Source: an uncultured Erysipelotrichaceae bacterium
GTDB taxonomy: Bacteria > Bacillota_I > Bacilli_A > RF39 > UBA660
Reading direction: 5' to 3'
DNA: 64,000 nt
Assembly: GCA_902764545.1 (NCBI GenBank)
Contig: CACWWC010000001.1
Location: forward strand, 26,482 to 90,481
Shown here: in pieces, positions 1 through 64,000 of the stretch
How positions within the stretch are numbered: the first letter of the stretch is position 1
Layout of the letters: each line of letters starts with the position of its first letter
The notes under the pieces: generated by a model
What the model was told of the DNA's origin: nothing
Databases searched by the model: none
Seen by the model: the letters and a program-made list of their open reading frames with translations, nothing else
Position numbers and translations under genes: made by a program

Positions 1-458
1 TGCCCTACCATTTTGCTTAGATATTTCCTATTTATATATCCTGTATCGGTGACATAGGCTAAGCTCTTTTCATTTTGTTTTATTATAAATCCTACTGATG
101 ATGGAGCATCATGAGATGTGTGTATTAATTCTATTTCTACATCATTTATATAAAAATTATCATTTATAAATTTACATTTTGGATATGGTACATATTCTTT
201 CAGGCTTTCATACATTGCTTCTGGTATATATACTATTAAATTTGTTTTCTTTACTAGCGAAGCTAATCCCTTGGTATGATCCTTATGACAGTGGGTTATT
301 AATATTCCTGAAAAATCATCAAAAGAAAGGGAGTTTTCTTCTAAACTTTTCTTTAGCGTTAAGAAGGAAATTCCCATATCTATTATTAATTTAGTTTCAC
401 CGCATATAACTAATGAGCAATTTCCTTTTGACCCACTTGCAATTGTTTTAATTTTCAT
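1..458 (-). CDS. MBL-fold metallo-hydrolase, YycJ/WalJ-like (C-terminal part runs off the window start)
   Basis: Absent from the ORF track because it has no stop inside the window. My reverse-complement translation from ATG 458-456 gives MKIKTIASGSKGNCSLVICGETKLIIDMGISF...GILITHCHKDHTKGL, containing the HxHxDH zinc motif of the metallo-beta-lactamase fold. The ATG lies 1 nt after the TGA (462-460) of the upstream peptidase gene. Confidence 0.7.
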   Translation of the reverse strand, partial: MKIKTIASGSKGNCSLVICGETKLIIDMGISFLTLKKSLEENSLSFDDFSGILITHCHKDHTKGLASLVKKTNLIVYIPEAMYESLKEYVPYPKCKFINDNFYINDVEIELIHTSHDAPSSVGFIIKQNEKSLAYVTDTGYINRKYLSKMVG

Positions 459-459
459 A

Positions 460-1971
460 TCAATAGAACGCCATTGCGTTTAACGCAGTTCCTCCACGGT
501 ATGGAAATCCATTCCAAATTGCAAAATGTAAATGTACTCCTGTTGCGGCTCCAGTCATTCCCATTCCCCCTATAACTTGTCCTTTTTCAACATAGTCGCC
601 TGGCTTTACTGCTCTACATCCTGGGCATAGATGAGCATAAAGAGAATAATATCCATTATGATGATTAATAACTATATATTCTCCATTATCACCATAACCT
701 CCTGCATAGTAACCTGTTTTTTTCATAGAAACTTCTACTGTTCCTGCTTGGGCTGCAAATATATTTGAACCATATCCACATCCTGCTATATCTGTTCCAT
801 CATGAAGGTATCCCCATCTCCAGCCAAATGGGCTTGATACTGATGAGCATGTTGCTGGCCATCCCCATTGTCCTTTTGTCGCAATTGCTGATCCATAACC
901 TCCTGCATATGCTGATTGCTTTCCTCCCTTAACTATGATTTCATTTACCGGTTCTTTAAGTACTTCTGTGTTAGTTGTTGTTCTGTTTGTTACTTCACCA
1001 TTGACTTTTAAGACTATTTGTGTCACTTTATTTTCTCCCTTAACTCCCGCCTGAATAACTTCATTATATCCAACATATTTATCATTATCATATCTTGTCT
1101 CAGTTGTGTAATTTTTTTCTTCTCTAAAAATGACTTGTTCTTGTTCTATTACACTGAATTGAGGCTTTATGATTCCCAAAGTTACTTCTTGTCCGGGAGA
1201 TAGTAGGCTATTTTCATCTTGTAGTTCAGGGTTTGCAATCAAAAATTCTTGAGTTGATATTTTGTTATTAAATGCGACATCTTCAATCGTATCACCTACT
1301 TGAACAGTATACTTTGCTTGATCTTCTTCTGTTCCAAATAGTAAATATTTACTTAAATCTTCTTCCTCTAAATATATTTTTTTATCTACTGGAATTAAGT
1401 CTTTTTTTATAGTTATTTTATTTTTTATATATATATTTTCTATAATCTTTCCAACATCTTCAATTTCTTTTTGTGTATTATTTTCATATGAATTATATTC
1501 TTCTTCTGGTATAAATGATTTTACTGTTGATTCTATTGCATTAGTAAATGTTTTTTTATTTATAACATATATATTTTGGGATTTACCTTTTATTTTTTTC
1601 CCTTCTTGTGAGGTTGTTTCAAGTCCTTTTATTTTTATTATATATCCATTGATTGTAAATGGAGATTTATCTTTTATTTCTTCATATATTTTTTTCACTG
1701 ATTTTACATTATTGTCAAATGTGGTTTCTTTTGTTACGTCTAATTCTGCTGGAACATATACTTTTTCCACATTGTATTTCTTTTTTATTTCTTCTTGTTT
1801 TTTATCTATATATTTTTCCAATTCTTCTTTTGAATTTATTAACCCTAACGATTCCCCTTTTAGGTACACTCTATATAATGTGTGTGGCTTTGTTGAAATA
1901 TTTGTAAATCCTGATGCTAATAACACTATTAATAATAAAGAGAAATACATGATTCTTTTCTTCTTAAACAA
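460..1971 (-). CDS. Membrane-anchored LysM / G5 / M23-family peptidoglycan metallopeptidase
   Basis: 503 aa. N-terminal hydrophobic anchor YFSLLLIVLLASGF. LysM-like YTVQVGDTIEDVAFNNKISTQEFLIANPEL. G5-like ETRYDNDKYVGYNEVIQAGVKGENKVT...VNEIIVKG. M23 motifs LHDGTDIA and TGVHLHFA at the C-terminus. Confidence 0.8.
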   Translation of the reverse strand: MFKKKRIMYFSLLLIVLLASGFTNISTKPHTLYRVYLKGESLGLINSKEELEKYIDKKQEEIKKKYNVEKVYVPAELDVTKETTFDNNVKSVKKIYEEIKDKSPFTINGYIIKIKGLETTSQEGKKIKGKSQNIYVINKKTFTNAIESTVKSFIPEEEYNSYENNTQKEIEDVGKIIENIYIKNKITIKKDLIPVDKKIYLEEEDLSKYLLFGTEEDQAKYTVQVGDTIEDVAFNNKISTQEFLIANPELQDENSLLSPGQEVTLGIIKPQFSVIEQEQVIFREEKNYTTETRYDNDKYVGYNEVIQAGVKGENKVTQIVLKVNGEVTNRTTTNTEVLKEPVNEIIVKGGKQSAYAGGYGSAIATKGQWGWPATCSSVSSPFGWRWGYLHDGTDIAGCGYGSNIFAAQAGTVEVSMKKTGYYAGGYGDNGEYIVINHHNGYYSLYAHLCPGCRAVKPGDYVEKGQVIGGMGMTGAATGVHLHFAIWNGFPYRGGTALNAMAFY

Positions 1972-3330
1972 TTACTGTCCCTCCCCTTCTATTTTTTCTT
2001 TTCTTAAATTTAAGAATGTTGATGTGTTTTTCTTAAATAATAACTCTATTGTTGCTGTTGGTCCATTACGATGCTTACCAATAATCAATTCACTTATGCT
2101 ATTATTATCTTCAGTTCTTGCTTCTTTATTATAGTAATCATCTCTATATAAAAAGGCTACTATATCTGCATCTTGCTCTATTGATCCTGATTCACGTAAA
2201 TCACTCATCATTGGTCTCTTATCGTCTCTTGATTCTACTCCACGGGAAAGTTGTGATAATGCTATAACGGGTATTTCTAGCTCCATTGCTAATACTTTTA
2301 GGCTTCTAGAAATGTCTGATACTTCTTGTTGTCTATTTGCGCCATAGTTTTTGCCACCTGATATCAATTGTAAATAATCGATGACTACAAGAGCTAATCC
2401 TTTTTCACTGCTAGCTAATCTTCTACATTTTGCGCGAATTTCTCCTATAGACATTCCTGCAGCTGTATCATCTATAACCAAGTTTGTATTTGCAAGTCTT
2501 GATGATGCTTCATTTATCCTTCTCCAATCTTGATTTAGTAACGCTCCATTTCTTAATTTATAACCATCTATTTGACCTTGAGATGATAAAATACGAGTCG
2601 CAACTTGCTCAGCTGGCATTTCCAGTGTAAATAATGCAACTGACTTTTCTTGTGTCATTGCTACATGAGTTGCTAAATTTAATGCAAAGGCTGTTTTACC
2701 CATTGCTGGTCTTGCCGCAATTATTATGAATTCATTGGGGTGTAATCCTGTTGTTAATCTGTCTAAGTCATACCATCCTGTTTCTAAGCCGTTTATCTTT
2801 CCTTGATTTTGTGATAATCTTTCTAGGTCTTGCTGTGTCTTAGCCAAGATTTCTTTAATTGTTCTGAATTCATTTGCTGATCTCTTTTTTACTATGTTTA
2901 GGATTTTCTTTTCTGATTCATCTAGTATCTCATTAATTGTTTCTTCATTATTATATCCATCTTGCGCAATTTCCTCTGCTGTTTGAATTAAATTTCTCAG
3001 GATAGAGGATTCTTCTACCGTTTTTATGTAATAATCAACATTGCTTGCTGTTGGTACAAAGTTGAGAATTTCTGTTAAATATTCTACTCCTCCAACTTCT
3101 GTCAATTCATTTTTATTTTTTAATGAACTTGTTACTGTTGTTATATCAATAGGAATGTTTTCTTCTTGTAGGTTAATCATAACTTGAAATATTTTGGCAT
3201 TTTTTTCACTATAAAAAGAGGCGGAGTCCAATGATTCTGTTGCTTTTTGTAAGGCATATTTTGATAAAAAACATGATCCTAAAACAGATTCTTCTGCTTC
3301 TAAATTGTTAGGCATTGTTCTTCCTGCCAT
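1972..3330 (-). CDS. dnaB: Replicative DNA helicase DnaB (DnaC in B. subtilis nomenclature)
   Basis: 452 aa. N-terminal NNLEAEESVLGS signature, Walker A ARPAMGKTAFALN, RecA-like C-terminal domain (VVIDYLQLI, SQLSR). Conserved position next to rplI. Confidence 0.95.
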   Translation of the reverse strand: MAGRTMPNNLEAEESVLGSCFLSKYALQKATESLDSASFYSEKNAKIFQVMINLQEENIPIDITTVTSSLKNKNELTEVGGVEYLTEILNFVPTASNVDYYIKTVEESSILRNLIQTAEEIAQDGYNNEETINEILDESEKKILNIVKKRSANEFRTIKEILAKTQQDLERLSQNQGKINGLETGWYDLDRLTTGLHPNEFIIIAARPAMGKTAFALNLATHVAMTQEKSVALFTLEMPAEQVATRILSSQGQIDGYKLRNGALLNQDWRRINEASSRLANTNLVIDDTAAGMSIGEIRAKCRRLASSEKGLALVVIDYLQLISGGKNYGANRQQEVSDISRSLKVLAMELEIPVIALSQLSRGVESRDDKRPMMSDLRESGSIEQDADIVAFLYRDDYYNKEARTEDNNSISELIIGKHRNGPTATIELLFKKNTSTFLNLRKEKIEGEGQ

Positions 3331-3340
3331 AAAACCACCT

Positions 3341-3781
3341 CTATTTTATTACATGTATCTTTATTACTGCTACTATTTCTGGATATAGATTAATTCTTAC
3401 ATTATGAAATCCTAGTGATTGGATTATGTTATCTATTTCTATTTGACTTTTGTCAATTTTATATCCTTTTTTTTGTAATTCATCTTTTATTTGTTTTACA
3501 CTTATGCTTCCAAAAACTTTATCTCCTTCTCCTGTTTTTACTTTAAATTCTAAAATTACTTTGGATAGTTTTTGTTTAGCATCTTGTGCTTGCATTCTTT
3601 TTTCGTCATCTTCTTTTTTCTTTTTTGCTAATTCATGGTTTAGTTTCGAAAGATTTTCTTTTGTTTTTTTTACTGCATAGCCATTTTTGATTAAAAAGTT
3701 TTCTGCATAGCCATCTTTAACATTTTTAATCTGCCCCTTTTTACCTTGATTTTTTAAATCCTTGATAAAAATTACTTCCAT
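3341..3781 (-). CDS. rplI: 50S ribosomal protein L9
   Basis: 146 aa. [36 protein letters not shown] is a typical L9 N-terminus. Sits between the DHH gene and dnaB as in Bacillus. Confidence 0.95.
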
Positions 3782-3782
3782 A

Positions 3783-4769
3783 TTATTCTCCTTCTTCTTT
3801 TATAAGTTTTTTAAGTTCCTGTTCAACTTTGCTTATAGTTGTATTTTCAAATACAGCGGCTCCGCTGGTGATATCTCCTCCTCCGCCTAACTTAGATAGT
3901 ATCTTTCCTATATCATAATTTCCTAAACTTCTTGCACTTATGGCAATAGTATCTTTATTAACTTTACCAAGTACAAAAGATGCTTCTATATTGTTAAAAA
4001 ATAATAATGTGTCTGCTACTTTTGCCAAGTCTTCTCTTCTGTACTGTGTATATGGTGTTGCTTTTGTAAACGCAATATTTCCATTTATAGTTTCAATCTC
4101 AGACATTAACTTTTGTCTTTCTGTATATTCTTCTATATCTTGCTTTAATAAATATTGTACTTTCTTTGCACTTGCGCCAAGGCTTGCTAGGTAATATGAT
4201 GTATAGTATGTCTCAGCTTTTGTATTTAATGTATAATTGTTGGTGTCCAATACTATTCCAGATAATAATATTGTCGCATAATAAGAATCTATGTCTACAT
4301 CATAATATTCAATTAAATTTGCTATCATTTCACATGTACTAGATATCTTATTATCATTTATAATAGTTGCTTTTTTTATAGTTGATTTTCCTAAATCGTG
4401 ATGATCTATAATTAACTTTTTTTCTATCCTATTTAGTACTTCTTTGCTTTGAACTAATTCGGTTTTATTTGTATCTAGTATTATTAATAAATTCTTAGAA
4501 GCATTTTTGTTGACATAATCATTTAAATTTTCACTTCTAATAATATCTACACAGCCTTCTAATTCTCTTAGTACCTTTTCTACCCCTTTTTCGTGGATTT
4601 TATCATCAATTATTATATGGCAATCTTTTCTTTTTCTTTTTAGAAGCATATACATTCCTATTTGACTACCTAGCGCATCTAAGTCTAAGTTTTTGTGAGC
4701 CATAAGAAATATTGTCTTTGAGTTTCTTATTAACTTATTTATTTTTCTTCTTTCTTTAATAATGCCCAT
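3783..4769 (-). CDS. DHH/DHHA1 family phosphoesterase (stand-alone catalytic module in the GdpP/YybT position)
   Basis: 328 aa. Motifs DLDALGS, ILDTN, IIDHHD (DHH) and a C-terminal glycine motif [12 protein letters not shown] (DHHA1). Lacks the TM/PAS/GGDEF N-terminal part of GdpP. Confidence 0.75.
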
Positions 4770-4837
4770 ATTTCCTCCTATAAAATCCCATTATTATTAT
4801 ATAATAAATATATATATTTGTCTAACAATTTGATTAT

Positions 4838-4876
4838 ATAAAAAAAATAAAAATGTAGTAAAGAATCTACATTTTT
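4838..4876 (-). terminator. Rho-independent terminator downstream of rpsR
   Basis: Inverted repeat aaaatgtag (4850-4858) / ctacatttt (4867-4875) with an 8-nt loop. On the minus strand it is followed by a long T-run (plus-strand tataaaaaaaataaaa). Confidence 0.55.
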
Positions 4877-5093
4877 ATCTTGTATATGGTAATAGTGCTA
4901 TTGCTCTTGCTCTTTTAATTTGTCTTGAAATAAATCTTTGATGTTCAGCACAGTTTCCAGTAACACGTCTTGGCAATATTTTTCCTTTTTCATTTATATA
5001 TCTTTTAAGTGTTTCTGCATCTTTCCAGTCAACTGGCTTTCCAGTACACATAGCACATACTTTTTTCTTTCTACGATTGTTAAATTCTGCCAT
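4875..5093 (-). CDS. rpsR: 30S ribosomal protein S18
   Basis: 72 aa; [10 protein letters not shown]...[18 protein letters not shown]...[19 protein letters not shown]. Part of the rpsF-ssb-rpsR operon. Confidence 0.95.
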
Positions 5094-5119
5094 ATTCTTT
5101 CCTCCTTTTTTATTAAGAT

Positions 5120-5605
5120 TTAGAATGGTAATTCATCATCGCTTATTTCTATGTTTGCTCCAAAATCAGCAAATGGATTACTATCTACATCTGTTCCTTT
5201 TGGCTCTGGGTTATCACCAAAGTCGTAAGGTGTTGGCTCTGCATTATTTGTTGCAGAACTTTTAATATTTCCTGCCCCGTTTGAAGAATTCTTTGAACCT
5301 AAAAATTCAACATTGTCTGCAACAACTTCTGTAACATATCTTTTTTGCCCATTGTTGTCGTCGTACGATCTTGTTTGAATTCTTCCATCTATTGCAACTT
5401 GACTTCCTTGTTGTAAATAATTTTTCACATTTTCTGCTTGTTTTCTCCAAACAACTATATTAATAAAATCTGCTTCTCTTTCTCCTTGTTGATTTGAGAA
5501 GTTTCTATTTACTGCAAGTGAAAACGTTGCAACTGCAGTGTTGCTTCCTGTATATCTTAATTCTGGATCTCTTGTTAATCTTCCTATTAAAAATACCTTA
5601 TTCAT
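5120..5605 (-). CDS. ssb: Single-stranded DNA-binding protein
   Basis: 161 aa. [21 protein letters not shown]-fold N-terminus, Gly/Asn-rich linker, acidic tip DDELPF. Confidence 0.95.
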
Positions 5606-5623
5606 TAATATACCTCTTTTTTA

Positions 5624-5911
5624 TTATTCTTCAACTCTTACAACGATTGAACGTAGTAAACTTTCGTTAATTCTTGCAACACGATTAAATTCTTGTTCAG
5701 TCTCTGGATTTGCTTCAACAACAAACAAATAGTAATATCCAGTATTAAACTTCTTAATTTCATAAGCTAACTCTCTTTGTCCTATTGCTTTTTCCTCAAT
5801 AATCTTTGCTTTTGAATCTGTTAAAACCTTTTTCATAGATTCTGCTGTTTTCTTTATTTCAGCTTCTTCCATATCTGGTCTTACAACAAACATAATTTCA
5901 TACTTATTCAT
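5624..5911 (-). CDS. rpsF: 30S ribosomal protein S6
   Basis: Track ORF starts at GTG 5920, which overlaps the GGAGG (5924-5920). ATG at 5911 has 8-nt spacing and gives MNKYEIMFVVRPD, the canonical S6 N-terminus. Confidence 0.93.
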   Translation of the reverse strand: MNKYEIMFVVRPDMEEAEIKKTAESMKKVLTDSKAKIIEEKAIGQRELAYEIKKFNTGYYYLFVVEANPETEQEFNRVARINESLLRSIVVRVEE

Positions 5912-5985
5912 TCTATACACCTCCTTCTGGACTTATGGCTATCAGTTGATAGCAAGGAGTATTTTAAATACTCGAGGGTATTATA
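5912..5985 (-). promoter_or_regulatory. Structured 5' UTR of the rpsF-ssb-rpsR operon (candidate S6:S18 autoregulatory leader)
   Basis: Minus-strand sequence has a TATAAT-like box, then hairpins gagtat-ttaaa-atactc and ctatca-ac-tgatag, ending in the SD. The position matches the known Firmicute rpsF leader, but I cannot score the covariance model. Confidence 0.35.
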
Positions 5986-6011
5986 ACAAATAAAATCTTT
6001 ATTGTCTAGAT

Positions 6012-6045
6012 TATAAAAAAGAAAAAGTACATTTTTGTACTTTTT
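6012..6045 (-). terminator. Rho-independent terminator downstream of ychF
   Basis: aaaaagtaca (6022-6031) pairs with tgtacttttt (6036-6045) around a tttt loop; minus-strand T-run follows. Overlaps the ychF stop codon. Confidence 0.55.
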
Positions 6046-7144
6046 AAACGTTAAATCTAAAGTGACATATATCTCCATCTTGCATTAAATATTCTTTTCC
6101 CTCTAGTCTTGCTTTTCCTGCTTCTTTTACTTTTAATTCACTTCCGCACTCTATTAAATCATCATAAGACATAACTTCCGCTCTTATAAAACCTTTTTCA
6201 AAATCAGTATGAATTATTCCTGCACATTGTTTAGCATTCATTCCTTTTTTGAACGTCCAGGCTCTTACCTCATCTTTTCCTACCGTAAAATATGTTGCAA
6301 GTCCTAAGATGTCATATGTAGCGGTTATTAACTTATTCAATCCAGATTCTTCTATTCCTACTGCTTCTAACATTTCTTTTTTTTCTTCTTCTGTCATTTC
6401 GCTAATTTCTTCTTCAACTTGTGCACATAGACTTACTACTTTTGAGTTCTCTTTTTTTGCATATTCTTTTACTTTGTTAACATATTCATTATCTGGATTT
6501 CCTAATTCTTCTTCTTTTATATTTGCAACATATATAATTGGCTTTTGTGTTAAAAAACTATAGGATTTGATTACTTTTTGTTCTTCTTCACTGAGTTGAA
6601 TTTGTCTTATCGGTTTGTTTTCTTCAAGTGATTTCTTACATTTTTCTAAGGTTTCAACTTCTAATAAATCATCTTTGTTTTTTGTAGTTCTTGCTTTTTT
6701 AGATACTTTTTCTAATCTATTATTTATTATATCTAAATCGGCTATTGCTAATTCTAAATTTATTGTTTCTATATCTCTTATAGGGTCAACGTCTCCTTCA
6801 ACGTGAATGATTTTTCCATCATCAAAGCATCTTACAACCTCAACTATTGCATCTGTTTCTCTTATATGTGACAAAAATTTGTTACCAAGTCCCTCTCCTT
6901 TGCTTGCTCCTTTTACTAGACCCGCAATATCCGTAAATTCATATGCTGTAGGAATAAACTTATTAGGACAATACATATCTTTTAATTTATTCATTCTTTC
7001 ATCAGGAACTGTTACTACACCGACATTTGGTTCTATGGTTGCAAATGGATAATTCTCTGCTAAAATCTTTTGATTTGTAATTGCATTAAATAATGTTGAT
7101 TTTCCTACGTTTGGTAGTCCTACTATTCCTGCGGTTAAACTCAT
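6044..7144 (-). CDS. ychF: Ribosome-binding ATPase YchF
   Basis: 366 aa. GIVGLPNVGKSTLFNAIT P-loop, TGS-type C-terminus ending ...DGDICHFRFNV. Confidence 0.95.
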   Translation of the reverse strand: MSLTAGIVGLPNVGKSTLFNAITNQKILAENYPFATIEPNVGVVTVPDERMNKLKDMYCPNKFIPTAYEFTDIAGLVKGASKGEGLGNKFLSHIRETDAIVEVVRCFDDGKIIHVEGDVDPIRDIETINLELAIADLDIINNRLEKVSKKARTTKNKDDLLEVETLEKCKKSLEENKPIRQIQLSEEEQKVIKSYSFLTQKPIIYVANIKEEELGNPDNEYVNKVKEYAKKENSKVVSLCAQVEEEISEMTEEEKKEMLEAVGIEESGLNKLITATYDILGLATYFTVGKDEVRAWTFKKGMNAKQCAGIIHTDFEKGFIRAEVMSYDDLIECGSELKVKEAGKARLEGKEYLMQDGDICHFRFNV

Positions 7145-7204
7145 TATTATTCCTTCTTTCTTTTTTTATTTCTTGATTTATTATATATAATATTTAGCTT
7201 TTAT

Positions 7205-7233
7205 TCAAGAAAAAACACCTATCATTAGGTGTT
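7205..7233 (-). terminator. Rho-independent terminator downstream of the AbgT gene
   Basis: aacacct / aggtgtt inverted repeat with a 6-nt loop; minus-strand T-run (plus-strand gaaaaaa) follows. Confidence 0.5.
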
Positions 7234-8827
7234 ATATGGTTGGATAAACCCCTGGGCCGATAGGTAATCCAATTATGTACCATAATACCACTAATAAAAT
7301 CCAGGCTAATGATATTATTAAGCAGTATGGTGAAATAATTTTGAGTGATTCTCTTATTGTATATGGTTTGTTTTTCTTTAAGTTATAAATATTTAAATAT
7401 CCAATATAAATTACAAATGAGGCAAGCAAAGGGGTAAATCCTTTTGTCATTGAATCTCCTGCTCTCATTACGATTTGCGCAAACTGTGGTGATATATTAG
7501 CTTGCATAAATGCTGGTACTATTACTGGTGAAAAAATCAACCATTTGCTTGCTGGTGATGTCAATACCAAATTTGATATAGCAATAAAAATTAGAGAAAT
7601 AACAATTAAAGGTATACCATTAAAGGATATTTTTGAAAGAAGGTTCGCAAGCCATGCGGTGATAATCAATCCAATGTTTGTTTTTCTAAAAACTGAAATA
7701 AATTGTGATACCACAAACATTAGAATAAAGATACTACCAAGGTTAGAAAACTTTTTGCTTGCTTTTTCTATAATATCTCTATCGTTTGTAATTGATTTGC
7801 TTCCTATTCCATATGCTACTCCTGCCAACATGAAAAACATTGATACTATAAATGTAAATCCATCTTGAAAATATGAATTTGGGCCAAAAAGTTGATTTAG
7901 GTATGTATTTTCTTTCATGTCTAGTAGCAGTCCCGACCATGGTAGGTGAGGTATTAATGAATATATAAAAAATAATAAAAATAATATTGAAATAATTAAA
8001 GCATATCTTAATCCTCTTTTTTCATACTTATCTCGTTCCATTTGTTTTTGTTCAGCTTCTTCAATTGTTAATGATTGGTATTTTTCAGTTGGAGATAAAT
8101 CCTCATCTCTTTTATACTTTCCTATTTTTGGAGCAATTATATTTTCAACTATTATTGTTCCAACTATCGATAATATGATTGTTGCAAATATTATAAATAT
8201 AAGATTAGATGTTAATGAAATGTGTGATGTTTCATCAATAAGTCTTGCGGCAATTTTTGTGTAGTTTATCAATGAAACTTCTGTAGAACCAACAAAAATT
8301 GAAATACTGTATCCAAATGATACTCCACAAAAAGCTGTTATTATTCCTAAAATTGGATTCCTGTCATTTATAAAATAAATTAACGCAATTAGTGGAATTA
8401 AAATAGCATATCCGACTTCATTTATTAGTGATGATACGATTGAAATAAAAATAATAATAAATGTAAATAAATATTTTGGTATTTTGCTAACATGCCTTCT
8501 TGTAAGCATTTCAATGAATCCTGTTCCTTCTGCCACTGTTAGCCCAATTAATGATAATAATAATGTACCTAATGGTGCAAAACTTAAAAAGTTTTTTGCA
8601 GAATTACTAATGATATATTTTATTCCATCAAATGAAAATAAGTTCTCTACAGTAATTAGCACTGGCTCTAATTCATTTGTATTAGCATTTATTGTATTGT
8701 ATGTTGCCTGCATTTGAAACAAGGACAATATTCCACTTAGCAGTACAATTAGAAATGTTAATCCAATAAAAACCGTTATCGGATGAAAATAAAACTTTTT
8801 TAATCTTAATTTTCCTGTTTCGTACAT
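7232..8827 (-). CDS. AbgT-family (p-aminobenzoyl-glutamate / antimetabolite) transporter
   Basis: 531 aa polytopic membrane protein. AKNFLSFAPLGTLLLSLIGLTVAEGTGFIEML and VGYAILIPLIALIYFINDRNPILGIITAFCGVSFGYS match conserved AbgT blocks from memory. Confidence 0.8.
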   Translation of the reverse strand: MYETGKLRLKKFYFHPITVFIGLTFLIVLLSGILSLFQMQATYNTINANTNELEPVLITVENLFSFDGIKYIISNSAKNFLSFAPLGTLLLSLIGLTVAEGTGFIEMLTRRHVSKIPKYLFTFIIIFISIVSSLINEVGYAILIPLIALIYFINDRNPILGIITAFCGVSFGYSISIFVGSTEVSLINYTKIAARLIDETSHISLTSNLIFIIFATIILSIVGTIIVENIIAPKIGKYKRDEDLSPTEKYQSLTIEEAEQKQMERDKYEKRGLRYALIISILFLLFFIYSLIPHLPWSGLLLDMKENTYLNQLFGPNSYFQDGFTFIVSMFFMLAGVAYGIGSKSITNDRDIIEKASKKFSNLGSIFILMFVVSQFISVFRKTNIGLIITAWLANLLSKISFNGIPLIVISLIFIAISNLVLTSPASKWLIFSPVIVPAFMQANISPQFAQIVMRAGDSMTKGFTPLLASFVIYIGYLNIYNLKKNKPYTIRESLKIISPYCLIISLAWILLVVLWYIIGLPIGPGVYPTI

Positions 8828-8837
8828 GAGTCCTCCT

Positions 8838-9023
8838 TTATTCCTTTATTTTTTTTATTTTTTTATTAAATTCAATTCTAGGAATGAGAACCGTTCTACC
8901 ACAGTTAAGACATTTTATTTTTATATCTGCCCCTACTCTAACTATTTCCCATTCATTGGTACCACATGGATGTTGTTTTTTCATGATTACTTTTGTACCT
9001 AGTTTATAATTATTATTTTCCAT
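8838..9023 (-). CDS. DUF951 family small protein (YyzM-like)
   Basis: 61 aa. KKQHPCGTNEWEIVRVGADIKIKCLNCGRTVLIPR has the CxxxxxW...CxxC pattern of DUF951. Conserved neighbour of ychF in Firmicutes. Confidence 0.7.
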   Translation of the reverse strand: MENNNYKLGTKVIMKKQHPCGTNEWEIVRVGADIKIKCLNCGRTVLIPRIEFNKKIKKIKE

Positions 9024-9828
9024 TATGCACCTCTATTTGTGGATATGGTATTTTAATACTGTTAATATCAAATTCTTTTTTGATTTCTTTTCTTAGATAT
9101 CTTTCTGTTATAAAGTGTTTCATTGGTTCTGTTTCTACAACAACTCTGTATATAACGCCTGAATCTGAAAGTTCTTGTACTCCCCATATCTCTGGTTCTT
9201 TGATTGCATAAGGGATTTTTCCTTTAATTCTTGTAAATAATTTTTCAAAGGCTTTTTCTATTTCACTTTCATTATTTTCATACGAAATACTGATATCTAC
9301 TACAGCTAAGGAATTGTTACTACTGTAATTTATTATATTATCCATATAATGATTAGCTATAATCTTTGTTGCTCCTTTATAATTTACAATTCTTGTTGTT
9401 CTTAATCCTATCGAAGTCACTGTTCCCATAAATCCTTCTACTTCAATTGTATCTCCTACTTCATATTCTCCTTCTGTAATTATAGAAAAACCTGCAATCA
9501 AATCTTTTGCTAAATCTTGGAAGGCTAATCCAATAATTGCTGTTCCTATTCCTAGCCCTGCAATTATTGACTTTACTTCTATTCCCATTTGAGATAATAT
9601 TCCTAGCAAAACACAAATAATTACTATGTATTTTATGATATTAAGTAATAATGATCTAATAGTATTAATTCTCTGAATTTGTGTTTTCTTTAATAATTTA
9701 TTTTTTGTCGTTGACTTTACAACTACTCTTTTTATTATTTTGAATACTATTATACCTATTATTATATAAATTATAGAATTAATAACCTGATATAGACTAA
9801 TTTTAGTATCAAAAAAATTTATTGTCAT
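9013..9828 (-). CDS. Small-conductance mechanosensitive channel (MscS family)
   Basis: 271 aa, three N-terminal TM helices, then GLAFQDLAKDLIAGFSIITEGEYEVGDTIEVEGFMGTVTSIGLRTTRI, the MscS beta-domain signature. Confidence 0.85.
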   Translation of the reverse strand: MTINFFDTKISLYQVINSIIYIIIGIIVFKIIKRVVVKSTTKNKLLKKTQIQRINTIRSLLLNIIKYIVIICVLLGILSQMGIEVKSIIAGLGIGTAIIGLAFQDLAKDLIAGFSIITEGEYEVGDTIEVEGFMGTVTSIGLRTTRIVNYKGATKIIANHYMDNIINYSSNNSLAVVDISISYENNESEIEKAFEKLFTRIKGKIPYAIKEPEIWGVQELSDSGVIYRVVVETEPMKHFITERYLRKEIKKEFDINSIKIPYPQIEVHNGK

Positions 9829-9829
9829 T

Positions 9830-10750
9830 TTATCTTCCTACCTCGATGTTCATTTCTTCAAGTAATCTATTTAGGTCATTTCCATTTGCAAAGCTTATTT
9901 CTATTTTATTTTTTTTAATTACTACCCTTGTACCTAATTTTTCACTTATTTCTTCTTGAAGATACTGATATTCATTCTGAGTCTTTATTCTCGGTTTTTG
10001 AGGATTACTTTTGATAATTATTGGTTCCTGTGATAATTCTTCTAGTTTTCTAACACTTAGGCCTTCAGATATTACTTTCTCTTCTAATTCTCTTTGTTGT
10101 TCACTATTATCTATTTTGCTTAGTACTCTTGCATGTCCCATTGTTATTTTCTTTTCATTTACGTCTGTCTGAATGGTTGGTGGAAGTGTTAATAAACCCA
10201 ACATATTTGTAATGTGGCTTCTACTTTTTCCTAATCTTTTCGCAAGTTCTTCTTGTGTCAAAGATAATGTTTCTTGTAGTTTTTTATATGCTTGGGCTTC
10301 TTCTATTGCAGTTAAATTCTCTCTTTGAAGGTTTTCTAATAATGCAATTTCCATCATTTGAGTGTCATTGAAATCTCTTATTATTGCCGGAATTTCTGAT
10401 AATCCTGCTAATTTAGATGCTTTTACTCTTCTTTCTCCTGCAATTATTTCATAACCTTTGATAGATTTTTTGATAATAATTGGCTGAAAAACGCCGTGTT
10501 CTTTAATGGATTCTGCTAATTCTGATAATGCACTTTCGTCAAAAAACTTTCTAGGCTGATATGGATTACTCCTTAGTTCATTTATGTTCACCATAGTAAT
10601 TGCTTCTTTTGGTGTTTCATTAACAATCTTTTCTTCAACTGTACTATAATCCAATATTTCACTATTAAATAATTCTTCTAGTCCTTTACCCAAGGCTTTT
10701 CTTCTTGGGATTCCTGTCTCATTTACATTATTTGTTTCCATTTCTTTCAA
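9830..10750 (-). CDS. parB: Chromosome partitioning protein ParB/Spo0J
   Basis: 306 aa. GLGKGL-like KALGKGLEELF, ParB box NPYQPRKFFDE...EHGVFQPIIIK...YEIIAGERRVKASKLAG, and an HTH region. Immediately downstream of soj with a 23-nt overlap. Confidence 0.9.
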   Translation of the reverse strand: MKEMETNNVNETGIPRRKALGKGLEELFNSEILDYSTVEEKIVNETPKEAITMVNINELRSNPYQPRKFFDESALSELAESIKEHGVFQPIIIKKSIKGYEIIAGERRVKASKLAGLSEIPAIIRDFNDTQMMEIALLENLQRENLTAIEEAQAYKKLQETLSLTQEELAKRLGKSRSHITNMLGLLTLPPTIQTDVNEKKITMGHARVLSKIDNSEQQRELEEKVISEGLSVRKLEELSQEPIIIKSNPQKPRIKTQNEYQYLQEEISEKLGTRVVIKKNKIEISFANGNDLNRLLEEMNIEVGR

Positions 10751-11516
10751 TCACTTCCTTTGCTAGATTAATATATGCTTCTGAGCCTCTGCTTTTTGGA
10801 TCATATGCAATTATTGGTTCTCCATGTGATGGAGCTTCTGTTAATCTTACAAGTCTAGGTATTATTGTATTATAGACCTTTTCTTTAAAGAAACTTCTAA
10901 TATCCTCTACAACTTCAAACCCTAAGTTTGTCCTTGAATCCAACATTGTTAATAATACTCCTTCTATATCTAGTGTTGGATTTAGTGTTTTTTGTGCTAT
11001 CATTATTGTCTTTAACAATTGTGTTATTCCCTCTAATGCAAAAAATTCACATTGTACTGGAATTATTACTGAATTAGAGGCTGTTAGTGCATTTGTTGTT
11101 ATTACATCAAGTGAGGGAGGACAATCTATTATTATATAGTCAAAACTTTCTTTTATGTCTACTAAGCTATTTTTTAGTTGTTCTCCTTTTTTAAAGCCTT
11201 TTTCCTGTCTGCTTTTTTCTCCTAATTCATTACCAAGCCCGGCTAGGTTTATTGTTGACGGTACAACATAAAACTTTTTATACTTTGTTTTAACCATTGC
11301 TTCTGTAATGTTGCATTCACCGATTAACACATCATATATACTTTTTTCTATTTCTCCTTTATTTATTCCTACACCAGTAGTTGTATTACCTTGAGGATCT
11401 AAGTCTATTAAAAGTACTTTTTTACCTAATACTGCTAGTGATGCAGAAAGATTTATACTTGTTGTTGTCTTACCTACTCCACCTTTTTGATTTACTAATG
11501 ATATAACCTTTCCCAT
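10728..11516 (-). CDS. soj: Chromosome partitioning ATPase ParA/Soj
   Basis: 262 aa; deviant Walker A NQKGGVGKTTTSINL, DLDPQGN, IIDCPPSL. Confidence 0.92.
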   Translation of the reverse strand: MGKVISLVNQKGGVGKTTTSINLSASLAVLGKKVLLIDLDPQGNTTTGVGINKGEIEKSIYDVLIGECNITEAMVKTKYKKFYVVPSTINLAGLGNELGEKSRQEKGFKKGEQLKNSLVDIKESFDYIIIDCPPSLDVITTNALTASNSVIIPVQCEFFALEGITQLLKTIMIAQKTLNPTLDIEGVLLTMLDSRTNLGFEVVEDIRSFFKEKVYNTIIPRLVRLTEAPSHGEPIIAYDPKSRGSEAYINLAKEVIERNGNK

Positions 11517-11587
11517 CTAATCACCCATTTTCCATTTTACCTATTAATTGTATCAAATAATATACTTTTTTGAAATGTTTTTGTAAA

Positions 11588-11612
11588 AAAAAGTAGATTT
11601 TTTAATCTACTC
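11588..11612 (-). terminator. Rho-independent terminator downstream of noc
   Basis: agtagatt / aatctact inverted repeat with a tttt loop. Minus-strand run of T (plus-strand gtaaaaaaaag) follows. Overlaps the noc stop codon. Confidence 0.5.
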
Positions 11613-12815
11613 TTGATTATCCTTTTCTATTTTCAATATTACTTGATAAGATTTTGGAAAGTCCATCTCATCTGCATTAATTTTTATTCCGTGGCTTTTC
11701 AATTCTTCTATCAATCTATGTATTTTATCTATTGCTGTATTTACATTATATTCTTCATCACTTTCTGATGTATTTTTTTCGTCTGGTGTATTTTCTTGAG
11801 GTATTTGTATTGCTGTTAAATCTGGCATTTGGAAATAATCATCTGATTTCTTTTCTACTTTTGGTTCCTCCTTAACTATCTTTTCTGCCGGTGTCAATGG
11901 GGTTGAATTTGTATTTAATAGTCCATCTATATCTGAGGTAGGTGGTGGAGAAATAATTTTTGCTTCTTCCGATTTATTTTGATTATTTTCTTGAAGTACT
12001 TCATTATTTATTCCATTATAATTCATAAATTTTGCATCTTGATTATTTTCCTCCTCTATTGGTGGAGCAATTACTACCTTTCCATAATTTGCTGAATTAT
12101 CTTCTACAGCATCTGTTGTGGGCATAAGTGGTTGGTTATTTAAAAATTCGTTAGCACTTGTTGTTTCGTTTGAAGATATTGCAATTTCTTCTGCTTTCTT
12201 TGGCTTTGGATATTTCTCATTTATCTCTTCTTCAAGCTTTCTAACACTCATTTTTTCATTTATTACTTTTTGTAGAAATTCTTTTTGTATATCTGCTGTT
12301 GGGATGTTTAACAATGCTCTAGCATGTCTTTCTGATATCTTCTCTTTTAATAATGCATCCTGAATTTCGTCTGGTAATGATAACAATCTTATTTTATTGG
12401 CAACTGCTGATTGACTTTTTCCCATTGTCTTTGCTAATTCTTCTTGTGTCATTTCATCTATTTCTAGTATTTTTTGATATGTTCTTGCTTCTTCTATTGC
12501 ATTTAAATTTTTTCTTTGTAAATTTTCTAGCAATGCTACCTTTGAGCTTTCTTTGTCATCTAAATCTCTTATTATTGCTGGAATTTTTGTTTGACCGGCT
12601 AATGCAGATGCTTTGTATCTTCTCTCTCCTGCAATTATCTCATACTTTCCATTAACATTTCTAACTATTATTGGTTGTATTACACCATGCTCCTTTATTG
12701 AAACTGCTAACTCTTTTAGTGCTCTTTCATCAAATACTTCTCTTGGTTGAAATCTATTAGGTATAATATCATCTAAATATAATTGAACTACTTCATCTTT
12801 ATCTTGTTCTGCCAT
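11607..12815 (-). CDS. noc: Noc-like ParB-family protein with a long low-complexity insertion
   Basis: 402 aa. In the rsmG-noc-soj-spo0J position. DDIIPNRFQPREVFDE and HGVIQPIIVR...YEIIAGERRYKASALAG resemble B. subtilis Noc. About 170 aa of N/E/P/T-rich linker precede a small C-terminal domain. Cognate NBS palindromes occur at 28611 and 28705. Confidence 0.75.
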   Translation of the reverse strand: MAEQDKDEVVQLYLDDIIPNRFQPREVFDERALKELAVSIKEHGVIQPIIVRNVNGKYEIIAGERRYKASALAGQTKIPAIIRDLDDKESSKVALLENLQRKNLNAIEEARTYQKILEIDEMTQEELAKTMGKSQSAVANKIRLLSLPDEIQDALLKEKISERHARALLNIPTADIQKEFLQKVINEKMSVRKLEEEINEKYPKPKKAEEIAISSNETTSANEFLNNQPLMPTTDAVEDNSANYGKVVIAPPIEEENNQDAKFMNYNGINNEVLQENNQNKSEEAKIISPPPTSDIDGLLNTNSTPLTPAEKIVKEEPKVEKKSDDYFQMPDLTAIQIPQENTPDEKNTSESDEEYNVNTAIDKIHRLIEELKSHGIKINADEMDFPKSYQVILKIEKDNQE

Positions 12816-12922
12816 GATATCTTCCCCTCTCTTTTATTCTTTTATTATCCTATGTTATCATTATAATTTATTTTTTATTATCTTTCAACTTATTTTTTTA
12901 TAAAAAATTTTTAACTATATAT

Positions 12923-13567
12923 TTATTTATTTTTTAATACTAGTAGTGCTCTTTTACTATTTTCAATAGGAAGGTTAAATTTTTCAAGTTTATATATTAT
13001 ATATTTGCTTTTTATTTTATTGATTACAGGCTTAATTAATTCGTCATCTACATTTCCTTTCATTGCAACAAAGAACCCATTTTGTGATACTAAATGCATA
13101 GTATATTTAACCAATTTTTCTATGTTTGCAACTGCTCTAGATGTTACAAGATCAAAACTTCCTTTGAAATCTTCTCCTCTTATATGGATTGCTTCTATGT
13201 TTTCTAGTTCTAATTCTTTGATTATCACATTTAAATAATCTATCCTTTTTTTTAAGGAATCAATTAATGTTATTTTTATATGTGGAAACAGTATTTTAAT
13301 AACAATCCCTGGAAATCCTGCACCTGTTCCTACATCACATAAAGATTTAATTTTTTTGAGATCAATTACTCTATTTATTGTTAAACAGTCATAATAATGC
13401 TTTAAGTATACTTCTTTTTCTTCTGTTATTCTAGTTAAATTTATTTTTTTATTCCATTCAATAAGTAAATGATAAAAGTGATCTAGTTGTTCTAATTGTT
13501 TTTTGTTTGGTGTAATATTTATTTTTTTCAAATACTCTAGAAATTCTGTTTTATTCACTTTTTCCAT
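12923..13567 (-). CDS. rsmG: 16S rRNA (guanine527-N7)-methyltransferase RsmG
   Basis: 214 aa; SAM motif LCDVGTGAGFPGIVIKI; follows mnmG. Confidence 0.9.
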   Translation of the reverse strand: MEKVNKTEFLEYLKKINITPNKKQLEQLDHFYHLLIEWNKKINLTRITEEKEVYLKHYYDCLTINRVIDLKKIKSLCDVGTGAGFPGIVIKILFPHIKITLIDSLKKRIDYLNVIIKELELENIEAIHIRGEDFKGSFDLVTSRAVANIEKLVKYTMHLVSQNGFFVAMKGNVDDELIKPVINKIKSKYIIYKLEKFNLPIENSKRALLVLKNK

Positions 13568-15422
13568 ACTCCTTTTTTAAATATACTGATAAAATTGAAA
13601 TATCTGATGGGTTTACCCCACTAATTCTAATTGCTTGTGCAATTGTAGTTGGCTTAACCTCTTTTAATTTTTGTCTTGCTTCACTGGCAATATTTTTTAT
13701 TTTATCATAATCTATATTATCTGGAATTTTTTTCTTTTCTAATTTTATTAGCTTTTCTGCCTCTTTATATGCTTTTTTTATGTACCCTTCATATTTCAAG
13801 TAAATTTCTGCTTGCTCTTTGATTTCTTTTTTATAATTGATTACTTCAAAATTTTCCAAAAAAGAAATTGATATCTCTGGTCGTTTAAGAAGATCATAAT
13901 ATGTCATTGTGGAAGTAGGAATGCTGATATTATTCATCACAAATATATTTTCAACTTCTTTTGTGACTTTTAATTTTTTTTCTTTTAATATTTCAAATAG
14001 TTCTTTTATCTCTTTTTCTTTTTTATTAAGTCTATTTATTTGTTCTTCTGAAATCAAACCTACGAGATATCCATATCTTCTTAATCTTTGATCTGCATTA
14101 TCACTTCTTAACAATAATCTAAATTCTGCTCGACTTGTTAATAATCTATAAGGATCTCTTATTCCTTTTGTGATTAAATCGTCGATTAATACACCGATAT
14201 ATGCCTCATTTCTTTGTAGTATTAGTGGTTCTTTTTTTTCTAATTTTAAACTTGCATTTATACCTGCAATTAATCCTTGACATGCAGCTTCTTCATATCC
14301 ACTTGTTCCATTTATTTGACCTGCTGTAAATAAATTTTCAATTATTTTTGTCTCTAGTGTCTTTTTTAATTGAGTTGGATAAATTGCGTCATATTCAATT
14401 GCATAACCGTACTTTATTATTTTTGCATTTTCTAGTCCTGGTAGTGAATGTACCATTTTCTCTTGAATATCTGGAGGCATTGACGTTGAAAAACCCTGAA
14501 GATATATATCATCATACTGTTTACTTTCTGGTTCTATAAATAATTGGTGTCTTTCTTTATCTTTAAACCTAACTACTTTATCCTCAATTGAAGGACAATA
14601 TCTAGGACCAATTCCTTCTATGTCATCAAGAGCCCCGTACATGCTTGATTTTTTTAAATTATCAGTGATAATTTTATGTGTTTCTTTGGTTGTATATGTT
14701 AGATAACATGGTAGTTGTTCTTCAATCTTATATTGTGGTTCTAAATCAAAACTGAATGTTAATAACTTATCATCGCCTGGCTCCTCTTTTAATTTAGAGA
14801 AGTCTATTGTTTTTTTATCTATTCTTTGGGGAGTTCCTGTCTTTAATCTTATTATTTTAAAACCATATTCTTTCAGTTTATCACTTAAAAACTGCGATGG
14901 TTTTTCTCCATGAGGCCCCTGCCTAGTTCTTGTGTCTCCTACTAAAATGTCGGCCTTTAAATAAGTTCCTGTTGTCAGAATAACTATATCTGCGCTGATT
15001 TTTTTGCCATTTTCAAGAACTACTCCTTTTACTTTATTATTTTCAACTATTAAGTCCTCTACCATTGCCTCCATTATCTTTAAATCCTTCATTGTCTTCA
15101 ACACATTTAGCATTTCTTTAGGATATTCTATTTTATCGCCTTGTGCTCTTAATGATTGTACGGCTGGCCCTTTGGCACTATTTAGCATTTTTATTTGGAG
15201 ATGTGTTTTATCTGCAACTTTTCCCATGACTCCACCTAGTGCATCGATTTCTCTGACTACTATACCCTTGGCGCTTCCTCCTATGTGTGGATTACATGGC
15301 ATATCAGCAATATTATTTATGTTACTTGTTATGAGAAGTGTCTTGTGACCTTTTTTTGAGGATGCGTAGGCTGACTCACATCCTGCATGGCCTCCTCCAA
15401 CTACTATTATGTCATAATTCAT
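13551..15422 (-). CDS. mnmG: tRNA uridine 5-carboxymethylaminomethyl modification enzyme MnmG (GidA)
   Basis: 623 aa; FAD motif YDIIVVGGGHAGCESA; strong GidA-like sequence throughout. Confidence 0.96.
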   Translation of the reverse strand: MNYDIIVVGGGHAGCESAYASSKKGHKTLLITSNINNIADMPCNPHIGGSAKGIVVREIDALGGVMGKVADKTHLQIKMLNSAKGPAVQSLRAQGDKIEYPKEMLNVLKTMKDLKIMEAMVEDLIVENNKVKGVVLENGKKISADIVILTTGTYLKADILVGDTRTRQGPHGEKPSQFLSDKLKEYGFKIIRLKTGTPQRIDKKTIDFSKLKEEPGDDKLLTFSFDLEPQYKIEEQLPCYLTYTTKETHKIITDNLKKSSMYGALDDIEGIGPRYCPSIEDKVVRFKDKERHQLFIEPESKQYDDIYLQGFSTSMPPDIQEKMVHSLPGLENAKIIKYGYAIEYDAIYPTQLKKTLETKIIENLFTAGQINGTSGYEEAACQGLIAGINASLKLEKKEPLILQRNEAYIGVLIDDLITKGIRDPYRLLTSRAEFRLLLRSDNADQRLRRYGYLVGLISEEQINRLNKKEKEIKELFEILKEKKLKVTKEVENIFVMNNISIPTSTMTYYDLLKRPEISISFLENFEVINYKKEIKEQAEIYLKYEGYIKKAYKEAEKLIKLEKKKIPDNIDYDKIKNIASEARQKLKEVKPTTIAQAIRISGVNPSDISILSVYLKKEYGKSE

Positions 15423-15445
15423 ATTTTCACTTCCTTAAAGTTGTT

Positions 15446-16807
15446 TTATTTTCCTAGACAAAATCTTGAAAACATCTCATCTAATAATTCTTCTTCATAG
15501 TTTGTTCCATTTATTTTTCCTAATTCTTCCCATATGTTTTTTATATCTAATTCTATAATATCTATTGGGACATTATTTTTTATGGATTTTTCTATATCTT
15601 TTATTCTTTGTAAACATTTTTTCAATATACTAATGCTTCTTGTATTACTTAAATATGTTGGATCCTTTTTTTCTATTTCGTGAATTTTAAATAGTTCAGT
15701 TATTTTTTCTTTTAGTGTGTCAATACCTTTATCCTCTAGAATACTTAACTCAACTATTCTTTCAGGTTCAACTTTTAATTTTTTTCTATCTAATTTTGTT
15801 TCTAAATCATTTTTATTTATTAAAATTAAATATTTCTTATTTTTTACTTTTTCTACCAATTCTTGTATATCATTAGTTATTTTTTCATTATTGTTTATCA
15901 TAAGTAAAATTAAATCTGCGTTGTCTATTGCTTTTAAGCTTTTTTTCACCCCTATTGCTTCTATAACGTTTTGTGTTTTTCTTATACCGGCTGTATCTAT
16001 AATATTGAGTAATATTCCATTTATAGATATTTGCCCTTCTACAATATCACGTGTTGTTCCTGCGATATCGGTAACAATTGCTTTTTCTTCTTGTAATAAT
16101 GCATTTAATAGCGAACTTTTACCTACATTAGGCCTGCCTATTATTGATGCAGTAATTCCTTCTTTAATTAATCTTCCATTTTCTGTCTCGTTTAAAATCT
16201 TTTCAATTTTTGCTTTTAAATTTTTTATTTTAGGTATTAGTATTTCTTGTGTGATAATATCAACATCATCATATTCTGGATAATCTATATTTACATTTAT
16301 ATTGCTTATAATTTGTACCATATCGCTTCTTAATTCATTTATTAAATCTGATGTTTTTCCTTCAATTTGGTTGATTGCCATTTTTCTTTGGTTTTCTGTT
16401 TTAGCATTAATCATGTCCATTATGGCCTCTGCTTCTAACAAGTCTATTCTTCCATTTAAAAATGCTCTTTTTGTAAATTCTCCTGGTTCTGCAATTCTAC
16501 AACCATTTTCTAATAATAACTCTAGTACTTTATTAGTTGCGGCAACTCCTCCGTGAGTGTTTATTTCAACAACATCCTCCATTGTAAATGTTTTAGGCTT
16601 TTTCATAACTGATACTAATACTTCATCAACTACTTTATTATCATCCATAATATGACCATAATTAATAGTGTGACTTTCTACTCTTAATAAGTCCTTTCCT
16701 CTGAAGATCTTATTAACATTAGTTATTGCATCTTCTCCACTAACTCTAATAATTGATATTGCCCCTTCTCCTAAAGATGTTGATATAGCACATATTGTAT
16801 CATTCAT
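15446..16807 (-). CDS. mnmE: tRNA modification GTPase MnmE (TrmE)
   Basis: Track start GTG 16813 abuts the GGAGGAG. ATG at 16807 gives MNDTICAISTS... G-domain GRPNVGKSSLLNAL, DTAGIR, and C-terminal FCLGK. Confidence 0.95.
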   Translation of the reverse strand: MNDTICAISTSLGEGAISIIRVSGEDAITNVNKIFRGKDLLRVESHTINYGHIMDDNKVVDEVLVSVMKKPKTFTMEDVVEINTHGGVAATNKVLELLLENGCRIAEPGEFTKRAFLNGRIDLLEAEAIMDMINAKTENQRKMAINQIEGKTSDLINELRSDMVQIISNINVNIDYPEYDDVDIITQEILIPKIKNLKAKIEKILNETENGRLIKEGITASIIGRPNVGKSSLLNALLQEEKAIVTDIAGTTRDIVEGQISINGILLNIIDTAGIRKTQNVIEAIGVKKSLKAIDNADLILLMINNNEKITNDIQELVEKVKNKKYLILINKNDLETKLDRKKLKVEPERIVELSILEDKGIDTLKEKITELFKIHEIEKKDPTYLSNTRSISILKKCLQRIKDIEKSIKNNVPIDIIELDIKNIWEELGKINGTNYEEELLDEMFSRFCLGK

Positions 16808-16865
16808 GAACACTCCTCCTTTTTCCTGCTGATATTATAGCATATTACTCATAAAAAAAGAAGAA

Positions 16866-17480
16866 TTAATCTTCTTTTGGTTTTATGATTACACAGCGAT
16901 TTGGCTCTTCTCCTTCGCTTTCTGTATAAATTCCCTTATAATTAGTAAGTGTATTATGAATTATTCTTCTTTCATATGAGTTCATTGAATCCATCTTTAC
17001 TTCTACTTTACTCACTTTAACTTCTCTTGCAATTTTGCGGGCCAATCTTTCTAGTGACTTTTCTCTTTTTTCTTTATATTCATTTACATCAATATTAAAT
17101 TTATAATTTTTTCCTAATTCTTTATTTAAATATTGACTAACAACAAGAGACAATGCTTTTAGATTTTTTCCATTTTTTCCTATTAATAATGCATCATTGT
17201 CTGAAAATATTATAAACTTTGGATATTCTTCTGACTTTTTTACTTCAATATTTACTGAAAAGCCCATTTCTTTTAACAAATTTGTTAAGTACTCTTTTAT
17301 ATCTTTTATAACATTTCTTTTTTCTATTACTTCTATTTCTACTTTTTTACTTTTAAATATTCCACCTTTTGATTCTCCTACTTCTCTAATAAACAAATTT
17401 TCCTCAACTTCTTGCAATTCTTCTTTTGCTTTTTGAATTGCGTCTTCTTTTGTTTTTCCAAAAAAGTTATGCTTTTCCAT
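16866..17480 (-). CDS. khpB: RNA-binding protein Jag/KhpB (Jag_N, KH and R3H domains)
   Basis: 204 aa; C-terminal R3H motif MNSYERRIIHNTL; conserved yidC-jag pairing. Confidence 0.85.
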   Translation of the reverse strand: MEKHNFFGKTKEDAIQKAKEELQEVEENLFIREVGESKGGIFKSKKVEIEVIEKRNVIKDIKEYLTNLLKEMGFSVNIEVKKSEEYPKFIIFSDNDALLIGKNGKNLKALSLVVSQYLNKELGKNYKFNIDVNEYKEKREKSLERLARKIAREVKVSKVEVKMDSMNSYERRIIHNTLTNYKGIYTESEGEEPNRCVIIKPKED

Positions 17481-18399
17481 TTAATTCTTTACTCCTTTTC
17501 ACTATTTTATTCTGACCTATTGTAAATAAATTAGATGTTACCCAATATATTCCCAATCCGGTTGGCATAAATAACCCTGTTACAACTATCATTGATGTCA
17601 TCATCATAGGCATCATCTTCATCGTAGGATCATCCATATTATTTGCTGAATTCATTTTAAATGAGAAGAAGGTTGTTGCAGCTATTATAACAATCAGTAT
17701 TAAATATGCATAAAATGTTGGTGAACTAATTCCTACAGAAGGCGTCGTTCCTAATTGTAAACCTAAAAATTTATCTTCAAATATAACAGGAGTTCTTTGT
17801 AGTGCTTCAAAAAATGCTATAAAAATCGGTAGTTGTATAAATGCAAATAAACAGCCTGACATTGGACTAATATGATATTTTTGGTAGACTGCCATCATTT
17901 CTTGTTGCTGCTTCATCATGGAATCTTTATCGGTTTTATTAGAATATTTTTTTTGAATTCGAGTTATTTCTGGTTGAGCTTTTTTCATAATTTCTGATTG
18001 CATTGCTGCTTTTTTCGTTAATGGATATGCGATAAGTCTTATAATCAAACTTATTATAATTACAGATATTCCATAATTTTTAACAAATCTTCCTAATTTA
18101 AGTAATACAAAAGCAAGCGGTTTTACAAATATTGTGGTCCATAATCCTTCATACTTTCCTGATGTTATTTTAAATTCACTACATTTTGGTAGTTTTTCAA
18201 CATCAACTTTGTTATCTTTATATATTTTAATTGTATTTTTATTTGTTGGTTTACATAATATGTTTTTTGTTAGCGTTTGCCCTGTAGATGGATTTTTTAC
18301 TGCTTGATTTTTGCTATTTGTTAATGTTTTCGTACATCCTGTCATAGATATCAGTAATATAAATAGTATAATTATGGTCCATAGATTTTTTTTCTTCAT
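17467..18399 (-). CDS. yidC: Membrane protein insertase YidC/SpoIIIJ (lipoprotein type)
   Basis: 310 aa. Lipobox LISMTGC, then the YidC core (AYPLTKKAAMQSEIMKKAQPE..., GCLFAFIQLPIFIAFF). Confidence 0.9.
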   Translation of the reverse strand: MKKKNLWTIIILFILLISMTGCTKTLTNSKNQAVKNPSTGQTLTKNILCKPTNKNTIKIYKDNKVDVEKLPKCSEFKITSGKYEGLWTTIFVKPLAFVLLKLGRFVKNYGISVIIISLIIRLIAYPLTKKAAMQSEIMKKAQPEITRIQKKYSNKTDKDSMMKQQQEMMAVYQKYHISPMSGCLFAFIQLPIFIAFFEALQRTPVIFEDKFLGLQLGTTPSVGISSPTFYAYLILIVIIAATTFFSFKMNSANNMDDPTMKMMPMMMTSMIVVTGLFMPTGLGIYWVTSNLFTIGQNKIVKRSKELNGKA

Positions 18400-18422
18400 A
18401 TTCCGTTCCTTTCACATAAGTG

Positions 18423-18737
18423 CTATATCAATTGTGAAAAATCTTTTTCTAGTTCACTAAAAGATTTATTAATTGCACCTTTTCTTAATATTATAATATA
18501 ATCCTTACTAATATTGTAGTTTTTTTTGCAATTATCTACAATTGCTCTTATTTTTCTTTTGTATTTGTTTCTAAAAACAGCATTCCCTAATTTTTTACTA
18601 ACGGATATTCCATATTTATTGTATGGAAGGTCATTTTTTAATGAGTATACAACATAACTTTGATTTTTTTTGCATTTTCCCTCTTTCATTATTTTTTCAA
18701 ATAATTTACTTTCTTTTACTATATACTTCTTTTTCAT
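18423..18737 (-). CDS. rnpA: Ribonuclease P protein component
   Basis: 104 aa, basic. GISVSKKLGNAVFRNKYKRKIR contains the RNR-type motif. Lies between rpmH and yidC. Confidence 0.85.
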   Translation of the reverse strand: MKKKYIVKESKLFEKIMKEGKCKKNQSYVVYSLKNDLPYNKYGISVSKKLGNAVFRNKYKRKIRAIVDNCKKNYNISKDYIIILRKGAINKSFSELEKDFSQLI

Positions 18738-18787
18738 TTTATCACTATCCTTTTATAGTAAAAAACCACTGTTTATCAGCGGTATTT

Positions 18788-18910
18788 TTATTTGCAAAGT
18801 CTCTTGCGCCCTTTACGGCGACGACGATTTAAAATATTTGTTTTCTTACGTGCAAAAAATCCTAATCTTTTGGCTTTTTTACGATTGTTTGGTTGATATG
18901 TTCTCTTCAT
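18788..18910 (-). CDS. rpmH: 50S ribosomal protein L34
   Basis: The track ORF is over-extended to 18970. An internal ATG at 18910 preceded by GGAGGTGGAA gives MKRTYQPNNRKKAKRLGFFARKKT..., the canonical L34 sequence (40 aa). Confidence 0.9.
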   Translation of the reverse strand: MKRTYQPNNRKKAKRLGFFARKKTNILNRRRRKGRKRLCK

Positions 18911-19013
18911 TGCTTCCACCTCCCGACATAAATCTACATTATTATAATAACAATATGTCTGTTTTGTCAATTAAAACTTTTATTTTTAAAAATATAAACA
19001 ATTTCAACATATA

Positions 19014-19132
19014 TGTGGAATACTTTTTTAACACTTGTTATAAAAAAATTGTGGAAATTGTGGAAAATTGTCGAATACGTTGATATTATTAAGTTTATTT
19101 TGTGGATTAAATTGTGGATTTTTTGTGGATTA
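19014..19132. promoter_or_regulatory. oriC DnaA-box cluster upstream of dnaA
   Basis: Six same-orientation TGTGGAnnn 9-mers (complement of TTATCCACA-type boxes): 19014-19022 tgtggaata, 19050-19058 tgtggaaat, 19059-19067 tgtggaaaa, 19101-19109 tgtggatta, 19113-19121 tgtggattt, 19124-19132 tgtggatta. Located in the rpmH-dnaA intergenic region. Confidence 0.85.
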
Positions 19133-19218
19133 CTTTTTTTAGGAAAAATATATTTATTTTTTTCACAATTTAATGTAGAATAAAACGTAATTGATTATTC
19201 TTGTGGGGAGATGGTAGA

Positions 19219-20607
19219 TTGAATGTAGATATTATTTGGGATAAATTACTAAATAGTGTAAAAGATAAATTATCATCTCTTTCTTATAATACTTGGTTTA
19301 AGGAAACAGAGTTATATAGATTAGAAAATGAAAAGGCATATGTTATTGTTCCAATGCCCATTCATAAAAAACATATGATGGAACACTTTTCAGATATGAT
19401 TAGCTCTTTATTATATGAAATAACAAATACTGAATATGATTTAGTTTTTTTACTGAAAGAGGAAATAGAGGAGGAAGAGGCTTTACAAAAAAAAGAAAGA
19501 AGTCAAGTCAATTCCAATTCAAACAGTTTTAGTAACTCTGGTGGATATAATGTTAATTCAAATTTAAATAATAATTATACTTTTGATAATTTTATTGTTG
19601 GAAATTCTAATAAATTTGCTCACGCTGCGGCCCTGTCAGTTGCTGAAAATCCTGGAAGAATATATAATCCATTATTTCTTTATGGTAACAGTGGAGTAGG
19701 TAAAACACACTTGATGCATGCCATTGGTAACTATATACAAAAAACACTTGAAAAAAAAGTTTTGTATGTAACTAGTGAACAATTTGTTGATGAATTTGTG
19801 AAAACAAATAGAAAAGATGAAAATGGTACAAATTTTAATTATGTTGAATTTTTCAAGGATAAATATAGAAATATTGATGTCTTAATAATAGATGATATTC
19901 AATATCTTGGTGGTGCTCAACAATCACAACAAGAATTTTTTCATACTTTTAATAATTTATTTAATGATAGTAAGCAGATTATAGTATCTTCTGATAGAAG
20001 TCCTGATGATTTAAAGCAATTAGAAGATCGTTTAAGAACAAGGTTTAGTTGGGGACTGAGAGTTAACATTTCTCCACCGGACTATAATTTGAGAAAAGAC
20101 ATTCTAAAAAAGAAAATAATTGCTGGAAGTTTTGAGAAAGATATTCCAGATGATGTTGTAGAATATATTGCTTCTAATATAGGCCCCGATGTTAGACATT
20201 TAGAAGGGGCCATAACAAGATTGATTGCATATTCAACCATTATGGGAGGAGAAAAGATAACATTAGATTTAGCAATCGAAGCACTTAAGGATTTTAATAA
20301 TATGGGAGTAGTGGAAAAGAATGATGTCCACAGAATTCAAAAAATCGTATCAGAATATTTTCAAATTTCTGTTGAAGATATAAGAAGTAAAAAGAGAAGT
20401 TCTAATATCTCTTTTCCACGACAAATTGCTATGTATCTTTGCAGAACAATGACTAGTGAGTCTTTTCCAAAAATTGGAATTGAATTTGGTGGAAAAGATC
20501 ACTCAACAGTTATGCATTCTGTCGAAAAAATTGAAAAAGAGATTCGAGAGAATAAGGACTTAGCAAATATTATAGAAAAATTAAAAAGCGATATTGGGAT
20601 TGTGTGA
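19219..20607 (+). CDS. dnaA: Chromosomal replication initiator protein DnaA
   Basis: AAA+ motifs LFLYGNSGVGKTHLMHAIGN and LIIDDIQYL; domain IV ...GGKDHSTVMHS. Likely TTG start at 19219 (GGGGAG upstream, product MNVDIIWDKLL); the track start at 19201 is also possible. Confidence 0.95.
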   Translation: MNVDIIWDKLLNSVKDKLSSLSYNTWFKETELYRLENEKAYVIVPMPIHKKHMMEHFSDMISSLLYEITNTEYDLVFLLKEEIEEEEALQKKERSQVNSNSNSFSNSGGYNVNSNLNNNYTFDNFIVGNSNKFAHAAALSVAENPGRIYNPLFLYGNSGVGKTHLMHAIGNYIQKTLEKKVLYVTSEQFVDEFVKTNRKDENGTNFNYVEFFKDKYRNIDVLIIDDIQYLGGAQQSQQEFFHTFNNLFNDSKQIIVSSDRSPDDLKQLEDRLRTRFSWGLRVNISPPDYNLRKDILKKKIIAGSFEKDIPDDVVEYIASNIGPDVRHLEGAITRLIAYSTIMGGEKITLDLAIEALKDFNNMGVVEKNDVHRIQKIVSEYFQISVEDIRSKKRSSNISFPRQIAMYLCRTMTSESFPKIGIEFGGKDHSTVMHSVEKIEKEIRENKDLANIIEKLKSDIGIV

Positions 20608-20626
20608 AATTTTTAATTATAAACAA

Positions 20627-20716
20627 TTTTTCCACAACTTAAAATTATTTTATTAGTTTAAATATAAGGATTTTGTTATTTTTAAACAATTTCCACAGTA
20701 ATAATATAAATAACAA
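20627..20716. promoter_or_regulatory. dnaA-dnaN intergenic DnaA boxes with adjacent TAA-repeat run (incC/DUE-like part of oriC)
   Basis: ttttccaca at 20627-20635 and atttccaca at 20689-20697. The second is followed after one G by TAA TAA TAT AAA TAA (20699-20713), which resembles a DnaA-trio array. Confidence 0.5.
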
Positions 20717-20735
20717 AGAAAGAAGGAATAAATAT

Positions 20736-21863
20736 ATGAAATTTACAATAAAAAAAGAATTATTATTTGATGCATTGTTAAAGGTCTCTAAGGCATTATC
20801 AACAAAAAACTTAATACCTGTTTTAGGGGGAATAAAATTTGAATTAAAAAAGAAGAAATTAATTTTAACTGCTAGTGATAATGATATTACAATACAGACA
20901 GTTATTGAAAGTATATCTGAAGATGAATTTAAAATTGAGAGTGAAGGAAGTATTATTATTCAAGGTAAATATATATTAGATATTGTGCGTAAATTACCTG
21001 ATAAATATATTAATATTGAAGTTATTGATGAATTGAAGATTCTTATTTATACTGAGAATAGCGAATTTAATTTAAATGGCATAAGTGAGTCTGAGTATCC
21101 AAATGTAGGATTAGAAGAAAGTAAGAAAAAAATTGACATCAGCGCGGGGGTTTTAAAAAATATTGTTAGTCAAACAGCTTTTGCTACATCAAATGAAGAA
21201 AGCAAACCAGTATTGACAGGAATTAATTTTAATATTGTTGGTGATATTTTAGAATGTAATTCTACGGATTCATATCGTTTAGCAAGAAAGGTAGTTAAAT
21301 TAGATAAGGTTAGCGATGAAGCATATAATATTGTTATCCCTAGCCATAATCTTCTTGAATTTGTTAAGATTGTTGGAGAGGATGAAGATATAGTTGAATT
21401 ACATATATTTAATAATAAAATATTATTCAAAAAAGATAATTTAAAATTTGAATCAAGATTAATAAATGGCACTTATCCTAATACCTCCAATTTATTGCCA
21501 GAAGATTCCTTATTGATAGTGAGTACTAATTTGAATGATTTTTACAATGTTATTGATCGTGTTAGTATTTTAACTAGTGATAAAGAAAAAAACATTGTTA
21601 CTTTAGAAACCAATGGTAATATATTGGTCCTAAAAAGTAGTTCTGTTGAAATTGGAAGAGTTGAAGAGAAAATGAATATTATAAAAAATAATGAAGAGGA
21701 CATAAAAATATCTTTTAGTGCTAAATATATGATGGAAGCTTTAAAGAGTTTTTCCACAGAAAATGTTAATTTGCATTTTGTAGGTGATGTTAAGCCTATA
21801 TTAATTAAATCTTCCGAGGACGAAAGTCTTACCCAGTTAGTTTTGCCTATTAGAACGTATTAA
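20736..21863 (+). CDS. dnaN: DNA polymerase III beta sliding clamp
   Basis: Track ORF is over-extended from 20673. ATG at 20736 preceded by AGAAGGAA gives MKFTIKKELLFDALLKVSKA... and ends ...QLVLPIRTY, typical of DnaN. Confidence 0.95.
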   Translation: MKFTIKKELLFDALLKVSKALSTKNLIPVLGGIKFELKKKKLILTASDNDITIQTVIESISEDEFKIESEGSIIIQGKYILDIVRKLPDKYINIEVIDELKILIYTENSEFNLNGISESEYPNVGLEESKKKIDISAGVLKNIVSQTAFATSNEESKPVLTGINFNIVGDILECNSTDSYRLARKVVKLDKVSDEAYNIVIPSHNLLEFVKIVGEDEDIVELHIFNNKILFKKDNLKFESRLINGTYPNTSNLLPEDSLLIVSTNLNDFYNVIDRVSILTSDKEKNIVTLETNGNILVLKSSSVEIGRVEEKMNIIKNNEEDIKISFSAKYMMEALKSFSTENVNLHFVGDVKPILIKSSEDESLTQLVLPIRTY

Positions 21864-22033
21864 AAAATATCCACAATAATTGTGGCTTTTTTTTCGCTTT
21901 TTATATTATTAATGAAATTTGTTGAAAAAAAAAGTAATTTTCTACAAATTTTGACAAAATTCTACATTTTTATTTGGTATTAATATTTGTGGAAGCCTTA
22001 CTTCGGCTTCCAAGAAGGGGGATTCAATTGAAA

Positions 22034-22480
22034 ATGAAGTATGAAATTAGTAAAGGTACTTTGGCTATTATTCCAAATGAAAAAAATAGTAGTCTGGTAT
22101 ATGAAGATGAGGAGAGGTATGTTGTAAATGAAAAACCATTTAATATCATGGACTCAAGTTGTAGATATTTTGGTAGTTCATATGAGGGAAGAAAAGAAGG
22201 CGCTAAAAGTATTTTAGGAGCAGAGTATAAAGTTCCAATTGTAGTAGAAGATTCTGAAAATCTAATTGTCTTTCCTACAACATCACCTTATGCAGATGAC
22301 TGTGCATGGATATCTTTAAGAAGGGTGCATAATATTTATAAAATAGATGCTAATAATAGTAGGGTAGTATTTGATAATAATAAAGAAATAATTGTACCAT
22401 GTTCTTTCAGAAGCCTTGAAAATCAGTTATCAAGAGCATCAAGACTTGATTTAGTACTTCGAAACAGAAAAAATAGTTAG
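22034..22480 (+). CDS. comK: ComK-family competence transcription factor
   Basis: Start re-called at ATG 22034 (AAGAAGGGGG upstream). SCRYFGSSYEGRKEGA, KVPIVVED, IVFPTTSP and CAWISL line up with B. subtilis ComK SCRFFGSSYAGRKAG, KPPIMVD, FLFPTLS and CGWIS (from memory). Confidence 0.8.
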   Translation: MKYEISKGTLAIIPNEKNSSLVYEDEERYVVNEKPFNIMDSSCRYFGSSYEGRKEGAKSILGAEYKVPIVVEDSENLIVFPTTSPYADDCAWISLRRVHNIYKIDANNSRVVFDNNKEIIVPCSFRSLENQLSRASRLDLVLRNRKNS

Positions 22481-22593
22481 AGATAACTATTTTTTCGTGC
22501 TTTTTATGGCCTTTTATGATATCATATTAATGTATGTATAGGAATACCGTAATAGGGGATAGGTGATTATATGAGTCTTTTTAGCGGGTTTAA

Positions 22594-23706
22594 ATGAAAG
22601 TAACTAAAATTAATTTGATAAATTTTAGAAATTATTCTAAAGTTAATATATCTTTATGTAATAATATGAATATTTTTGTAGGAGATAATGCGCAAGGAAA
22701 GACAAATATGCTTGAAGCAATAGTAATTCTTGCTTTAACAAAATCACATAGAATTGGATTTAATCCTAATATTATAATGTTTGAAAAAAATAAATGTAAA
22801 ATTAATGGAACGATAAAAAAAAATAAAATAATTACAAAATTAGGTATTGAAATTACTGAGAAAGAAAAAAAACATTTTATTAATAATAATTTGATAAAAA
22901 GAGTATCTGATTATATTTCAAATTTAAATGTTATTGTCTTTACTCCTGATGATTTAGAAATTGTAAAGGGTTCTCCCAGCGTAAGGAGAAATTTATTAAA
23001 TATTCAATTATCTCAGATTTCAAGTGAATATTTAAAAACATATAATGAATATAATAAACTTTTAAAAACTAGAAATGAATATTTAAAAATACTTTTTAAT
23101 AATAATATTGCGGATATAAATTATCTTGATATTATTACCGATAAACTAATTGAAAAAGCAATTTTTATTTATCAAAAAAGAAAAGAGTATATTGATTTAG
23201 TAAATGTTAATTTCAATAAAATTTTTAAAGAAATATCTGGAACTAGTGGAATAGCAGTTAAATATGTTACTAATGTAGATTTTTTAGATTTTGATTATGA
23301 GACTATTAGAAAAAAATTAAAACATATTTTCAAAAAAAATTATAATAAAGAGCTAAATTACGGAATGACTATATATGGTCCTCATAGAGATGATTTTTAT
23401 TTTGATTTATTAAATAATGATTTAAAATATTTTGGATCTCAAGGACAGCAAAAATTAGCGATACTTTCTTTTAAAATATCAGAAATATCAATCTTTAAGG
23501 AAATAAGTGGATATTCACCTGTATTATTACTTGATGATATATTTAGTGAGTTAGATATAAAGAAAAGGAATAGATTGCTAAAATTAATTAACATCGATGA
23601 TGTTCAGAGCATTATTACAACAACTGATTTAAAAAGTATTAATAAAAAATATATTGATAATGCATATATTTTTTGTGTTAAGAATGGTCAAATTGAAAGA
23701 AAGTAG
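22594..23706 (+). CDS. recF: DNA replication and repair protein RecF
   Basis: 370 aa. LINFRNY, Walker [17 protein letters not shown], signature [15 protein letters not shown], Walker [12 protein letters not shown]. Confidence 0.92.
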
Positions 23707-23714
23707 GGATTATT

Positions 23715-25643
23715 ATGGAAGATACAAAAGTAGAAAAAGAGTATGACTCTTCTGCCATACAAGTATTAGAGGGGTTGGAAGCTGTTAGAAAGAGACCTGG
23801 TATGTATATAGGTAGTACTAGTTCTAGAGGTCTTCATCATTTGGTATGGGAAATAGTTGATAATGCTATAGATGAAGCTTTAGCTGGATATTGTAAACAT
23901 ATTGAAGTAACTATATGTAAGGATAATAGTATTATTGTAAAAGATGATGGACGAGGTATACCTGTTGATATTCATCCAAAGACGGGAAAGAGTACAGTAG
24001 AGACTGTCTATACAGTGCTTCATGCAGGAGGAAAATTTGGAGGCGGAGGATATAAAGTTTCCGGAGGTCTTCATGGTGTTGGAGCTAGTGTTGTTAATGC
24101 ACTAAGTGATTGGCTAGAAGTTAAGGTTTATCGTGATGGAAATGTTTATTATCAAAGATACAGTAGAGGAGGACATCCTGATAATGATTTGAAAATTGTG
24201 GATAGTTGCGATAAGGATAGAACCGGTACAAGTGTGCATTTTTTACCAGATGATGAGATTTTTACTGAAACTACAGTATATGACTATGAAATATTGAAAA
24301 CAAGGCTTAAAGAATTGGCATTTTTAAATAAAGGCTTAAGAATAACTCTTTATGATGACAGAGAGGCAGATAAAAAAGATTCTTTTTGTTATGAAGGCGG
24401 GTTAGTTGAGTATGTAGAGATGCTTAATAAAAATAAAAATCCAATTCATGAGACAATTGTTGATGTTGAGGGGGAAGAAAAGGATATCAAAGTCGAAGTT
24501 GCTTTACAGTATAATGAGACATATAATTCTAGTATTTATTCTTTTGTTAATAATATTACTACACCAGAGGGCGGAACACACGAAGATGGAGTTAGAAGAG
24601 CATTAACAAGAATATTGAACAGATATGCTCAAAATAATGGATTTTTAAAAGAAAAGGATGATCCGTTGACTGGTGATGATGTACGAGAAGGGATTACAAT
24701 GATTATTTCAGTTAAACACCCTAATCCACAATTTGAAGGACAAACTAAAACAAAACTTGGAAATAGTGAGGTTAGAGGTGTTGCAGATAAGGTTTTTTCA
24801 GAGTCATTTGAAAGATTTTTGATGGAAAATCCTGATCAGGCAAAAGTAATTATTGATAAATCAATGACTGCAAGTAGAGCTAGAGTTGCAGCAAAAAAAG
24901 CACGTGAATTAACAAGAAGAAAAGGGGATCTTGATGTTACTAATTTTTATGGTAAATTATCTGATTGTAAGAGTAAAGATGCATCTGTATCAGAGATATT
25001 TTTGGTAGAGGGAGATTCTGCCGGGGGCTCTGCTATTAAAGGTAGGGATTCTATGACACAAGCAATACTTCCATTACGAGGAAAAATATTAAATGTAGAA
25101 AAAGCAAGACTAGATAGAGCTTTGGGAAATGAAGAAATTAGAACAATTATTACTGCTTTTGGAACTGGAATTGGTGACGAGTTTGATTTATCAAAATTAA
25201 GATATCATAAAATAATAATTATGACTGATGCTGATGTTGATGGTAGTCATATTAGAGTTTTACTTTTGACATTATTTTATCGTTTTTTCAGACCAATTGT
25301 TGAGGCCGGGCATGTATATGCTGCACAACCACCTTTATTTTGTATTAAACATGGAAAAACAATTAAATATGTTTTGAACGAAGAGGAAAGAGATGAATAT
25401 TTATCAACTTTGAATCAAAATACAAAATATGAAATAACTCGTATGAAGGGTTTAGGAGAAATGGATGCTGAGGAGTTAAATGAAACAACAATGGATATTA
25501 AATCTCGTGTTTTAAGACAAATAACTGTGGAGGATACTATTGCAGCTGATGAGGTCTTTTCAAAGTTAATGGGTGAAGAAGTTGAGCCTAGACGTGAATT
25601 TATTGAAACAAATGCGCCATACGCAAATAATTTAGATATTTAG
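23715..25643 (+). CDS. gyrB: DNA gyrase subunit B
   Basis: 642 aa. [25 protein letters not shown], the EGDSAGG Toprim motif, and C-terminal ...REFIETNA. Confidence 0.97.
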
Positions 25644-25655
25644 GAGGTTTATAAA

Positions 25656-28109
25656 ATGGATAGATTAGAAAAAAATAATATTGTACAAGAAGTGCAGGAC
25701 TCATTTTTAGAGTATTCCATGAGTGTTATTGTTGCACGTGCTCTTCCAGACTTAAGAGATGGATTAAAACCTGTTCATAGACGTATTTTATATTCGATGT
25801 ATGAATCTGGATATACTCCTGATAAACCTCATAAGAAGAGTGCAAGAATTGTTGGAGATGTTATGGGTAAATATCATCCTCATGGAGATTCTTCAATTTA
25901 TGAAGCTATGGTTAGGATGGCTCAGGATTTTTCATATAGATATATGTTGGTTGATGGACATGGAAATTTTGGTAATATTGAAGGATATGGTGCAGCAGCA
26001 ATGAGATATACCGAATCGCGTTTATCAAAAATTTCGTTAGAATTATTAAAAAATATTAATAAAGATACTGTTGATTTTATACCAAATTTTGATGAGAGTG
26101 AAAGAGAGCCCGAGGTTTTGCCATCAAGGTTTCCAAACATTTTGGTAAATGGTACGACAGGTATTGCAGTAGGAATGGCAACAAATATTCCACCACATAA
26201 TTTAAGTGAAGTAATTGACGGTTGTGTAGCTTATATTGACAATCAAGATATAGATTTAGATGAATTAATGAAATATATTAAAGGTCCTGATTTTCCTACG
26301 GGGGCAACAATTTTAGGTAATAGTGGTATTAGAAAAGCATATGAAACAGGAAGAGGAACAATAACAATAAGAAGTAAAGCAACAATAGAAGAAACGAATG
26401 GCAGACAATATATCATTATTGATGAAGTCCCTTATGGTGTTAATACATTAGAATTAAAAAATAAGGTTGCAGAACTTGTTCATAATAAAACAATTGAAGG
26501 TATTGCTGATTATCACTCAGATTTAAAAAATGGAATTAAAATCACTATTACATTAAAAAAAGATGCAAATGCGCAAGTTGTATTAAATAAATTGTATAAG
26601 CATACTCAATTTCAGACAACATATGGAATTATTTTCTTAATGTTAGATCAGGGAGTACCAAAAACATTAGGATTGAAAGATATAATCTCAAAATATATAG
26701 ATTATCAAAAAGAAGTAATTATTAGGAGAACAAAATTTGATCTTGATGTAGCTGAAAAGAGAGTTCATATTTTAGAAGGATTGAAGATTGCTTTAGATAA
26801 TATTGATGCTGTTATAAAAGTGATTAGGGGATCTAAATCAGATGAAGAAGCAAGGCAAGGATTAATAAATGGTTTCTCATTAACTGAAATACAAGCTAAT
26901 GCAATACTAGAAATGAGATTACGTCGTTTAACTGGTTTAGAGCGCGAAAAAATAGAAAATGAGCTTAATGACTTACTAAAATTAATTGATGATTTAAAAG
27001 CGATTTTAGCTAGCGATGAAAGGATATTAGAAGTAATTAAGAATGAATTGTTGGAAATTAAACAAAAATATGGAGATGAGAGAAGAACAAATATTGATAT
27101 GACTGCTATTGAATATATTGAAGATGAATCTCTTATACCAGAAGAAAATGTAATTATTAATTTAACAAAAAATGGTTATATAAAAAGATTGAGGACTGAT
27201 ACTTACAAAACTCAAAATAGAGGAGGAGTGGGAATTAAAGGTATGACCACAAATGAAGAAGACTTTGTGGAAAGAATTTTATCTATGAGTACACATGATT
27301 ATTTATTATTCTTTTCAAATAAGGGAAGAGTATATAGAATTAAGGGATATGAGGTTCCAGAGTTTTCTAGACAGTCAAAGGGTTTACCAATTGTAAATTT
27401 ATTACCTTTAGAGAAAGATGAGAACATTAGTTCGATATTAAGCGTCAAACCTAATGATGATTTTACTAAATATTTGCTATTTTGCACGAAAAAAGGAATT
27501 GTTAAAAGAACTGCTATTGAAGAGTTTGATAATATTAGAAAAGGTGGAAAAATAGCGATTGTTTTGAGAGATGATGATGAATTAATTAGTGTAAAAAAGA
27601 CCTGTGGAAAAAATGAGATTGTTATTGGTGCAAGTAATGGAAGAATGGTTAGGTTTGATGAAAATGAAATTCGTTGCATGGGAAGAAGTAGTTCTGGTGT
27701 TAAAGGTATAGAATTAGATGGAGCTATTGTTGTTGGTGCAGATGCTGTTGAATCTGGACATATGGTTTTAATTGTTACGGAGAATGGATATGGGAAGAAA
27801 TCTTTAATTGATGAATATAGATTAACGCATAGAGGAAGCAAAGGTGTTAAAGCATATAATGTTACTGAAAAGAATGGAGTAATGGTTTCTCTAAAATGTT
27901 TTAATCCAAATGCTGAATTAGACTTAATTATTATGACAGATAGTGGAATAATCATAAAATTACCATTAGAGCAAGTATCAACATTAAAAAGAGCAACGCA
28001 AGGAATTAGATTGATGAATCTAAAAGATGATCAAAGAGTTTCTACTGTTGCTTTAGTGGAAAAAGAGGATATTATTGAAAATACAGATGCTGATGATAAT
28101 AATTCTTGA
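25656..28109 (+). CDS. gyrA: DNA gyrase subunit A
   Basis: 817 aa. [19 protein letters not shown], the QRDR-like segment [17 protein letters not shown], the active-site AAMRYTE, and a beta-pinwheel C-terminal domain. Confidence 0.97.
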
Positions 28110-28124
28110 TTTATGAATAAAAAG

Positions 28125-28153
28125 CAAAGACTATTATTAGTCTTTGTTTTTTT
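28125..28153 (+). terminator. Rho-independent terminator of gyrA
   Basis: caaagacta (28125-28133), loop ttat, tagtctttg (28138-28146), then seven T. Confidence 0.8.
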
Positions 28154-28162
28154 ATAATTATA

Positions 28163-28178
28163 TGTTTCACGTGAAACT
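28163..28178. other. parS: parS centromere-like site 1
   Basis: TGTTTCACGTGAAACt matches 15 of 16 positions of the palindromic parS consensus TGTTNCACGTGAAACA. The inner 14 bp are a perfect palindrome. It is followed directly by the DnaA-box-like ttttccaca (28179-28187). Confidence 0.85.
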
Positions 28179-28241
28179 TTTTCCACAGTTTTTGTTATTA
28201 AATTTATATGAAGATTTAACTTATTTTAATTATACTTTTAA

Positions 28242-28250
28242 ATTTCCACA
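28242..28250 (+). promoter_or_regulatory. DnaA-box-like 9-mer
   Basis: atttccaca, 7 of 9 to TTATCCACA. It is the same variant as at 20689 and, in complement, the oriC box at 19050. Confidence 0.4.
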
Positions 28251-28610
28251 AAAATAGTATTTATTTTATTAATTAATTATTTTTCTTAAAGATATTATTT
28301 CAATTGTATTACTATATTAGACTTTTTTACATAATAAAAGCATAAACTTCAATAATTTAAAATTGTAAAATGATATTTTTTAAGTTTGGAGATTTAATTA
28401 TCTATTAGAAAAGACGTATAAGATGTTAGAAAATTATAAAAGTATTAACATTATTTTTAATTTTTAAGAATTAATAATTAATCACTTTTGTTAAGCTTAA
28501 AATATTCTTTATATAATAACTTAAATCCTAAAAAAGATTTAAAGTTTATTTATGATATAAATCTAAAAATAAAATTAAAATGAGTTTTGAATGATTACAA
28601 TAATGAAAAT

Positions 28611-28626
28611 TATTTCCCGGGAAATA
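28611..28626. other. Noc-binding site (NBS) palindrome 1
   Basis: TATTTCCCGGGAAATA is identical to the 16-bp B. subtilis NBS consensus (core ATTTCCCGGGAAAT). It is embedded in a 26-bp perfect palindrome at 28606-28631. Confidence 0.8.
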
Positions 28627-28673
28627 ATTTTTATTAATTAAAAATCACCCTATGTATATTATATTTTTTCAAA

Positions 28674-28723
28674 AAAATTATTTCCCAAAATTATTTCCCA
28701 AAATTATTTCCCGGGAAATAATT
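28674..28723. repeat. Three tandem 13-bp NBS half-site repeats, the last completing NBS palindrome 2
   Basis: aaaattatttccc x3 at 28674-28686, 28687-28699 and 28700-28712. The third runs into gggaaataatt, giving TATTTCCCGGGAAATA at 28705-28720 within a 22-bp palindrome (28702-28723). Confidence 0.8.
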
Positions 28724-28770
28724 CTTATTTATTTAAATGTATTAGTGATTTATAATTTTTAAATATTTAT

Positions 28771-28839
28771 TTTTCCACAATAATTGTGATTTTTTTTATG
28801 ATTGTTATTTGTTAAATTCTTAAATATATTTTATCCACA
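28771..28839. promoter_or_regulatory. DnaA boxes, including one perfect consensus box
   Basis: ttttccaca at 28771-28779 forms an inverted pair with tcacaatta (ccacaataattgtg). TTATCCACA at 28831-28839 is a 9 of 9 match to the consensus. Confidence 0.6.
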
Positions 28840-28877
28840 TTAATTGATTTGCTTTTAATATGGCTAATAAGTTGTAA

Positions 28878-28893
28878 TGTTTCACGTGAAACT
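28878..28893. other. parS: parS centromere-like site 2
   Basis: TGTTTCACGTGAAACt, identical to site 1, followed by ttttcaca. Together with flanks it forms a 24-26 bp direct repeat of the 28162-28187 element. Confidence 0.85.
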
Positions 28894-28942
28894 TTTCACA
28901 TTTTTTATTTACATTGATTTTTATTTATAGTAAAATATATTC

Positions 28943-29014
28943 GTGCAATAAAAGTGTCTGAAATAGGTCAGGATTGGAAAATAGCAGCCTTAAGGTCCAA
29001 CTTTTATGTGCACA
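28943..29014 (+). ncRNA. ffs: Small (4.5S-type) signal recognition particle RNA
   Basis: AGGUCAGGAUUGGAAAAUAGCAGCC matches the SRP domain IV core (E. coli GGUCAGGUCCGGAAGGAAGCAGCC), including the GGAA tetraloop. Closing stem gtgcaataaaagt / acttttatgtgcac. Upstream TTGATT...TAAAAT promoter-like boxes and a downstream T-run. Confidence 0.75.
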
Positions 29015-29032
29015 TTTTTATTTGGAGGAAAT

Positions 29033-29485
29033 ATGAACTTAAAATATATGGATTTGGCATTTATGGAGGCAAAAAAAGCTTATGATAATAATGAAGTGCC
29101 TATTGGAGTGGTTATTGTTAAAGATAATTCTGTATTATCTTTATCCTATAATAAGGTGGAAACCAATAATTGTGCAATTTACCATGCTGAAATACAAGCT
29201 ATAATAGATGCTTCGAAAAAAGTTAATAATTGGAGGTTAGATGGATGTGATATGTACACTACTTTAGATCCTTGCCCTATGTGTGCTGGTGCAATCAAGC
29301 AGGCAAGGATTAGTAATGTTTATTCTGCATTAAGTACTACATCTAATATTAATCGTACTATTATTAATGACATTTTTACATGTGCGGATTCAAGTAATCC
29401 TTCTGTTAATTTTATTTCTAATATATCTCCTGACAGGGCAAAAGTTCTTTTATCTGAGTTTTTTCAAAAGCAAAGAAAAAAATAA
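29033..29485 (+). CDS. tadA: tRNA-specific adenosine deaminase TadA
   Basis: The track ORF start at 29006 would overlap the SRP RNA. ATG at 29033 behind GGAGGA gives MNLKYMDLAFMEAKKA... Zinc motifs HAE (YHAEIQAI) and PCPMCAGA. Confidence 0.9.
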   Translation: MNLKYMDLAFMEAKKAYDNNEVPIGVVIVKDNSVLSLSYNKVETNNCAIYHAEIQAIIDASKKVNNWRLDGCDMYTTLDPCPMCAGAIKQARISNVYSALSTTSNINRTIINDIFTCADSSNPSVNFISNISPDRAKVLLSEFFQKQRKK

Positions 29486-29531
29486 TTTTTTTATGTTATA
29501 ATATCATTTATAAATGTGAGGTGACTATTTT

Positions 29532-31235
29532 ATGTATCATGCTTTATATAGAAAATATCGTCCTATGGATTTTGATTCTGTGGTTGGACAAGATGCTATT
29601 ATCAAAACTCTAAAAAATTCTATTAAGAATAATGTTTTTTCACATGCATATATGTTTTTTGGTCCACGTGGTACTGGGAAAACTACTGTTTCTAAAATTT
29701 TTGCTCGTAATATTAATTGTTTATCTCCAATTGATGGTATGGCTTGCAAAAAATGTGATTCATGTGAGATTTCTTTTTCTGATAATTGTGTGGATATTAT
29801 TGAGATTGATGCTGCATCAAATAATGGGGTAGATGAAATTCGTGAATTAAAAAATAATATTAATTTAGTTCCTTCGCAACTTAAATATAAAGTATATATT
29901 ATTGATGAAGTACATATGTTATCAATTGGTGCATTTAATGCATTGCTTAAAACCTTAGAAGAACCACCAAGCCATGTTATTTTTATACTTGCTACAACTG
30001 ATCCTCAAAAAGTTCCTGAAACGATTGTTTCTAGATGTCAATGCTTTTCTTTTAAACGTATTTCTGAAGATGATATAAAATCTAAAATTTCTGATGTTTG
30101 TATAAAAGAAAATATTGATATTGAAAGCTTAGTTGTGGATAAAATTGCTATGCTTTGTGATGGTGGATTACGAGATGCATTAGGTTACTTAGATAAAATG
30201 GTTTCTTATTCTGATTCAACTATTACTATTGGTGATTTTAATGATGTAAATGGAATTGTTGATGATAGTGATTTAAATAATTTCTTAAAGAATATGCTGA
30301 TTGGTAATTTTAGTATAGTTTTATCTGATATTTCACGATTTAATTCTTGTGGAAAAAATATTATTCAGGTTATTGTCCAATTAATTAATTACATAAGAGA
30401 TTTAATTGTGGACTACTATCTTTCTGGAATTAATAATGAGTGTTTTTCTATGTCTTTATTACAAGAACTTGTAAATCTATTAAATGAAAAACTTGTCGAT
30501 ATAAAAAAAAGTGGTAATCCAAAAATTTATTTTGAGATGTTGATTTTAAAATTTATTAATGATTTTGTTAAAAATGATTCAAAATTTTTTCAACAAGTTA
30601 ATACAAATATTGATAAAGATAATAATTTTATTACAGATTTAAACAATAACGACTTAACTACAGAACTTAATTCTGATAGTAATGATAATGAAAATGAAGA
30701 TGGGAATAGTGAAAATGTTATAGCTAAAAATGTTTCTAATAAGGATTTTTCACCATCCAAGATAATTAATTTAAATGAAATTATTTCATGCAGGATTAAT
30801 AATACCATGGCTACTGCTGATAAATCGTTGTTAAAAAATGAAATTGAAAAGTTCTCATTACTAAAAGATTATTCGTTTGATCAAAATATTGGTTCTTTAG
30901 TTAATTCTTTATTAGATTCTAAAATACGAGCTTGTGGAAAAAATAATATGATTATCAGCTATTCATCAGATGGTTTTGTTTCTCAGAATTTAGAAAATAT
31001 CATCAGTCTAAATGATGTTTATAATAAAATAACTAATTCTAATATTAAAATTGCGATTGTTACTGATAAAGAATGGGAGAATATTAAAATAGATTATATT
31101 TCTAGGATAAAATCAAATAATCCATATCATGAAGTAGAGGAACCAGATTTTTTATTTGAAGATAGTTTAAAAAATGATATAATAAGTAGTAGTGCAATTG
31201 ATTTATTTGGTAATGATATTGTAGAATTTGAATAA
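29532..31235 (+). CDS. dnaX: DNA polymerase III subunit gamma/tau
   Basis: 567 aa. YRKYRPMDFDSVVGQD, Walker A GPRGTGKTT, Zn module CKKCDSC, YIIDEVHMLS, SRCQ. Confidence 0.95.
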   Translation: MYHALYRKYRPMDFDSVVGQDAIIKTLKNSIKNNVFSHAYMFFGPRGTGKTTVSKIFARNINCLSPIDGMACKKCDSCEISFSDNCVDIIEIDAASNNGVDEIRELKNNINLVPSQLKYKVYIIDEVHMLSIGAFNALLKTLEEPPSHVIFILATTDPQKVPETIVSRCQCFSFKRISEDDIKSKISDVCIKENIDIESLVVDKIAMLCDGGLRDALGYLDKMVSYSDSTITIGDFNDVNGIVDDSDLNNFLKNMLIGNFSIVLSDISRFNSCGKNIIQVIVQLINYIRDLIVDYYLSGINNECFSMSLLQELVNLLNEKLVDIKKSGNPKIYFEMLILKFINDFVKNDSKFFQQVNTNIDKDNNFITDLNNNDLTTELNSDSNDNENEDGNSENVIAKNVSNKDFSPSKIINLNEIISCRINNTMATADKSLLKNEIEKFSLLKDYSFDQNIGSLVNSLLDSKIRACGKNNMIISYSSDGFVSQNLENIISLNDVYNKITNSNIKIAIVTDKEWENIKIDYISRIKSNNPYHEVEEPDFLFEDSLKNDIISSSAIDLFGNDIVEFE

Positions 31236-31247
31236 AGGAGTGTTTTT

Positions 31248-31544
31248 ATGAATATGCAAGCTATGTTAAAACAGGCACAGGCTTTACAAAAAGATATGTT
31301 GAAAGTTAAAGAAGAGATTGAAAATACCGAATTTGTTGGTGAAAGTTCTCTTGTGAAGGTTACAATAAAAGGAAATCATGAGGTTGTTAAAGTAGATATT
31401 AATTCAGATGATAGTTTTGATAAGGATGATTTGGAGGTTTTGCAAGATATGATTGTTGTAGCATTTAATGATGCTAATAAAAAATTAGATAAATTAACTG
31501 AATCAAAGATGGGAAAATTTGGGAATATACCCGGATTGTTTTAG
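31248..31544 (+). CDS. ebfC: Nucleoid-associated protein YbaB/EbfC
   Basis: 98 aa; MLKQAQALQKDMLKVKEEI...; conserved dnaX-ybaB-recR context. Confidence 0.9.
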   Translation: MNMQAMLKQAQALQKDMLKVKEEIENTEFVGESSLVKVTIKGNHEVVKVDINSDDSFDKDDLEVLQDMIVVAFNDANKKLDKLTESKMGKFGNIPGLF

Positions 31545-31547
31545 TTT

Positions 31548-32144
31548 ATGTTTCCTGATAGTTTAAGAAATCTAATTGAAGTCTTTAAATATTTACCTGG
31601 AATTGGAGATAAAACTGCAGAACGTTTTGCTTTTTCTATTTTGGATTTAGATGATGATCAGGTTAAATTATTTCAAGATAGTTTGGGTGAAGTAAAATCA
31701 AAAATACATCATTGTTTAATTTGTAATGTTTTAACAGATGATGATATATGCTATATTTGCTCAGACGATTTTCGCGACAAAAAAGTTTTATGCGTTGTAG
31801 AAGATGTTAAAAGTGTTTTTTTATTTGAAAAGATGGGTATGTATAAGGGAAAGTATCATGTATTAGATTCTTTAATCTCACCTTTAGATGGAATTAATCC
31901 TGAAGATATTGGTATTGATAAACTGCTTGATAGAATACATAATGAGGGGTTTAAAGAATTAATATTTGCTTTTAAACCAAGTATTGAAGGTGAAACAACA
32001 TCTTTATATATTAAGAAGATTTTGGATGGTATTGATATTAAAGTGACAAGACTTGCAAGCGGCGTTCCTATTGGTGCTGATATAGAGTATGTTGACAGTC
32101 TGACTTTGGAGCGTGCACTAACTGATAGAAAAGAAATAATATAA
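31548..32144 (+). CDS. recR: Recombination protein RecR
   Basis: 198 aa. LPGIGDKTAERFAF helix-hairpin-helix, C4 zinc finger CLICNVLTDDDICYIC, and a Toprim domain. Confidence 0.95.
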   Translation: MFPDSLRNLIEVFKYLPGIGDKTAERFAFSILDLDDDQVKLFQDSLGEVKSKIHHCLICNVLTDDDICYICSDDFRDKKVLCVVEDVKSVFLFEKMGMYKGKYHVLDSLISPLDGINPEDIGIDKLLDRIHNEGFKELIFAFKPSIEGETTSLYIKKILDGIDIKVTRLASGVPIGADIEYVDSLTLERALTDRKEII

Positions 32145-32173
32145 ATCTTTATTTTGTCATATCTTTTATTGAG

Positions 32174-32368
32174 GTGATTGAAATAAAGCTTTTTATTTAT
32201 TTTTTTAGAAAAATTATATTAAGTTGTTTTATTATATATAGTTATAATTATATTGCTGTTAATTTTGGTTTTTTTTTACCAATAAATTTTATAAATATAT
32301 TAATTGTTAGTATTTTAGGACCTTTTGGTTTATGTGGTTTGGCTTTCTTTAAATACTTTTTTCTATAA
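32174..32368 (+). CDS. BofA-like small membrane protein (pro-sigma-K processing inhibitor family); start codon uncertain
   Basis: 64 aa. FFLPINFINILIVSILGPFGLCGLAFFKYFF parallels B. subtilis BofA HVPINLVTTAISGFLGIPGIAALVVIKQFI (from memory). Same post-recR position as bofA. GTG start with poor SD spacing. Confidence 0.5.
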   Translation: MIEIKLFIYFFRKIILSCFIIYSYNYIAVNFGFFLPINFINILIVSILGPFGLCGLAFFKYFFL

Positions 32369-32379
32369 GGGAGGATTAT

Positions 32380-33225
32380 ATGAGTGATTCGATTGTAAAG
32401 AAAAATTTTATTAAATATATTAATGGAATCATTGCTTATAATAGAGTTTCACATGCATATTTAATAGAAGTTGATAACTATGATACAGATATGGATTATG
32501 TTTTAATGTTTATTAAAATGATATTGTTAAATATGTCATATGAAGAAGTTATAAATAGTAAGAATAAAATAGTAAATTTAATTGATACTGGAAATTATCC
32601 TGATGTTACATGTATTTCTACTGATGCTTCGGTGATAAAAAAATCCTTTCTTATTAATCTAAAAAAAGATTTTAATAATAAGTCGCTATTTAATAATAAT
32701 AAGGTTTATATAATTAAGCAAGCTGAAAAATTAAACGATTCAGCAGCAAATACTATTCTTAAGTTTTTAGAAGAGCCTGAAGATAATATTATTGCTTTTT
32801 TACTAACAGATAATCGATATCATGTCTTAGATACGATAATTTCTAGATGTCAATTATTATCTTTAAAAGATAATGATTATGTTAATGATAGTACAGCAGA
32901 TTCTTCTACAATAGATTTAATGGAAATGGTTTTTGAACCTAGAAACTTTTTTATTAATTATAATTCTTTTATAAAAGAGTCATTTTCTGAGAAAGAGTTA
33001 TTAAAAAATTCGTTAATTTATATTGAAAATATTATATTAAATTATATTTCATCTGATGATTCAAATGATTTATTTACTGATTTTTATAATTTGTTAAAGA
33101 GATATAGTATTGATAAATGTATAAATTGTATTTCTATTATTGAGGATGAGCTGCCTAAACTTAGTTTTAATGTTAATTATAAACTTTGGTTGGATTCTTT
33201 TTTTTCAAGATTAATCGGAGGGTAA
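32380..33225 (+). CDS. holB: DNA polymerase III subunit delta-prime
   Basis: 281 aa; HAYLIEV, LKFLEEPEDN, TIISRCQLL; degenerate P-loop, as is typical for delta-prime. Confidence 0.8.
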   Translation: MSDSIVKKNFIKYINGIIAYNRVSHAYLIEVDNYDTDMDYVLMFIKMILLNMSYEEVINSKNKIVNLIDTGNYPDVTCISTDASVIKKSFLINLKKDFNNKSLFNNNKVYIIKQAEKLNDSAANTILKFLEEPEDNIIAFLLTDNRYHVLDTIISRCQLLSLKDNDYVNDSTADSSTIDLMEMVFEPRNFFINYNSFIKESFSEKELLKNSLIYIENIILNYISSDDSNDLFTDFYNLLKRYSIDKCINCISIIEDELPKLSFNVNYKLWLDSFFSRLIGG

Positions 33226-33228
33226 AGT

Positions 33229-34023
33229 ATGATGGATGTAGTTATAGTTTCTGTTGCTGATATTAAAGAAGTGTTTTACGTTTCACCAAATTTAATTTCT
33301 TTAAATGTTGGTGACTATGTAATATTTGAAAGCGAGCTTGGGTTATTAGTTGGTAGTGTTATTAAAGCTTCTTATAAGGAAAAGAGGAATAATCTTGTAT
33401 TACCATTGTATAATGTTTTAAGAATTGTTAATGATAAAGATATTAAGATTATAAACAAAAATAAAGAAATTATGAAAAAATCCTTAAAAGATGCTAAAAA
33501 AATCAGCTCAGAATATGGACTGGATATGAAATTTATTGATTCTTATCTTACTTTTGATAATAAGTTATTAATTTTTTCTTTTGTTTCTGATGAAAGAATT
33601 GATTTTAGAGATCTAGTAAAAAAGTTAGCTCAAAAATATAAGAAACGAATTGAACTAAGGCAAATAGGTGTTAGGGATAAAGCAAAAAAAATCGGCGGAT
33701 TAGGACCATGTGGGCTATTCTTGTGTTGTAATTCGTTTTTAACTGATTTTAATAGTGTTTCTATAAACATGGCGAAAAACCAAATGTTGGCTTTAAATCC
33801 TAGCAAAATAAATGGTATGTGTGGTAGGTTGCTATGTTGTCTAGGGTATGAAAATGAAACTTATACAATCTTAAAAAAAAGTTTACCTAAAGTTGGATCA
33901 TCTGTTAAAACTCCAGATGGAATTGGTAAAGTTGTGAGTATTGATGTTTTCGCTAATACTTATTCTATTGATCTAGGTGATAATATGGTTGTTACTCTAT
34001 CAGGTGAAAAAAGAGATGATTAG
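33229..34023 (+). CDS. ricT: PSP1-domain protein YaaT/RicT (stage 0 sporulation / RNase Y regulator)
   Basis: 264 aa. PSP1 core IDFRDLVKKLAQKYKKRIELRQIGVRDKAK and a Cys cluster GPCGLFLCC...CGRLLCC. Confidence 0.85.
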   Translation: MMDVVIVSVADIKEVFYVSPNLISLNVGDYVIFESELGLLVGSVIKASYKEKRNNLVLPLYNVLRIVNDKDIKIINKNKEIMKKSLKDAKKISSEYGLDMKFIDSYLTFDNKLLIFSFVSDERIDFRDLVKKLAQKYKKRIELRQIGVRDKAKKIGGLGPCGLFLCCNSFLTDFNSVSINMAKNQMLALNPSKINGMCGRLLCCLGYENETYTILKKSLPKVGSSVKTPDGIGKVVSIDVFANTYSIDLGDNMVVTLSGEKRDD

Positions 34024-34747
34024 ATTAGATGATGTTTTGGGTTATAAAAATTTAAAGATTTTTCAAGATTCTAATTTTTTTTCTTTTTCTCTTGATAGTA
34101 TTGTTTTAGCAAATTATACTAGAATAAGGTTAAGAGATAGGAAGATTATAGATTTTTGTACAGGAAATGCCGTTGTTCCACTAATTTTATCTCAAAGATG
34201 TTCACATGCCATTGATTGTGTTGAGATTCAAAAAAGTTTATCTTTACTAGCATCTAAATCAATCTCTGTAAATAACTTAAACGATAGAATATCTTTGTAT
34301 AATATGGATGTTAAAGATTTCTGTAATATTTCAAATAATCAGAGTAGTTATGATTTAGTGTTATGTAATCCTCCTTACTTTAAAAATAATGTTAATAGTA
34401 CTAAAAACATTGTTTATGAGAAAAAAGTTGCAAGACATGAAATTTTGATTAGTTTGGAAGAAGTTATAAGATGTGCAATGAGGATTTTAAAAGATAATGG
34501 GTGTTTCTCGATGGTACATCGTACGGATAGATTAGTTGAAATAATTGATTTAATGAAAAAATATAATTTAGAACCAAAATCCATAAAATTTGTTTATCAA
34601 AGAGTAGATAGTCCTTCATCATTAGTTTTAATTCAAGCACAAAAAAATGGTAAAGTTGGTTTGACTGTGGAAAAGCCGTTAATTTTGTATAAACAAGATG
34701 GATCTATTTCGGAAGAGTATTCTTTAATTCAAAATGAGGTGATATAA
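34016..34747 (+). CDS. SAM-dependent methyltransferase, YabB / tRNA m6A37 (TrmN6)-like
   Basis: Start re-called at ATG 34016 (MIRLDDVLGYKNLKIFQD). SAM motif IIDFCTGNAVVP and catalytic NPPY (LCNPPYF). Confidence 0.75.
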   Translation: MIRLDDVLGYKNLKIFQDSNFFSFSLDSIVLANYTRIRLRDRKIIDFCTGNAVVPLILSQRCSHAIDCVEIQKSLSLLASKSISVNNLNDRISLYNMDVKDFCNISNNQSSYDLVLCNPPYFKNNVNSTKNIVYEKKVARHEILISLEEVIRCAMRILKDNGCFSMVHRTDRLVEIIDLMKKYNLEPKSIKFVYQRVDSPSSLVLIQAQKNGKVGLTVEKPLILYKQDGSISEEYSLIQNEVI

Positions 34748-35589
34748 TGATTATTAATCAAAAAAGTTATGATAGCAAACCTTCTCTTTTTTTAATCCCA
34801 ACACCTATAGGTAATCTAGAAGATATTACTTTGAGAGCAATAAATACTTTAAAGGGTGTTGATGAAATACTTTGTGAAGATACTAGAACTACAAGTACTT
34901 TATTAAATAAATATAAAATTAAGAAACGTCTAGTAAGTTGTCATGAATACAATGAACGTAAGATGATAGAATATGTATTATCAAAACTTAATGAGGGATA
35001 TAATTTTGCTCTAGTTACTGATCAAGGAACTCCTATAATTAGTGATCCTGGTTATAGCATTTCTTCAGCTGTTATAAAAGCTGGATATAATGTTGTAAGT
35101 TTACCTGGTGCGACGGCTTTTGTTCCAGCACTTACCTCATCTGGACTTGAACCGGCTCCCTTTTTGTTTTATGGATTTTTGAATTCAAAAAACAGTAAAC
35201 AAATGCATGAGTTGATGGCTCTTAAAGATATTAAAAATACCATTATTTTTTATGAATCTGTTCATAGATTGGTATCAACACTAAATAATATGTTGAATAT
35301 ATTTGGAGATAGGAATATTTGTATCTGCAGAGAAATTTCAAAGATTCACGAGGAATATATAAGAGGAAAAATTAGTGAAATTATTTCTTTTGTATGTGAT
35401 TTGAAAGGTGAATTTGTTTTAATAGTAGAGGGAAATAAAAATAGTATTGATTATGGAGAATTAGATATTTCTGATCATGTAAAATTATACCTTGATGAAA
35501 TGAGTGAGATGGATGCGATAAAAAAGGTAGCTAGAGAAAGAAATGTTGCGAAGTCAGTAATATATAATTATTATCATAATAGGAAGTGA
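34747..35589 (+). CDS. rsmI: 16S rRNA (cytidine1402-2'-O)-methyltransferase RsmI
   Basis: 280 aa; LFLIPTPIGNLEDITLRAINTLKGVDEILCEDTR; tetrapyrrole-methylase fold. Confidence 0.9.
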   Translation: MIINQKSYDSKPSLFLIPTPIGNLEDITLRAINTLKGVDEILCEDTRTTSTLLNKYKIKKRLVSCHEYNERKMIEYVLSKLNEGYNFALVTDQGTPIISDPGYSISSAVIKAGYNVVSLPGATAFVPALTSSGLEPAPFLFYGFLNSKNSKQMHELMALKDIKNTIIFYESVHRLVSTLNNMLNIFGDRNICICREISKIHEEYIRGKISEIISFVCDLKGEFVLIVEGNKNSIDYGELDISDHVKLYLDEMSEMDAIKKVARERNVAKSVIYNYYHNRK

Positions 35590-35595
35590 TATAAT

Positions 35596-36165
35596 ATGAA
35601 ATTAATCGTTGGATTAGGTAATCCTGGAAATAGCTATGTTGATACTAGACATAATGTTGGTTTTATGATTTTAGATCAATATTTAAAAAATGTTAATTTG
35701 GATGTTGTCTGGTCTAAAAAGTTTGATGGTTTATTTTTTAAAACTAGAATAAATAAATATGAAGTAATTTTTCTAAAACCTCAAACTTATATGAATTTAT
35801 CTGGTGAGTGTGTAAAGAAATTTATGGATTATTATGATATAGATGTAGATGATTTATTTGTTATTTCTGATGATTTAGATATTAACCTAGGTAATTTTAA
35901 ATTAAAAAAGGGTGGCTCAAGTGGAGGTCATAATGGACTAAAAAATATTGAAACTATGATTGGTTCTAGTATGTATAAGCGACTTAAAATTGGTATATCA
36001 AATAATAAAAATTTAGATACTAAAGATTATGTTTTAAGCAAGTTTAATTATTCTGAGAAAGATATATTGAATAATACTTTTTCTTCTATAAATAATATTA
36101 TAAATGATTATTTTATTTTTTCTTTTGATATGTTAATGAACAAATATAACCATAAAAATAGGTGA
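35596..36165 (+). CDS. pth: Peptidyl-tRNA hydrolase
   Basis: 189 aa; MKLIVGLGNPGNSYVDTRHNVGF, GHNGLKN. Confidence 0.95.
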   Translation: MKLIVGLGNPGNSYVDTRHNVGFMILDQYLKNVNLDVVWSKKFDGLFFKTRINKYEVIFLKPQTYMNLSGECVKKFMDYYDIDVDDLFVISDDLDINLGNFKLKKGGSSGGHNGLKNIETMIGSSMYKRLKIGISNNKNLDTKDYVLSKFNYSEKDILNNTFSSINNIINDYFIFSFDMLMNKYNHKNR

Positions 36166-36169
36166 TATT

Positions 36170-39100
36170 ATGAATTTGTTTAAAGATTTTATTGATATAA
36201 GTTTAAAAAAAAACATTTGTCTTATTAATATGACTGATGAATTTTTTTGTGTTTTTTTAAAAAGTGTTAAAGAAAAATATAATTCTGGCATTTTAGTTGT
36301 AGTGGATTCTATATATGATGCTAATAAGATGTATAATATAATGAAAAATTATGAAAATGATGTTTTTTTATTTCCAATGGATGACTTTTTGACAAGTGAG
36401 GCACTAGCAATATCTCCAGATTTAATGATAAAAAGATTGGAGACTATTAATTCAGTTGTTGATAAATGTAATTGCATTATAATAACTAATCTTATGGGCT
36501 ATTTAAGATTTTTGCCGAAAAAAAGTGTGTATATTGAAAATATTATTAATTTAAATGTTGGTGACATTATTGAACCTAAGTCATTGTCAGAAAAATTGTA
36601 TAACTTAGGATATAGTATTGATACTATTGTAAATAAAACTGGAGAGTGCGCAATCAGAGGTTTTGTTATTGATGTTTTTCCAATTGATGAAGAATATCCT
36701 TGTAGAATTGAATTTTTTGATAATGAAATTGAATCAATAAGATTTTTTGATCCTGAAACACAAATGTCTATAAAAAAAATAGAAAATATTTCTATAAAAC
36801 CGTATTCTGAGTTTATTTCAAATAGGGATGTTTTAAGTGAGCACTTTGGTAAACAAAAATTTTTGCAATTGTATGAAGAACCAGTGAATATATCATCTTA
36901 TTTTGACAATGTTATAACATTTTTTAAAGACTATGATTTGTTGGAAAAATCATATGTAAATATTCTAAATGATATTTCAACCTATAAAAATGAAAAAGAT
37001 AGTGATTTTTCTTATGATTATATGTTTAAGTTAAATAGTATTAATGTTGACTTTCCGGTATACTTTTCTTCATTAAATAATTATATCTCTTCTGATAAGT
37101 TTAATGATTTTTTTGATTTTAATATTTCTTCTATTAATAATTTTAATGAAGATGCAAATAGAATCAATGAGTTTATAAATAATTCGATAAATGAAAATAA
37201 AACCGTGATAATATGTCTTAAAAAACACCAAATAAGAAGTTTATTAAAATATTTAAATATGAAAATCTATGAGACGGATTTTTATAACATTAAAATGCAT
37301 TCTGTAAATATAGTGGAAAGTGATAGTCAACAGGGGTTTATATATAATGATTTAATAGTGCTAACTGTGAATGAATTATTTAATATTAAAAGTACAAAAA
37401 AAAGATATTATACTAAATTTAAATATTCATCAACTATTAATGATATAAATAAATTAAATATTGGAGATTACGTGGTTCATAATGTACATGGTATAGGGAG
37501 ATATAATGGAATAAAAACGCTTTGTTTAAATGATGTTGTTAAAGATTATTTAGAAGTTTTATATAAAGGTACAGATAAAATATATATTCCTGTTGAAAAA
37601 ATAGATTTAATTTCTAAATATTCTGCTCGTGATGGAGTAGAACCTAAATTAAATAGGTTGGGTGGAAATGATTGGAATAAAACAAAAAGTAGGGTAAAAG
37701 CAAAAATTAATGATTTAGCTGATAAATTAATGAAGTTATATGCAGAAAGAGAATCAAGGAGGGGTTTTGCTTTTTCGAAGGATTGTGAACTTTCTGCTGA
37801 ATTTGAAAATGCATTTCCTTATGATTTAACTAAAGATCAAAAAACAGCTATTGCTCAGATTAAAGATGATATGGAAAAACCAGTTCCTATGGATAGACTT
37901 TTGTGTGGTGATGTTGGTTTTGGTAAAACTGAAGTCGCTTTTGTTGCTGCTTTTAAGGCTATTTTAGATTCTAAGCAAGTTCTATTATTATGCCCGACAA
38001 CTATTTTGGCTAGTCAGCATTATGAGAATGCTTTATTAAGATTTAAGGACTTTCCAGTAAATATAGCCCTTTTAAATAGATTTACTTCATCAAGTGATGT
38101 AAAAAAAGTATTAAAAGGATTGAAAGATGGAACAATAGATTTTATTATTGGAACGCACAGATTGCTTAGTGATGATATTTATATGAGAGATTTAGGGTTA
38201 CTGATAATAGATGAAGAGCAAAGATTTGGAGTTGTGCACAAAGAAAAAATTAAGCAATATAAAGTAAATGTAGATGTATTAACATTAACTGCAACTCCTA
38301 TTCCTAGAACATTACAAATGTCTTTAGTCGGAATGCGTAGTTTATCTTTAATTACTACTCCACCTGTTAATAGATATCCTGTACAAACCTATGTTATTGA
38401 AGAAAGTTCATCTATATTAAAAGATGCAATTTATAAAGAATTATCACGTAGTGGTCAAGTATATATTTTGTATAATCGTGTTCAATTAATTGATGATTTT
38501 TATAATAAAATTCATAATATTGTTCCTGATGCTAGAATTGCTATTGTTCATGGGCAAATGACCAAGAATCAGTTGGAATCAACATTATATGATTTTATAA
38601 AATATGAGTATGATGTATTAATTTGTACAACTATTATTGAGACTGGAATTGATATACCTAATGTAAATACTTTAATTATAATGGATGCCGATAAATTTGG
38701 TTTAAGTCAGTTGTATCAGATAAGAGGACGAGTTGGTAGAAGTGATAAATTTGCATATGCTTATTTGATGTATCAACCTTTTAAATCCTTAACAGAGAAC
38801 GCTATAAAGAGACTAAATGTTATAAAGCAGTTTACAGAGCTGGGAAGTGGATTTTCGATTGCGACAAGGGACTTATCGATACGTGGAGCAGGTGATATTT
38901 TAGGCAGTGAACAAGCTGGTTTTATAGACAGTGTTGGTATAGACTTATATTTAAAGATGTTAAATGATGAAATAAGGAAGAGAAATAATGATGAAAATGT
39001 TATTGATAATGAAGATGATTCTAAACCTTTGATTAATGTTACTACACATATTTCAGATGATTACGTAGTTGATGATGATTTAAAAATTGAAATTCATAAA

Positions 39101-39484
39101 CTTATCAATACTATTGATAATAAGAATAGATTTAATGGGGTAAAAAAGGAGCTAGAAGATAGGTTTGGTAAATTAAACAATGACATTTTAGTGTATATGT
39201 ATGAAGAATGGTTTGAAAAAATTGCGAAAAAAATTGGACTGGTAAATGTTTTGCAAAATAAAAACTCAATTGAAATGTTGTTTCCAAGATTTTTGGTGGA
39301 AAAGATGAAAATTGATGATATATTTGAGGTTGCTTTTAATATAACACCATCGTTTAGATTTGTTAGTAGAGGTACTAATCTAGTTATAATTTTGGATATT
39401 ATTCATCTAGATAAACATCCAATTTATTATTTGGTTGAATTATTGAATAAAATTAATGATAATTTAAATAACTCTATTGACTAA
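36170..39484 (+). CDS. mfd: Transcription-repair coupling factor Mfd
   Basis: 1104 aa. CarD-like GDYVVHNVHGIGRY, helicase motifs GDVGFGKTEVA, IIDEEQRFG and QLYQIRGRVGRS, and a TRCF C-terminal domain. Confidence 0.95.
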   Translation: MNLFKDFIDISLKKNICLINMTDEFFCVFLKSVKEKYNSGILVVVDSIYDANKMYNIMKNYENDVFLFPMDDFLTSEALAISPDLMIKRLETINSVVDKCNCIIITNLMGYLRFLPKKSVYIENIINLNVGDIIEPKSLSEKLYNLGYSIDTIVNKTGECAIRGFVIDVFPIDEEYPCRIEFFDNEIESIRFFDPETQMSIKKIENISIKPYSEFISNRDVLSEHFGKQKFLQLYEEPVNISSYFDNVITFFKDYDLLEKSYVNILNDISTYKNEKDSDFSYDYMFKLNSINVDFPVYFSSLNNYISSDKFNDFFDFNISSINNFNEDANRINEFINNSINENKTVIICLKKHQIRSLLKYLNMKIYETDFYNIKMHSVNIVESDSQQGFIYNDLIVLTVNELFNIKSTKKRYYTKFKYSSTINDINKLNIGDYVVHNVHGIGRYNGIKTLCLNDVVKDYLEVLYKGTDKIYIPVEKIDLISKYSARDGVEPKLNRLGGNDWNKTKSRVKAKINDLADKLMKLYAERESRRGFAFSKDCELSAEFENAFPYDLTKDQKTAIAQIKDDMEKPVPMDRLLCGDVGFGKTEVAFVAAFKAILDSKQVLLLCPTTILASQHYENALLRFKDFPVNIALLNRFTSSSDVKKVLKGLKDGTIDFIIGTHRLLSDDIYMRDLGLLIIDEEQRFGVVHKEKIKQYKVNVDVLTLTATPIPRTLQMSLVGMRSLSLITTPPVNRYPVQTYVIEESSSILKDAIYKELSRSGQVYILYNRVQLIDDFYNKIHNIVPDARIAIVHGQMTKNQLESTLYDFIKYEYDVLICTTIIETGIDIPNVNTLIIMDADKFGLSQLYQIRGRVGRSDKFAYAYLMYQPFKSLTENAIKRLNVIKQFTELGSGFSIATRDLSIRGAGDILGSEQAGFIDSVGIDLYLKMLNDEIRKRNNDENVIDNEDDSKPLINVTTHISDDYVVDDDLKIEIHKLINTIDNKNRFNGVKKELEDRFGKLNNDILVYMYEEWFEKIAKKIGLVNVLQNKNSIEMLFPRFLVEKMKIDDIFEVAFNITPSFRFVSRGTNLVIILDIIHLDKHPIYYLVELLNKINDNLNNSID

Positions 39485-39527
39485 ATTTCATTTAACTGCT
39501 AAATTGTTAATGCTAGGAGGATATTTG

Positions 39528-40187
39528 ATGATAAGTGAATTTGAAGATATAAAAAAGCAACATGAACAAAGTTATAAAAAAGCATTAGTTGAAATAGTAA
39601 AGAATAATACAGATGTATTGGTAGATGAAGATATAAAAATTTTATTAAAGACACCTCCTCTTGATTCTATGGACTTGATTAAGGCAAAAATGTTGGATTT
39701 AGCAAAGAAGAATAAGTTAATTTTAGATACTAATGAACTTTCTAAAATTCTTAATTGTTACAGAAAGGAAATATTAAAGTGTTCTGCAGAGATTAAAAAA
39801 ATTAGATTGGGATGTTTAATAAAAAAGATAGAACAATATGATTTAAAAAAAAGTAATGACACTATAAAAATTAATAAAAAAGATTTTATTGATATAAATA
39901 AACAAATAAAAAAGGTTGTTAAGAATCAACTTGATATTGCTTATCAAACTAACATTGAAAAAAAGGTTAATAAAGTATTTACAGGTAACATAGATAAAAT
40001 AATAATTGATAATTATCTAATCGATCTTTCTAAATATTTAAATGGAAAATATCAAAAACAATTGATGGAAAGTTTTGATATAAAGGTGCTTGTTAAAGAT
40101 ACAACTTTAATCAACAGTGTAAAGGAACAAGCAGAACGATATTTATTTACTTTACACAATTCTAGACTTTTAAATGACATAAAATAA
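39528..40187 (+). CDS. Hypothetical lysine-rich, predicted helical protein
   Basis: Start re-called at ATG 39528 behind AGGAGG (track start 39477 overlaps mfd). 219 aa, no motif I recognise. Coding is supported only by ORF length, the RBS and codon style. Confidence 0.5.
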   Translation: MISEFEDIKKQHEQSYKKALVEIVKNNTDVLVDEDIKILLKTPPLDSMDLIKAKMLDLAKKNKLILDTNELSKILNCYRKEILKCSAEIKKIRLGCLIKKIEQYDLKKSNDTIKINKKDFIDINKQIKKVVKNQLDIAYQTNIEKKVNKVFTGNIDKIIIDNYLIDLSKYLNGKYQKQLMESFDIKVLVKDTTLINSVKEQAERYLFTLHNSRLLNDIK

Positions 40188-40225
40188 TCTCTTGATTAAA
40201 ATAGCATAGTGTGATAATATATGAA

Positions 40226-40448
40226 CATGTTAAATGTGATGACGAAGAGCGATATATTAATAATTTCTTAGAGAGCTCTGATGGTGAAAATGAGTAAATT
40301 TGTATATATTTGTATGGCTTCTGAACTTCTATATTGATATGTAAGTATAGACGTACGCAGGCGTTAACTGTTTAAAGTGCATAATTTAATTATTATGAAT
40401 TAAGGTGGTACCGCGAGCTAATCGTCCTTATTTTATAATAATTTTTTT
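40226..40448 (+). promoter_or_regulatory. T-box riboswitch leader (Met specifier) controlling metG
   Basis: T-box sequence AAGGTGGTACCGCG at 40402-40415. Stem I elements tgatgacgaagag and AGAGA (40270-40274). Candidate specifier AUG at 40290-40292 followed by a purine. Upstream extended -10 tgtgataat. T-run before the metG SD. Confidence 0.8.
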
Positions 40449-40463
40449 TTGGAGGGAATTAAA

Positions 40464-41996
40464 ATGAATAAGAAAAAATACTATATAAGTACTGCAATTG
40501 CTTATACTTCTGGTAAACCACATATTGGTAATACTTATGAGGTGGTTTTGGCCGATGCTATTGCAAGATTTAAAAGATTACAAGGTTATGATGTATATTT
40601 TCAAACTGGAACGGATGAGCATGGTGAAAAAATTGAATTAAAAGCTAAAGAAGCTGGAATTTTACCAAAGGAATTTGTTGATGAAAAAGCAAAAGAAATA
40701 AAAAGAATATGGGATATTATGAATACAAGTTATGATCGCTTTGTAAGAACAACAGATTCAAATCATGAAAAGGTAGTTCAACATATTTTTAAATATATGT
40801 ATGATAAAGGTGATATTTATAAAGGAGAATATAAGGGACATTATTGTACGCCTTGCGAGTCTTTTTGGACTGAATCACAATTGATTGATGGTAAGTGTCC
40901 TGATTGTGGTAGAAGTGTTGAAGAAAAGTGTGAAGAAGCTTATTTCTTTAAATTGAGTAAATATCAGGATCAACTAGAAAAATACATTGATACACATCCT
41001 CAGTTTATTCAACCTGTTTCTAGAAAAAATGAAATGATTAATAATTTTATTAAACCAGGGTTACAAGATTTGTGTGTTTCAAGAACTTCTTTTAAATGGG
41101 GAATTCCTGTTGATTTTGATTCTAATCATGTTGTTTATGTATGGCTTGATGCACTTACAAATTATATTACTAATATTGGTTATGATGTGGAGGAAAGTAC
41201 AGAAGAATTTGATTATCGTTGGCCTGCAGATTTACACTTAATTGGTAAAGATATTATTAGATTTCATACGATATATTGGCCTTGCTTTCTGATGAGTTTA
41301 AATTTACCTTTACCGAAACAAGTTTTTGGGCATCCTTGGCTTATTATGAGTGATGGTAAGATGAGCAAATCTCGTGGTAATGTGATATTTGCTGATGATC
41401 TTGTTGAAGAGTTTGGTGTAGATGCGGTAAGATATTACTTTTTACATGAGATTCCTTTCTCTAGTGATGGAGTTTTCACTAAAGATTTATTAGTTGAGAG
41501 GATAAACGGTGATTTGGCTAATATTCTTGGAAATTTAGTACAGAGGACCATTTCAATGGGAAATAAGTATTTTAATGGAGTAATTACTAATTCGAATGAG
41601 ATAGAAGATATGGATACGGATTTTATTAATAAAATTAATAATTTATATAATGATGTTACTTTAAAAATGGATGAGTTACAAATAAGTGATGCAATTAGTG
41701 TTATTTTTGATTTATTAAGAGCAAGTAATAAGTATATTGATGAAACTACACCTTGGGTTCTTGCAAAAGATGAAAAGAGATTGAAAAGACTTCAGACTGT
41801 TATATATAATTTAGTAGAATCTATAAGAGTTTCGGCGGTTTTCTTAAATCCATTTTTGCCTGATACAAGTGACTCAATATTAAATCAATTAAATATTAAT
41901 GATAAATCTTTTGCTTTTAACAAAAATAATATATATAATCTCAATAAACCTGAACCTTTATTTATGAGAATTGATTTAAATAAAAAGAAGGATTAA
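40464..41996 (+). CDS. metG: Methionine--tRNA ligase (short form)
   Basis: Start ATG 40464 behind GGAGGG. Class I motifs PHIGN (HIGH) and KMSKS, and a Zn knuckle CTPCE...CPDCG. Confidence 0.95.
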   Translation: MNKKKYYISTAIAYTSGKPHIGNTYEVVLADAIARFKRLQGYDVYFQTGTDEHGEKIELKAKEAGILPKEFVDEKAKEIKRIWDIMNTSYDRFVRTTDSNHEKVVQHIFKYMYDKGDIYKGEYKGHYCTPCESFWTESQLIDGKCPDCGRSVEEKCEEAYFFKLSKYQDQLEKYIDTHPQFIQPVSRKNEMINNFIKPGLQDLCVSRTSFKWGIPVDFDSNHVVYVWLDALTNYITNIGYDVEESTEEFDYRWPADLHLIGKDIIRFHTIYWPCFLMSLNLPLPKQVFGHPWLIMSDGKMSKSRGNVIFADDLVEEFGVDAVRYYFLHEIPFSSDGVFTKDLLVERINGDLANILGNLVQRTISMGNKYFNGVITNSNEIEDMDTDFINKINNLYNDVTLKMDELQISDAISVIFDLLRASNKYIDETTPWVLAKDEKRLKRLQTVIYNLVESIRVSAVFLNPFLPDTSDSILNQLNINDKSFAFNKNNIYNLNKPEPLFMRIDLNKKKD

Positions 41997-42035
41997 TCTT
42001 TCTTTTTTGTTATAATTATGTGCAGAGGTGATTTT

Positions 42036-42791
42036 ATGTATATTGATACACATTGTCATTTATCTATTAATGATTATGATAATATAGATACAGTTATTAA
42101 TGATAATCATTTAGCTGGAATTGAAAAGATAGTTATATCGGGATGTACAAAAGATGATATTAATGAATCTTTAGATTATGGTTTTAAGTATTCTGACGTT
42201 TATGTAACGATTGGCTATCATCCCAGTGAGGCAATGACTACGTCAGAAAAAGAGTTGTCTGAGTTAAAAAAACAGATATTAAATAATAAAGTTGTTGGAA
42301 TTGGTGAAATTGGCTTGGATTATCATTATGGTAAAGATGATATTAATGAGCAAAAAAAATTATTTAGAGACCAATTGGAGATAGCAAGAGATAATAATTT
42401 GCCTGTTGTAATACATTCAAGAGATGCGACCTTTGATACGATTCAGATATTAAAGGAATTTCCTACAGTATTTGGTGTTATTCACTGCTTTAATGGAAGT
42501 TTAGAAACAGCTAAGGAGTATATATCGATGGGGTTTAAATTGGGAATTGGTGGAGTTGTCACCTTTAAAAATAGCAAGCTTTATAAGGTAATTGAAAAGA
42601 TAGGTTTAGACAGTATTGTGTTTGAGACGGATAGTCCTTATCTTACACCTGAACCATTTAGAGGTAAAAAGAATAGTTCTAAATATATTCCATATATATC
42701 TCACAAAGTTGCTGAGATATTGAATATATCTGAATATGAGGTAAGCTCAAAAGTACTATCAAATACTTATGAGGTATTTGACTTGGATTAA
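42036..42791 (+). CDS. tatD: TatD-family metal-dependent hydrolase (YabD)
   Basis: Start ATG 42036 (MYIDTHCHL). Motifs GEIGLDYH, VVIHSRDA, IHCF and ETDSPYL. Confidence 0.9.
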   Translation: MYIDTHCHLSINDYDNIDTVINDNHLAGIEKIVISGCTKDDINESLDYGFKYSDVYVTIGYHPSEAMTTSEKELSELKKQILNNKVVGIGEIGLDYHYGKDDINEQKKLFRDQLEIARDNNLPVVIHSRDATFDTIQILKEFPTVFGVIHCFNGSLETAKEYISMGFKLGIGGVVTFKNSKLYKVIEKIGLDSIVFETDSPYLTPEPFRGKKNSSKYIPYISHKVAEILNISEYEVSSKVLSNTYEVFDLD

Positions 42792-42829
42792 TTTTTGTGA
42801 TATCTTATAAACAATAATAGGATGGTGAT

Positions 42830-43417
42830 TTGGTGATTAAATCAAAATCTATTAAAAATAATATTTTATTTTTATTAATTATCGTTATAGTGATTGTTTT
42901 ATTAATTATAGCTGGATTTTTATATTATTTACGTACAAAAGAAGGTACTGCTATTAATGAAAATAATGTTGTTTTATATAGTAATATAGAGAATATAACA
43001 TTAAAAAGTGGATTATCTTCTTCTGATAAGTTTGGCAAATCATTTTCTAAAAATACTAATTCTAGTTTTGGATATTTAGATTTTGAAATTGTTAATGTCT
43101 GTGATACAGCTCAAAATTACCAAATTTTTGTTAAAAAAAATTATATTGAGCAAAACGAAATAAATTCTAATTACATAAAATTTTATCTTACGGATCAAGA
43201 TGATTATCCTATAGGCGAATTTGATAGTAATATTGTGCCTTCTTTTAATAAATTAAAATATATTGAGAATAAGCCGTCCAGTAAGCTTTTATATAGTGGA
43301 AAGTTAGATTCTTATCAAAATAAAAGAATGAGGTTAAGAGTTTGGATTGCTGAAAATTATGTTAGCACTGATGATGATAAAGTTTTTTCTTTTGATATTG
43401 GTGTTAGAGCAGTGTAG
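42830..43417 (+). CDS. Membrane-anchored or secreted protein, paralog A of the SipW-linked pair
   Basis: 195 aa, TTG/GTG start behind GGATGGTGA. Basic N-terminus plus one hydrophobic helix (ILFLLIIVIVIVLLIIAGFLYYL), then a Ser/Asn/Lys-rich ectodomain. Shares YQIFVKK, IKFYL, RLRVWI and a terminal FSFDIGVRAV with the next gene. Confidence 0.6.
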   Translation: MVIKSKSIKNNILFLLIIVIVIVLLIIAGFLYYLRTKEGTAINENNVVLYSNIENITLKSGLSSSDKFGKSFSKNTNSSFGYLDFEIVNVCDTAQNYQIFVKKNYIEQNEINSNYIKFYLTDQDDYPIGEFDSNIVPSFNKLKYIENKPSSKLLYSGKLDSYQNKRMRLRVWIAENYVSTDDDKVFSFDIGVRAV

Positions 43418-43425
43418 GTGTTTTT

Positions 43426-44028
43426 ATGAAGAATGAAAAGGTTGATGAAAAGTTGTCAAAAAAGTTTATTGTATTGATATGTGTAATTTGTTTGATGTTA
43501 TTATGCTTTTTTCTTGTGTGTATTATAGTTAATGTTAATACAAAACCAAAAGAGATTTTGAAAGAAAAAAATGGCGGTTATGTAACTTTAAATTATTCAT
43601 CTAATAATAATGTATTGATTAATAACAATCCTGTGCCATTAACAAATGATGTTGGTATAAAGTTAAATACCGAAGGTACCTTTTTTGATTTTACTGTTAA
43701 TGCTGATTTAAAGAGCGCAAAAAAAGTTAAATATGAAATATCTGTGAAGAAGAGTAATGATAGTCAAGTATCTGATAATGATATTATTGTTTATTTGGAA
43801 AAAGAAGATAGTGGAATGTATAATAGTTTTTTAAAACCTACAAAGTATAAACCATTAAAAAGTGATTCAAATGTAGGTACAAAAAAAGGAACTATGATTT
43901 TGGTGAGTGATGTTGTTACTAAATCAAGAGCTGATAATTATAGACTTAGAACTTGGATTTCTAATACAGGTTCTAACACAAATTCTTCATACTCTTTAGA
44001 AGTTAATGTAAAGGCTGTTGTTATGTAG
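43426..44028 (+). CDS. Membrane-anchored or secreted protein, paralog B of the SipW-linked pair
   Basis: 200 aa. Basic N-terminus plus a hydrophobic helix (FIVLICVICLMLLCFFLVCIIV). Motifs YEISVKK, IIVYL, RLRTWI and terminal YSLEVNVKAVV parallel paralog A. Confidence 0.6.
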   Translation: MKNEKVDEKLSKKFIVLICVICLMLLCFFLVCIIVNVNTKPKEILKEKNGGYVTLNYSSNNNVLINNNPVPLTNDVGIKLNTEGTFFDFTVNADLKSAKKVKYEISVKKSNDSQVSDNDIIVYLEKEDSGMYNSFLKPTKYKPLKSDSNVGTKKGTMILVSDVVTKSRADNYRLRTWISNTGSNTNSSYSLEVNVKAVVM

Positions 44029-44030
44029 TA

Positions 44031-44061
44031 AAAAAGAAGTGTCAAGTTTACTTCTTTTTTT
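44031..44061 (+). terminator. Rho-independent terminator after paralog B
   Basis: aaaaagaagt (44031-44040) / acttcttttt (44050-44059) with a 9-nt loop, running into a T-run. Confidence 0.6.
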
Positions 44062-44125
44062 ATTATTTATATAGTTTTTTAAAAATTCTAATAATATAAT
44101 GAATATAAAAGTAGGAGAGAGTAAA

Positions 44126-44737
44126 ATGGTTTTAGTTAACAATAATTTATTTGAAAAAGTTAAATATATTTTTTTATTTGTTTTAAGAGCTTTTTTAATT
44201 TCTATGATTTGCTTTTGTGTTTTCTTAGGTTTAGTTTTCTTGCTGTATTTTGGAGATTTAATTTATAATGTAAAATCTGGAAATTATAAAAATCCATTGT
44301 TAAATGGATATATCATTGTTTCACAAAGTATGATACCTACTATAAAAATAAATGATGCTATAGTTGTTAAAAGAGATAACTATAATAGGTACAATGTTGG
44401 TGATATTATTAGTTTTTTTTCTACAGAATATGAAAAAAGTGGTATAATTGTCACACATAGAATCATTAATAAAAATACTGATAATAGTGAGAAAAAGCAA
44501 TTGTATCAAACAAAAGGAGATAATAATACTATTGCTGATAGAGAACTTGTTTCTGCTGACAATATTTATGGTAAGGTAATGTTTATCATTCCAAAACTCG
44601 GTTATTTACAACGCTTTTTGTCAAAACCGATTAATTTAATTTGTTTTATTATTGTTCCTTCATTTGCTATAATACTTTTAAACTTTTTTAAGATTGGATA
44701 TTTATTTGATAAACATTCCAAAGTAGATTATTCTTAA
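44126..44737 (+). CDS. sipW: Signal peptidase I, SipW (ER/archaeal) type
   Basis: Likely start ATG 44126 behind AGGAGAGAG (track start 44099). Catalytic-Ser box VSQSMIPTI, His box IVTHRII and TKGDNN, plus N- and C-terminal TM segments. This is the pattern of Ser-His SipW-type peptidases rather than Ser-Lys LepB type. Confidence 0.8.
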   Translation: MVLVNNNLFEKVKYIFLFVLRAFLISMICFCVFLGLVFLLYFGDLIYNVKSGNYKNPLLNGYIIVSQSMIPTIKINDAIVVKRDNYNRYNVGDIISFFSTEYEKSGIIVTHRIINKNTDNSEKKQLYQTKGDNNTIADRELVSADNIYGKVMFIIPKLGYLQRFLSKPINLICFIIVPSFAIILLNFFKIGYLFDKHSKVDYS

Positions 44738-44793
44738 TCTTCTCTTTTTTTTTCCCTTAATATAGATTATAATAGAAGTCGTTTGGTGATTTT

Positions 44794-45594
44794 ATGGAAA
44801 AATATGAAGTAAATTTTAAAAAAAAGTATGGTCAGAATTTTTTGAAAGATTTGAATATAGTTAAAAGAATTGTAAATTTATGTGATATTGATAATGATTC
44901 TCTTGTTATTGAAGTTGGTCCTGGAGGAGGAGTTTTAACAAGGGAATTGGCATTGGTTTCAAAAAATGTACTAGCTTATGAAATTGATACTGATCTTTCG
45001 GATGAACTTTATAAGAGACTTTCTGCTTTTGATAATGTAGATATTATTTTTCAGGATTTTTTGAAATCAGATATTAGTAAGGATATTGAAAACTATAGCT
45101 TTAATAAAATTTTTTTTATAAGTAACGTTCCATATTATATTACTACTCCAATTATATTTAAACTAATAAAGAGTAATATTTGTTTTGACAAAGTTGTTAT
45201 GATGGTACAAAAAGAGGTTGGAGATAGGTTTACGGCTTCTGTTGGAAGTAGGGATTATGGTTCAATTACAGTTTTGTTAAATTATTTTTATGTTATAAAA
45301 AAAGAATTTTTTGTTTCAAAGGGGAACTTTATTCCTCAACCTAAGGTTGATAGTGTTATTATTTCTTTTCAAAATAATGTTTGTAGACCAAAACTTTATA
45401 ATTTTGATTTTTTTGAAAGAATTGTTAGGGATAGCTTTCAGTTTAAAAGAAAAACTATAAAAAATAACTTAAAAAAGTATGACTTAAATATTATACAATC
45501 GGTTTTAAATGAGTATGGTTTTGATCTTAATGTTAGAGCAGAAATGTTAGATGTGGAAGTGTTTATAAAAATTAGTAATTTATTATGGAAGTAA
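44794..45594 (+). CDS. rsmA: 16S rRNA (adenine1518/1519-N6)-dimethyltransferase RsmA/KsgA
   Basis: 266 aa; KKKYGQNFLKD, EVGPGGGVLT, SNVPYYITTPI. Confidence 0.95.
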   Translation: MEKYEVNFKKKYGQNFLKDLNIVKRIVNLCDIDNDSLVIEVGPGGGVLTRELALVSKNVLAYEIDTDLSDELYKRLSAFDNVDIIFQDFLKSDISKDIENYSFNKIFFISNVPYYITTPIIFKLIKSNICFDKVVMMVQKEVGDRFTASVGSRDYGSITVLLNYFYVIKKEFFVSKGNFIPQPKVDSVIISFQNNVCRPKLYNFDFFERIVRDSFQFKRKTIKNNLKKYDLNIIQSVLNEYGFDLNVRAEMLDVEVFIKISNLLWK

Positions 45595-45645
45595 TAATTC
45601 TAATTTTTTTTTTGGTACATATATATTTATGGGAGCTGACTGATT

Positions 45646-46422
45646 ATGAAATTTAAAATAGGTGATGTAGTAACTAGGAAGTCTCATAATAATGATATTG
45701 TATTTAAAATTATTTCTATTTCTGAGGATAAGGTTTATCTAAAAGGAATTGATGTGCGACTGTATGCTGATGCATATATTGATGACTTGGTTCAGTCAAA
45801 AGAAATACATGATGATGAATCAATAATAGAAGAAAATCTAAGAAATTTAAATATTAATCGTGATAATTATTTTTATCTTCCTGGAAAAATACTTCATATT
45901 GATGGTGATAATGAATATTTGGATAGATGTATGAATTTTTACAAAAGCTTGGGTATAAAGGCTAATGGTTTGACAATAAAAGAAGATAATATTAAAAAGA
46001 GGATTTTATCCTTGTTAAATGATTATAAGCCTGATATTTTGGTCATAACTGGTCATGATGCTTTTTATTCAAAAAATGGAGATAAATCTAATTCTAATAA
46101 TTATCAAAATTCTTCTAATTTTATTGACGCTATAAAGGAGTCAAGAAAATATGAGCATAATCAAGATAAACTGATAATTATTGCTGGAGCTTGTCAATCA
46201 AATTATGAAGCTTTAATAAAAGCTGGTGCAAACTTTGCATCAAGTCCAAAACGAATTAATATTCATGCACTCGATCCTGCTATAATCGCTTCTTCAATTG
46301 CATTTTCTGATAAAAATCAGAGTATTGATCTTTTAAAAATGATTGAAAAGACGAAATATGGAAGTGATGGTATTGGTGGTATTATTACTAATGGTACTAT
46401 GTATGTGGGGTTTCCAAGATGA
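45646..46422 (+). CDS. yabG: Sporulation-specific protease YabG (peptidase U57)
   Basis: 258 aa. FKIGDVVTRKS, PGKILHIDGDNEYL, DILVITGHDA, IIAGACQSNYEALIKAGANFASSPKRINIHALDP closely parallel B. subtilis YabG (from memory). Confidence 0.85.
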   Translation: MKFKIGDVVTRKSHNNDIVFKIISISEDKVYLKGIDVRLYADAYIDDLVQSKEIHDDESIIEENLRNLNINRDNYFYLPGKILHIDGDNEYLDRCMNFYKSLGIKANGLTIKEDNIKKRILSLLNDYKPDILVITGHDAFYSKNGDKSNSNNYQNSSNFIDAIKESRKYEHNQDKLIIIAGACQSNYEALIKAGANFASSPKRINIHALDPAIIASSIAFSDKNQSIDLLKMIEKTKYGSDGIGGIITNGTMYVGFPR

Positions 46423-46628
46423 ATATTCAGTATCTTAAGTCTGAAGTTGAAAAGCTAGTAAATCAAAAACATAATTTTGTTTATTATGGAAGTAGGGGAC
46501 AAAAAGAAAAATTTTATGGATTTATTGATAGTGTCTATCCTAGAATATTTACTGTAAAAACATCTACAGGATTGACAAAAGCTTTTTGTTATAGCGATTA
46601 TGCTATAAAAATGTTAAAAATCATTTGA
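46419..46628 (+). CDS. veg: Veg family protein
   Basis: 69 aa. RGQKEKFYGFIDSVYPRIFTVKT...FCYSDY follows the Veg/DUF1021 pattern. Conserved yabG-veg adjacency. Confidence 0.75.
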   Translation: MNIQYLKSEVEKLVNQKHNFVYYGSRGQKEKFYGFIDSVYPRIFTVKTSTGLTKAFCYSDYAIKMLKII

Positions 46629-46716
46629 TATATTTAAAAAATATTGCATTTTGCAAAATTATATTATAAAATTAATTCATAAAGTTATGTAAGACTTTAA
46701 GAGGGAGGAAATTCTT

Positions 46717-46995
46717 ATGAAAATTACATCAGTAAATGTACGTAAGATTGAAAAGGAAGGTTCTCGTATGAAGGGAATTGCTTCTGTATTATTAGATGAC
46801 AGTTTTGCTGTACATGATATTAGGATTATTGAGGGTGACAACGGTTTGTTTATAGCAATGCCTAGTCGCAAAACTGCAACAGGCGGTTATCGTGATATTG
46901 CACATCCAATAAATCCTGAAGTTCGTTCAATGTTTGAAGAAGCAATTTTGGAAGCTTATGAAAATGCTGAAGATGTAACTGAAGAAGAGGAGTAA
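46717..46995 (+). CDS. spoVG: Septation / stage V sporulation protein SpoVG
   Basis: 92 aa; [52 protein letters not shown]. Confidence 0.95.
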
Positions 46996-47002
46996 TTTGT
47001 TT

Positions 47003-47028
47003 AAGATGCATACTGCATCTTTTTTTTA
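47003..47028 (+). terminator. Rho-independent terminator of spoVG
   Basis: aagatgc (47003-47009) / gcatctt (47015-47021), followed by a T-run. Confidence 0.7.
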
Positions 47029-47085
47029 TACTTTTTAGTTCTAATTATATATTAAATTCATATATATTTTTTAGGAGGATATATA

Positions 47086-47382
47086 ATGGATAAAGATAAT
47101 TCTAGTATTAATAATTATAATCATAGTGTAAGTTTACTCGAAAGAAAAACATTAGTAATAACTGGTGTAAAAAAAATAGATACATTTGATAAGGTCCATT
47201 TTGTCTTAGATACTACAATGGGTATAATGGTCATAAAAGGTGATGAATTGGAACTAATTAAGCTTGATACACTATCAGGTAACGTTACTATTAAAGGTAC
47301 AGTATCTTCTATTGATTATTTGGCTGAAAATAATAAAAAATCAAGTGATGAAGGATTTATAAGTAGGTTATTTAAATATTGA
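47086..47382 (+). CDS. yabP: Sporulation protein YabP
   Basis: 98 aa. SLLERKTLVITGVKKIDTFDKVHFVLDTTMGIMVIKGDELELIKLD follows the YabP family pattern. Precedes yabQ and divIC as in Bacillus. Confidence 0.85.
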   Translation: MDKDNSSINNYNHSVSLLERKTLVITGVKKIDTFDKVHFVLDTTMGIMVIKGDELELIKLDTLSGNVTIKGTVSSIDYLAENNKKSSDEGFISRLFKY

Positions 47383-47642
47383 ATTTGTATATTCAACTGT
47401 TATGTTTATTATTTTCCTTTTTGTTTGGCATCTTTTTATTCATTATGTTTAAGATAAATTATAGATTGCTAATTATAAGGGGAAGCAAATTAAAATATAT
47501 ATTTGATTTTTTATTAACCTTTTTCATTTCATTGTTGTATTTTTATATATTGTTTTTATTAAATAATGGAATAATCCATTTATACTTTTTTCTTTTAATA
47601 ATTTGTGGTTTTTTATTATCTTATACTTTTTTTGAAAAGTAA
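47379..47642 (+). CDS. yabQ: Spore cortex biosynthesis protein YabQ-like (small polytopic membrane protein)
   Basis: 87 aa, three hydrophobic segments. Overlaps the yabP stop (ATGA-type coupling). The call rests mainly on its position between yabP and divIC. Confidence 0.6.
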   Translation: MNLYIQLLCLLFSFLFGIFLFIMFKINYRLLIIRGSKLKYIFDFLLTFFISLLYFYILFLLNNGIIHLYFFLLIICGFLLSYTFFEK

Positions 47643-47743
47643 TGTAAAATTTATGTAAAACATTGTCTTATATATTGATGTGTATCTTTTTTCGGAGATA
47701 TAATATATTATGTAATTGTATATATAAGAGGCAGGTGAGATTA

Positions 47744-48040
47744 GTGACTAAAAAAAGAAAAAAGAAGGCCAGAAGAAGAATGCTTATATTTGGGTTGGGG
47801 TCTGTTTTTATTATTGTTACTATGACCCTATCTATTGGTAAATATTGGATAGAAATAATCGATAAATATCAAGAAAAAAAGGAATTAAATAAGGAATTAA
47901 TTAAATTGAAGGAAAAAGAAGAGTCCTTAAAAGTTGATGCTGAAAGATTGCAAAACCCTGATTATGTTGCGAGATATGCAAGAGAAAAATATCTTTATTC
48001 TAAGGATGGAGAATATATTTTACAGATACCTGAGGAATAA
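47744..48040 (+). CDS. divIC: Septum formation initiator DivIC/FtsB family
   Basis: Start re-called at GTG 47744 behind AGGCAGGTGAG. Basic N-terminus, one TM (MLIFGLGSVFIIVTMTL), a coiled coil (ELNKELIKLKEKEESLKVDAERLQN), and DYVARYAREKY. Confidence 0.75.
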   Translation: MTKKRKKKARRRMLIFGLGSVFIIVTMTLSIGKYWIEIIDKYQEKKELNKELIKLKEKEESLKVDAERLQNPDYVARYAREKYLYSKDGEYILQIPEE

Positions 48041-48108
48041 TCATATATTTTTCTTTTTTTGTGTATTATGTGGTATAATATAAGTTGTCTTACTGGAGGT
48101 GACTTTTT

Positions 48109-49422
48109 GTGCTGAGTCTAGATAAATGCTTTGAATTTAAAAAAAATGATAAAATTGTAGTCGGATGTTCTGCAGGTCCTGATTCTATGGCTTTAGTCGA
48201 TATGCTTTTAAAGATAAAGAATAAGTATAATCTTTTTATTATTATAGCCCACGTTAATCATAATGTTAGACGAGAAAGCTATGAAGAGGCAGATTTTTTA
48301 AATGAATATTGTATAGAAAATAATCTTCTTTTTGAATCGATGATAATTGAAGAATATGGTGATGATAATTTTCATAATGAGGCAAGGAATATTCGATATA
48401 ATTTTTTTGATTCTATTGTGCATAAGTACGATGCAAATTATCTTATGACTGCTCATCATGGTGATGACTTAATGGAGACAATTTTAATGAGAATTGTTAG
48501 AGGGTCTAATCTTAGAGGATATAGTGGTTTTAAGAAAATAGTTGACATGAATGATTATAAAATTGTTAGGCCATTAGTTAGTTTTACAAAATCAGATTTA
48601 GAAGAATATGATAAACTAAATAATGTAAGGTACTATATTGATAGTTCAAATAGCAAAGATAAATATACCAGAAATAGGTATCGTAAATATGTTCTTCCAT
48701 TCCTTAAATCAGAAGATAAAATGGTTCATAATAAATTTTTAAAGTTTAGCAACTTGCTTTGTGATGCGGATAAATTTATTGAAAGTATAACCCAAATTTC
48801 TATATCTAATTGTATTAGTAAAGGAAAACTAAATATTGATAAGTTTTTATTAGAAGATTCATATATACAAAAAGAAATTTTGTATTATATGCTGGGAGAA
48901 TTTTATCAAGATGATTTAATATTAATTAATGATTCACACATTGATTTAATTAATAAGCTAATTAGAAGTAAGAAAGCTAATTGTTTTGTAAATCTGCCTA
49001 ATAACGTAATAGGAAGAAAAAATTATAATTTTTTTGTATTTGTAAGGGATACAGAGGTTATATCTAGTTATGAAATTGAGTTTGATAGATATGCTATGCT
49101 GCCTAATAAACATAGTATAGAATTAATTGATTATACTACTAATAATAGTAATAATATTTGTAGATTAAAAAGTAGTGACATTCATTTTCCGATAACGATT
49201 CGTCCGCGTAGACTTGGAGATAAAATGAAAGTTAAGGGAATGAATGGAACAAAAAAAGTAAAAGATATATTTATAGATAGTAAGATTGCTTTGAATGAAA
49301 GAGATTCTTGGCCTATTGTTGTTGATGCATTAAATAACATTATTTGGATACCAGGGATTAAAAAATCTAAATTTGATAAAAAAATATCTGAAGATTATGA
49401 TATAATACTTAAATATAACTAA
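48109..49422 (+). CDS. tilS: tRNA(Ile)-lysidine synthase
   Basis: 437 aa, GTG start behind GGAGGTGA. PP-loop VGCSAGPDSMAL. C-terminal TilS domain (RRLGDKMKVKGMNGTKKVKDIFID). Confidence 0.9.
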   Translation: MLSLDKCFEFKKNDKIVVGCSAGPDSMALVDMLLKIKNKYNLFIIIAHVNHNVRRESYEEADFLNEYCIENNLLFESMIIEEYGDDNFHNEARNIRYNFFDSIVHKYDANYLMTAHHGDDLMETILMRIVRGSNLRGYSGFKKIVDMNDYKIVRPLVSFTKSDLEEYDKLNNVRYYIDSSNSKDKYTRNRYRKYVLPFLKSEDKMVHNKFLKFSNLLCDADKFIESITQISISNCISKGKLNIDKFLLEDSYIQKEILYYMLGEFYQDDLILINDSHIDLINKLIRSKKANCFVNLPNNVIGRKNYNFFVFVRDTEVISSYEIEFDRYAMLPNKHSIELIDYTTNNSNNICRLKSSDIHFPITIRPRRLGDKMKVKGMNGTKKVKDIFIDSKIALNERDSWPIVVDALNNIIWIPGIKKSKFDKKISEDYDIILKYN

Positions 49423-49435
49423 GGAGGAAATTTTT

Positions 49436-51406
49436 GTGAATAATAATGTTGATAAAAAAATTATAAAAAAAGGTTTGTTACCTTATCTAATTATTGCATT
49501 AATAATGTTAGGAGTCTTTTATTATTTTAATGTAACAAATACAAAGGAACATTCCTTTACATATGATGAGTTTATGGAAAAACTTGATAATGAAAAGATA
49601 AAAGAAATCGAGGTTACTACTAAGGGTAATGGCTATGTGTATCAGGTTGTTGGGGAATTAAAAAACTATAAAGATGATGAGTATTTTGAGGTTCTACTGC
49701 CTTTAAGCGATCAGGTTATGAAGAAAATAGTAGATGCAAGCGATATTCAGGACTTTAAACTTACTGTTCATCCGGATCCTGAAAGTTCTGAGTGGATTGC
49801 TATTTTGGTTAATTTTCTTCCTATAGCCATTTTAATTGTTTTTGCATTTTGGTTTTTTAATAAACAAATGTCTGGTAATAGAAATTCTTTAGATTTTGGA
49901 AAAAGCAGAGCTAAGTTGGTTAGTGAAAGCAATAAAGTTACTTTTAAAGATGTTGCAGGATTAAAAGAAGAAAAAGAAGAAGTAAAAGAGTTAATAGATT
50001 TTTTAAAAAGCCCAAAGAAATTCCAAAAATTAGGAGCTAGAATTCCTAAAGGAGTGCTACTTTTTGGCCCTCCAGGAACAGGAAAAACATTATTGGCAAA
50101 AGCTGTTGCCGGTGAGGCTGAGGTTCCTTTCTATTTTATAAGTGGTTCTGATTTTGTTGAATTATTTGTGGGTGTTGGTGCGAGCCGTGTAAGAGATATG
50201 TTCAAAGAAGCAAAAAGAAATGCTCCATGTTTAATTTTTATTGATGAAATTGATGCCGTTGGACGTCAAAGAGGTTCTGGAATTGGTGGTGGACATGATG
50301 AGCGTGAGCAAACATTAAACCAATTATTAACTGAGATGGATGGATTTGGAGCTAATGAAGGAATTATAATTATTGCAGCTACAAATAGACCTGATGTATT
50401 GGATCCAGCTTTGTTAAGGCCAGGAAGATTTGATAGACAAGTTACTGTAAATTTGCCTGATGTCAAAGGTCGTGAGGAAATACTTGCCGTACATGCAAAA
50501 AATAAAATATTAGCTGATGGAATAACTCTAGAAAACTTAGCTAAAAGGACTCCTGGATTTAGTGGTGCTGATTTGGAGAACTTACTTAATGAGGCTGCTT
50601 TGCTTGCTGTAAGAAGAGATAAAAATGAAATAACAATGAGCGAAATAGATGAGGCTACAGATAGAGTTTTAATGGGGCCTGCTAAGGTTAGTCGTAAATA
50701 TACAGAAAATGATAGAAGGCTTGTTGCTTATCACGAAGCTGGTCATGCTGTTGTTGGTTTAAAACTTCAGGGTGCTAGCGATGTTCAAAAGGTTACAATA
50801 ATTCCAAGAGGGTCTGCCGGTGGTTATAACATGATGGTTCCTAGTGAAGAAAAACTATGTTCAACAAAGACTGATTTGCTTGAAGAAATAACAGGATTAT
50901 TAGGTGGACGTAGTGCTGAAGAGATAACTTTTGGTGAAATTACGACTGGTGCACACAATGATTTTGAAAAAGCCACAAAGATTGCGAGAGCTATGGTAAC
51001 TGAATATGGAATGAGTGATCTTGGACCGTTACAATTTGAGCAACAATCTGGAAGCGTATTTTTAGGAAGAGATTATAATAAGCCACAACACTTTTCAAAT
51101 GAAGTTGCTAATGAAATTGATATGGAGATGAGAAAAATTATTAATGAATGTCATAAAAAAGCAAAAGACATTATTAATAAGAATAAAGACTTATTAAAAT
51201 TGATAGCGGAAACACTGTTGGAATACGAAACAATAACTAAAGAACAAATTGATTACTTAGTGGAAAACGGTAAAATGCCAGAGGAAGACGAAAACAATCT
51301 CGAATCATTATCTATAACTAAGTTAAGGGAAATTGCGAAAAATAAAGGTGTTAAAGATTTTTCTAAGATGAATAAAGCTGAGTTGTTAAAAAAATTAAAT
51401 GATTAA
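49436..51406 (+). CDS. ftsH: ATP-dependent zinc metalloprotease FtsH, with a C-terminal Rho_N/SAP-like tail
   Basis: 656 aa. Walker [17 protein letters not shown], Zn site HEAGHAV. Extra tail [30 protein letters not shown]. Confidence 0.97.
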
Positions 51407-51440
51407 AAAGGTAAACATTTTGATTGTTTACCTTTTTCTT
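51406..51440 (+). terminator. Rho-independent terminator of ftsH
   Basis: aaaaggtaaaca (51406-51417) / tgtttacctttt (51425-51436) with a 7-nt loop, followed by T residues. Confidence 0.75.
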
Positions 51441-51488
51441 GCAAAAAAATGATAAATACTATATTATTATCTTCAAGGAGATGATAAT

Positions 51489-51926
51489 ATGGCTAAAAAG
51501 TTAAGTACTGAAGATTTGGCTAAATTAAAAAGTAAAAGCAAAGGTTTTATTGATGAGTTTAAAGAATTCATAATGCGTGGTAATGTTATGGATATGGCTA
51601 TAGGTGTTATTATTGGTGGTGCATTTTCTAATATTGTAACTGCATTGACGAATGATTTTATTAATCCATTAATAAATGGTATTGGCGGTGCAGAAGTCGC
51701 TGGAACTTTTAAAATCTATGGAGGGCAAGTAATTAAATATGGAGATTTTATTACTTCTGTTATAAATTTTCTAATTATGGCTTTTGTACTATTTATTTTA
51801 CTTAAGACGTTCAATAGTATAGCAGCAATTGGTAAGAAAGAAGAAGAGGAAAAAGAACAAAAAAAAGCAGAAGATATTGTTTTGCTTGAGGAGATAAGAG
51901 ATTTATTAAAAAAACAGCAAAAATAG
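51489..51926 (+). CDS. mscL: Large-conductance mechanosensitive channel MscL
   Basis: 145 aa; EFKEFIMRGNVMDMAIGVIIGGAF; two TM helices; charged C-terminal helix. Confidence 0.95.
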   Translation: MAKKLSTEDLAKLKSKSKGFIDEFKEFIMRGNVMDMAIGVIIGGAFSNIVTALTNDFINPLINGIGGAEVAGTFKIYGGQVIKYGDFITSVINFLIMAFVLFILLKTFNSIAAIGKKEEEEKEQKKAEDIVLLEEIRDLLKKQQK

Positions 51927-52006
51927 GAATTATCCTATTTTTTCTTTTGTGTTATTGATATAATTTGTTTTATAAGTTATAATATGCTTGTTTTGGAGGT
52001 CTAGTG

Positions 52007-52981
52007 ATGGAGTGGTATATTGGAAATATTAAAATAGATAATCAAGTCATTATGGCTCCAATGGCGGGAATATCTAATTCAGCATATAGAACAATTTGTA
52101 AAGAAATGGGATGTGGTTTAATATATGCTGAAATGGTTAGTGATAAAGCCATTACCTTTAATAATAAAAAAACTATTGATATGCTTTATGTCACTGATTA
52201 TGAAAGGCCAATTGTTCAACAAATCTTTGGTTGTGATGTTGACTCGTTTGTATATGCTGCTCGATATATTGAAAGAGAAATGCATCCTGATATTATTGAT
52301 ATTAATATGGGGTGTCCAGTCCCTAAAGTTGCGATTCGTGCCCAGGCGGGGTCTGCACTTTTAAAAAGTCCAGAAAAAGTTTATGAAATTGTGAAAGCGG
52401 TTGTGGATGCAGTTTCAGTACCTGTGACAGTTAAAATTCGAAGTGGGTGGGATATGAATCACATAAATGCTGTTGAGTTAGCCAAATTAATTGAAAAGGC
52501 TGGAGCTAGTGCTATATGTGTTCATCCTAGAACAAGAAGTCAGGGTTATAGCGGAAAAGCTGATTGGAGTATAATTAAGGATGTCAAGAATAATGTTTCA
52601 ATTCCTGTTATTGGTAATGGTGACATAAAAACACCACAGGATGCTAGAAGAATGCTTGAAGAGACTAATTGTGATGCTATTATGATAGGAAGGGGACTTT
52701 TAGGTAACCCTTGGTTAATAAGAAATACTATAAATTATCTTGATGGTAAACCTTTATTTAGTGTAACGTGTGTTGATAAGGTTGATATGTGCTTGAAGCA
52801 TCTTAAATTATTACTTGAAACAAAACCTGAAAAGATGGCTAGTTTGGAAATTAGAAATCATATTTCGTGGTATTTTAAAGGAATTGAGGGTGCAAATGAA
52901 TTAAAAAATAAAGTCTATCAAACATCAAATATTCATGATATAATTTCATTATTAAATGAATTTAAGGAGAGATTTAAATGA
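52007..52981 (+). CDS. dusB: tRNA-dihydrouridine synthase (DusB type)
   Basis: ATG 52007 is 7 nt after GGAGG. MAPMAGISNSAYR, DINMGCPVPKV, VTVKIRSGW, HPRTR. Confidence 0.9.
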   Translation: MEWYIGNIKIDNQVIMAPMAGISNSAYRTICKEMGCGLIYAEMVSDKAITFNNKKTIDMLYVTDYERPIVQQIFGCDVDSFVYAARYIEREMHPDIIDINMGCPVPKVAIRAQAGSALLKSPEKVYEIVKAVVDAVSVPVTVKIRSGWDMNHINAVELAKLIEKAGASAICVHPRTRSQGYSGKADWSIIKDVKNNVSIPVIGNGDIKTPQDARRMLEETNCDAIMIGRGLLGNPWLIRNTINYLDGKPLFSVTCVDKVDMCLKHLKLLLETKPEKMASLEIRNHISWYFKGIEGANELKNKVYQTSNIHDIISLLNEFKERFK

Positions 52982-53595
52982 GTGGAGCTGTTAATGGTTT
53001 TAAGAAAGCATTATTTATCCAGAGATTTTTAGCATTTATGATTGATGCTTTTATTATTTTGGTGTTAACTTCAATAATTTCAATTCCGTTTGTAAATAAC
53101 AAGCAGATAGAAAAATTAAATAATAAATCTTATGAACTTATTGAAAAAATGCGCGATAATGATATTTCTTCAAGTAAATATATTACTGATTATATGAATA
53201 TTAGTTATGATTTAGCTAAGAATAACGGCATGACTACTATTATAAGTATTTTCTTTGGTTTGATTTTTTATGTTGTTTATCCACTGCATAATAAAGGTCA
53301 GTCTATTGGAAAACGACTTTTAAAAATTAAGATTGTTTCTGAAAATGGAGTTTTAACAATGAATCAGTTAATATTTAGATCATTTATTGCTAACTCTATG
53401 TTATTGGATTTACTATCTGTTGTATTATTGTTAGTGACTTCAAAGCCTATTTATTTATGTTGTTTTGGTTTATTTTCAGTAATACAGTACATGGTTACAT
53501 TTATTTCAGTATTTATGATTATATGTAGTAAAAAGGGAAGGGCTATACATGATATTGTTGCGAGAACTTGTGTTGTTAAGGAGGATATTAAATGA
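52978..53595 (+). CDS. RDD-family membrane protein
   Basis: 205 aa. RFLAFMIDAFIILVL, GQSIGKRLLKIKIV and a late ...RAIHDIVA follow the RDD pattern. 4-nt overlaps with both dusB and lysS. Confidence 0.7.
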   Translation: MSGAVNGFKKALFIQRFLAFMIDAFIILVLTSIISIPFVNNKQIEKLNNKSYELIEKMRDNDISSSKYITDYMNISYDLAKNNGMTTIISIFFGLIFYVVYPLHNKGQSIGKRLLKIKIVSENGVLTMNQLIFRSFIANSMLLDLLSVVLLLVTSKPIYLCCFGLFSVIQYMVTFISVFMIICSKKGRAIHDIVARTCVVKEDIK

Positions 53596-55079
53596 GAAAT
53601 TTTAGTGAACAAGAACTTGTTAGGAGAGAAAAAAGTAAAAAGATAAGGGATTTAGGGTTAGATCCTTATGGGCAGAGATACGATAGAAAAGATTTTGCTT
53701 TTGAGATAAAAGAAAAATACAAAGATGTTGCTCATGATGATTTTGATAATATGAGTGATACTGCAAGAGTGGCTGGAAGAATTATGTTTATAAGAAAAAT
53801 GGGCAAAGCTTCATTTTTCACAATAAAGGATAAAACAGGAACTATTCAAGTATATATATCTATTAATGATGTTGGTGAAGATGTCTATAACATGTTTAAA
53901 ATGGCTGATATTGGGGATATTGTTGGTGTTGAAGGTAAGGTGATGAAAACCAAGACTGGCGAGGTTACAATAAAGTGTTTAGAGTATACACATTTAGTAA
54001 AAGCATTGAGACCATTACCTGAAAAGTTTCATGGTCTGACTGATGTCGAGGAAAGATATAGAAGAAGATATGTTGATTTAATTATGAATGATGAGTCAAG
54101 AAAAGTTGCTTTTATGAGACCAAAGATTATTAGATGTATTCAAAACTTTTTAGATAGTCAAGGTTTTGTGGAGGTAGAAACTCCTATTTTAACTACTCTA
54201 TTGACAGGTGCTTCAGCTAGACCATTTACTACACATCATAATGCTCAAAATTTAGATATGCATTTAAGAATCGCACTAGAATTAAATTTGAAAAGATTGT
54301 TAGTTGGCGGAATGGAGTCTGTATATGAAATAGGCAGAACTTTTAGAAATGAGGGGATGGATCCTCAACATAATCCTGAATTTACAATGATGGAAGTATA
54401 TCAAGCGTATTCAGATTTAGATGGAATGATGGATTTGACAGAAAGGATGTATAAAACTATTGCCGAAGAAGTATGTGGAAAAATGACTTTTAATTATTTA
54501 GGTCATGAAATAGACTTATCTGGAGAGTGGAAGAGAATTTCAATGACTGATGCTATTAAGGATAAAATAGGTATAGATTTTAAAGATATTTCAGATTTAG
54601 ATGAGTGTATTAAATTGGCATCTCAACATCATATTGAATTAGAAGAGCATGAAAAACAGTATGGACATATTGTTAATAAATTTTTTGAAAAATATGTTGA
54701 AGAGACATTGATAGAACCAACTTTCTTATATGGACATCCAATTGAGATCAGTCCACTAACTAAAAAAGATCCTAAGGATGAGAGATTCACACAACGATTT
54801 GAACTTTTTATTTCTGGGCATGAGTGTGCTAATGCGTACACTGAACTTAATGATCCTGATGATCAGTTAGAAAGATTTGAGGCTCAGTTAAAAGAAAAGG
54901 ATTTAGGTAATGATGAGGCAACTGACATCGATATGGATTTTATTGAGGCTTTAGAATATGGAATGCCACCTGCTGGTGGAATTGGATATGGTATTGATAG
55001 ATTGATTATGCTATTTACTGAACAGGAATCAATTAGGGATGTATTGTTGTTTCCAACTATGAAAGAAAAAAATAAATAG
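53592..55079 (+). CDS. lysS: Lysine--tRNA ligase (class II)
   Basis: 495 aa. OB-fold N-domain, class II motifs YEIGRTFRNEG and GGIGYGIDRLIML. Confidence 0.95.
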   Translation: MRNFSEQELVRREKSKKIRDLGLDPYGQRYDRKDFAFEIKEKYKDVAHDDFDNMSDTARVAGRIMFIRKMGKASFFTIKDKTGTIQVYISINDVGEDVYNMFKMADIGDIVGVEGKVMKTKTGEVTIKCLEYTHLVKALRPLPEKFHGLTDVEERYRRRYVDLIMNDESRKVAFMRPKIIRCIQNFLDSQGFVEVETPILTTLLTGASARPFTTHHNAQNLDMHLRIALELNLKRLLVGGMESVYEIGRTFRNEGMDPQHNPEFTMMEVYQAYSDLDGMMDLTERMYKTIAEEVCGKMTFNYLGHEIDLSGEWKRISMTDAIKDKIGIDFKDISDLDECIKLASQHHIELEEHEKQYGHIVNKFFEKYVEETLIEPTFLYGHPIEISPLTKKDPKDERFTQRFELFISGHECANAYTELNDPDDQLERFEAQLKEKDLGNDEATDIDMDFIEALEYGMPPAGGIGYGIDRLIMLFTEQESIRDVLLFPTMKEKNK

Positions 55080-55197
55080 ATATTACAATTTCGTGAATAA
55101 ACTAAATGGGGCTTTGCCCTTTTTATTTTGATAAAAAAGATGGAAATACTTGTAAATTTTTAAGTTATTGGTTTATAATTATATTGGGAGGTTAATT

Positions 55198-56859
55198 ATG
55201 AAAAAACATAATATAGTGAAAATCGTTCTTATTACTATTTTAGTGTTCTTATTACTTTCTTGGATTTTACCTGCTGCATATTATTCAGGTCAGTATATAG
55301 ATCAAGGACGAGTACAAATGGGATTATATGAATTGTTCAATTATCCATTAACTTCAATTTCTTATTTTGGATATATTGCTTTATTTATAATCTTTGTTGG
55401 GGGTTTTTATGGGGTTTTATATAAAATTCCAGCTTATCGTACTTTTTTGGATAAAATTGTGTCTATTTTTAATGGAAAAGAAAAAGTTTTTATTTCATTA
55501 GTAGTAATTCTACTTGCTGTTGGAGTTTCTTTTTGCGGACTTCAGTTGGCATATATATTTTTTATTCCATTTTTAGTAGCGTTAATTTTACTAATGGGAT
55601 ATGATAAAATTGTTGCAGCTATGACAATTGTAGGTTCTGTTGCAGTTGGTATGATTGGAAGTACATATGCGTATTCTAATTTGAACGTTTTAACTTCTAC
55701 ACTGTCATTGAAGTTAGATTATCAGATTGGTGTAAGGGTTGTAATTTTAATTGTTGGTATTTTCTTGGTGATATTTAATACTTTGTCATACATAAAAAAA
55801 TATATGAGTTCTGCAAAGAAAGTGGCACCAAAAGAAATAAAATCAACAATTGAGGATGTAACTGATGAAAACAAAGTAGTTTCAAAAGATAAAAGTACTA
55901 ATAAGAAATCTACAAGTACTAAAAAAGGTTCTACTACTAAGGTTTCTTCAAAAACTACGAAAACTACAAAATCAAAACCATCAACAAGTAAAAGCAATAC
56001 TAAAGCTAAGTCATCACGTAATAATAAGGCTGCATTGAGAGATGAGGATATAATTGTTGTTAAGGAATCAGTTATTGATAATTACGATAATGACAAATAT
56101 CTAGTTCCTACACGTGTTGAGGCAACGCATAAGGTTTGGCCATTTGTATGTGGATTTATTTTAATGTTTATTCTTGTTGTTTTGGCGTTTGTAGCATGGG
56201 GAGAAGGAGGATTTGGTCTATCATTGTTTGATGATATAACAAAATCAGTTTCTAAGTTCAAAATATTTGGATTCCCATTATTTGCTAAATTATATGGTAC
56301 AATGAATTCATTTGGTACTTGGACTATAATTGATTTATTCTTACCAATTTCTTTATTATTAACAATATTAGTTATAATTTATAAGGTAAGTTTTGATGAC
56401 TTGTTAGATGGATTTGCAAACGGAGTAAGAAAAGCTCTTTTGCCTGCTTTTATTTCAGTTTTGATTTATACATGTCTAGTTTTAGTAACTTATCATCCAT
56501 ATCAGTTAACAATTTATAAGGCTCTATTGGGAATTGGAAAAGGCTTTAATATTGTTACTACGTTATTTGTTTCAATTTTAGCAAGTTTATTTAATGGTGA
56601 TATTTCATATGTAAGTCAGAGTGTTATACCATATTATACTTCTGTTGTTACTAATACAGATAACTATTCAATAGTTGGAGTTATATTCCAATCAATGTAT
56701 GGTTTTACTATGTTATTTGCACCTACAAGTTTAATTCTTATGAGTACTTTAGCATATTTGAAAGTTTCATATAAAGATTGGATAAAAAATATTTGGAAGC
56801 TTTTATTAGAACTCTTTATTATTCTTTTAATTGTTTTCATTATTTTAGCTCTTATTTAA
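55198..56859 (+). CDS. Polytopic membrane protein, YfcC / C4-dicarboxylate-anaerobic-carrier-like, with a Lys/Ser/Thr-rich loop
   Basis: Start re-called at ATG 55198 behind GGGAGG. The N-terminus (KKHNIVKIVLITILVFLLLSWILPAAYYSGQY) resembles YfcC-family starts. Many TM segments. About 60 aa of KSTNKKSTSTKKGSTTKVSSKTTKTTKSKPSTSKSN. Family assignment is tentative. Confidence 0.55.
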   Translation: MKKHNIVKIVLITILVFLLLSWILPAAYYSGQYIDQGRVQMGLYELFNYPLTSISYFGYIALFIIFVGGFYGVLYKIPAYRTFLDKIVSIFNGKEKVFISLVVILLAVGVSFCGLQLAYIFFIPFLVALILLMGYDKIVAAMTIVGSVAVGMIGSTYAYSNLNVLTSTLSLKLDYQIGVRVVILIVGIFLVIFNTLSYIKKYMSSAKKVAPKEIKSTIEDVTDENKVVSKDKSTNKKSTSTKKGSTTKVSSKTTKTTKSKPSTSKSNTKAKSSRNNKAALRDEDIIVVKESVIDNYDNDKYLVPTRVEATHKVWPFVCGFILMFILVVLAFVAWGEGGFGLSLFDDITKSVSKFKIFGFPLFAKLYGTMNSFGTWTIIDLFLPISLLLTILVIIYKVSFDDLLDGFANGVRKALLPAFISVLIYTCLVLVTYHPYQLTIYKALLGIGKGFNIVTTLFVSILASLFNGDISYVSQSVIPYYTSVVTNTDNYSIVGVIFQSMYGFTMLFAPTSLILMSTLAYLKVSYKDWIKNIWKLLLELFIILLIVFIILALI

Positions 56860-56882
56860 TAAATTAATGAAATAAAATAATG

Positions 56883-56917
56883 AACTTTATAGTATTATTT
56901 ACTATAAAGTTTTTTTT
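56883..56917 (+). terminator. Rho-independent terminator after the YfcC-like gene
   Basis: aactttatagt (56883-56893) / actataaagtt (56901-56911) with a 7-nt loop, then a T-run. Confidence 0.8.
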
Positions 56918-56964
56918 GTAAATTATTATATATCTGATATAATATCTTTGTGTGAGGTGATTTT

Positions 56965-58365
56965 GTGAGAATTTTTAACACATTAACAAAAAAAGTAGAG
57001 GATTTTATTCCGCATAATAAAGATATAGTAACTATGTATACTTGTGGGCCAACTGTTTATCATTATGCGCATATTGGAAATATGCGAACATATATTAGTG
57101 AGGATGTACTGGAAAAAACATTAGTTTTTTTAGGGTATAATGTTAAACGCTGTATGAATATAACTGATGTTGGGCATATGGTTGGAGATGGTGATGCTGG
57201 TGAGGATAAAATGTCTGTTGCAGCAAAGAGGGAGCATAAGAGTTCACTACAAATTGCAGAATTTTATACTAATGCGTTTAAAGCTGATTGTGAAAAGCTT
57301 AATATTAGATGGCCTAAAATTGTTAGTAATGCGAGTGATAATATTGATGAATATATTAAAATAGTTAGTTATTTAATTGATAACGATTTTGCATATATAA
57401 GTGATGGTAATGTTTATTTTGATACAACAAAATCGCCAAATTATTATGAATTAAGTGGGCGAAACAGTGATGATTTAATTGTAGCTGTTAGAGAGGACAT
57501 TTCTGAGGACTCTTCTAAAAGAAATCCTTTTGATTTTGGCCTTTGGTTTACAAATTCTAAGTTTAATAATCAAGAGCTACAGTGGGATTCTCCTTGGGGT
57601 AGAGGATACCCGGGATGGCATATAGAATGTTCAGGAATTTCTATAAAATACTTGGGTGAATATTTGGATATTCATTGTGGCGCAGAAGATGCCGTTTTTC
57701 CACATCATACTAATGAAATTGCCCAATCAGAATCTTACTTAGGTCATAAATGGTGTAATTATTGGGTTCATTTTGGTTTTTTAAATGATAATTCTGGGAA
57801 AATGAGTAAATCAAATGGTGAGTTTTTAACTGTGTCTGTATTAGAAGAAAAGGGGTTTGATCCTATTATATATAGATTTTATTGTTTGCAGTCTCATTAT
57901 CATAAACAGTTGGTTTTTACCTTTGATGGATTAAGTCAAACTAGGAATACTTATAATAAATTAATTAACAAAATTAAACAGATATCTGATGATGGTTCAT
58001 CAATTGAAAAAAATAAGACTGAAAGTTTTATAAATAGATTTAAAGATGAGTTATCTGATGATCTTAATACTGCAAATGCAATAACAGTTTTGTATGATGT
58101 TATAAAAAGCGATTTAAATAATAATTCAAAGCTTTATTTAATTGGAGAATTTGATAAAGTACTAAGTCTAAATTTGATTCAATCATTTGATAATAAGATT
58201 GAAGATAATCTCCTTGATTTTATTAATGAACAAATTGAGTTAAGAAAATGTGCTAAATCTGAAAAAAATTATGAGTTAGCAGATAAAATTAGAACTGATC
58301 TTGCACAAAAAGGTATAGTTTTAAAAGATACCCGTGATGGAACGACTTTTGAAATTGTTAAGTGA
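56965..58365 (+). CDS. cysS: Cysteine--tRNA ligase
   Basis: 466 aa, GTG start behind GAGGTGA. HIGN (HYAHIGNMRTY), KMSKS, and zinc-binding C/H residues (WHIECS). Confidence 0.95.
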   Translation: MRIFNTLTKKVEDFIPHNKDIVTMYTCGPTVYHYAHIGNMRTYISEDVLEKTLVFLGYNVKRCMNITDVGHMVGDGDAGEDKMSVAAKREHKSSLQIAEFYTNAFKADCEKLNIRWPKIVSNASDNIDEYIKIVSYLIDNDFAYISDGNVYFDTTKSPNYYELSGRNSDDLIVAVREDISEDSSKRNPFDFGLWFTNSKFNNQELQWDSPWGRGYPGWHIECSGISIKYLGEYLDIHCGAEDAVFPHHTNEIAQSESYLGHKWCNYWVHFGFLNDNSGKMSKSNGEFLTVSVLEEKGFDPIIYRFYCLQSHYHKQLVFTFDGLSQTRNTYNKLINKIKQISDDGSSIEKNKTESFINRFKDELSDDLNTANAITVLYDVIKSDLNNNSKLYLIGEFDKVLSLNLIQSFDNKIEDNLLDFINEQIELRKCAKSEKNYELADKIRTDLAQKGIVLKDTRDGTTFEIVK

Positions 58366-58390
58366 TAAGTTATTGGTGGTTGATAATATA

Positions 58391-58765
58391 ATGAATGTAA
58401 ATGAAATTAATATATTAGTTCTTGCCTATTTAGGAGATACGATATATGAAAATTATGTTAGAAGATTTTTAATCAGTAGCGGTCTAGCAAATGTCAATGA
58501 TTTACAAAAGGCGGCGGTCAAGTATGTTAGTGCTGTTGGGCAGGCAGGCTTTTTAAAACTTATGCTTGAAAATAACTTTTTAACAGATGAGGAGATTTCT
58601 GTTGTCAAAAGAGCTCGAAATTATAGAACAACTTCTCATCCTAAAAATTGTGATATTATCACTTATAAATATGCAACAGGATTAGAAGCTTTAATTGGTT
58701 TTTTAGATATTTTAAAAAGAAAAGAAAGGATTGATAAAATAATGAATTTTATCTTGGATAAGTAG
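58391..58765 (+). CDS. mrnC: Mini-ribonuclease 3
   Basis: Start re-called at ATG 58391. LAYLGDTIYENYVRRFL matches the Mini-III signature. Follows cysS as in Bacillus. Confidence 0.85.
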   Translation: MNVNEINILVLAYLGDTIYENYVRRFLISSGLANVNDLQKAAVKYVSAVGQAGFLKLMLENNFLTDEEISVVKRARNYRTTSHPKNCDIITYKYATGLEALIGFLDILKRKERIDKIMNFILDK

Positions 58766-59467
58766 ATGCTTGTATATGGAAAAAATGTTGCGAGGGATTT
58801 ATTATATAATGATAAAGAAATAAAAAAGATTTTTTTACAAGATAATTTTAGTGATAAAGATATTATTTCAATGATAGAAAATAGAAATATTCCCGTTGAA
58901 AGACTTTCAAAAAAACAAATTGATGATTTGTGTTCGGGAGTTAATCAAGGTATAATTCTTTCTATTCCGGATTACCAATACAGAAATATTAGTATATTAG
59001 ATACATCAGATGAAGATGATATAGTGGTTATTCTTGATCATTTGGAGGATCCACATAATTTGGGTGCTATAATTAGAACATGCGAAGCAGCTGGAATTAA
59101 ATCTATAATAATGAGCAGTGATAGGCAAGTACAAGTTAATGCTACAGTTATGAAAACAAGTGTAGGTACTTTGAGTGATGTTAATATTATTTTAGTTTCA
59201 AATATTGCTAATACGATTGATAGGTTAAAAAAACTTGGATATTGGATAATTGGAACATCACTTACAAACAGTGTTGATTATAAATCAATTGATTATTCTT
59301 CAAAAATTGCTTTAATTATAGGAAATGAGGCAAAAGGTATCTCTAGATTGGTAAGTAAAAAATGCGATTTTTTGGTAAAAATCCCTATGTATGGAAAAAC
59401 AAATAGTTTGAATGCTAGCGTTGCTGCAGGGATAATGATATATGAGGCGATTCGGAATAGAAAGTAG
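58766..59467 (+). CDS. rlmB: 23S rRNA 2'-O-ribose G2251 methyltransferase RlmB (SpoU/TrmH family, YacO)
   Basis: 233 aa. LDHLEDPHNLGAIIRT, IIGNEAKGIS, SLNASVAAGIMIYE are SpoU motifs 1-3. Confidence 0.85.
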   Translation: MLVYGKNVARDLLYNDKEIKKIFLQDNFSDKDIISMIENRNIPVERLSKKQIDDLCSGVNQGIILSIPDYQYRNISILDTSDEDDIVVILDHLEDPHNLGAIIRTCEAAGIKSIIMSSDRQVQVNATVMKTSVGTLSDVNIILVSNIANTIDRLKKLGYWIIGTSLTNSVDYKSIDYSSKIALIIGNEAKGISRLVSKKCDFLVKIPMYGKTNSLNASVAAGIMIYEAIRNRK

Positions 59468-59472
59468 GTAAT

Positions 59473-60045
59473 ATGAATTACAAAAATTATAACGATTATG
59501 AGCTTATATATGATGTTAAAGAAAACGATTATAATTCATATAATATTTTATTTAACAAATATTTGCCAGTTCTAAAAAGTTTGACATATAAATATTATAA
59601 AAATTATAAAAATTATGGTTATGATTATGATGATTTTTTTCAAGAGGCGTCCATTGCTTTCAGTAATGCTGTTGAAAAATATGATGCTGAGAAAAATGCT
59701 CTTTTTTATACCTTTGTTACTCTATGTGTTAATAGATCTTTACTATCTTTTTGTAGAATGATTTCATGTCATAGAAAAAATATAAGTAATTGTTATCTGG
59801 TAAATATTGATGATTGTAATATTTGTGAGGAGTCTAATATTGATAATTACTTTTCATATAGAGGCCGAATAGATATTATTAAAAAAGCAATATACAATAT
59901 GGATATAGAGGAATCTTGTATTTTGGAATTAAAATATAATGGATTTACATATAAAGAGATAAGTACTCTTCTTGATATTTCACTCAGAAGAGCACAGTTT
60001 AAGGGGCGCAAAATTCTAAAAGAAATAAAAAACTATCTTGATTAA
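59473..60045 (+). CDS. sigH: Sigma-70 family factor, SigH-like by position
   Basis: 190 aa. Region 2 (DDFFQEASIAFSNAVEKYD...FYTFVTLCVNRSL) and region 4 HTH (YKEISTLLDISLRRAQFKGRKIL). Located between rlmB and secE-nusG, as sigH is in Bacillus. Confidence 0.7.
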   Translation: MNYKNYNDYELIYDVKENDYNSYNILFNKYLPVLKSLTYKYYKNYKNYGYDYDDFFQEASIAFSNAVEKYDAEKNALFYTFVTLCVNRSLLSFCRMISCHRKNISNCYLVNIDDCNICEESNIDNYFSYRGRIDIIKKAIYNMDIEESCILELKYNGFTYKEISTLLDISLRRAQFKGRKILKEIKNYLD

Positions 60046-60105
60046 ATATAATTTGAATTTTTTTTAATTTTGATTTAAAATATATTTAAGATAGAGGGTG
60101 ATTGT

Positions 60106-60807
60106 GTGAATGAGAGAATTTCTATTTCCAAGAAAAATGAAGAATTCCCTACTTTATTTGAATGGTTAAGTGAACATCACTCTGATGAGGAAATTCGTGA
60201 GGTTTTTCTATATATGGATATGGCTCTAAAGTACATCCACGAACATAATTACTGTATAGAAGTTTTTTATCCTTCTCATATTCATGTATTAAATGGAGAC
60301 CCTCATTATATTAGATTTGATAATTTGATTAAATTAAGTGATGATCAAGCTGAAAGAAGAAGTATGATAAGAGAAGATTTGTTTAATTCAACTTTAATAC
60401 AGGTTGGAATTTATACTAATACATTAAAAAATCTTACTCCTGAGGTATTAAAGGATTATTTTGATGATTTGTCTAAGTTTGTTCCTGATGGAGATGTTCC
60501 ATATTATCGTGGCATTGTTCAAAGAGGCGCATCTGTTTATTTTTCGGAATATGCTTCAGAAAAATCATATAGAGATTTAGTACAACTTGAAAAACAGGTT
60601 TCCGAATCTGAAGGAAAAAAGGAAGTATTAGATTTTAATTTACAAAAAACAAATTTATCTAATGATGCTATAAATGAGACTATATATAGAAAGATTAGTG
60701 TGCGAAAAGAGGCGGCTTTTGTTATTAGTGCTTCCCTAATTGTGCTAGTTTTTTTAACTATTGTTTTTATGACTATGATTGGTTGGATTATTGTTTATAC
60801 AAGATAA
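60106..60807 (+). CDS. Hypothetical tail-anchored membrane protein
   Basis: 233 aa, GTG start behind AGAGGGTGA. Soluble N-terminal domain of about 200 aa and one C-terminal TM (AAFVISASLIVLVFLTIVFMTMIGWIIVY). No catalytic motif recognised. Confidence 0.5.
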   Translation: MNERISISKKNEEFPTLFEWLSEHHSDEEIREVFLYMDMALKYIHEHNYCIEVFYPSHIHVLNGDPHYIRFDNLIKLSDDQAERRSMIREDLFNSTLIQVGIYTNTLKNLTPEVLKDYFDDLSKFVPDGDVPYYRGIVQRGASVYFSEYASEKSYRDLVQLEKQVSESEGKKEVLDFNLQKTNLSNDAINETIYRKISVRKEAAFVISASLIVLVFLTIVFMTMIGWIIVYTR

Positions 60808-60812
60808 TTATA

Positions 60813-60850
60813 TTGACATTTCTAGGTGTTTATGGTATTTTATATGTGTA
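60813..60850 (+). promoter_or_regulatory. Sigma-A-type promoter for secE-nusG
   Basis: TTGACA (60813-60818), then after a spacer of about 17 nt tggTATTTT, an extended -10-like box. Confidence 0.45.
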
Positions 60851-60897
60851 AGCACGTTGAAGTGTTTTTATTTTGAAAAAATGAAACAGGTGATGTT

Positions 60898-61212
60898 ATG
60901 GCTGAGGTAAGGAAAAAAGTTATTGAGGATAAGTTCAATACTAGTAAAATTAAGGTTAAAGAAAAAAGTAAAAGTGTTAAGAATGAAAATAAGAATGTAA
61001 AAAGAAAGGAACTTCTAAATAATGAAGGCTTTTTTGCAAAAATTAGAATATTTTTTAATGGTGTAAAAAGTGAATTTAAAAAAGTTCACTGGACTTCTAA
61101 GAGTGATATGTTAAAATACTCAATTGCAACAATATTTTTTATTATTTTTTGTTCCCTATTTTTTTATCTAGTAGAAGTTATATTTGCTTTGGTGCAATCA
61201 ATCTTTTCTTAG
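60898..61212 (+). CDS. secE: Preprotein translocase subunit SecE with a Lys-rich N-terminal extension
   Basis: 104 aa. C-terminal FFNGVKSEFKKVHWTSKSDMLKYSIATIFFIIFCSLFFYLVE is the SecE core. The first 45 aa or so are K/N/E-rich. Confidence 0.85.
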   Translation: MAEVRKKVIEDKFNTSKIKVKEKSKSVKNENKNVKRKELLNNEGFFAKIRIFFNGVKSEFKKVHWTSKSDMLKYSIATIFFIIFCSLFFYLVEVIFALVQSIFS

Positions 61213-61223
61213 GAGGTAGTTTT

Positions 61224-61757
61224 ATGGAAAAACAGTGGTTTGTAGTTAATACTTATTCAGGACATGAGAATAAAGTAAAAGAAAAACTTGAAATGAGAGC
61301 CGAGTCAATGGGAATGCAAGATTATATTTATAGAGTGGTTATACCTGAGGAGAAAGTTGTTGAAGTTAAAGATGGTGTTACTAAGGAGAAAATAAAGAAA
61401 ATGTTCCCTGGATATATACTTGTGGAGATGGTTATGACTGATGAAGCTTGGTATGTTGTAAGGAATACTCCTGGAGTAACTGGATTTATTGGATCTAGTG
61501 GAAAAGGAGCAAAGCCAACTCCTTTGCAACCATATGAAGTTGATAAGATTCTTGGAAATATGGGAATAAGTCGAATGAATGTTGAAACTGAATTAACAGA
61601 GGGTACAAATGTTAAAATTATTGCCGGGCCATTTAATGGTATGTATGGTAAAGTTGATTCGGTGGATATGCCTAATCAGAAGGTAATGCTTTTGGTTGAT
61701 TTGTTTGGACAAGAAACTTCTGTTGAAGTTGAACTTGGACAAATAGAAAATGCATAG
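61224..61757 (+). CDS. nusG: Transcription termination/antitermination factor NusG
   Basis: Start re-called at ATG 61224 behind AGGAGG (MEKQWFVVNTYSGHENKV). KOW motif GTNVKIIAGPFNGMYGKV. Confidence 0.95.
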   Translation: MEKQWFVVNTYSGHENKVKEKLEMRAESMGMQDYIYRVVIPEEKVVEVKDGVTKEKIKKMFPGYILVEMVMTDEAWYVVRNTPGVTGFIGSSGKGAKPTPLQPYEVDKILGNMGISRMNVETELTEGTNVKIIAGPFNGMYGKVDSVDMPNQKVMLLVDLFGQETSVEVELGQIENA

Positions 61758-61823
61758 AATGTTCTTGCATTTTTTTTTTCTTTATGTTATTATTTAAGAG
61801 CTATATTTATTTGATATAGATTT

Positions 61824-61878
61824 AGTGGGAAGCATGGTTTGCATTTTTAAAAGCGGTAATCAAGCTATTTGGACCACT
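61824..61878 (+). promoter_or_regulatory. Candidate L1-binding leader structure upstream of rplK
   Basis: AGTGG (61824-61828) can pair with CCACT (61874-61878). The helix is flanked internally by GGGAAG and GGAC, resembling the GGGA / GAC elements of L1 operator mimics. Unverified. Confidence 0.3.
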
Positions 61879-61907
61879 CGCGAAAACTAAAATAGGAGGT
61901 GTTTTTC

Positions 61908-62339
61908 GTGGCAAAAGAAGCAGTTAAAAAAATTAAATTACAAATTGCAGCAGGAAAAGCTACACCAGCTCCACCAGTTGGTACGGTATTAGGTCCTGCA
62001 GGAATTAACCTACAAGATTTTTGTACAAAATATAATGATGCAACAAGAGATAAGATGGGGGATGTTTTACCAGTAGAAATTTCTGTTTATGAAGATAGAA
62101 GTTTTGATTTTGTTATTAAGACTCCACCTACTGCATTTTTATTAAAGAAATTTGCTAAGATTCAAAAAGGTTCTACTAAGGGTTCTAGTGAAACTGTTGC
62201 AACAATATCACAAGATACTTTGAGAGAAATTGCAGAAATTAAATTACCTGATCTTAATGCATATAATATTGAAGAAGCAATGAGAATTGTTGCTGGAACT
62301 GCTAAAAATATGGGAATTGTCATTGAGGGACAAGAGTAA
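61908..62339 (+). CDS. rplK: 50S ribosomal protein L11
   Basis: GTG start at 61908 behind [46 protein letters not shown]. Confidence 0.95.
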
Positions 62340-62417
62340 TATTTTATTTTTAGTAAATCCATAGGTAATGCCTAGTGGAAGGGAAAATCCGCTTTAACCA
62401 CATAAGGAGGAAAAAAG

Positions 62418-63113
62418 ATGAGAAAAAGAAGTAAAAAGTATGTTGAAGCTGTATCTAAAATAGATAAAAATCAAATATATACTAAAGAAGAAGCTATTAA
62501 ACTTGTGAAAGAAACTTCAATAAGTTCATTTGATGGTTCTGTTGAGGTTGCTATGAGACTTAATCTTGATACTAAAAAAGCTGATCAACAGTTGAGAGGT
62601 GCAATTGTTCTTCCAAAGGGAACTGGAAAAACAAAGAAAGTATTAGTAGTTACAAGAGGACCAAAGGCTCAGGAGGCAAAAGATGCTGGAGCTGATTATG
62701 TTGGTGATACTGATATGATAGAAAAGATTGAAAAGGAAAATTGGTTTGATTTTGATACAATTATTGCAACTCCAGATATGATGCCTTTATTAGGAAAATT
62801 GGGTAGAGTGTTAGGTCCAAAAGGACTAATGCCAAATCCTAAGACTGGTACAGTAACAATGGATGTAAAAAAAGCTGTTGAGGAAGTAAAAGCTGGTCGT
62901 GTTGAATATAGGACTGATAGTTTTGGTAATATTCATGGTGTGATTGGTAAGGTTTCTTTTAGCGAAGAAGATCTTATTGCTAATCTTGATGCTTTTGTTG
63001 CTCAGATTATAAAAATTAAACCTGCAACTGTAAAAGGTGAGTATGTTAAAAATATTTCTATTTCAGCTACAATGGGTCCTGGTATAAAAGTTGAAAATAG
63101 TTTTGACAAATAA
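62418..63113 (+). CDS. rplA: 50S ribosomal protein L1
   Basis: 231 aa; [23 protein letters not shown]..., [15 protein letters not shown]. Confidence 0.95.
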
Positions 63114-63124
63114 TAAAATATAGT

Positions 63125-63272
63125 TTATAATAAAGACAATTTGTTGGTGCCATAGACAGTAGGTATAAATGTAAATCCTACCGAGGACTTTGTATAAGTG
63201 GAAGAGAGTCCTTTGGTATGTGCTAAAGGACTCTTTTATGGTATCCCTCAATATAGATTAAGGAGGTGTATT
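63125..63272 (+). promoter_or_regulatory. Candidate L10 (rplJ) leader
   Basis: A 160-nt structured gap before rplJ with hairpins such as gtaggtataaatgtaaatcctac and aggactctt...aaaggactctt repeats. Position matches the Firmicute L10 leader; the model was not scored. Confidence 0.45.
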
Positions 63273-63767
63273 ATGGCAAGTGAAAAAATTCTAAGTCAAA
63301 AACAGATGGTCATTGATGAAATTAAGGAACGTACTCAAAACGCTGTGTCAGTTGTATTGTTTGATTACAGAGGATTAACTGATAGCGAGTCAAAAGAATT
63401 GCGTATTAAGCTTAGAAAGAGTGGATCTGATTATAAGATTTACAAAAATACATTGATGACAAGAGCTTTTAATGATTTAGGAATTGATCTTAGTGAAGGA
63501 TTAACCGGTCCAAGTGCATTTGCGTATAGTGATGATCAAGTTGCACCGATTAAGATTTTATCTGAGTTTGCTAAAGAACACCCAGCATTAGTTTTAAAAG
63601 TAGGGATTGTTGATGGAGAAAAAGCTGATCAAGCTAAGTTGGCTGAATATGCTACTTTACCATCTAGAGAACAATTGCTTACAATGCTTGCTGGTGGTAT
63701 GATTGGTATTGTAAAAGACTTATCAATTTGTTTAGACTTATATAGTCAACAAAAAGAAGAAAATTAA
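63273..63767 (+). CDS. rplJ: 50S ribosomal protein L10
   Basis: Start re-called at ATG 63273 behind AGGAGGTG (MASEKILSQKQMVIDEIKE...). Confidence 0.95.
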   Translation: MASEKILSQKQMVIDEIKERTQNAVSVVLFDYRGLTDSESKELRIKLRKSGSDYKIYKNTLMTRAFNDLGIDLSEGLTGPSAFAYSDDQVAPIKILSEFAKEHPALVLKVGIVDGEKADQAKLAEYATLPSREQLLTMLAGGMIGIVKDLSICLDLYSQQKEEN

Positions 63768-63788
63768 TATAAAATAGGAGGAAAGAAA

Positions 63789-64000
63789 ATGGCTAAATTA
63801 ACAAAAGAAGACTTTATCAGTAGTTTAAAAGAAATGAATTTATTAGAAATTAAGGAATTAGTTGATGCAATGAAGGAAGAATTTGGTGTTGATCCAAGTG
63901 CTGTTGCTGTCGCTGCTCCTGCTGCAGGTGCTGCAGCTGCAGATGCTGCACCAAGTACTGTTACTGTTTCTATTGCTGAGGCAGGAGCAGGTAAAGTTGG
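63789..64000 (+). CDS. rplL: 50S ribosomal protein L7/L12 (N-terminal part; runs off the window end)
   Basis: ATG 63789 behind AGGAGG. My translation gives [55 protein letters not shown]..., the classic L12 N-domain plus Ala-rich hinge. Confidence 0.9.

Follow-up and report, generated by a model that had tools for sequence, protein, structure and literature searches.

parS, NBS and DnaA boxes are textbook elements that occupy separate, dispersed sites and perform separate jobs. In B. subtilis, parS is found as single sites dispersed over the origin-proximal region, one of them inside spo0J, and the plasmid centromere sopC of F is composed of head-to-tail units, each with an inverted-repeat site for a ParB-family protein. 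Known NBS are found scattered through the half to two-thirds of the chromosome nearest the origin (PMC7383237, PMC5540599), Q173 and R201 together with one lysine (179 or 184) suffice for NBS specificity (Jalal et al. 2020, PMC7383237), and known Noc proteins carry a 10-residue N-terminal amphipathic helix that is required for membrane binding (PMC8429893). Initiation of replication is restrained by DnaA-box clusters and Spo0J/Soj together in B. subtilis (PMC3245932) and by Noc in S. aureus (PMC5540599), and DnaA of Caulobacter is reported to bind boxes in the parS region (Mera 2014, reviewed in PMC6399470).

We analyzed a stretch of 64,000 nucleotides, hereafter the window, in which the 20-nt sequence ATGTTTCACGTGAAACTTTT is present twice in the same orientation (28162–28181 and 28877–28896). 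The copies lie 715 bp apart, as expected from the initial annotation, which had described identical parS direct repeats at about this distance; the pair (family D1) is exact over 20 nt and 73% identical over 48 nt. Each copy contains the 16-mer TGTTTCACGTGAAACT (parS site 1 at 28163–28178 and parS site 2 at 28878–28893, strand not assigned for either). Both 16-mers agree with the parS consensus TGTTNCACGTGAAACA at 15 of 16 positions, and their inner 14 bp form a perfect palindrome; these two properties, which had also been claimed, were confirmed at both positions. At up to 3 mismatches, the 64-kb window contains 8 parS-like matches versus 1.57 expected, and the two with at most 1 mismatch both lie in the spacer that separates gyrA from ffs, the gene for the small SRP RNA. 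A scan at up to 2 mismatches found no further parS elsewhere in the window, the parB gene included, which agrees with the earlier impression that neither spo0J/parB nor the rest of the window holds another. The sites are 9.0 and 9.7 kb from the start of dnaA (19201), beside which the GC skew switches and reaches its cumulative minimum (∼18–19 kb). The soj and spo0J genes had been placed about 17 kb away across oriC, and we indeed found them at ∼17.4 kb, on the opposite side of the GC-skew switch. Relatives have parS at the same position as site 1. We consider it well supported that both repeats are true parS sites, given the consensus match, the location 9–10 kb from oriC, the cognate R..G-type ParB that is encoded, and the presence of at least 2 parS in 55 of 56 complete gyrA–ffs spacers (55 from relatives and the window's own).

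The two sites had initially been regarded as a pair that brackets the gyrA–tadA spacer. This view was not sustained: the DNA between them carries two perfect NBS, half-sites and two more DnaA boxes, and the sites appear instead to be two units of a clade-wide array. Our preferred reading, to which we assign a probability of about 0.7, is that each repeat is one unit of an origin-proximal centromere array, present throughout the lineage, that would load both ParB and a Noc-like protein, with DnaA boxes attached.

The left edge of this hub is a terminator-like inverted repeat (I18; gyrA terminator hairpin, 28119–28152, + strand) just past the gyrA stop codon at 28109, and its right edge is ffs (28932–29029, + strand; Rfam RF00169, 57.1 bits versus a gathering score of 40). 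A promoter-like site for ffs (28908–28936, + strand; TTTACA-17-TAAAAT, a consensus match only) begins 14 nt past parS site 2. No Rfam family matched the spacer between gyrA and ffs, and no ORF of at least 40 aa was found between the two parS repeats. The NBS palindrome ATTTCCCGGGAAAT has two perfect copies (28612 and 28706), which are the sole matches in 64 kb at up to 2 mismatches, with 0.22 expected. NBS 1 (28611–28626, perfect 14-mer at 28612–28625) and NBS 2 (28705–28720, perfect 14-mer at 28706–28719) both read TATTTCCCGGGAAATA, neither having an assigned strand, and NBS 1 is situated within a longer palindrome (I9). Two tandem NBS half-sites, AAAATTATTTCCC (28674–28699, + strand; family D2), are accompanied by a third copy that forms the left half of NBS 2; TRF scores 28674–28712 as 3.0 copies of a 13-nt unit at 100% identity. 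This half-site repeat is the only one that TRF reports in the window spacer; the two parS units are diverged and 715 bp apart.

To define DnaA boxes, we required a 9-mer with at most 1 mismatch to TTATCCACA, and computed expectations from Markov simulation. The + strand of the window spacer contains 3 such boxes versus 0.13 expected (P ∼7e-4): box 1 (28179–28187; TTTTCCACA, 1 mismatch), box 2 (28771–28779; TTTTCCACA, 1 mismatch) and box 3 (28831–28839; TTATCCACA, perfect). Because the flank of box 2 resembles that of box 1 (family D5; 28178–28207 versus 28770–28799, 77% identity), box 2 may be the remnant of a unit that has decayed and lost its parS. According to the initial annotation, a DnaA-box-like 9-mer is fused to each parS. 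This is true of site 1, where the 1-mismatch box abuts parS with a 0-nt linker, but not of site 2, which is followed by TTTCACA, a decayed box: TTTTCACA after this parS is an 8-mer that looks like a DnaA box minus one C, by hand comparison every 9-mer at this place differs from TTATCCACA at more than 2 positions, and the box scan at up to 1 mismatch has no entry here. A further box-like 9-mer at 28242–28250 (+ strand; ATTTCCACA, 2 mismatches) is weak evidence. The order of elements in the window is thus parS with box, NBS, two half-sites, NBS, box, box, and parS with decayed box.

Three same-strand boxes in AT-rich non-coding DNA (GC 0.238 in the 28–30-kb bin) might also be expected if the spacer served as an additional replication origin or belonged to a bipartite oriC, with parS being incidental. 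However, the GC-skew sign change and the cumulative minimum are located by dnaA and not at 28 kb, oriC-type boxes precede dnaA and also follow dnaA and dnaN, and many of the relatives' arrays are without any + strand box. We therefore regard a second origin as highly improbable.

The window encodes a protein to match each palindrome. For ParB/Spo0J (306 aa; 9830–10750, − strand), the top match among solved structures is B. subtilis Spo0J (6SDK, E 2e-64). This ParB carries R and G where the specificity positions 173 and 201 fall, the R..G pair of parS-type specificity. It also contains the CTP-binding motifs GERRxKA and ENLQRENL, and an N-terminal ...ALGKGLEELF that we take to be a putative ParA-contact peptide. 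The Soj/ParA ATPase (10728–11516, − strand) was recognized by its ParA-family matches, and the gene order at this locus (rsmG, noc-like, soj, parB) is the same as in B. subtilis. The Noc-like ParB paralogue (402 aa; 11607–12815, − strand) has the Noc structures 7NFU and 7OL9 as its closest solved relatives, and its specificity residues were assigned as Q-K-S-R by alignment to B. subtilis Noc 7OL9; QKxR is kept in 114 of its 120 best homologues. Its score with the Noc family model TIGR04285 is 289.6 bits, which is under the NCBI cutoff of 315, and ParB scores lower still (237.8). By visual comparison, the C-terminal domain resembles that of Noc. Most of the ∼150-aa linker is poorly conserved, except that it contains four short motifs that are kept.

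Hairpin terminators or REP-like repeats could in principle account for the palindromes as structural or transcriptional elements whose likeness to parS and NBS is coincidental, since both motifs are perfect palindromes in intergenic DNA downstream of a highly expressed gene. It would then have to be explained why gyrA already has a terminator hairpin of its own, why the spacer matches no Rfam family, and why two independent protein-binding consensus matches should each coincide with an encoded protein of matching specificity residues. A coincidence of this kind is the least credible of the readings that we considered.

An N-terminal amphipathic membrane-targeting helix is absent from the Noc-like protein, which starts with MAEQDKDEVV, 18 residues ahead of PNRFQPR. 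B. subtilis Noc is longer at the N-terminus by ∼21 residues, and the ORF of the Noc-like protein cannot be extended upstream. Likewise, 17–20 residues precede PNRFQPR in all of the 119 homologues where the motif was found. The Noc paralogue of this clade has either lost the membrane helix that defines nucleoid occlusion or never possessed it.

We compared the window with 80 relatives, all uncultured gut Bacilli with GyrA 77–94% identical, and thus examined 81 spacers in total. In the relatives, the gyrA–ffs spacer contains 2–11 parS interleaved with up to 9 NBS, often in tandem units of 60–130 bp. For example, TRF identified a 75-bp unit with 8.8 copies in L033 and a 64-bp unit with 7.8 copies in L023. 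At up to 1 mismatch, 277 parS and 199 NBS were found in 64.3 kb of spacer, versus 3 parS and 20 NBS in 904 kb outside. At least one NBS is present in 52 of the 56 complete spacers, and neighbouring sites alternate between parS and NBS in 298 pairs and are of the same type in 101. The sites outside the spacer could be taken for a scattered distribution; we rejected this interpretation because all 3 parS and 20 NBS sit between ffs and dnaX or within dnaX. In the window and ∼970 kb of the relatives' origin-proximal DNA, every NBS falls in the interval that runs from gyrA into the first 1.2 kb of dnaX. The Noc-like protein may have ordinary scattered NBS on the rest of the chromosome too. DnaA boxes exceed expectation on both strands when all complete spacers are taken together (51 versus 6.4 expected on the + strand; 63 versus 14.5 on the − strand). 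In 25 of the 81 spacers, the sequence ends before ffs or dnaX, mostly within a few hundred bases of gyrA. An rRNA operon past gyrA was considered as the cause of these contig breaks and rejected, as most truncated contigs that continue more than ∼150 nt beyond gyrA end in parS/NBS units.

These arrays also bear on the possibility that a mobile element or a site-specific recombination event left the 20-nt direct repeats behind as a scar (a target-site duplication or att sites) around a 715-bp non-coding insert. The repeats are exact, and the segment that they enclose is AT-rich and has no ORF of at least 40 aa. However, the repeat core is the parS consensus, and the segment holds NBS and DnaA boxes, just as the arrays of the 80 relatives do. 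There is no recombinase gene among ORFs of at least 40 aa and no terminal inverted repeat at the segment ends, and no NBS-parS composite was found in viral contigs. A recombination scar is accordingly very hard to credit.

We further analyzed whether the fusion of parS with a DnaA box extends beyond the window. Composites with a linker of 0–5 nt after parS numbered 24 versus 1.7 expected and occurred in 11 of the 81 genomes (window included); these 24 are not independent, because the repeat units of one array are paralogous to each other and the sites of different genomes are orthologous. Among the metagenome matches listed, composites were also found in unrelated phyla, on mid- and high-GC contigs. 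The initial annotation had raised the possibility that the juxtaposition is due to chance in an AT-rich spacer, and both the excess and the occurrence in unrelated phyla argue that it is not. In the comparison with relatives that the annotation called for, the composite of site 1 recurs in 10 relatives as well as in metagenome loci, and on the GyrA tree its distribution over the clade is patchy. None of the other 60 distinct parS in the metagenome loci carries a box, and these loci thus give no independent estimate of adjacency. Boxes on the 5' side of parS in L065, L066, L071 and L074 were weak and were not counted; the candidate in L066 is TTATACACA or TTATGCACA, with a mismatch at the conserved C.

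The attachment of the boxes is where our preferred reading meets its strongest competitor. The parS/NBS hub may be real and the DnaA boxes independent of it, belonging to a titration cluster or to the regulation of ffs–tadA–dnaX, with the adjacency being a by-product of the duplication of one ancestral unit; indeed, the box could have hitch-hiked during unit amplification. Such independence is consistent with the small number of genomes with composites (11/81) and their patchiness, with the boxes that many relatives have in other parts of the spacer, frequently on the − strand and not close to parS, and with the window boxes at 28771 and 28831, which are unattached to any parS. Moreover, ParA control of DnaA in B. 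subtilis is reported to be independent of parS location (PMC7614844), and parS adjacency is to that extent unneeded for the known Soj-DnaA pathway. On the other hand, the linker varies from 0 to 5 nt among lineages with parS and box both kept, the zero-linker composite TGTTTCACGTGAAACATTTTCCACA occurs in at least 6 contigs of 38–62% GC that are otherwise unalignable, and one soil group retains parS, a 4-nt linker and the box while the flanks are divergent and unalignable. Weighing these observations, we consider it rather unlikely that the boxes are independent of the hub.

Returning to the centromere array, the sequences show directly which three site types are present, where they lie and that they are enriched and conserved, as well as the specificity residues that each protein carries. 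From these sequence features we infer protein binding at the sites, co-loading of ParB and the Noc-like protein, and any coupling between DnaA and ParB. The array would fill the non-coding stretch from gyrA to the SRP RNA gene, ∼9–10 kb to the right of oriC. In its general form in the clade, it would comprise parS interleaved with NBS, and some of the genomes would have a DnaA box joined to each parS. The array would grow as units are duplicated in tandem and shrink as they are lost. The window would then represent a small, partly decayed version; it has two parS 715 bp apart, no tandem array and one valid fusion of parS with a box, which we counted against this explanation. ParB (R..G) is predicted to nucleate on the two parS, close as a CTP clamp and slide outward, and the sliding clamps would build the partition complex on which Soj and SMC act. 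The Noc paralogue (Q-K-S-R) would nucleate on the NBS between the parS, so that both ParB-family proteins would be loaded from one locus. Because its membrane-targeting helix is missing, this paralogue is probably a second centromere-bound clamp rather than a membrane tether. DnaA would bind the boxes, and a box 0–5 nt from parS could let DnaA occupancy and ParB loading or sliding affect each other. DnaA-box clusters and Spo0J/Soj, elements that restrain DnaA and lie apart in B. subtilis, would here be placed in one locus. SMC loading or Soj control might in this way be coupled to DnaA titration, as the initial annotation had proposed. More tentatively, the locus could be a dual ParB-family centromere, in which helix-less Noc and ParB are loaded side by side into a mixed complex, and DnaA, bound to boxes that adjoin parS, acts as a gate on ParB loading or on the direction in which clamps escape.

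In the literature that we searched, the coverage of which was partial so that absence is not proof, we found no description of interleaved parS/NBS arrays or of a hub combining parS, NBS and DnaA boxes. Here these elements are packed in one conserved, origin-side intergenic array, and this holds for uncultured gut Bacilli of a broad clade. The array offers a natural test case for how Noc diverged from ParB, for whether two CTP-clamp proteins can share a loading zone, and for whether DnaA acts on the partition complex in cis. If the dual-centromere reading is true, Noc-type specificity can serve a centromere function without nucleoid occlusion, this centromere role could have been ancestral to Noc or could be derived, in a reduced genome, and replication initiation and segregation would be directly coupled in cis. 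In addition, the recurrence of parS with a box in unrelated phyla suggests a wider rule. On the practical side, the array breaks short-read assemblies, as seen in the 25 spacers that end early, and it marks the origin region in MAGs of the clade.

Compared with known systems, the locus resembles the parS/ParB(Spo0J)-Soj-SMC system of B. subtilis in the 16-bp palindrome, the origin-proximal position, the placement of soj and spo0J beside rsmG, and a ParB with CTP-binding motifs and R..G specificity residues. It differs in that there is no parS in parB and all sites detected in the window are in one intergenic spacer, and in that relatives in the clade have tandem arrays with up to 11 parS copies. 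With the Noc/NBS system of B. subtilis and S. aureus, it shares the identical core ATTTCCCGGGAAAT and a paralogue at the noc position with Q173, K179 and R201. Unlike in that system, the NBS of the window and of the relatives' origin-proximal DNA are concentrated in one array interleaved with parS, and the Noc-like protein of the clade has no helix, a mostly poorly conserved linker of ∼150 aa and a Noc score below the cutoff.

The relatives' arrays (L033, L023) are similar to sopC of F in that they consist of head-to-tail units with ParB-family palindromes in variable copy number. However, the clade array lies on the chromosome, with the universal chromosomal parS as its site, and its units would serve two ParB-family proteins and sometimes DnaA. 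The boxes in the parS region of Caulobacter and the DnaA-box clusters of B. subtilis are likewise outside but near oriC and are reported to be linked, genetically or physically, to the partition system (PMC6399470, PMC3245932). In B. subtilis, DnaA-box clusters and parS are treated as separate elements (PMC3245932), whereas the box in this clade abuts parS with a linker of 0–5 nt, in an arrangement that is repeated unit by unit.

The rightward gene order in the window is dnaA (19201), dnaN, recF, gyrB, gyrA (25656–28109) and a non-coding spacer with no ORF of at least 40 aa, followed by the small SRP RNA gene (ffs; 28932–29029, Rfam), tadA, dnaX, ebfC and recR. The genes left of oriC are rsmG, one for a 402-aa ParB paralogue, soj, one for a 306-aa ParB, and mscS. 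The GC skew changes sign at ~18–19 kb; because this switch is at dnaA, it is very improbable that the spacer is a second replication origin.

The spacer contains the direct repeat ATGTTTCACGTGAAACTTTT at 28162–28181 and 28877–28896; the two copies lie 715 bp apart and point the same way, and a repeat finder aligned them with 20 nt exact and 73% identity over 48 nt. The initial annotation had described two near-perfect parS sites in one orientation, with none elsewhere in the window or within spo0J, and both descriptions were borne out. The sites (28163–28178 and 28878–28893) each match 15 of 16 consensus positions with a palindromic inner 14 bp, and a scan of the 64-kb window at up to two mismatches found no further parS, the parB gene included. 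These putative sites pass all sequence-level tests for chromosomal parS. The first begins 10 nt after the gyrA terminator hairpin (28119–28152), and 14 nt separate the end of the second from a promoter-like site of the SRP RNA gene. The further claim that both are fused to a DnaA box held for the first site, where TTTTCCACA (28179–28187, one mismatch) abuts parS without a linker, and failed for the second, which is followed by the 8-mer TTTTCACA; by hand comparison, no 9-mer there lies within two mismatches of TTATCCACA. The 8-mer reads as a putative TTTTCCACA-type box minus one C. Two more boxes lie on the + strand at 28771 (TTTTCCACA) and 28831 (perfect TTATCCACA), giving three same-strand boxes in the 826-bp spacer versus 0.13 expected (P ~7e-4, first-order Markov model). 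The repeat finder showed that the flank of the 28771 box resembles that of the box at the first parS, which suggests a decayed unit minus its parS.

Between the two parS sites, a perfect ATTTCCCGGGAAAT occurs at 28612 and 28706 (0.22 expected in the window), and no other match with up to two mismatches was found in the 64-kb window. In B. subtilis and S. aureus this sequence serves as the Noc-binding site (NBS). The NBS spans 16 bp, is the nucleation point for Noc (PMC8429893) and departs from parS at two positions in each half-site (PMC7383237). The two candidate NBS pass the sequence test for a Noc-binding site. Two half-sites in tandem, AAAATTATTTCCC, stand just ahead of the NBS at 28706; TRF counts 13 nt × 3.0 copies at 100% identity over 28674–28712. 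Half-sites (TATTTCCC or GGGAAATA) also adjoin a full NBS in the spacers of four relatives (L001, L004, L005 and L029), and they may have arisen by slippage or may serve as auxiliary binding sites.

The two ParB-family proteins differ in their closest solved relatives. The 306-aa ParB is closest to B. subtilis Spo0J (6SDK, E 2e-64); it carries the motifs GERRVKA and ENLQRENL, has R and G at Caulobacter-equivalent positions 173 and 201, and has an N-terminal ALGKGLEELF, which we take to be the ParA-contacting peptide. The 402-aa paralogue occupies the noc position and is closest to Noc (7NFU, 4.6e-61; B. subtilis 7OL9, 1.8e-57), with a score of 289.6 bits on the Noc model versus a cutoff of 315. 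Alignment to B. subtilis Noc places Q, K, S and R at its four specificity positions. The specificity sets are RTAG for ParB and QKKR for Noc, and Q173 with R201 reads NBS given one lysine at 179 or 184 (Jalal et al., PMC7383237); NBS specificity is therefore predicted for the paralogue. QKxR was found in 114 of its 120 best homologues (394–515 aa). B. subtilis Noc has ~21 more N-terminal residues, including a 10-residue membrane-targeting helix (PMC8429893), whereas the paralogue begins with an acidic peptide, 18 residues ahead of its PNRFQPR motif, and no upstream extension of its ORF is possible. This spacing was 17–20 residues in all 119 best homologues in which the motif was found. The DNA-binding domain and the C-terminal domain, the latter Noc-like as judged by eye, are joined by a mostly poorly conserved linker of ~150 residues. 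Within the linker region (residues about 205–350; gene at 11607–12815, − strand), the motifs FLNNQPLMPT (224–233), NYGKVVIAPP (242–251), GLL (297–299) and DYF (325–327) are kept across the best 120 homologues and may be docking motifs for partners. One encoded ParB-family protein is thus matched to each palindrome. It is very improbable that the palindromes are instead hairpin or terminator elements, given that gyrA already has its own terminator and that each of the two motifs agrees with a protein consensus for which a cognate protein is encoded.

A GyrA search with one genome per species yielded 80 loci from uncultured gut Bacilli (GyrA identity 77–94%), labeled as Bacilli, Mollicutes, Tenericutes and Erysipelotrichaceae MAGs and including Candidatus Onthousia and Candidatus Faecimonas. 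Several parS, and NBS too, were present in the post-gyrA spacer of virtually all 80. Counting sites with at most one mismatch for 81 spacers (the window included), we found 277 parS and 199 NBS within 64.3 kb of spacer, and 3 parS and 20 NBS in 904 kb outside it; all of the latter sit between ffs and dnaX, or in dnaX at about +1030 to +1180. At least two parS were found in 55 of 56 complete spacers (median 4, maximum 11) and at least one NBS in 52 of 56 (median 3, maximum 9). Neighboring sites alternated between parS and NBS in 298 pairs versus 101 pairs of the same type, with a median centre-to-centre distance of 36 nt from an NBS to the nearest parS. Many arrays are true tandem repeats, for example a 75-bp unit in 8.8 copies (92% identity) in L033 and a 64-bp unit in 7.8 copies (90% identity) in L023; linkers look unrelated across genomes, and both palindromes persist. 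The same layout was found in metagenome contigs with GyrA ~69–74% identical (e.g. L084 and L166), and no NBS–parS composite was found in the viral contig collection. Because the content between the window's repeats matches the arrays of relatives, a mobile-element or recombination scar is a highly improbable origin for them. A single origin-proximal spacer concentrates three types of site with known specificity, which are conserved and interleaved, and the predicted site identities are secure.

Units were already visible in most incomplete loci reaching more than ~150 nt past gyrA, which makes the array a probable cause of breaks in short-read assemblies; 25 loci stop short of ffs or dnaX. Among these, 21 extend no more than about 560 bases past gyrA (L002, L009, L013, L016, L018, L021, L022, L034, L038, L039, L041, L042, L046, L048, L051, L052, L057, L067, L075, L078 and L079), with contig ends mostly inside the repeat array, and short-read copy counts are therefore probably too low and the locus fragmented. 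In 13 relatives (L026, L028, L030, L031, L032, L036, L045, L063, L064, L069, L070, L073 and L080) the dnaX coding sequence itself contains, about +1030 to +1180 from its start, an extended NBS palindrome that is perfect or nearly so (AAATTATTTCCCGGGAAATAATTT), followed in L069 by a parS 44 nt beyond; the window's dnaX has no such palindrome. At the other side of the array, the median gap from the end of the last parS to the SRP RNA start is 57 nt (range 27–258) in the 45 spacers with ffs located (44 relatives and the window, stretch 28893–28936), which sets this parS beside the ffs promoter. ParB might influence transcription of ffs, or that transcription might limit how far ParB slides. In the stretch 28932–29035, the tadA ATG (29033) lies 4 nt past the predicted SRP RNA 3′ end, which places its ribosome-binding site (GGAGG, 29025–29029) within the RNA gene; the longest tadA ORF (from 29006) would overlap the SRP RNA. 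Rfam also identified a T-box leader at 40230–40432 (111 bits) and, at 63132–63246, the leader of ribosomal protein L10 (49 bits), which are ordinary and have no relation to the parS/NBS finding.

The parS–DnaA-box fusion recurs in some of the relatives. At 24 of the 277 parS sites a + strand box (at most one mismatch) begins between −1 and +5 nt past parS, compared with 1.7 expected from the box density of the spacers, and the box is origin-distal of parS in all 24 cases; these are not independent, because array units are copies of one another. Eleven genomes carry the fusion (the window, L002–L005, L007, L012, L019, L020, L026 and L029), in a patchy distribution on the GyrA tree, and the linker differs by lineage while both motifs are kept (...AAACATTATCCACA, ...AAACATTTTATCCACA, ...GGAACATGAGTTTTCCACA). 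The patchiness and the non-independence of unit copies would also fit boxes that were carried along when a unit duplicated or that are unconnected with parS, which we consider unlikely but far from negligible. All complete spacers together contain 51 and 63 boxes by strand, compared with 6.4 and 14.5 expected; with enrichment on both strands, the spacer is a DnaA-box cluster in many clade members, fused or not. In one subgroup (L044, L047, L050, L053, L054, L060, L061 and L068), − strand clusters lie apart from parS, within 350 nt of the end of gyrA at the start of the spacer and once more in the ffs–dnaX interval, which is another arrangement of the same ingredients.

At least 120 loci emerged when metagenomes were scanned for a right parS half with a box after it, and among the matches listed a full parS (at most one mismatch) was found in 75 of 120, nearly always at the match itself. 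Many of these listed matches come from unrelated organisms of 33–68% GC, often beside rsmG–soj–parB; this argues against chance juxtaposition in an AT-rich spacer, the alternative raised in the initial annotation, and the fusion is clearly not peculiar to such a spacer. Also among the matches listed, TGTTTCACGTGAAACATTTTCCACA is common to six otherwise unalignable contigs (38–62% GC; one has GGAAC for GAAAC), and a soil group of six keeps parS, a 4-nt linker (AAAG in 5 of 6), TTTTCCACA and two more boxes while the flanks diverge, one member having a parS substitution adjoining the linker. The fusion loci include L113, L126, L160, L184, L187 and L198, and L093, L122, L128, L134, L140 and L195 (GC 0.38–0.62). 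Its retention in unrelated organisms with unalignable flanks suggests that the composite is widespread, and it deserves a systematic survey.

ParB is described as a clamp that closes with CTP and slides onto flanking DNA (PMC7053999), and so is Noc (PMC8429893). From this established biochemistry, ParB would nucleate at parS and the Noc-like protein at NBS, each closing as a CTP clamp and sliding onto the flanks. This would make the array a dedicated platform for loading, on which a dense partition complex would form 9–10 kb from oriC, with the Noc-like protein loaded into the same zone as ParB; since this protein has no membrane helix, its role is more likely centromeric than nucleoid occlusion. 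A box abutting parS would put DnaA in steric reach of ParB, and we favor a coupling in cis in which DnaA occupancy would compete with or gate ParB loading and the cluster would titrate DnaA. Initiation in B. subtilis is restrained jointly by DnaA-box clusters and Spo0J/Soj (PMC3245932), S. aureus Noc restrains initiation (PMC5540599), and in Caulobacter, according to a review (PMC6399470), DnaA acts at boxes located in the parS region. The coupling of DnaA and ParB in cis is the weakest step, because the Soj–DnaA pathway of B. subtilis is reported to be independent of parS location (PMC7614844).

Our literature search, of incomplete coverage, found no description of parS/NBS-interleaved arrays, of a long Noc without the helix or of unit-wise parS–DnaA-box fusions. 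Tandem centromere arrays are known from plasmids, as in F sopC, and clustered chromosomal parS are reported from several phyla, e.g. in P. aeruginosa and Corynebacterium. With the Noc system, the 402-aa paralogue shares the specificity residues and the spacer shares the NBS sequence, whose distribution was surveyed over the origin region; however, two features that define Noc, a membrane helix and a score above the curated family cutoff, are missing here. The paralogue is therefore best seen as a putative Noc-type DNA reader rather than as part of a canonical nucleoid-occlusion system.

Follow-up and report, generated by a model that had tools for sequence, protein, structure and literature searches.

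ParB and Noc are a textbook pair of paralogues, in which one DNA-binding fold carries two specificities and serves two jobs, segregation and division control. In model organisms the two proteins act at separate, scattered sites, and the parS sites of Bacillus subtilis are isolated 16-mers distributed over a large origin domain. A different architecture is found in F sopC, where 12 units of 43 bp each contain a SopB-binding inverted repeat. DnaA boxes at the Caulobacter centromere were reportedly described by Mera et al. in 2014, and PMC6399470 documents this precedent. The Noc binding sites (NBS) known so far occur singly and are dispersed across the half to two-thirds of the chromosome nearest to the origin (PMC5540599; PMC8429893), with 41 NBS loci in Staphylococcus aureus (PMC5540599). 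Specificity is switched by the residues Q173 and R201, with one lysine at position 179 or 184 being enough (PMC7383237). Nucleoid occlusion by Noc requires an N-terminal amphipathic membrane-targeting helix and, besides it, helix alpha-2 (PMC8429893).

Here, we analysed the spacer between gyrA and the SRP RNA gene in a window of 64 kb, i.e. the whole stretch of 64,000 nucleotides from an uncultured Erysipelotrichaceae bacterium, and compared it with 80 species-level relatives, 57 of which have a complete gyrA-SRP RNA spacer; one of the relatives (L056) comes from a complete genome (OZ006970.1). The features of the window are collected in Table 1.

Table 1. Positions of genes, predicted sites and other elements in the window
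Feature	Position	Strand	Basis or remark
ParB/Spo0J, 306 aa	9830..10750	-	R-M-T-G (RxxG, parS type); N-terminal LGKGL motif present
Soj/ParA ATPase	10728..11516	-	soj of the rsmG-noc-soj-parB order
Noc-like ParB paralogue, 402 aa	11607..12815	-	Q-K-S-R (NBS type); no N-terminal membrane-targeting helix
Probable oriC, six TGTGGAwww DnaA boxes	19014..19132	-	upstream of dnaA, at GC-skew minimum
gyrA terminator-like hairpin CAAAGACTA...TAGTCTTTG, then T run	28125..28153	+	left spacer edge; from sequence
parS-1 TGTTTCACGTGAAACT (15/16)	28163..28178		consensus match; invariant in conspecific contigs; resembles parS zones of relatives
DnaA box TTTTCCACA (8/9) abutting parS-1, composite parS+DnaA-box module	28179..28187	+	motif match
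Weak DnaA-like box ATTTCCACA (7/9)	28242..28250	+	one of four + strand TCCACA cores
AT-rich filler, 13.7% GC (48 G+C)	28251..28600		not conserved; composition and comparison with relatives
NBS-1, perfect 16-mer TATTTCCCGGGAAATA	28611..28626		1-nt change in 3/5 conspecific contigs
NBS half-site unit of 13 bp AAAATTATTTCCC, three in tandem	28674..28712	+	third unit forms the left half of NBS-2
NBS-2, perfect 16-mer TATTTCCCGGGAAATA	28705..28720		invariant in all 6 conspecific sequences
DnaA box TTTTCCACA (8/9) plus short palindrome and T run	28771..28790	+	motif match
Perfect DnaA box TTATCCACA	28831..28839	+	one of only two perfect boxes in 64 kb
parS-2 TGTTTCACGTGAAACT (15/16)	28878..28893		repeat with parS-1; followed by decayed box TTTTCACAT at 28894-28902
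Promoter-like hexamers for SRP RNA gene	28908..28941	+	consensus match only; just downstream of parS-2
SRP (4.5S-type) RNA gene	28932..29029	+	Rfam RF00169, 57.1 bits; right spacer edge

Results

The gyrA-SRP RNA spacer is non-coding and contains two pairs of sites

The spacer (28110-28931) has a GC content of 16.3%, compared with 28.0% for the whole window. Its longest fully contained ORF encodes 37 aa, and neither tRNA nor rRNA was found within the 64-kb window. The ORF list and the tRNA/rRNA search of the window thus bear out the original prediction of an island without rRNA, tRNA or any ORF of at least 60 aa, and every sequence element that it named is indeed there at the coordinates given, with the reservations on some of them noted below. 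Its suggestion that the spacer replaces an rRNA operon has to be dropped, since the adjacency gyrA-SRP RNA-tadA-dnaX is the normal state of the clade and an rrn operon occupies this place in no relative. The contig ends of 14 relatives, 12 of which break after gyrA, yielded neither rRNA nor tRNA; in one of those (L046), a group II intron is found there instead. Two hexamer pairs precede the SRP RNA gene (TTTACA-17-TAAAAT and TTGATT-16-TATATT). A terminator scan picked up the stem of the gyrA hairpin as well, but assigned it to the - strand. A mobile-element origin was rejected, as BLAST returned no match for the window spacer in phages or for the array of a relative in plasmids.

We defined parS as a 16-bp palindrome matching TGTTNCACGTGAAACA with at most two mismatches, and NBS as the palindrome ATTTCCCGGGAAAT, whose 16-bp form is TATTTCCCGGGAAATA. 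On this basis, parS-1 and parS-2 are the only parS sites in 64 kb (0.01 expected by chance), and NBS-1 and NBS-2 are the only NBS in the window even when three mismatches are allowed (0.00 expected by chance), i.e. no NBS or parS was found elsewhere in the window outside the spacer. The sites follow the order parS-NBS-NBS-parS with AT-rich filler in between, and about 15 bp separate parS-2 from the promoter-like hexamers downstream. The window does not contain a tandem array of the sopC type, its only tandem element being the threefold half-site repeat, the copy number of which varies within the species (three in the window, five in the conspecific L083). Compared with the arrays of its clade, the one in the window is sparse and has partly decayed. 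Moreover, NBS-1 is mutated in some of the conspecific contigs, and therefore not every site is under strong constraint.

The central stretch, described in the original prediction as having almost no G or C, is indeed very AT-rich, but its GC content over 28251-28600 is still 13.7%. Nothing similar to 28290-28500 was found among the 80 relatives, and the closest one (L001) has a spacer of 167 bp that lacks the core altogether, so that the proposed unwinding or bending element is not supported. A small gene or sRNA in the core was rejected as well: no ORF there exceeds 31 aa, a permissive Rfam search gave the SRP RNA only, and the core is not conserved. We also discarded a 36-aa ORF (28652-28762) as a gene; it spans the half-site repeat, and the two additional 13-bp units (26 bp) of L083 would shift its frame.

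Both site types are conserved at this locus and form arrays in relatives

Is the combination of parS and NBS a common property of this locus? Of the 57 complete spacers, 52 contain parS as well as NBS, so that the motif combination was recovered at the homologous locus when we checked the relatives. In total, we counted 261 parS sites within the 51 kb of spacers and 8 within the 902 kb of flanks (~570-fold denser in the spacers); for NBS the counts are 193 and 24 (~140-fold denser). The few sites outside spacers are located in the adjacent tadA-dnaX gap or within dnaX; some relatives have an array between tadA and dnaX, and an NBS recurs inside dnaX. Orphan NBS half-sites follow the same trend, with 0.74 per kb in the relatives' spacers versus 0.054 per kb. 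Farther than 2.5 kb from the main cluster, 872 kb of sequence (~200 loci) contained 6 NBS and no parS. Because of these dispersed NBS, the hub need not be the sole site at which Noc would act, and Noc may also serve scattered sites in the usual way. As an independent collection, metagenomes contributed 120 contigs on which NBS and parS lie side by side, and in 116 of them gyrA, tadA or dnaX is next to the pair.

Many relatives carry head-to-tail units, each with palindromes, for example 8+8 sites at 64 bp in L023 and 9+9 at 75 bp in L033, and their arrays comprise up to 9+9 sites over 0.5-2.5 kb. The cores of the sites are kept, while the filler between them and the array period (56 to 136 bp) vary from species to species; across more than 100 species, both 16-mers are near-perfect while the filler is unalignable. 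The position of the array relative to the promoter also differs among species. The arrays break MAG assemblies just after gyrA, with about 23 of 80 contigs ending within the spacer.

parS and NBS alternate and are helically phased

Within the spacers of the relatives, 284 of 368 adjacencies between neighbouring sites are heterotypic, compared with 192 ± 9 (maximum 219) in shuffles. The centre distances between parS and NBS peak at 26, 36, 47-48, 58, 68 and 78 bp; neighbouring parS and NBS centres are (n+½) helical turns apart, with a best period of 10.7-10.8 bp and a phase of 0.48-0.50 turn. With related loci treated as independent, the Rayleigh test gave p ~1e-5 for genomes, 2e-14 for metagenomes and 1e-6 when one distance per locus was used, and the signal holds at 45-120 bp. 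Following from the half-turn offset, the two kinds of dimer would therefore sit on opposite faces of the DNA and could occupy it together. We take this tight phased arrangement from the relatives, because the window has only 2+2 sites, which lie far apart. Spacing between sites of the same type (parS-parS, NBS-NBS) showed a weak integer-turn periodicity (R 0.13-0.16; p 0.17 and 0.003), to which we give no weight in our conclusions.

The predicted binders are a ParB and a Noc-like protein without the N-terminal membrane helix

The ParB alignment reads GKSR...N-M...LL-T...M-G-HAR and thus gives R-M-T-G, with R173 and G201 as expected for parS specificity. The Noc-like protein has Q173 and R201 together with the lysine, and all 120 closest homologues are QKxR; GERRxxA and ENLQR, the motifs for CTP binding, are present in it too. 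Its gene occupies the canonical rsmG-noc-soj-parB position both in the window and in one relative. The protein has a short N-terminus, in which 18 aa precede PNRFQPR, and its ATG comes immediately after a stop codon and a ribosome-binding site. Its residues 3 and 4 correspond to residues 22 and 25 of solved Noc chains in the alignment, the AF2 model opens with strand beta-1 at residue 7, and the short N-terminus is common to 120 of 120 homologues. Accordingly, a search for the membrane-targeting helix in this protein was negative, although the protein may reach the membrane via some other segment. It further has a disordered linker of 155 aa that carries conserved short motifs, namely NYGKVxIAPP, KFxNYGE, LDxLLN, TPAEKIVK and DYFxxPDL.

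A chromosome-organisation hub of ParB and Noc, which the original prediction had placed here, is supported by the pairing of parS and NBS at precisely this locus in almost every relative and by the genes of both predicted binders at a distance of 15-18 kb. That prediction did not include the alternation, the helical phasing or the atypical Noc.

DnaA boxes accompany parS in one subclade, and the probable origin lies elsewhere

Four TCCACA cores are found in the spacer, all on the + strand, where 0.06 are expected from composition; in terms of boxes, one is perfect, two have one mismatch and one is weak. Among the relatives, perfect DnaA boxes occur at 0.76 per kb in spacers versus 0.073 per kb outside (~10-fold). 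A composite of parS and box in the same orientation recurs in L003, L004, L005, L007, L012, L020, L026 and L029; it accounts for 34 of the 261 parS sites, is never mirrored, has a gap of 0-6 nt between box and 16-mer, and is confined to the subclade of the window. The proposed DnaA component therefore stands as far as the box directly after parS, its single orientation, its conservation in this subclade and the enrichment of perfect boxes are concerned, but not as a general feature, as a perfect box is present in only 18 of the 57 complete spacers and many large arrays have none. The second predicted parS-box module (28878-28900) retains a parS of 15/16, while its box (TTTTCACAT) is degenerate. 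An inverted DnaA-box pair was not confirmed: the second arm (28780-28790) consists of a 5-bp palindrome with a T run after it and is not a credible box. A near-identical twin of the 28771-28790 palindrome (TCCACAATAATTGTGG) follows dnaN at 21869-21884, which suggests that the palindrome may be a small terminator-like hairpin.

The cumulative GC skew of the window has its minimum at ~19.0 kb, coinciding with the six-box cluster, and is positive from there through 28-29 kb and beyond; gene orientation switches at 19 kb, too. With no change of skew at the spacer, the suggestion of a split origin is contradicted. As a candidate for oriC, the spacer failed both the skew/strand-switch test and the test for a conserved unwinding element.

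Discussion

We propose, with a probability of roughly 70%, that two paralogous CTP-dependent clamps are loaded at the spacer, which would be a dedicated platform near the origin, some 9 kb to the right of oriC. The sites, their conservation, alternation and phasing, the specificity residues and the protein architecture are observed. ParB would nucleate at parS and the Noc-like paralogue at NBS, and both would then close into clamps and slide away onto neighbouring DNA, which includes the oriC region. For most of the clade, ParB and Noc-like dimers would be bound to opposite faces of the same short DNA and occupy it together. In the subclade of the window, the DnaA box abutting each parS would bring DnaA into the complex as well. 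The tasks of ParB would be the usual ones, Soj control and SMC loading. For the Noc-like protein, we infer action on a partner via the conserved motifs of its long disordered linker, because the canonical N-terminal membrane helix is missing. Binding, co-occupancy, spreading and every function downstream of them are our interpretation of these features.

Could the spacer serve DnaA, or replication itself, instead? As an auxiliary DnaA-box cluster of the datA or B. subtilis DBC type, it would mainly titrate or regulate DnaA, and parS and NBS would be incidental. The excess of TCCACA cores with a perfect box among them, the tenfold enrichment of perfect boxes in the relatives' spacers and the fixed-orientation composite of the subclade are in line with this, as is the precedent of DnaA boxes at the Caulobacter centromere (PMC6399470). 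However, parS and NBS are far more constant and more enriched than the perfect box, which many large arrays do without, and the boxes counted here are few when set against the cluster of six upstream of dnaA, so that we consider a DnaA-centred role improbable. Least probable of all is that the spacer belongs to a second or split origin of replication, which would unwind at the AT-rich core: the low GC content of the core, the nearby boxes and the proximity of dnaA would suit it, but skew minimum and orientation switch both lie at 19 kb, the skew remains positive through the spacer and beyond, and the core has no counterpart in the 80 relatives, the closest one included.

The constant neighbourhood raises the further question of whether the sites are mainly operators, in which case ParB-family clamps loaded on them would control transcription of the neighbouring SRP RNA-tadA-dnaX genes, much as KorB does. 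These genes always have the sites beside them, parS-2 is close to the SRP promoter-like hexamers, and the tadA-dnaX arrays and the NBS inside dnaX would also fit; yet the largest arrays far exceed the needs of an operator, their position with respect to the promoter varies among species, and chromosomal ParB and Noc are, to our knowledge, not known as gene-specific regulators. We regard gene regulation as no more probable than DnaA titration. Finally, a neutral or selfish expansion of tandem repeats in a tolerant gap, without function beyond one ancestral parS, could account for the copy number that varies between and within species (such as the 13-bp unit present three or five times), for the assemblies that break inside the spacer and for the polymorphic NBS, since slippage can expand tandem arrays without selection. 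Slippage alone would not generate half-turn phasing, though, and the near-perfect 16-mers amid unalignable filler, the retention of both site types in arrays of independent period and the locus-specific pairing in an independent metagenome sample render neutral expansion very improbable.

Returning to the two-clamp platform, we find in a lineage of uncultured, small-genome gut and rumen Bacilli that both site types are interleaved and helically phased, and that Noc lacks its membrane anchor, which argues that the two clamps are coupled directly, be it physically or functionally, and that Noc has a role outside classical nucleoid occlusion. We speculate, as a possibility that we consider rather unlikely, that Noc was turned from a membrane-tethering occlusion factor into a second centromere protein, which would be co-loaded with ParB on opposite faces of a phased alternating array into a composite two-clamp complex for both partition and origin organisation, with linker motifs recruiting a partner that ParB cannot and with DnaA docked beside each parS in one subclade. 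The array would provide a natural substrate for studying how CTP-clamps load where heterologous sites are closely packed, whether one clamp hinders or assists the other, and which partner the Noc linker has. A full-text literature search of incomplete coverage returned neither an account of parS/NBS arrays with alternation or phasing nor one of a helix-less Noc.

Compared to known systems, the closest likeness is with Noc-NBS of B. subtilis and S. aureus, which share the identical 16-bp NBS and a paralogue with its gene in the rsmG-noc-soj-parB position, Q173/K179/R201, GERRxxA and ENLQR. Here, in contrast, the NBS are concentrated in one locus and interleaved with parS, and the protein lacks the 10-aa N-terminal amphipathic helix and helix alpha-2 and carries the 155-aa disordered insert. 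With chromosomal ParABS, the locus has in common a consensus parS near oriC and parA/parB upstream of dnaA, but the parS sites of the clade are gathered in compact arrays, many of them tandem, which keep strictly to a single intergenic locus, and are intercalated at phased spacing with the sites of a second paralogue. The DnaA boxes at the Caulobacter centromere and the DnaA-box clusters near B. subtilis oriC resemble it in having a box beside parS at an origin-proximal, non-origin position; here, the predicted box abuts parS, has one orientation, is repeated with each parS, and the composite is restricted to one subclade. The head-to-tail units of the relatives, each with a palindromic ParB-family site, recall F sopC, but they carry two different palindromes for two different proteins and are chromosomal, without plasmid or phage similarity, and the window itself is no tandem array. 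In summary, our reading of the locus is that of a hub where both ParB and Noc would be loaded, with known systems in a new arrangement.

RESULTS

In the window, the gap between gyrA and the SRP RNA gene is an 822-bp spacer with a GC content of 16.3%, compared with a window average of 28.0%. As originally predicted, it holds no rRNA, tRNA or ORF of 60 aa or more: the ORF scan found none above 37 aa inside it, and tRNA and rRNA searches across the 64-kb window were empty. The spacer carries two ParB nucleation sites (parS) and two Noc-binding sites (NBS), all of 16 bp and the only ones of either kind in the 64 kb, with about zero expected by shuffling. Moreover, it contains four TCCACA cores, where base composition alone would give 0.06; all four are on the + strand. 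The element coordinates of the original prediction were right, but the second arm of its 'inverted pair' of DnaA boxes and the box after parS-2 are degenerate. Near-identical palindromes with a T run, TCCACAATAATTGTGG and TCCACAATAATTGTGA, are found after dnaN and in the spacer (21867-21890 and 28771-28798), and could represent a DnaA box that also works as a small, terminator-like hairpin.

Features of the origin region and of the gyrA-SRP RNA spacer (window positions)
Feature	Position	Strand	Remarks
noc-like gene	11607-12815	-	402 aa
TGTGGAwww boxes	19014-19132		six, upstream of dnaA
dnaA-dnaN gap	20608-20672		only about 65 bp; one near-consensus DnaA box
ComK-family gene	21974-22480	+	Pfam PF06338, 151 bits
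gyrA-internal DnaA box	27603		TGTGGAAAA
gyrA stop	28109
parS-1	28163		15/16 to consensus
parS-1 + box composite	28163-28187		with the 8/9 box at 28179
DnaA box	28179	+	8/9, TCCACA core
DnaA box	28242	+	7/9, TCCACA core
NBS-1	28611		perfect 16-mer
NBS half-site unit, 13 bp			three copies, last running into NBS-2
NBS-2	28705		perfect 16-mer
DnaA box	28771	+	8/9, TCCACA core
DnaA box	28831	+	perfect TTATCCACA, TCCACA core
parS-2	28878		15/16 to consensus
parS-2 + box composite	28878-28902		decayed
SRP RNA gene	28932-29029		Rfam, 57 bits

Within the species, the spacer is about 99% identical between contigs: the two parS, the DnaA boxes and NBS-2 do not vary, NBS-1 has a 1-nt change in three of five contigs, and the 13-bp unit is present in three to five copies. 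NBS-1 (28611-28626) reads TTTCCCGCGAAAT in two of these contigs (L082, L084) and TTTCACGGGAAAT in another (L083), where the left half is parS-half-site-like at the position discriminating parS from NBS.

Is this combination of sites common among relatives? A GyrA-based scan gave 80 species-level relatives (L001-L080; GyrA identity 77-94%). They are uncultured 'Bacilli' from gut and rumen whose labels vary between Erysipelotrichaceae, Mollicutes and Candidatus Onthousia/Faecimonas. Fifty-seven have a contig that spans gyrA to SRP RNA, tadA and dnaX; their spacers of 107-2552 bp leave no room for an rRNA operon, and no rRNA was found on the contigs of 14 relatives (12 of them breaking at the spacer), which speaks against the proposal that the spacer replaces such an operon. 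The contigs of the other relatives (about 23 of 80) stop inside or at the spacer, just past the gyrA stop; MAG assembly in this clade probably breaks systematically at the tandem arrays. In L046, a group II intron (8543-8713; Rfam RF02001, 136 bits) lies just after gyrA, at the usual array position, and the 283 bp available there contain neither parS nor NBS.

The relatives' spacers (51 kb) contain 261 parS and 193 NBS, compared with 8 and 24 in 902 kb of flanks, and both site types occur together in 52 of the 57 complete spacers. Sites outside lie in the tadA-dnaX gap or at one recurrent position within dnaX; more than 2.5 kb from the locus we found no parS and six NBS in 872 kb. The recurrent NBS lies in the dnaX coding sequence, ~1.65-2.2 kb downstream from the start of the SRP RNA (L026, L028, L030, L031, L032, L036, L045, L063, L064, L069, L070, L073, L080), and is absent there from the window. 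Similarity of the window spacer to the relatives is confined to the parS and NBS zones. None was found for 28290-28500, which argues against the suggested unwinding or bending role of the AT-rich core; this centre is filler without conservation. The closest relative, L001 (94% GyrA identity), has a spacer of 167 bp with the order parS, NBS, half-site, parS. An independent metagenome scan for NBS followed by parS within 4-34 nt gave at least 120 contigs; in 116 of the 120 listed, gyrA, tadA or dnaX lies beside the sites, and the other four are short. BLAST searches of the window spacer against phages and of a relative's array against plasmids found no similar sequence.

The two site types alternate, with 284 of 368 adjacencies heterotypic versus 192 +/- 9 in shuffles, and in many species a parS+NBS unit is repeated in tandem at regular intervals (L023, 8+8 sites, 64-bp unit; L033, 9+9, 75 bp; L011, 6+6, 105 bp; L056, 6+6, about 125 bp). 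Both 16-mers are near-perfect across species, while unit length and filler sequence vary. Measured from centre to centre, adjacent parS and NBS sites are preferentially 26, 36, 47-48, 58, 68 and 78 bp apart, with a best period of 10.7-10.8 bp and a phase of 0.48-0.50 turn, which places parS and NBS on opposite helix faces. The Rayleigh p-values, optimistic since the loci are phylogenetically related, are ~1e-5 (genomes), 2e-14 (metagenomes) and ~1e-6 with one random distance per locus, and the two independent collections agree. Phasing is seen for both orders, NBS to parS and parS to NBS, is still present at 45-120 bp, and is lost upon a +/-5 bp jitter. The window spacings (NBS-1 to NBS-2, 94 bp; NBS-2 to parS-2, 173 bp) are too wide for a test of phasing; its array is a sparse, partly decayed form.

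The window ParB (306 aa) aligns best with B. subtilis Spo0J and has R-M-T-G at the four specificity positions, while its Noc-like paralogue aligns best with solved Noc structures and has Q-K-S-R. In ParB, R173 and G201 are invariant; specificity shifts to NBS through Q173 and R201, and one lysine, at 179 or 184, permits binding (PMC7383237). Thus, the specificity residues predict a cognate binder for each site type, encoded 15-18 kb from the spacer, which, together with the joint occurrence of parS and NBS, supports the ParB/Noc hub originally proposed. In the window, as in one relative, the noc-like gene is found where the canonical order rsmG-noc-soj-parB places noc. Its product starts only 18 residues ahead of the PNRFQPR motif, with a stop codon and a ribosome-binding site immediately upstream of the ATG. 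Missing from this short N-terminus are helix alpha-2 and the membrane-targeting helix, amphipathic and 10 aa long, which nucleoid occlusion by canonical Noc requires (PMC8429893). Also in contrast to canonical Noc, a 155-aa linker, disordered in the AlphaFold2 prediction, separates the DNA-binding and dimerisation domains; the motifs NYGKVxIAPP, KFxNYGE, LDxLLN, TPAEKIVK and DYFxxPDL are kept in it across 120 homologues. The short N-terminus, QKxR and the helix-less, long-linker architecture are common to all 120 closest homologues, which are 394-515 aa long.

DISCUSSION

We predict that ParB and the Noc-like paralogue both load at this locus, next to oriC, and that a platform for the two is its conserved core; from the sequences we infer their binding, spreading and all downstream effects. 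The alternation and half-turn phasing would imply simultaneous occupancy of the array by both proteins, in a relative geometry that matters. A role of the Noc-like protein other than classical membrane-based nucleoid occlusion is suggested by its conserved linker motifs and its lack of the membrane helix.

Could the spacer instead be part of a split origin, as had been considered? The window covers the origin region of a low-GC bacterium of the Bacilli, with mscS, parB, soj, noc-like, rsmG, mnmG, mnmE, jag, yidC and rnpA on the - strand and dnaA, dnaN, comK, recF, gyrB, gyrA, spacer, SRP RNA, tadA, dnaX, ybaB and recR on the + strand; around the ComK-family gene, between dnaN and recF, the dnaA-dnaN-recF-gyrB-gyrA block is otherwise canonical. 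Cumulative GC skew, run on the window, has its minimum at 19.0 kb, at the six-box cluster, and is then positive through the spacer. This puts the origin ~9 kb to the left of the spacer, which is itself not an origin. With its DnaA-box cluster upstream of dnaA, the origin is organised differently from the bipartite oriC of B. subtilis. As to DnaA as a third system of the hub, perfect boxes are ~10-fold enriched in the relatives' spacers, and in the window's subclade a TTATCCACA-like box follows parS by 0-6 nt in a single orientation (L003, L004, L005, L007, L012, L020, L026, L029; 34 of 261 parS sites, none mirrored). However, only 18 of the 57 complete spacers contain a perfect box, which makes DnaA a lineage-restricted addition rather than part of the conserved core. 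The last kilobase of the gyrA coding sequence holds 15 perfect DnaA boxes over the 80 relatives, and the gyrA-internal box may be conserved.

DnaA boxes at a centromere have a precedent in Caulobacter (PMC6399470). In full-text literature of partial coverage, we found neither parS/NBS arrays described as interleaved or phased nor a Noc that lacks the helix. The parS site, NBS, DnaA box, ParB and Noc are all already known; the difference is their arrangement. Published NBS are scattered single sites, e.g. at 41 loci in S. aureus (PMC5540599), whereas those found in the sequences of this clade mostly lie at one locus, interleaved with parS.

Follow-up and report, generated by a model that had tools for sequence, protein, structure and literature searches.

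Introduction

Noc is the textbook case of a duplicated ParB that took on another DNA specificity along with another task, namely to tether DNA to the membrane and to control division through scattered sites; in Bacillus subtilis about 70 Noc-binding sites (NBS) are scattered over the chromosome arms. ParB-family proteins bind their sites as dimers, on both half-sites. Iterated centromeres are known from plasmids, as in sopC of the F plasmid with its 43-bp repeats. The Noc/NBS nucleoid-occlusion system of B. subtilis was reportedly described by Wu et al. in 2009.

The locus analyzed here lies in a 64-kb stretch of DNA (the window). With the Noc/NBS system of B. subtilis and S. aureus it shares the 16-bp palindrome TATTTCCCGGGAAATA and a positional and closest-sequence orthologue of Noc, here named NocL, that carries Q173, K179, R201 and the CTP-binding motifs. 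It differs from that system in that NocL has no membrane helix and no lysine at position 184, belongs to a set of 344–525-aa proteins with a disordered linker and scores below the TIGR04285 cut-off, in that the conserved palindrome of the lineage is 24–26 bp long, and in that the sites of the lineage are concentrated at the origin, often in arrays interleaved with parS. With chromosomal ParABS centromeres it shares the parS consensus TGTTTCACGTGAAACA, the origin-proximal position, a ParB with the ParA-interacting peptide and an adjacent soj; here, however, parS is concentrated in one intergenic spacer, and in relatives it runs head-to-tail with periods of 75–200 bp, interleaved with the predicted sites of a second paralogue. 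The spacers of relatives resemble iterated plasmid and phage centromeres such as sopC in being tandem ParB-type sites in a short non-coding region, but they are chromosomal, fixed between housekeeping genes and of two specificities per array, and no more than 2 + 2 sites lie in the window. A 13-bp repeat next to one palindrome resembles slipped-strand variable-number tandem repeats in its perfect head-to-tail copies and in strain differences of 13-bp steps, and differs from them in that its unit is one palindrome arm and its array always ends in an intact palindrome.

The components, namely parS/ParB, NBS/Noc and slipped-strand repeats, are already known. The full-text literature, with few subscription journals covered, gave no relevant account of arrays in which parS and NBS are interleaved, of NBS clustered at the origin or of paralogues of ParB in RF39/RFN20. 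The composite ParB/Noc variant is apparently undescribed and, as far as this literature shows, the helix-less, long-linker Noc family, the origin-restricted NBS and the interleaved parS/NBS arrays at a fixed position are new.

Results

Two NBS palindromes and a 13-bp repeat in the gyrA–ffs spacer

Two perfect copies of the 16-bp NBS with its 14-bp core ATTTCCCGGGAAAT were found in the window, both in the non-coding spacer between gyrA and ffs (Table 1). The first-pass annotation had reported their identity to the B. subtilis site, and re-reading of the sequence returned the same positions for the palindromes and the repeats beside them. NBS1 agrees with the lineage consensus AAATTATTTCCCGGGAAATAATTT, and the centers of NBS1 and NBS2 are 94 bp apart. 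When up to 2 mismatches were allowed, positions 28612–28625 and 28706–28719 were the sole matches to the core in the 64-kb window (2 observed against 0.22 expected; 0 of 100 shuffles reached 2). A density like that of B. subtilis, about one site per 60 kb, would still be compatible with a window of only 64 kb. The motif TTATTTCCC occurred 8 times in the window against 1.19 expected, and 6 of these fell within the 120-bp stretch of palindromes and 13-mers. CCCGGG occurred three times, the third at 57609 inside cysS, a gene call that was confirmed and that had been noticed before.

The GC skew of the window changes sign at about 18–19 kb, upstream of dnaA (19201), and the NBS pair is for this reason placed about 9.5 kb from oriC, the distance already proposed. 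The 13-mer is the exact left arm of the extended palindrome, its third copy being the left arm of NBS2, and the array is the top-scoring tandem repeat of the window (TRF score 78).

Table 1. Positions of the features of the locus and of the ParB-family genes in the window.
Feature	Position	Strand	Sequence or remark
ParB/Spo0J, canonical	9830–10750	minus	306 aa; N-terminal RRKALGKGLEELF peptide; ParB-type HTH (R173, G201)
soj/parA	10728–11516	minus	ATPase
NocL, Noc orthologue	11607–12815	minus	402 aa; ParB family; best matches Noc
gyrA	25656–28109		bounds the spacer upstream
gyrA–ffs spacer	28110–28931		non-coding; 923 bp; conserved position of the lineage's parS/NBS cluster
gyrA terminator hairpin	28125–28146
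parS-1	28163–28178		TGTTTCACGTGAAACT, 1 mismatch to TGTTTCACGTGAAACA; just past the gyrA terminator hairpin
DnaA-box-like	28179–28187	plus	TTTTCCACA; abuts parS-1
NBS1	28606–28631		perfect 26-bp palindrome AAAATTATTTCCCGGGAAATAATTTT; encloses TATTTCCCGGGAAATA at 28611–28626
13-mer, three copies	28674–28712	plus	AAAATTATTTCCC; perfect tandem, 13-bp period; strain-variable
NBS2	28702–28723		perfect 22-bp palindrome AATTATTTCCCGGGAAATAATT; encloses TATTTCCCGGGAAATA at 28705–28720
DnaA-box-like	28771–28779	plus	TTTTCCACA
DnaA box, perfect	28831–28839	plus	TTATCCACA
parS-2	28878–28893		TGTTTCACGTGAAACT; some 40 bp before the SRP RNA gene; paired with parS-1 as repeat family D1
ffs (SRP RNA)	28932–29029		bounds the spacer downstream
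tadA	29033–29485		after ffs; dnaX beyond

The elements of the spacer follow each other in the order parS, box, NBS1, three 13-mers ending in NBS2, box, box, parS and ffs. The two parS are the only parS-like sites of the 64-kb window at up to 2 mismatches, and no shuffle out of 100 contained three parS matches at up to 3 mismatches. With two parS of 15/16 matches, a ParB carrying RRKALGKGLEELF and an adjacent soj, the window has the parts of a chromosomal ParB–parS centromere. The two parS and the three DnaA-type boxes had been absent from the first-pass account of this spacer.

No ORF of at least 40 aa was found wholly within the spacer; those reaching its edges are 28031–28186 on the minus strand at the gyrA end, and 28954–29085 and 29006–29485 at the ffs/tadA end. 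An RNA reading of the palindromes was rejected, the Rfam matches of the window being the SRP RNA, a T-box and an L10 leader, none of them at the palindromes. A hairpin reading was likewise rejected, as the DNA fold of 28596–28735 merely pairs the two identical palindromes. A terminator scan found none at the palindromes, the hairpin after gyrA being the sole one.

Interleaved parS/NBS arrays in related species

Relatives were collected by a DnaA-seeded scan of GTDB species representatives, which gave 80 loci with DnaA identities of 61–79%; the window's own species lies outside these loci (best DnaA identity 79%). The loci were labeled by their depositors as uncultured Bacilli or "Tenericutes", and one is Candidatus Faecimonas gallistercoris, of a genus placed in GTDB order RF39, family CAG-611 (Gilroy et al.). 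The lineage consists of uncultured, small-genome, low-GC gut Bacilli of the RF39 type. Synteny is kept on both sides of oriC, and NocL was found wherever the upstream flank was covered, except in L028.

The spacers downstream of gyrA in the 54 of these loci that reach the 3′ end of gyrA, 47.1 kb in all, contained 118 perfect 14-bp NBS cores, array copies among them including recent duplicates and hence not being independent, and 149 parS (up to 1 mismatch), compared with 15 NBS and 8 parS in the other 1.04 Mb of the same loci. At least one NBS (up to 1 mismatch) was present in 46 of the 54 spacers and at least one parS in 43, the two occurring together in 40. The palindromes of the window had at first been treated as an isolated oddity; the relatives show instead that a composite parS/NBS locus is carried downstream of gyrA throughout the lineage, the window having a smaller, local form of it.

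Many spacers are strictly alternating tandem arrays of NBS and parS with up to 15 sites, copy numbers from short-read assemblies being uncertain, and one such NPNPNP array, that of L060, lies in the long-read circular 1.52-Mb genome OZ006970.1. It holds at least five NBS and at least six parS with a 125-bp period and continues beyond the edge of the locus covered. The array of L073 reads NPNPNPNPNPNPNPN with a 126-bp period, that of L081 repeats every 196 bp, comprises 5 + 5 sites and ends at ffs, and the 76-bp units of L054 also hold TGTGGAAAA. In L064 parS is missing, and each of the nine NBS units includes a DnaA-box-like GTGT(A/G)GAAAAG; in further species six to eight parS come after a single NBS. 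Perfect DnaA boxes were 5.6-fold denser in the spacers of relatives (0.56/kb) than in the flanks (0.10/kb). The idea that DnaA boxes form a third component throughout was dropped, as they belong to every unit only in the sub-clade of L054, L064 and L090.

The NBS of the lineage, the 24-bp palindrome AAATTATTTCCCGGGAAATAATTT, exceeds the 16 bp of the B. subtilis site and reaches 24–26 bp, with palindromic flanks conserved also in independent single sites. Among the related loci no clean natural knock-out, that is, a genome without NocL or without NBS, was found: the spacer of L083 has no NBS, but NocL is present together with an NBS near dnaA, and L028 has NBS while its noc would lie outside the flank covered.

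Origin-proximal distribution of the extended NBS

JGI metagenome contigs were scanned, blind to location, for the 22-mer AATTATTTCCCGGGAAATAATT, and at least 120 stretches were obtained; the 22-mer has lineage-specific flanks, and scattered NBS with only the 14–16-bp core may escape such a scan. Among the matches listed, 107 of 120 had an origin-region gene context. The sites among these matches were located at gyrA|tadA (51, plus 40 at contig ends beside gyrA or tadA), inside dnaX (26), and at recF|gyrB (13), jag|mnmE (12), holB|mfd (10) and mnmE|mnmG (7). Five of the matches listed were long stretches without origin context, all with a site flanking polA; one of these (L145) shares a 71-kb contig with a dnaX-region stretch (L116).

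The NBS within dnaX sits in a variable linker, at about residue 340–400, and is read in two frames across species, as IISREII or NYFPGNN, which indicates that selection acts on the DNA and not on the peptide. The sites are concentrated around oriC, roughly between −5 and +22 kb, and a recurrent additional position lies beside polA; a chromosome-scattered, terminus-depleted pattern was not seen in the 22-mer scan and the DnaA-seeded loci. The extended NBS thus seems to behave like a small, origin-proximal, parS-like set, unlike the scattered NBS of B. subtilis.

A Noc orthologue without the membrane helix

On the opposite side of oriC from the spacer the genes are ordered rsmG, NocL, soj and ParB, the same as the gidB(rsmG)–noc–soj–spo0J order of B. 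subtilis. Among solved structures NocL is closest to Noc (7nfu), with 210 bits compared with 165 bits for B. subtilis Spo0J, and the 306-aa ParB is closest to B. subtilis Spo0J, with 221 bits compared with 159 bits for Noc. NocL has the ParB N-domain and the HTH (PF02195, 5e-34; PF17762, 2e-33), and the GERR and ENLQR motifs of CTP binding are visible in its alignment to Noc. The CTP motifs of the ParB paralogue are intact as well.

The NocL HTH GKSQSAVANKIRLLSL...ISERHAR carries Q173, K179, S184 and R201, and that of the ParB paralogue, GKSRSHITNMLGLLTL...TMGHAR, carries R173 and G201 (residue numbers as in Jalal et al.). The HTH pattern GKSQSxVANK.RLL.L...ISERHAR (Q173/K179/R201) was present in 49 of 49 NocL orthologues, these being the proteins of more than 330 aa that the window and the 80 species loci yielded. 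Position 184 is serine in NocL and S, A or G in most relatives, compared with lysine in Noc. The distinction between NBS and parS is made by Q173 reading A1 and R201 reading C6, and a single lysine at 179 or 184 is enough for NBS preference (Jalal et al. 2020, PMC7383237). These residue rules predict a preference for NBS in NocL and for parS in ParB.

Against the NCBIfam model of Noc (TIGR04285), NocL scored 289.6 bits, below the cut-off of 315, with the match limited to residues 8–210. Its N-terminus MAEQDKDEVV aligns at about Noc residue 22–25. Because the ORF starts 7 residues before the conserved ParB N-domain and cannot be extended upstream, NocL lacks the N-terminal amphipathic helix of about residues 1–15, which was also found in 0 of the 49 orthologues. 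This helix is highly conserved among all Noc proteins examined by Adams 2015 (PMC4331003), and its removal abolishes membrane binding and Noc function in B. subtilis. The Soj-interacting N-terminal peptide of ParB is also absent from NocL. The first-pass annotation had pointed to a Noc-like gene at this position; orthology, synteny and Q173/K179/R201 bear this out, and the missing helix and the sub-threshold score (289.6 against 315) speak against a canonical Noc. NocL therefore reads as a Noc orthologue, yet not as a canonical Noc.

The remainder of NocL consists of a folded part (residues 8–201), a disordered linker of about 150 residues rich in N, E, P and K, and a small C-terminal domain of a helix and two strands, the only folded element of the C-terminal part in the AF2 model. 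The linker carries a few invariant short motifs (PLxPT, NYGKVxIAPP and DYFxTPDL), and no Pfam family was matched by the linker or the C-terminal domain at E ≤ 10. The orthologues are 344–525 aa long, and the helix-less, long-linker family counts thousands of metagenome proteins. A more distant relative (L131) has a short Noc of 267 aa with the N-terminus MKIPFF and the same extended NBS. RF39 is thought to be derived by reduction from walled, sporulating Bacilli (PMC10868615), and with L131 keeping the short form, the helix-less form is more probably derived than ancestral.

Copy number of the 13-mer among strains

Ten metagenome contigs with identical TadA were compared, of which nine were resolvable at the repeat; L004 was left out of the count, as its scaffold has an N gap exactly there. 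Six contigs have three perfect 13-mers, the allele of the window, L003 has one degenerate 13-mer followed by two perfect ones, and L008 and L009 have one degenerate followed by four perfect ones. In 9/9 resolvable contigs the array is closed by an intact NBS2. Since close strains differ in their number of perfect copies (2, 3 or 4) and all keep the full palindrome, the array is a slipped-strand, variable-number tandem repeat that changes in 13-bp steps, in keeping with the slipped-strand expansion that the first-pass annotation had offered as one possibility. It had also named variable 13-mers without an associated full palindrome as the mark of a simple microsatellite; here the number varies and the full palindrome is always present.

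A single extra arm in direct orientation, 12–14 bp from a full NBS, was found in four related species, on the left in L030, on the right in L022 and L033 and on both sides in L023; orphan half-sites are rare overall and missing from most species and most array units. The triple 13-mer of the window is an extreme, polymorphic case of this recurrent tendency. Duplication of the arm by recurrent slippage, aided by A-rich/CCC microhomology and the degenerate upstream copy, is favored because the number of copies is not stable even among strains of one species, extra arms are missing from most sites, and the 13-bp period would rotate successive half-sites by about 86 degrees. For the latter reason, and given the polymorphic number, the earlier suggestion that the half-sites nucleate or orient spreading found no support. 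A modulatory role may nevertheless exist, and the recurrence on either side in four species could reflect selection rather than neutral slippage.

Discussion

The palindromes are best explained as NBS-type loading sites for NocL, set among the parS of ParB in a spacer conserved across the lineage, with NocL marking the origin and the 13-mers arising by slipped-strand duplication; we put the probability of this reading at roughly 0.7. We infer binding, CTP-dependent spreading and the cellular roles of NocL and ParB from sequence. NocL would load at NBS and ParB at parS, each closing on CTP as a clamp, and both clamps would slide onto the flanking DNA, giving two ParB-type complexes over one origin domain that includes oriC at 9.5 kb. 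ParB would engage Soj and probably SMC, and NocL would bring something else through its linker and C-terminal domain. Duplicated in tandem from a single arm of the extended palindrome, the 13-mers would probably have no required function beyond changing the spacing between NBS1 and NBS2 and supplying weak extra half-sites.

Classical nucleoid occlusion would make NocL a true membrane-tethering Noc that blocks division over the nucleoid, and the two sites of the window a sample of many scattered NBS. Orthology and synteny with noc, the identity of the sites to those of B. subtilis and the conserved CTP-binding motifs would all be expected of such a protein, as would the short Noc of L131 with its MKIPFF N-terminus beside the same extended NBS. 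We nevertheless regard it as unlikely: the helix on which B. subtilis Noc depends (PMC4331003) is in 0/49 orthologues, 107 of the 120 extended-NBS matches listed are origin-proximal, the 64-kb window holds no further NBS, and NocL scores under the NCBIfam Noc cut-off. A role as a second protein that marks the origin, or as an adaptor, is more probable for NocL than nucleoid occlusion by membrane tethering across the whole chromosome, because NocL has neither the Soj peptide nor the helix, carries a long linker with motifs, and has its sites around oriC. It is highly improbable that the match to NBS is coincidental and that the palindromes are operators of an unrelated transcription factor acting on ffs, tadA or dnaX, or else hairpins, terminators or a REP-like repeat. 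Their position upstream of ffs in a long AT-rich spacer would suit this, and the single-stranded DNA fold of the region beats shuffles (z = −5.2), but that fold is the trivial pairing of two identical palindromes, the stem would have a single G–C pair around a 4-nt loop, the terminator scan and Rfam gave nothing at the site, and the motif recurs at many non-promoter positions, including dnaX in two frames. It also alternates with parS in arrays and, in the genomes examined, co-occurs with a ParB paralogue having NBS-type residues (in L028, noc lies outside the flank covered).

For the iterated half-sites, selection might have favored extra NocL monomers, a direction of clamp release or a tuning of NBS2 occupancy. 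The exact match of the repeat unit to one palindrome arm fits such an element, as do the single direct extra half-sites beside NBS in L022, L023, L030 and L033, in L023 on both sides. A selected element is nonetheless judged improbable, given copy numbers of 2, 3 or 4 within one species, a degenerate copy in three contigs, the lack of orphans in most species and array units, the presumed angle of about 86 degrees between neighbors, and the engagement of both half-sites by ParB-family dimers. Recurrent slippage is the preferred origin of the 13-mers.

A bolder proposal is that the RF39-type Noc orthologue does not act in nucleoid occlusion and is a second centromere-type clamp that shares a composite iterated parS/NBS(/DnaA-box) locus with ParB by oriC and recruits a partner through its linker motifs, not through a helix. 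We hold it tentatively, at somewhat less than an even chance; if it is true, the interleaved arrays would amount to a naturally occurring "two-ParB centromere". Speculatively, the locus may also be linked to initiation control, given the enrichment of DnaA boxes in the spacers and the effect of Noc on replication initiation in S. aureus (PMC5540599).

An uncultured order would retain NBS specificity without the membrane helix, with its sites at the origin and interleaved with parS. If confirmed, NBS specificity would be separable from nucleoid occlusion, and two CTP-dependent clamps would load on the same few hundred bp, raising questions of roadblocking, mixing and cooperation. Tandem arrays of this kind break or collapse short-read assemblies exactly at the chromosome segregation locus. 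The arrays would, if confirmed, also offer testable material on the rise of new centromere-like specificities. Since only two positions in each half-site distinguish NBS from parS, the arrays of a two-ParB centromere would also show a duplicated ParB and its sites diverging side by side. In one strain (L008), a C>A change in NBS1 gives TTTCACGGGAAA, in which one half-site has become the parS-like TTTCAC.

parS-like sites and DnaA-box motifs accompany the NBS pair

Two parS-like sites flank the pair of predicted Noc-binding palindromes (NBS1 and NBS2) in the gyrA-ffs spacer, and they are the only ones in the whole 64-kb window; a search of that window found none within its parB gene. Three DnaA-box motifs lie in the same spacer. 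Perfect DnaA boxes occurred at 0.56 per kb in the spacers of relatives' loci versus 0.10 elsewhere in these loci, and the arrays of one sub-clade carry one box of the TGTGGAAAA/TTTTCCACA type per repeat unit, with the L064 array combining NBS and box without parS.

Coordinates of the sites and genes described
Feature	Locus	Position	Remark
parS-like site TGTTTCACGTGAAACT	window	28163-28178	one side of NBS pair
parS-like site TGTTTCACGTGAAACT	window	28878-28893	other side of NBS pair
DnaA-box motifs	window	28179, 28771, 28831	
Sub-clade arrays	L054; L064; L090	19990-20520; 18959-19643; 18972-19245	
polA-flanking NBS	L096; L128; L145	7783; 1990; 1947 and 4886	
polA-flanking NBS	L177; L178	9357; 5297	
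Single NBS left of oriC	L042, L071, L076, L078, L082, L085	~3.9 kb upstream of dnaA	
Single NBS left of oriC	L048, L080		
Mutated NBS1	L008	~2547-2562	homologous to window 28611-28626
Scaffold gap	L004	~2660-2775	
Extended NBS and short Noc gene	L131	8333; 8474-9061	
ComK-family gene	window	21974-22480	
SRP RNA	window	28932-29029	97-nt

Extended NBS recur at other positions

Many relatives (L092, L100, L103, L107, L116, L207 and others among the matches listed) carry an extended NBS within dnaX, in the part that encodes its variable linker (around residues 340-400); the window's own dnaX has no NBS. The embedded palindrome is translated in two different frames, as IISREII or NYFPGNN, which implies that selection acts on the DNA. 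The flanks of polA (polC|polA and polA|fpg) were a further recurrent position among the matches listed, and the polA stretch L145 and the dnaX stretch L116 belong to one 71-kb contig. Single extended NBS were also found left of oriC, between the closely spaced gene pairs mnmE|mnmG and jag|mnmE, so that some species have predicted sites to the left as well as to the right of the origin.

Variation among strains of the species

NBS1 of strain contig L008 is mutated to TATTTCACGGGAAATA. Where residue 201 reads the DNA, one of its half-sites has a parS-type A, which, as judged from the sequence, would make it a natural hybrid half-site. Strain contig L004 has a scaffold gap (run of N) precisely over the NBS/13-mer region, showing that short-read assemblies can break at the segregation locus owing to these repeats.

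The NocL linker, a short Noc and neighbouring genes

The Noc orthologue NocL is encoded at window 11607-12815, and its otherwise disordered linker (protein residues ~205-355) contains the invariant short motifs PLxPT, NYGKVxIAPP and DYFxTPDL, and FNNPFAxNPIF in a sub-clade; these may be partner-binding peptides. The more distant, higher-GC relative L131 encodes a short Noc of 267 aa, the N-terminus of which (MKIPFF) resembles the canonical Noc membrane helix, and an extended NBS lies directly upstream of its gene.

Between dnaN and recF, the window's reduced genome carries a gene for a ComK-family protein (PF06338, 2e-44). The window's SRP RNA belongs to the small bacterial type, unlike the large one of Bacillus, which fits a reduced lineage related to Mycoplasma.

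Follow-up and report, generated by a model that had tools for sequence, protein, structure and literature searches.

The tatD-rsmA interval of this genome is best explained as a core locus, conserved among uncultured gut Bacilli, of a surface-protein system specific to their lineage. It encodes two paralogous membrane-anchored proteins, here called A and B, and a Sec11/SipW-type signal peptidase. In the reading that we favour as a whole, with somewhat less than even confidence, A and B are tethered to the cell and the peptidase acts on other substrates. The sequence read comprised 64 kb of this genome (the window, that is, the whole stretch of DNA analysed) and about 10 kb for each relative. 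An earlier note on the window had placed three genes between tatD and rsmA, and this was confirmed: three plus-strand open reading frames (ORFs) lie between flanks identified by Pfam. The features of the locus are as follows.

42018-42791: tatD (PF01026, E 2e-73), the flank upstream of paralog A
42778..42806, plus strand: predicted sigma-70-type promoter of the A-B unit, with -35 TTGACT, a 17-nt spacer and a TG-extended -10 TATCTT (consensus scan)
42830..43417, plus strand: paralog A, an ORF of 195 aa counted from TTG 42830
43426..44028, plus strand: paralog B, an ORF of 200 aa
44030..44061, plus strand: intrinsic terminator-like hairpin and T-run closing the A-B unit (RNAfold, -10.2 kcal/mol)
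44070..44125, plus strand: upstream region of the peptidase gene, with a conserved TATAGTTTTTT element, a TATAAT-like box and a GGAGAG Shine-Dalgarno sequence
44099..44737, plus strand: signal peptidase I gene, an ORF of 212 aa
44794-45594: rsmA (PF00398, E 1e-55), the flank downstream of the peptidase gene

The A-B pair sits under its own predicted near-consensus promoter and predicted terminator, and the peptidase gene has a separate upstream region. The promoter overlaps the last codons of tatD, and the layout TTGAC[T]-N17-21-TAnnnT across the tatD stop was found at 57 of 60 distinct orthologous loci. The terminator that the earlier note had read after B is borne out by the folded hairpin and T-run, and equivalent hairpins with differing stem sequences lie 3' of the last paralog in most loci. 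A GTGT[AC]AA hairpin loop is present in 41 of 63 distinct intergenic regions. Upstream of the peptidase gene, 28 of 63 such regions carry a TATAG..TTTTT motif, and we infer a regulatory function for the upstream element of this gene. Paralog A probably starts at GTG 42833, giving 194 aa, because this position matches ortholog P0001 and the spacing between Shine-Dalgarno and start in the orthologs; the likely start of the peptidase is ATG 44126, preceded by GGAGAG. Given the strong promoter and the terminator ahead of the peptidase gene, A and B are predicted to be in excess over the peptidase.

Of 62 species-level MAG loci from uncultured gut Bacilli, about 60 show the order metG-tatD-(2-5 paralogs)-SPase-rsmA, whether or not the sporulation genes yabG and yabP are also nearby. 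The number and order of the paralogs vary among loci, and adjacency to the peptidase is kept in about 60 species. The co-occurrence of the trio in other genomes, which had been proposed as a check, is therefore widespread, and the loci have the layout sought in a SipW-cognate operon: cargo genes beside a SipW-type peptidase gene, conserved across species. Because the block occupies the same locus in about 60 species, it is lineage-core and not the accessory cassette that the earlier note had made of it.

The product of the third gene had been called an ER/archaeal-type signal peptidase I, and this assignment held. It scored 95.9 bits against TIGR02228 (archaeal/ER-type signal peptidase I, S26B; cut-off 51.85), its nearest solved relatives in the PDB are human SEC11C and SEC11A, and it has the catalytic Ser (SQSMIP), His (THRI) and Asp (KGDNN) as well as N- and C-terminal transmembrane (TM) segments. 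These motifs align with those of SipW and SEC11, and S77 (SM.P), H120 (THR, not Lys), D141 (GDNN) and D147 are at least 97% conserved across 63 orthologs. The catalytic residues are also kept in clades whose adjacent paralogs lack a cleavage site. Scores stayed below the cut-off for the Pfam S26 model (19.3 against 22.9 bits) and for the SipW-Bacillus equivalog NF046067 (80.8 against 190 bits). Judged by its sequence, the peptidase is a member of the SipW subfamily and, by the NCBI criterion, no SipW ortholog; it looks like an active enzyme of the Sec11/SipW type. The known SipW-type peptidases come from a few operons for biofilm matrix, and literature searches for SipW with Mollicutes or with the stem Erysipelotrich returned nothing relevant. 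Sec11-type enzymes may tolerate residues outside the -3/-1 rule.

It is improbable, in our view, that this enzyme is simply the general, possibly the only, type I SPase of the lineage, with A and B being abundant membrane-anchored coat or S-layer-like proteins that are neither its substrates nor its partners and whose adjacency to it is inherited synteny. Such a role would be in keeping with the position of the block among housekeeping genes, with the separate transcription signals of A-B and the peptidase, and with the lack of a LepB-type or second SPase within the 64-kb window. Inherited synteny fits less well with an adjacency preserved in about 60 species despite varying paralog number and order, or with the site-bearing paralogs found directly beside the peptidase in several species. 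An S-layer connection is hinted at by DUF3821 (PF12863), which corresponds to the D1-D2 Ig-like domains of the Methanospirillum (Methanomicrobiales) S-layer protein. It was matched weakly by 4 of 36 B orthologs at E ≤ 0.1, but these matches are marginal (best 25 bits, in P0056, against a cut-off of 23) and the window's own B has none.

Paralogy of A and B, also claimed in the earlier note, is evident from BLASTP (26% identity over 125 aa, E 9e-6) and from hhalign of their ortholog profiles (probability 98.9%, E 2.5e-17), and every motif quoted for it occurs in the translations. Paralog A, with 28 close homologs that are all unnamed, has a basic N-terminus followed by a single TM helix (about residues 5-37) and an ectodomain that forms a beta-sandwich (AF2 pLDDT 83.6). 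Paralog B, with 60 homologs, is modelled as a beta-sandwich of 9 strands connected to a TM helix (residues 12-37) by a linker of low confidence (residues 42-47; AF2 pLDDT of the model 86.9); it has the hallmark motifs YLEKEDSG and NYRLRTW and a conserved juxtamembrane LSK.FWI motif. The suspicion that the two belong to no known family proved right, in that neither matched a Pfam or NCBIfam family, with only sub-threshold matches that nearly all fell in the TM/N-terminal segment. Foldseek searches of both models against the PDB returned generic jelly-roll, CBM and capsid folds at TM-scores of 0.2-0.45, about 0.3. The archaeal TasA homolog AbpA (7UEG) stood at rank 19 for A, and no TasA entry was among the top 50 for either model. 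The A4 and A5 profiles found nothing meaningful among PDB sequences. Archaeal pilins (6NAV and 8TIB, E 0.3-1) appeared in the profile-versus-PDB search via the hydrophobic helix only, and a type IV pilin was rejected: neither G↓FxxxE nor an archaeal class III site is present (arrows mark cleavage positions), the predicted helix has 26 aa, and a linker separates helix and domain.

Searches with a family profile, against which A scores 169.9 bits, reached 2,969 representative clusters (50% identity; ~3,000 in all) at E ≤ 1e-3 and 1,279 at E ≤ 1e-10; none of 10 clusters checked bore a name in the source database. The shared module consists of an N-terminal hydrophobic segment and a ~150-aa beta-sandwich, either alone or at the head of adhesin-like proteins of 400-1,700 aa. 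In the long members scanned the match was N-terminal only, followed by Big_2 or Flg_new (Listeria-Bacteroides) repeats or by unannotated sequence. Tblastn with one family member found nothing in plasmid and phage collections.

Many relatives carry G-[VI]-[ST]-[YF]-A↓A-F directly after the hydrophobic segment, as did 50 of the 158 representative and cluster-member sequences checked. Among the site-bearing proteins are adhesin-like members with Big_2 or Listeria-Bacteroides repeats and also tandem paralogs inside the tatD-rsmA cluster of other species (loci L041, L043, L050, L053, L054, L056 and L064); a metagenome scan for site-bearing members yielded 14 short loci, none with a peptidase. The core of the motif, [ST]-[YF]-A↓A, satisfies the -3/-1 rule and resembles GGTWA↓AFND of TasA, the mature form of which, in PDB 8AUR, begins exactly after TWA. 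In hhalign, the motif subfamily aligned with TasA-family signal peptides at a probability of 70% (E 4e-5), with the cleavage sites in register. TIGR04088 (NCBIfam, SipW-dependent-type signal peptides), which gave 38 bits for TasA as a positive control, did not match A or B and gave the relatives either no match or at most 10.3 bits, in the right register, against a threshold of 19; thresholds were likewise not reached for TIGR04089 and TIGR04090. A and B are true paralogs of an unannotated family, and the TasA-like sites of their relatives link this family to the SipW-type peptidase class.

Similarity to TasA did not extend into the mature domain. Neither A nor B matched PF12389 (TasA/camelysin, Peptidase_M73) at E ≤ 1, and 2 of 28 site-bearing relatives did so at E 0.035. 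The A4 alignment matched TasA with an hhalign probability of 0.4%, as did mature-only profiles from which signal peptides had been removed (0.4%, E 0.15). Because this control was negative, we claim no TasA homology; the likeness is confined to the signal peptide and may reflect a common peptidase class rather than common descent of the cargo. In the fold comparison with TasA that the earlier note had suggested, both ectodomain models were beta-sandwiches, with only generic matches in Foldseek.

Both paralogs of the window's clade have lost the site. The aligned positions read LYY↓L in A and IIV↓NV in B, with the small -1/-3 residues replaced by bulky or branched ones, and no small residue at the aligned site is conserved across the clade. 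The B orthologs are graded, from SFA↓TF through SFS↓AY and AFV↓CY to IIV↓FS or IIV↓NV. The segment AFSYSK.G...N.I, which in the relatives would form a free N-terminal donor strand, gives way in B to a Pro- and charge-rich linker of low pLDDT. In about 60% of the clade's B orthologs, the position one residue downstream of the aligned site, just before a conserved N-R-x-P-E-V, is S, A or T; in A, a candidate GTA↓I that is not conserved lies further downstream. The length of the hydrophobic run did not discriminate between signal anchor and signal peptide. As both lack the site, A and B are, by the -3/-1 rule only, most likely derivatives that stay uncleaved and tethered to the membrane, not secreted fibre subunits, and the peptidase, which retains its catalytic residues, therefore probably serves other substrates. 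Absence of a site from A and B would also suit a general type I SPase with coat-like neighbours.

The central proposal of the earlier note, that the paralogs may be SipW-cleaved fibre subunits, is supported in part: relatives bear a TasA-like site, even within the cluster, but the window's own pair has lost it. We regard it as unlikely that the adjacent peptidase still cuts A and B at a non-canonical site and that they are released and polymerise into a TasA-like extracellular fibre or matrix. The pairing of two paralogs with SipW does recall tapA-sipW-tasA and sipW-bsaA-bsaB (PMC9245690, PMC11580942), and the TasA-like site in relatives, the strong conserved promoter with a terminator ahead of the peptidase gene, as befits an abundant structural subunit, and the rank of AbpA in the Foldseek list for A all lean in this direction. 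Yet cleavage would have to occur around LYY↓L and IIV↓NV, where the clade conserves no small residue, and polymerisation would have to proceed in B with a linker in place of the relatives' donor-strand segment. The mature domain, moreover, has no detectable TasA homology, and its Foldseek matches at TM-scores of about 0.3 are to generic jelly-roll or CBM folds.

In the eukaryotic signal peptidase complex (SPC), Sec11 works with Spc3/SPCS3, a type II membrane protein that combines an N-terminal TM segment with a lumenal beta-sandwich of ~150 aa. A and B are Spc3-like in architecture and size (TM at about residues 12-37, beta-sandwich, 195-200 aa), and could on these grounds be non-catalytic subunits in a signal peptidase made of several subunits, the bacterial counterpart of the SPC. 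Paralogs and peptidase strictly co-occur, the closest solved relatives of the peptidase are SEC11A and SEC11C, the juxtamembrane LSK.FWI motif is conserved in B, and loss of the site is compatible with a permanent partner. We nevertheless consider this very unlikely, as no SPC22/Spc3 link was found in Pfam (PF04573) or in the profile-versus-PDB search (E ≤ 10; 7P2P and 7P2Q included) and SPCS3 was absent from the Foldseek top 50. In addition, the A/B module forms the start of hundreds of adhesin-like proteins whose genes lie far from any peptidase gene, and the large predicted excess of A and B is not that of a stoichiometric complex. The version in which A and B would be permanent partners of the Sec11-type peptidase in the role of Spc3, recruited from former substrates of the enzyme by conversion of signal peptide to signal anchor, likewise strikes us as highly doubtful.

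In the explanation that we favour, a surface-protein system with tethered A and B, the two proteins would no longer be cleaved and would be abundant type II (N-in, C-out) membrane proteins displaying a beta-sandwich on the cell surface, the signal peptide of their ancestors having been converted into a signal anchor. The peptidase would keep its catalytic residues because it processes other substrates, namely site-bearing family members encoded elsewhere, and possibly also the general secretome. By analogy, the ectodomains of A and B may serve as a cell-bound partner (base, anchor or assembly factor) for released family members; TapA has a proposed anchoring and assembly role with TasA. Throughout this uncultured gut lineage, a peptidase of the SipW class has a constant place among housekeeping genes and is tied to a very large family of surface proteins, nameless in Pfam and NCBIfam, whose members extend from stand-alone modules of 190 aa to adhesin-like proteins of 1,700 aa. 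If correct, this explanation would add a new type of N-terminal module for the sorting and assembly of surface proteins in Gram-positive bacteria, provide a natural case of a signal peptide turned signal anchor in copies retained beside the peptidase, and offer a way to annotate thousands of 'hypothetical' cell-surface proteins of rumen and gut Bacilli.

Several known systems share parts of this arrangement. In tapA-sipW-tasA of B. subtilis, which makes TasA biofilm fibres, a Sec11/SipW-type peptidase is likewise encoded beside two beta-rich exported proteins, and relatives of A and B carry [ST]-[YF]-A↓A-F, similar to TWA↓AF, followed by a G-T-[ILV] strand in the same register. However, mature A/B domains have no detectable homology to TasA/PF12389 and the window copies no cleavage site; A and B are mutual paralogs, whereas TapA and TasA are not obviously so; the window locus looks constitutive and lies among housekeeping genes rather than in a regulated biofilm operon; and its peptidase falls short of the Bacillus SipW equivalog cut-off (80.8 against 190 bits). 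The C. perfringens operon sipW-bsaA-bsaB-bsaC, which yields BsaA matrix polymers, places SipW beside a pair of small paralogous matrix proteins, and the set of additional family members differs from strain to strain (PMC11580942). BsaA and BsaB differ from the window paralogs in having ordinary cleavable signal peptides and remote TasA homology; TIGR04090 (the BsaA family) was unmatched by A and B at E ≤ 1, and the window locus has no nearby VWA protein or sortase. With the eukaryotic SPC, the locus has in common a catalytic subunit of the same subfamily and proteins of Spc3-like build (type II TM anchor and beta-sandwich, about 180-200 aa), but the A/B module, which shows no SPCS3 sequence or fold match, also forms the N-terminal part of many large surface proteins. 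Although, compared with sortases and archaeosortases, the module here is N-terminal and comes with a folded domain, and the relation of enzyme to substrate is putative, the system resembles dedicated sorting peptidases with dispersed substrates (sortase/LPXTG, archaeosortase/PGF-CTERM and the signal peptides of TIGR04088) in having one fixed peptidase gene and cargo genes, scattered around the genome, with a common terminal recognition module.

The block between tatD and rsmA is real, conserved and previously unannotated. Three ORFs lie there on one strand, flanked 5' by tatD (PF01026, E 2e-73) and 3' by rsmA (PF00398, E 1e-55). As an earlier note had it, a terminator follows the two that encode the paralogous membrane-anchored proteins A and B.

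42778-42806: sigma-70-type promoter of A-B (TTGACT, 17 nt, TG-extended TATCTT; near-consensus)
42830-43417, + strand: A, ORF of 195 aa
43426-44028, + strand: B, ORF of 200 aa
44030-44060: terminator hairpin and T-run after B (-10.2 kcal/mol fold)
44099-44737, + strand: peptidase, ORF of 212 aa

A probably starts at GTG 42833, giving 194 aa as in its homologue P0001, and the peptidase at ATG 44126, 3' of GGAGAG. Judged by sequence, the paralogy of A and B is weak but real: in BLASTP they share 26% identity over 125 aa (E 9e-6), and their orthologue profiles align with an hhalign probability of 98.9% (E 2.5e-17). G+C is ~22-26% across the region, with no compositional break, and yabG, veg, spoVG, yabP, yabQ, divIC and tilS lie downstream of rsmA. 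Elsewhere in the window, a 236-aa ORF without a Pfam match sits between mfd and the metG leader (39477-40187). Two relatives' loci, L001 and L006, have ORFs of 216-217 aa at that position, likewise without a Pfam match on record, and a third, L003, has a SpoVT-like gene immediately 5' of metG; in B. subtilis, spoVT follows mfd. The window also holds a small SRP RNA (RF00169, 28932-29029) and an L10 leader (RF00557, 63132-63246). Up to ~18.4 kb every ORF is on the - strand, and beyond 18.7 kb every ORF is on the + strand; from this switch near 18.5 kb, the replication origin region probably lies within the window.

When one genome from each GTDB species was scanned, 62 loci came up, every one in a MAG of an uncultured member of the gut Bacilli; the samples were from rumen, rabbit, Hadza and mouse, and the labels vary among Erysipelotrichaceae, Mollicutes, Tenericutes and Bacilli. 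The homologues of A and B are all metagenomic and none is named. Essentially all loci long enough to judge have the order metG, tatD, two to five paralogues, peptidase, rsmA, independent of the presence of the sporulation genes yabG and yabP downstream. The paralogues and peptidase thus co-occur in other genomes, as had been proposed for checking, and the description of the block as an accessory cassette does not hold. The single exception, L068, has a solitary family member in a different context, beside a T2SSE ATPase and a pilin-like gene. This member (5001-5609) bears a cleavage site, GISYA|VW (the bar marks the cut), outside the tatD-rsmA locus, and its pilin-like neighbour matches the prepilin N-methylation motif weakly and below threshold. 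In C. perfringens, a preprint reports, type IV pilus genes are needed for secretion of SipW-dependent matrix proteins (PMC11580942).

The promoter, TTGACT-N17-(TG)n-TATCTT, runs across the last tatD codons (...F-D-L-stop) in 57 of 60 distinct loci, so constraint acts jointly on the C-terminus of tatD and on the A-B promoter. The median gap between successive paralogues is 8 nt, and in most loci a hairpin terminator lies 3' of the last one, with a GTGT[AC]AA loop in 41 of the 63 distinct intergenic regions; its stems differ among species (GAAGT/ACTTC, ACGTG/CACGT, AAGTG/CACTT) despite the recurrent loop. Between terminator and peptidase gene, 28 of the 63 regions have a TATAG..TTTTT element. 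Loop and element could represent a regulator site or a non-sigma-A promoter. By its conserved promoter and terminator, A-B is a strongly promoted bicistronic unit of its own, with the peptidase expressed separately. Upstream, a T-box leader (40230-40432; RF00230, 111 bits) precedes metG. The metG-tatD unit ends at the A-B promoter, and as the 38 nt between tatD and A showed no terminator, the transcript under T-box control may read through into A-B. A role for A and B as Spc3-like subunits in a complex resembling the SPC would fit their architecture, but the promoter-terminator layout predicts them in excess, and neither a sequence match nor, among the best 50 Foldseek matches, a fold match came up; we rate this alternative very unlikely.

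Neither A nor B matches a Pfam or NCBIfam family, in agreement with the first inspection. AlphaFold2 models both as a TM helix at the N-terminus, joined by a short linker to a beta-sandwich of 9-10 strands (pLDDT 86.9 for B, 83.6 for A). For these models the best 50 Foldseek matches in the PDB brought nothing beyond generic folds of the jelly-roll, CBM and capsid kinds (TM-scores ~0.2-0.45); the archaeal TasA homologue AbpA (7UEG) ranked 19 in the list for A. An A+B profile run against 1.84 billion representative proteins matched 2,969 clusters at E<=1e-3 and 1,279 at E<=1e-10; none of 10 clusters looked up had a source-database name. Many members are long (400-1,743 aa) and encoded distant from any peptidase. 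In those scanned, the module forms the first ~200 residues, followed by Big_2 repeats, Listeria-Bacteroides repeats or unannotated sequence. The module is therefore the unit with which the proteins of a large, unannotated surface family begin. A second kind of family cluster, without a peptidase, lies directly 5' of murG-murB-ftsQ-ftsA-ftsZ in L071/L072 (8001-15080): a 1,743-aa site-bearing member, one 151-aa ORF, then short members of 187 and 194 aa.

In the long members, as in many of the short ones, the hydrophobic stretch runs straight into G-[VI]-[ST]-[YF]-A|A-F-[ST]-[YF], and T-G-T-[IV]-x-M comes ~12 residues after this motif. The arrangement obeys the -3/-1 rule and closely resembles GGTWA|AFND...SGTLDL of TasA, whose mature form in PDB 8AUR starts directly after TWA. 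Against a 32-sequence TasA-family alignment, the motif subfamily gave an hhalign probability of 70% (E 4e-5, 61 columns) with cleavage sites in register. With both alignments cut at the cleavage site the signal was gone (0.4%, E 0.15), and TasA is absent from the best 50 Foldseek matches of the A and B models. TIGR04088, the NCBIfam SipW-cognate model, scores 38 bits on TasA and <=10.3 bits on family proteins. By these comparisons the relatives' signal peptide and cleavage site are TasA-class, whereas homology of their cargo domain to TasA could not be demonstrated: similarity is confined to the signal-peptide part, and the mature domain has no detectable match to TasA.

Within the tatD-rsmA cluster, L041, L043 and L056 have three tandem GISFA|AFSYS genes, a B-type gene and the peptidase, in that order; site-bearing members also occur there in L050, L053, L054 and L064. 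Across B orthologues the site decays stepwise (SFA|TF, SFS|AY, AFV|CY, IIV|FS), with IIV|NV in the window's B. The window's A reads LYY|L, and its A-type orthologues SYA|VF (L053) and SYA|AF (L054). Where relatives would have a free N-terminus, B has a Pro/charge-rich linker (N-R-x-P-E-V...G-G) of low pLDDT. Under the -3/-1 rule, A and B in the window would be type II membrane proteins held by a signal anchor. The SipW analogy of the earlier note pointed in the right general direction, but its specific prediction, that A and B are themselves cleaved, secreted and fibre-forming, is not what their sequences suggest, and we consider it unlikely.

The third gene is, as proposed, an ER/archaeal-type signal peptidase I: it scores 95.9 bits with TIGR02228 (cut-off 51.85) and 80.8 bits with the Bacillus SipW equivalog model, below the cut-off of 190, and its nearest solved structures are human SEC11C and SEC11A. 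Ser77, His120, Asp141 and Asp147 are invariant among 63 orthologues; since clades with site-less A and B keep all of them, the enzyme probably has other substrates. Its ORF is 240-252 aa in L041, L043, L047, L053, L054 and L056, most of which have site-bearing paralogues in the cluster, and ~197-212 aa in the window's clade, differences that over-extended starts in the ORF calls may partly explain. The 64-kb window has no second type I peptidase, and marginal DUF3821 S-layer matches bear on the improbable alternative that the peptidase is a general housekeeping enzyme and A and B an unrelated membrane-anchored coat.

Our preferred reading, held tentatively and at slightly less than an even chance, is that the block forms the core locus of a SipW-type system that exports and processes surface proteins of a lineage-specific family. 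Both adjacent members would, in the clade of the window, by now be abundant derivatives that are no longer cleaved and stay tethered to the membrane. As TapA/TasA and BsaA suggest by analogy, they may serve as a cell-bound base or assembly partner of released members. The block is a variation on the theme of SipW plus cognate proteins rather than a categorically new system.
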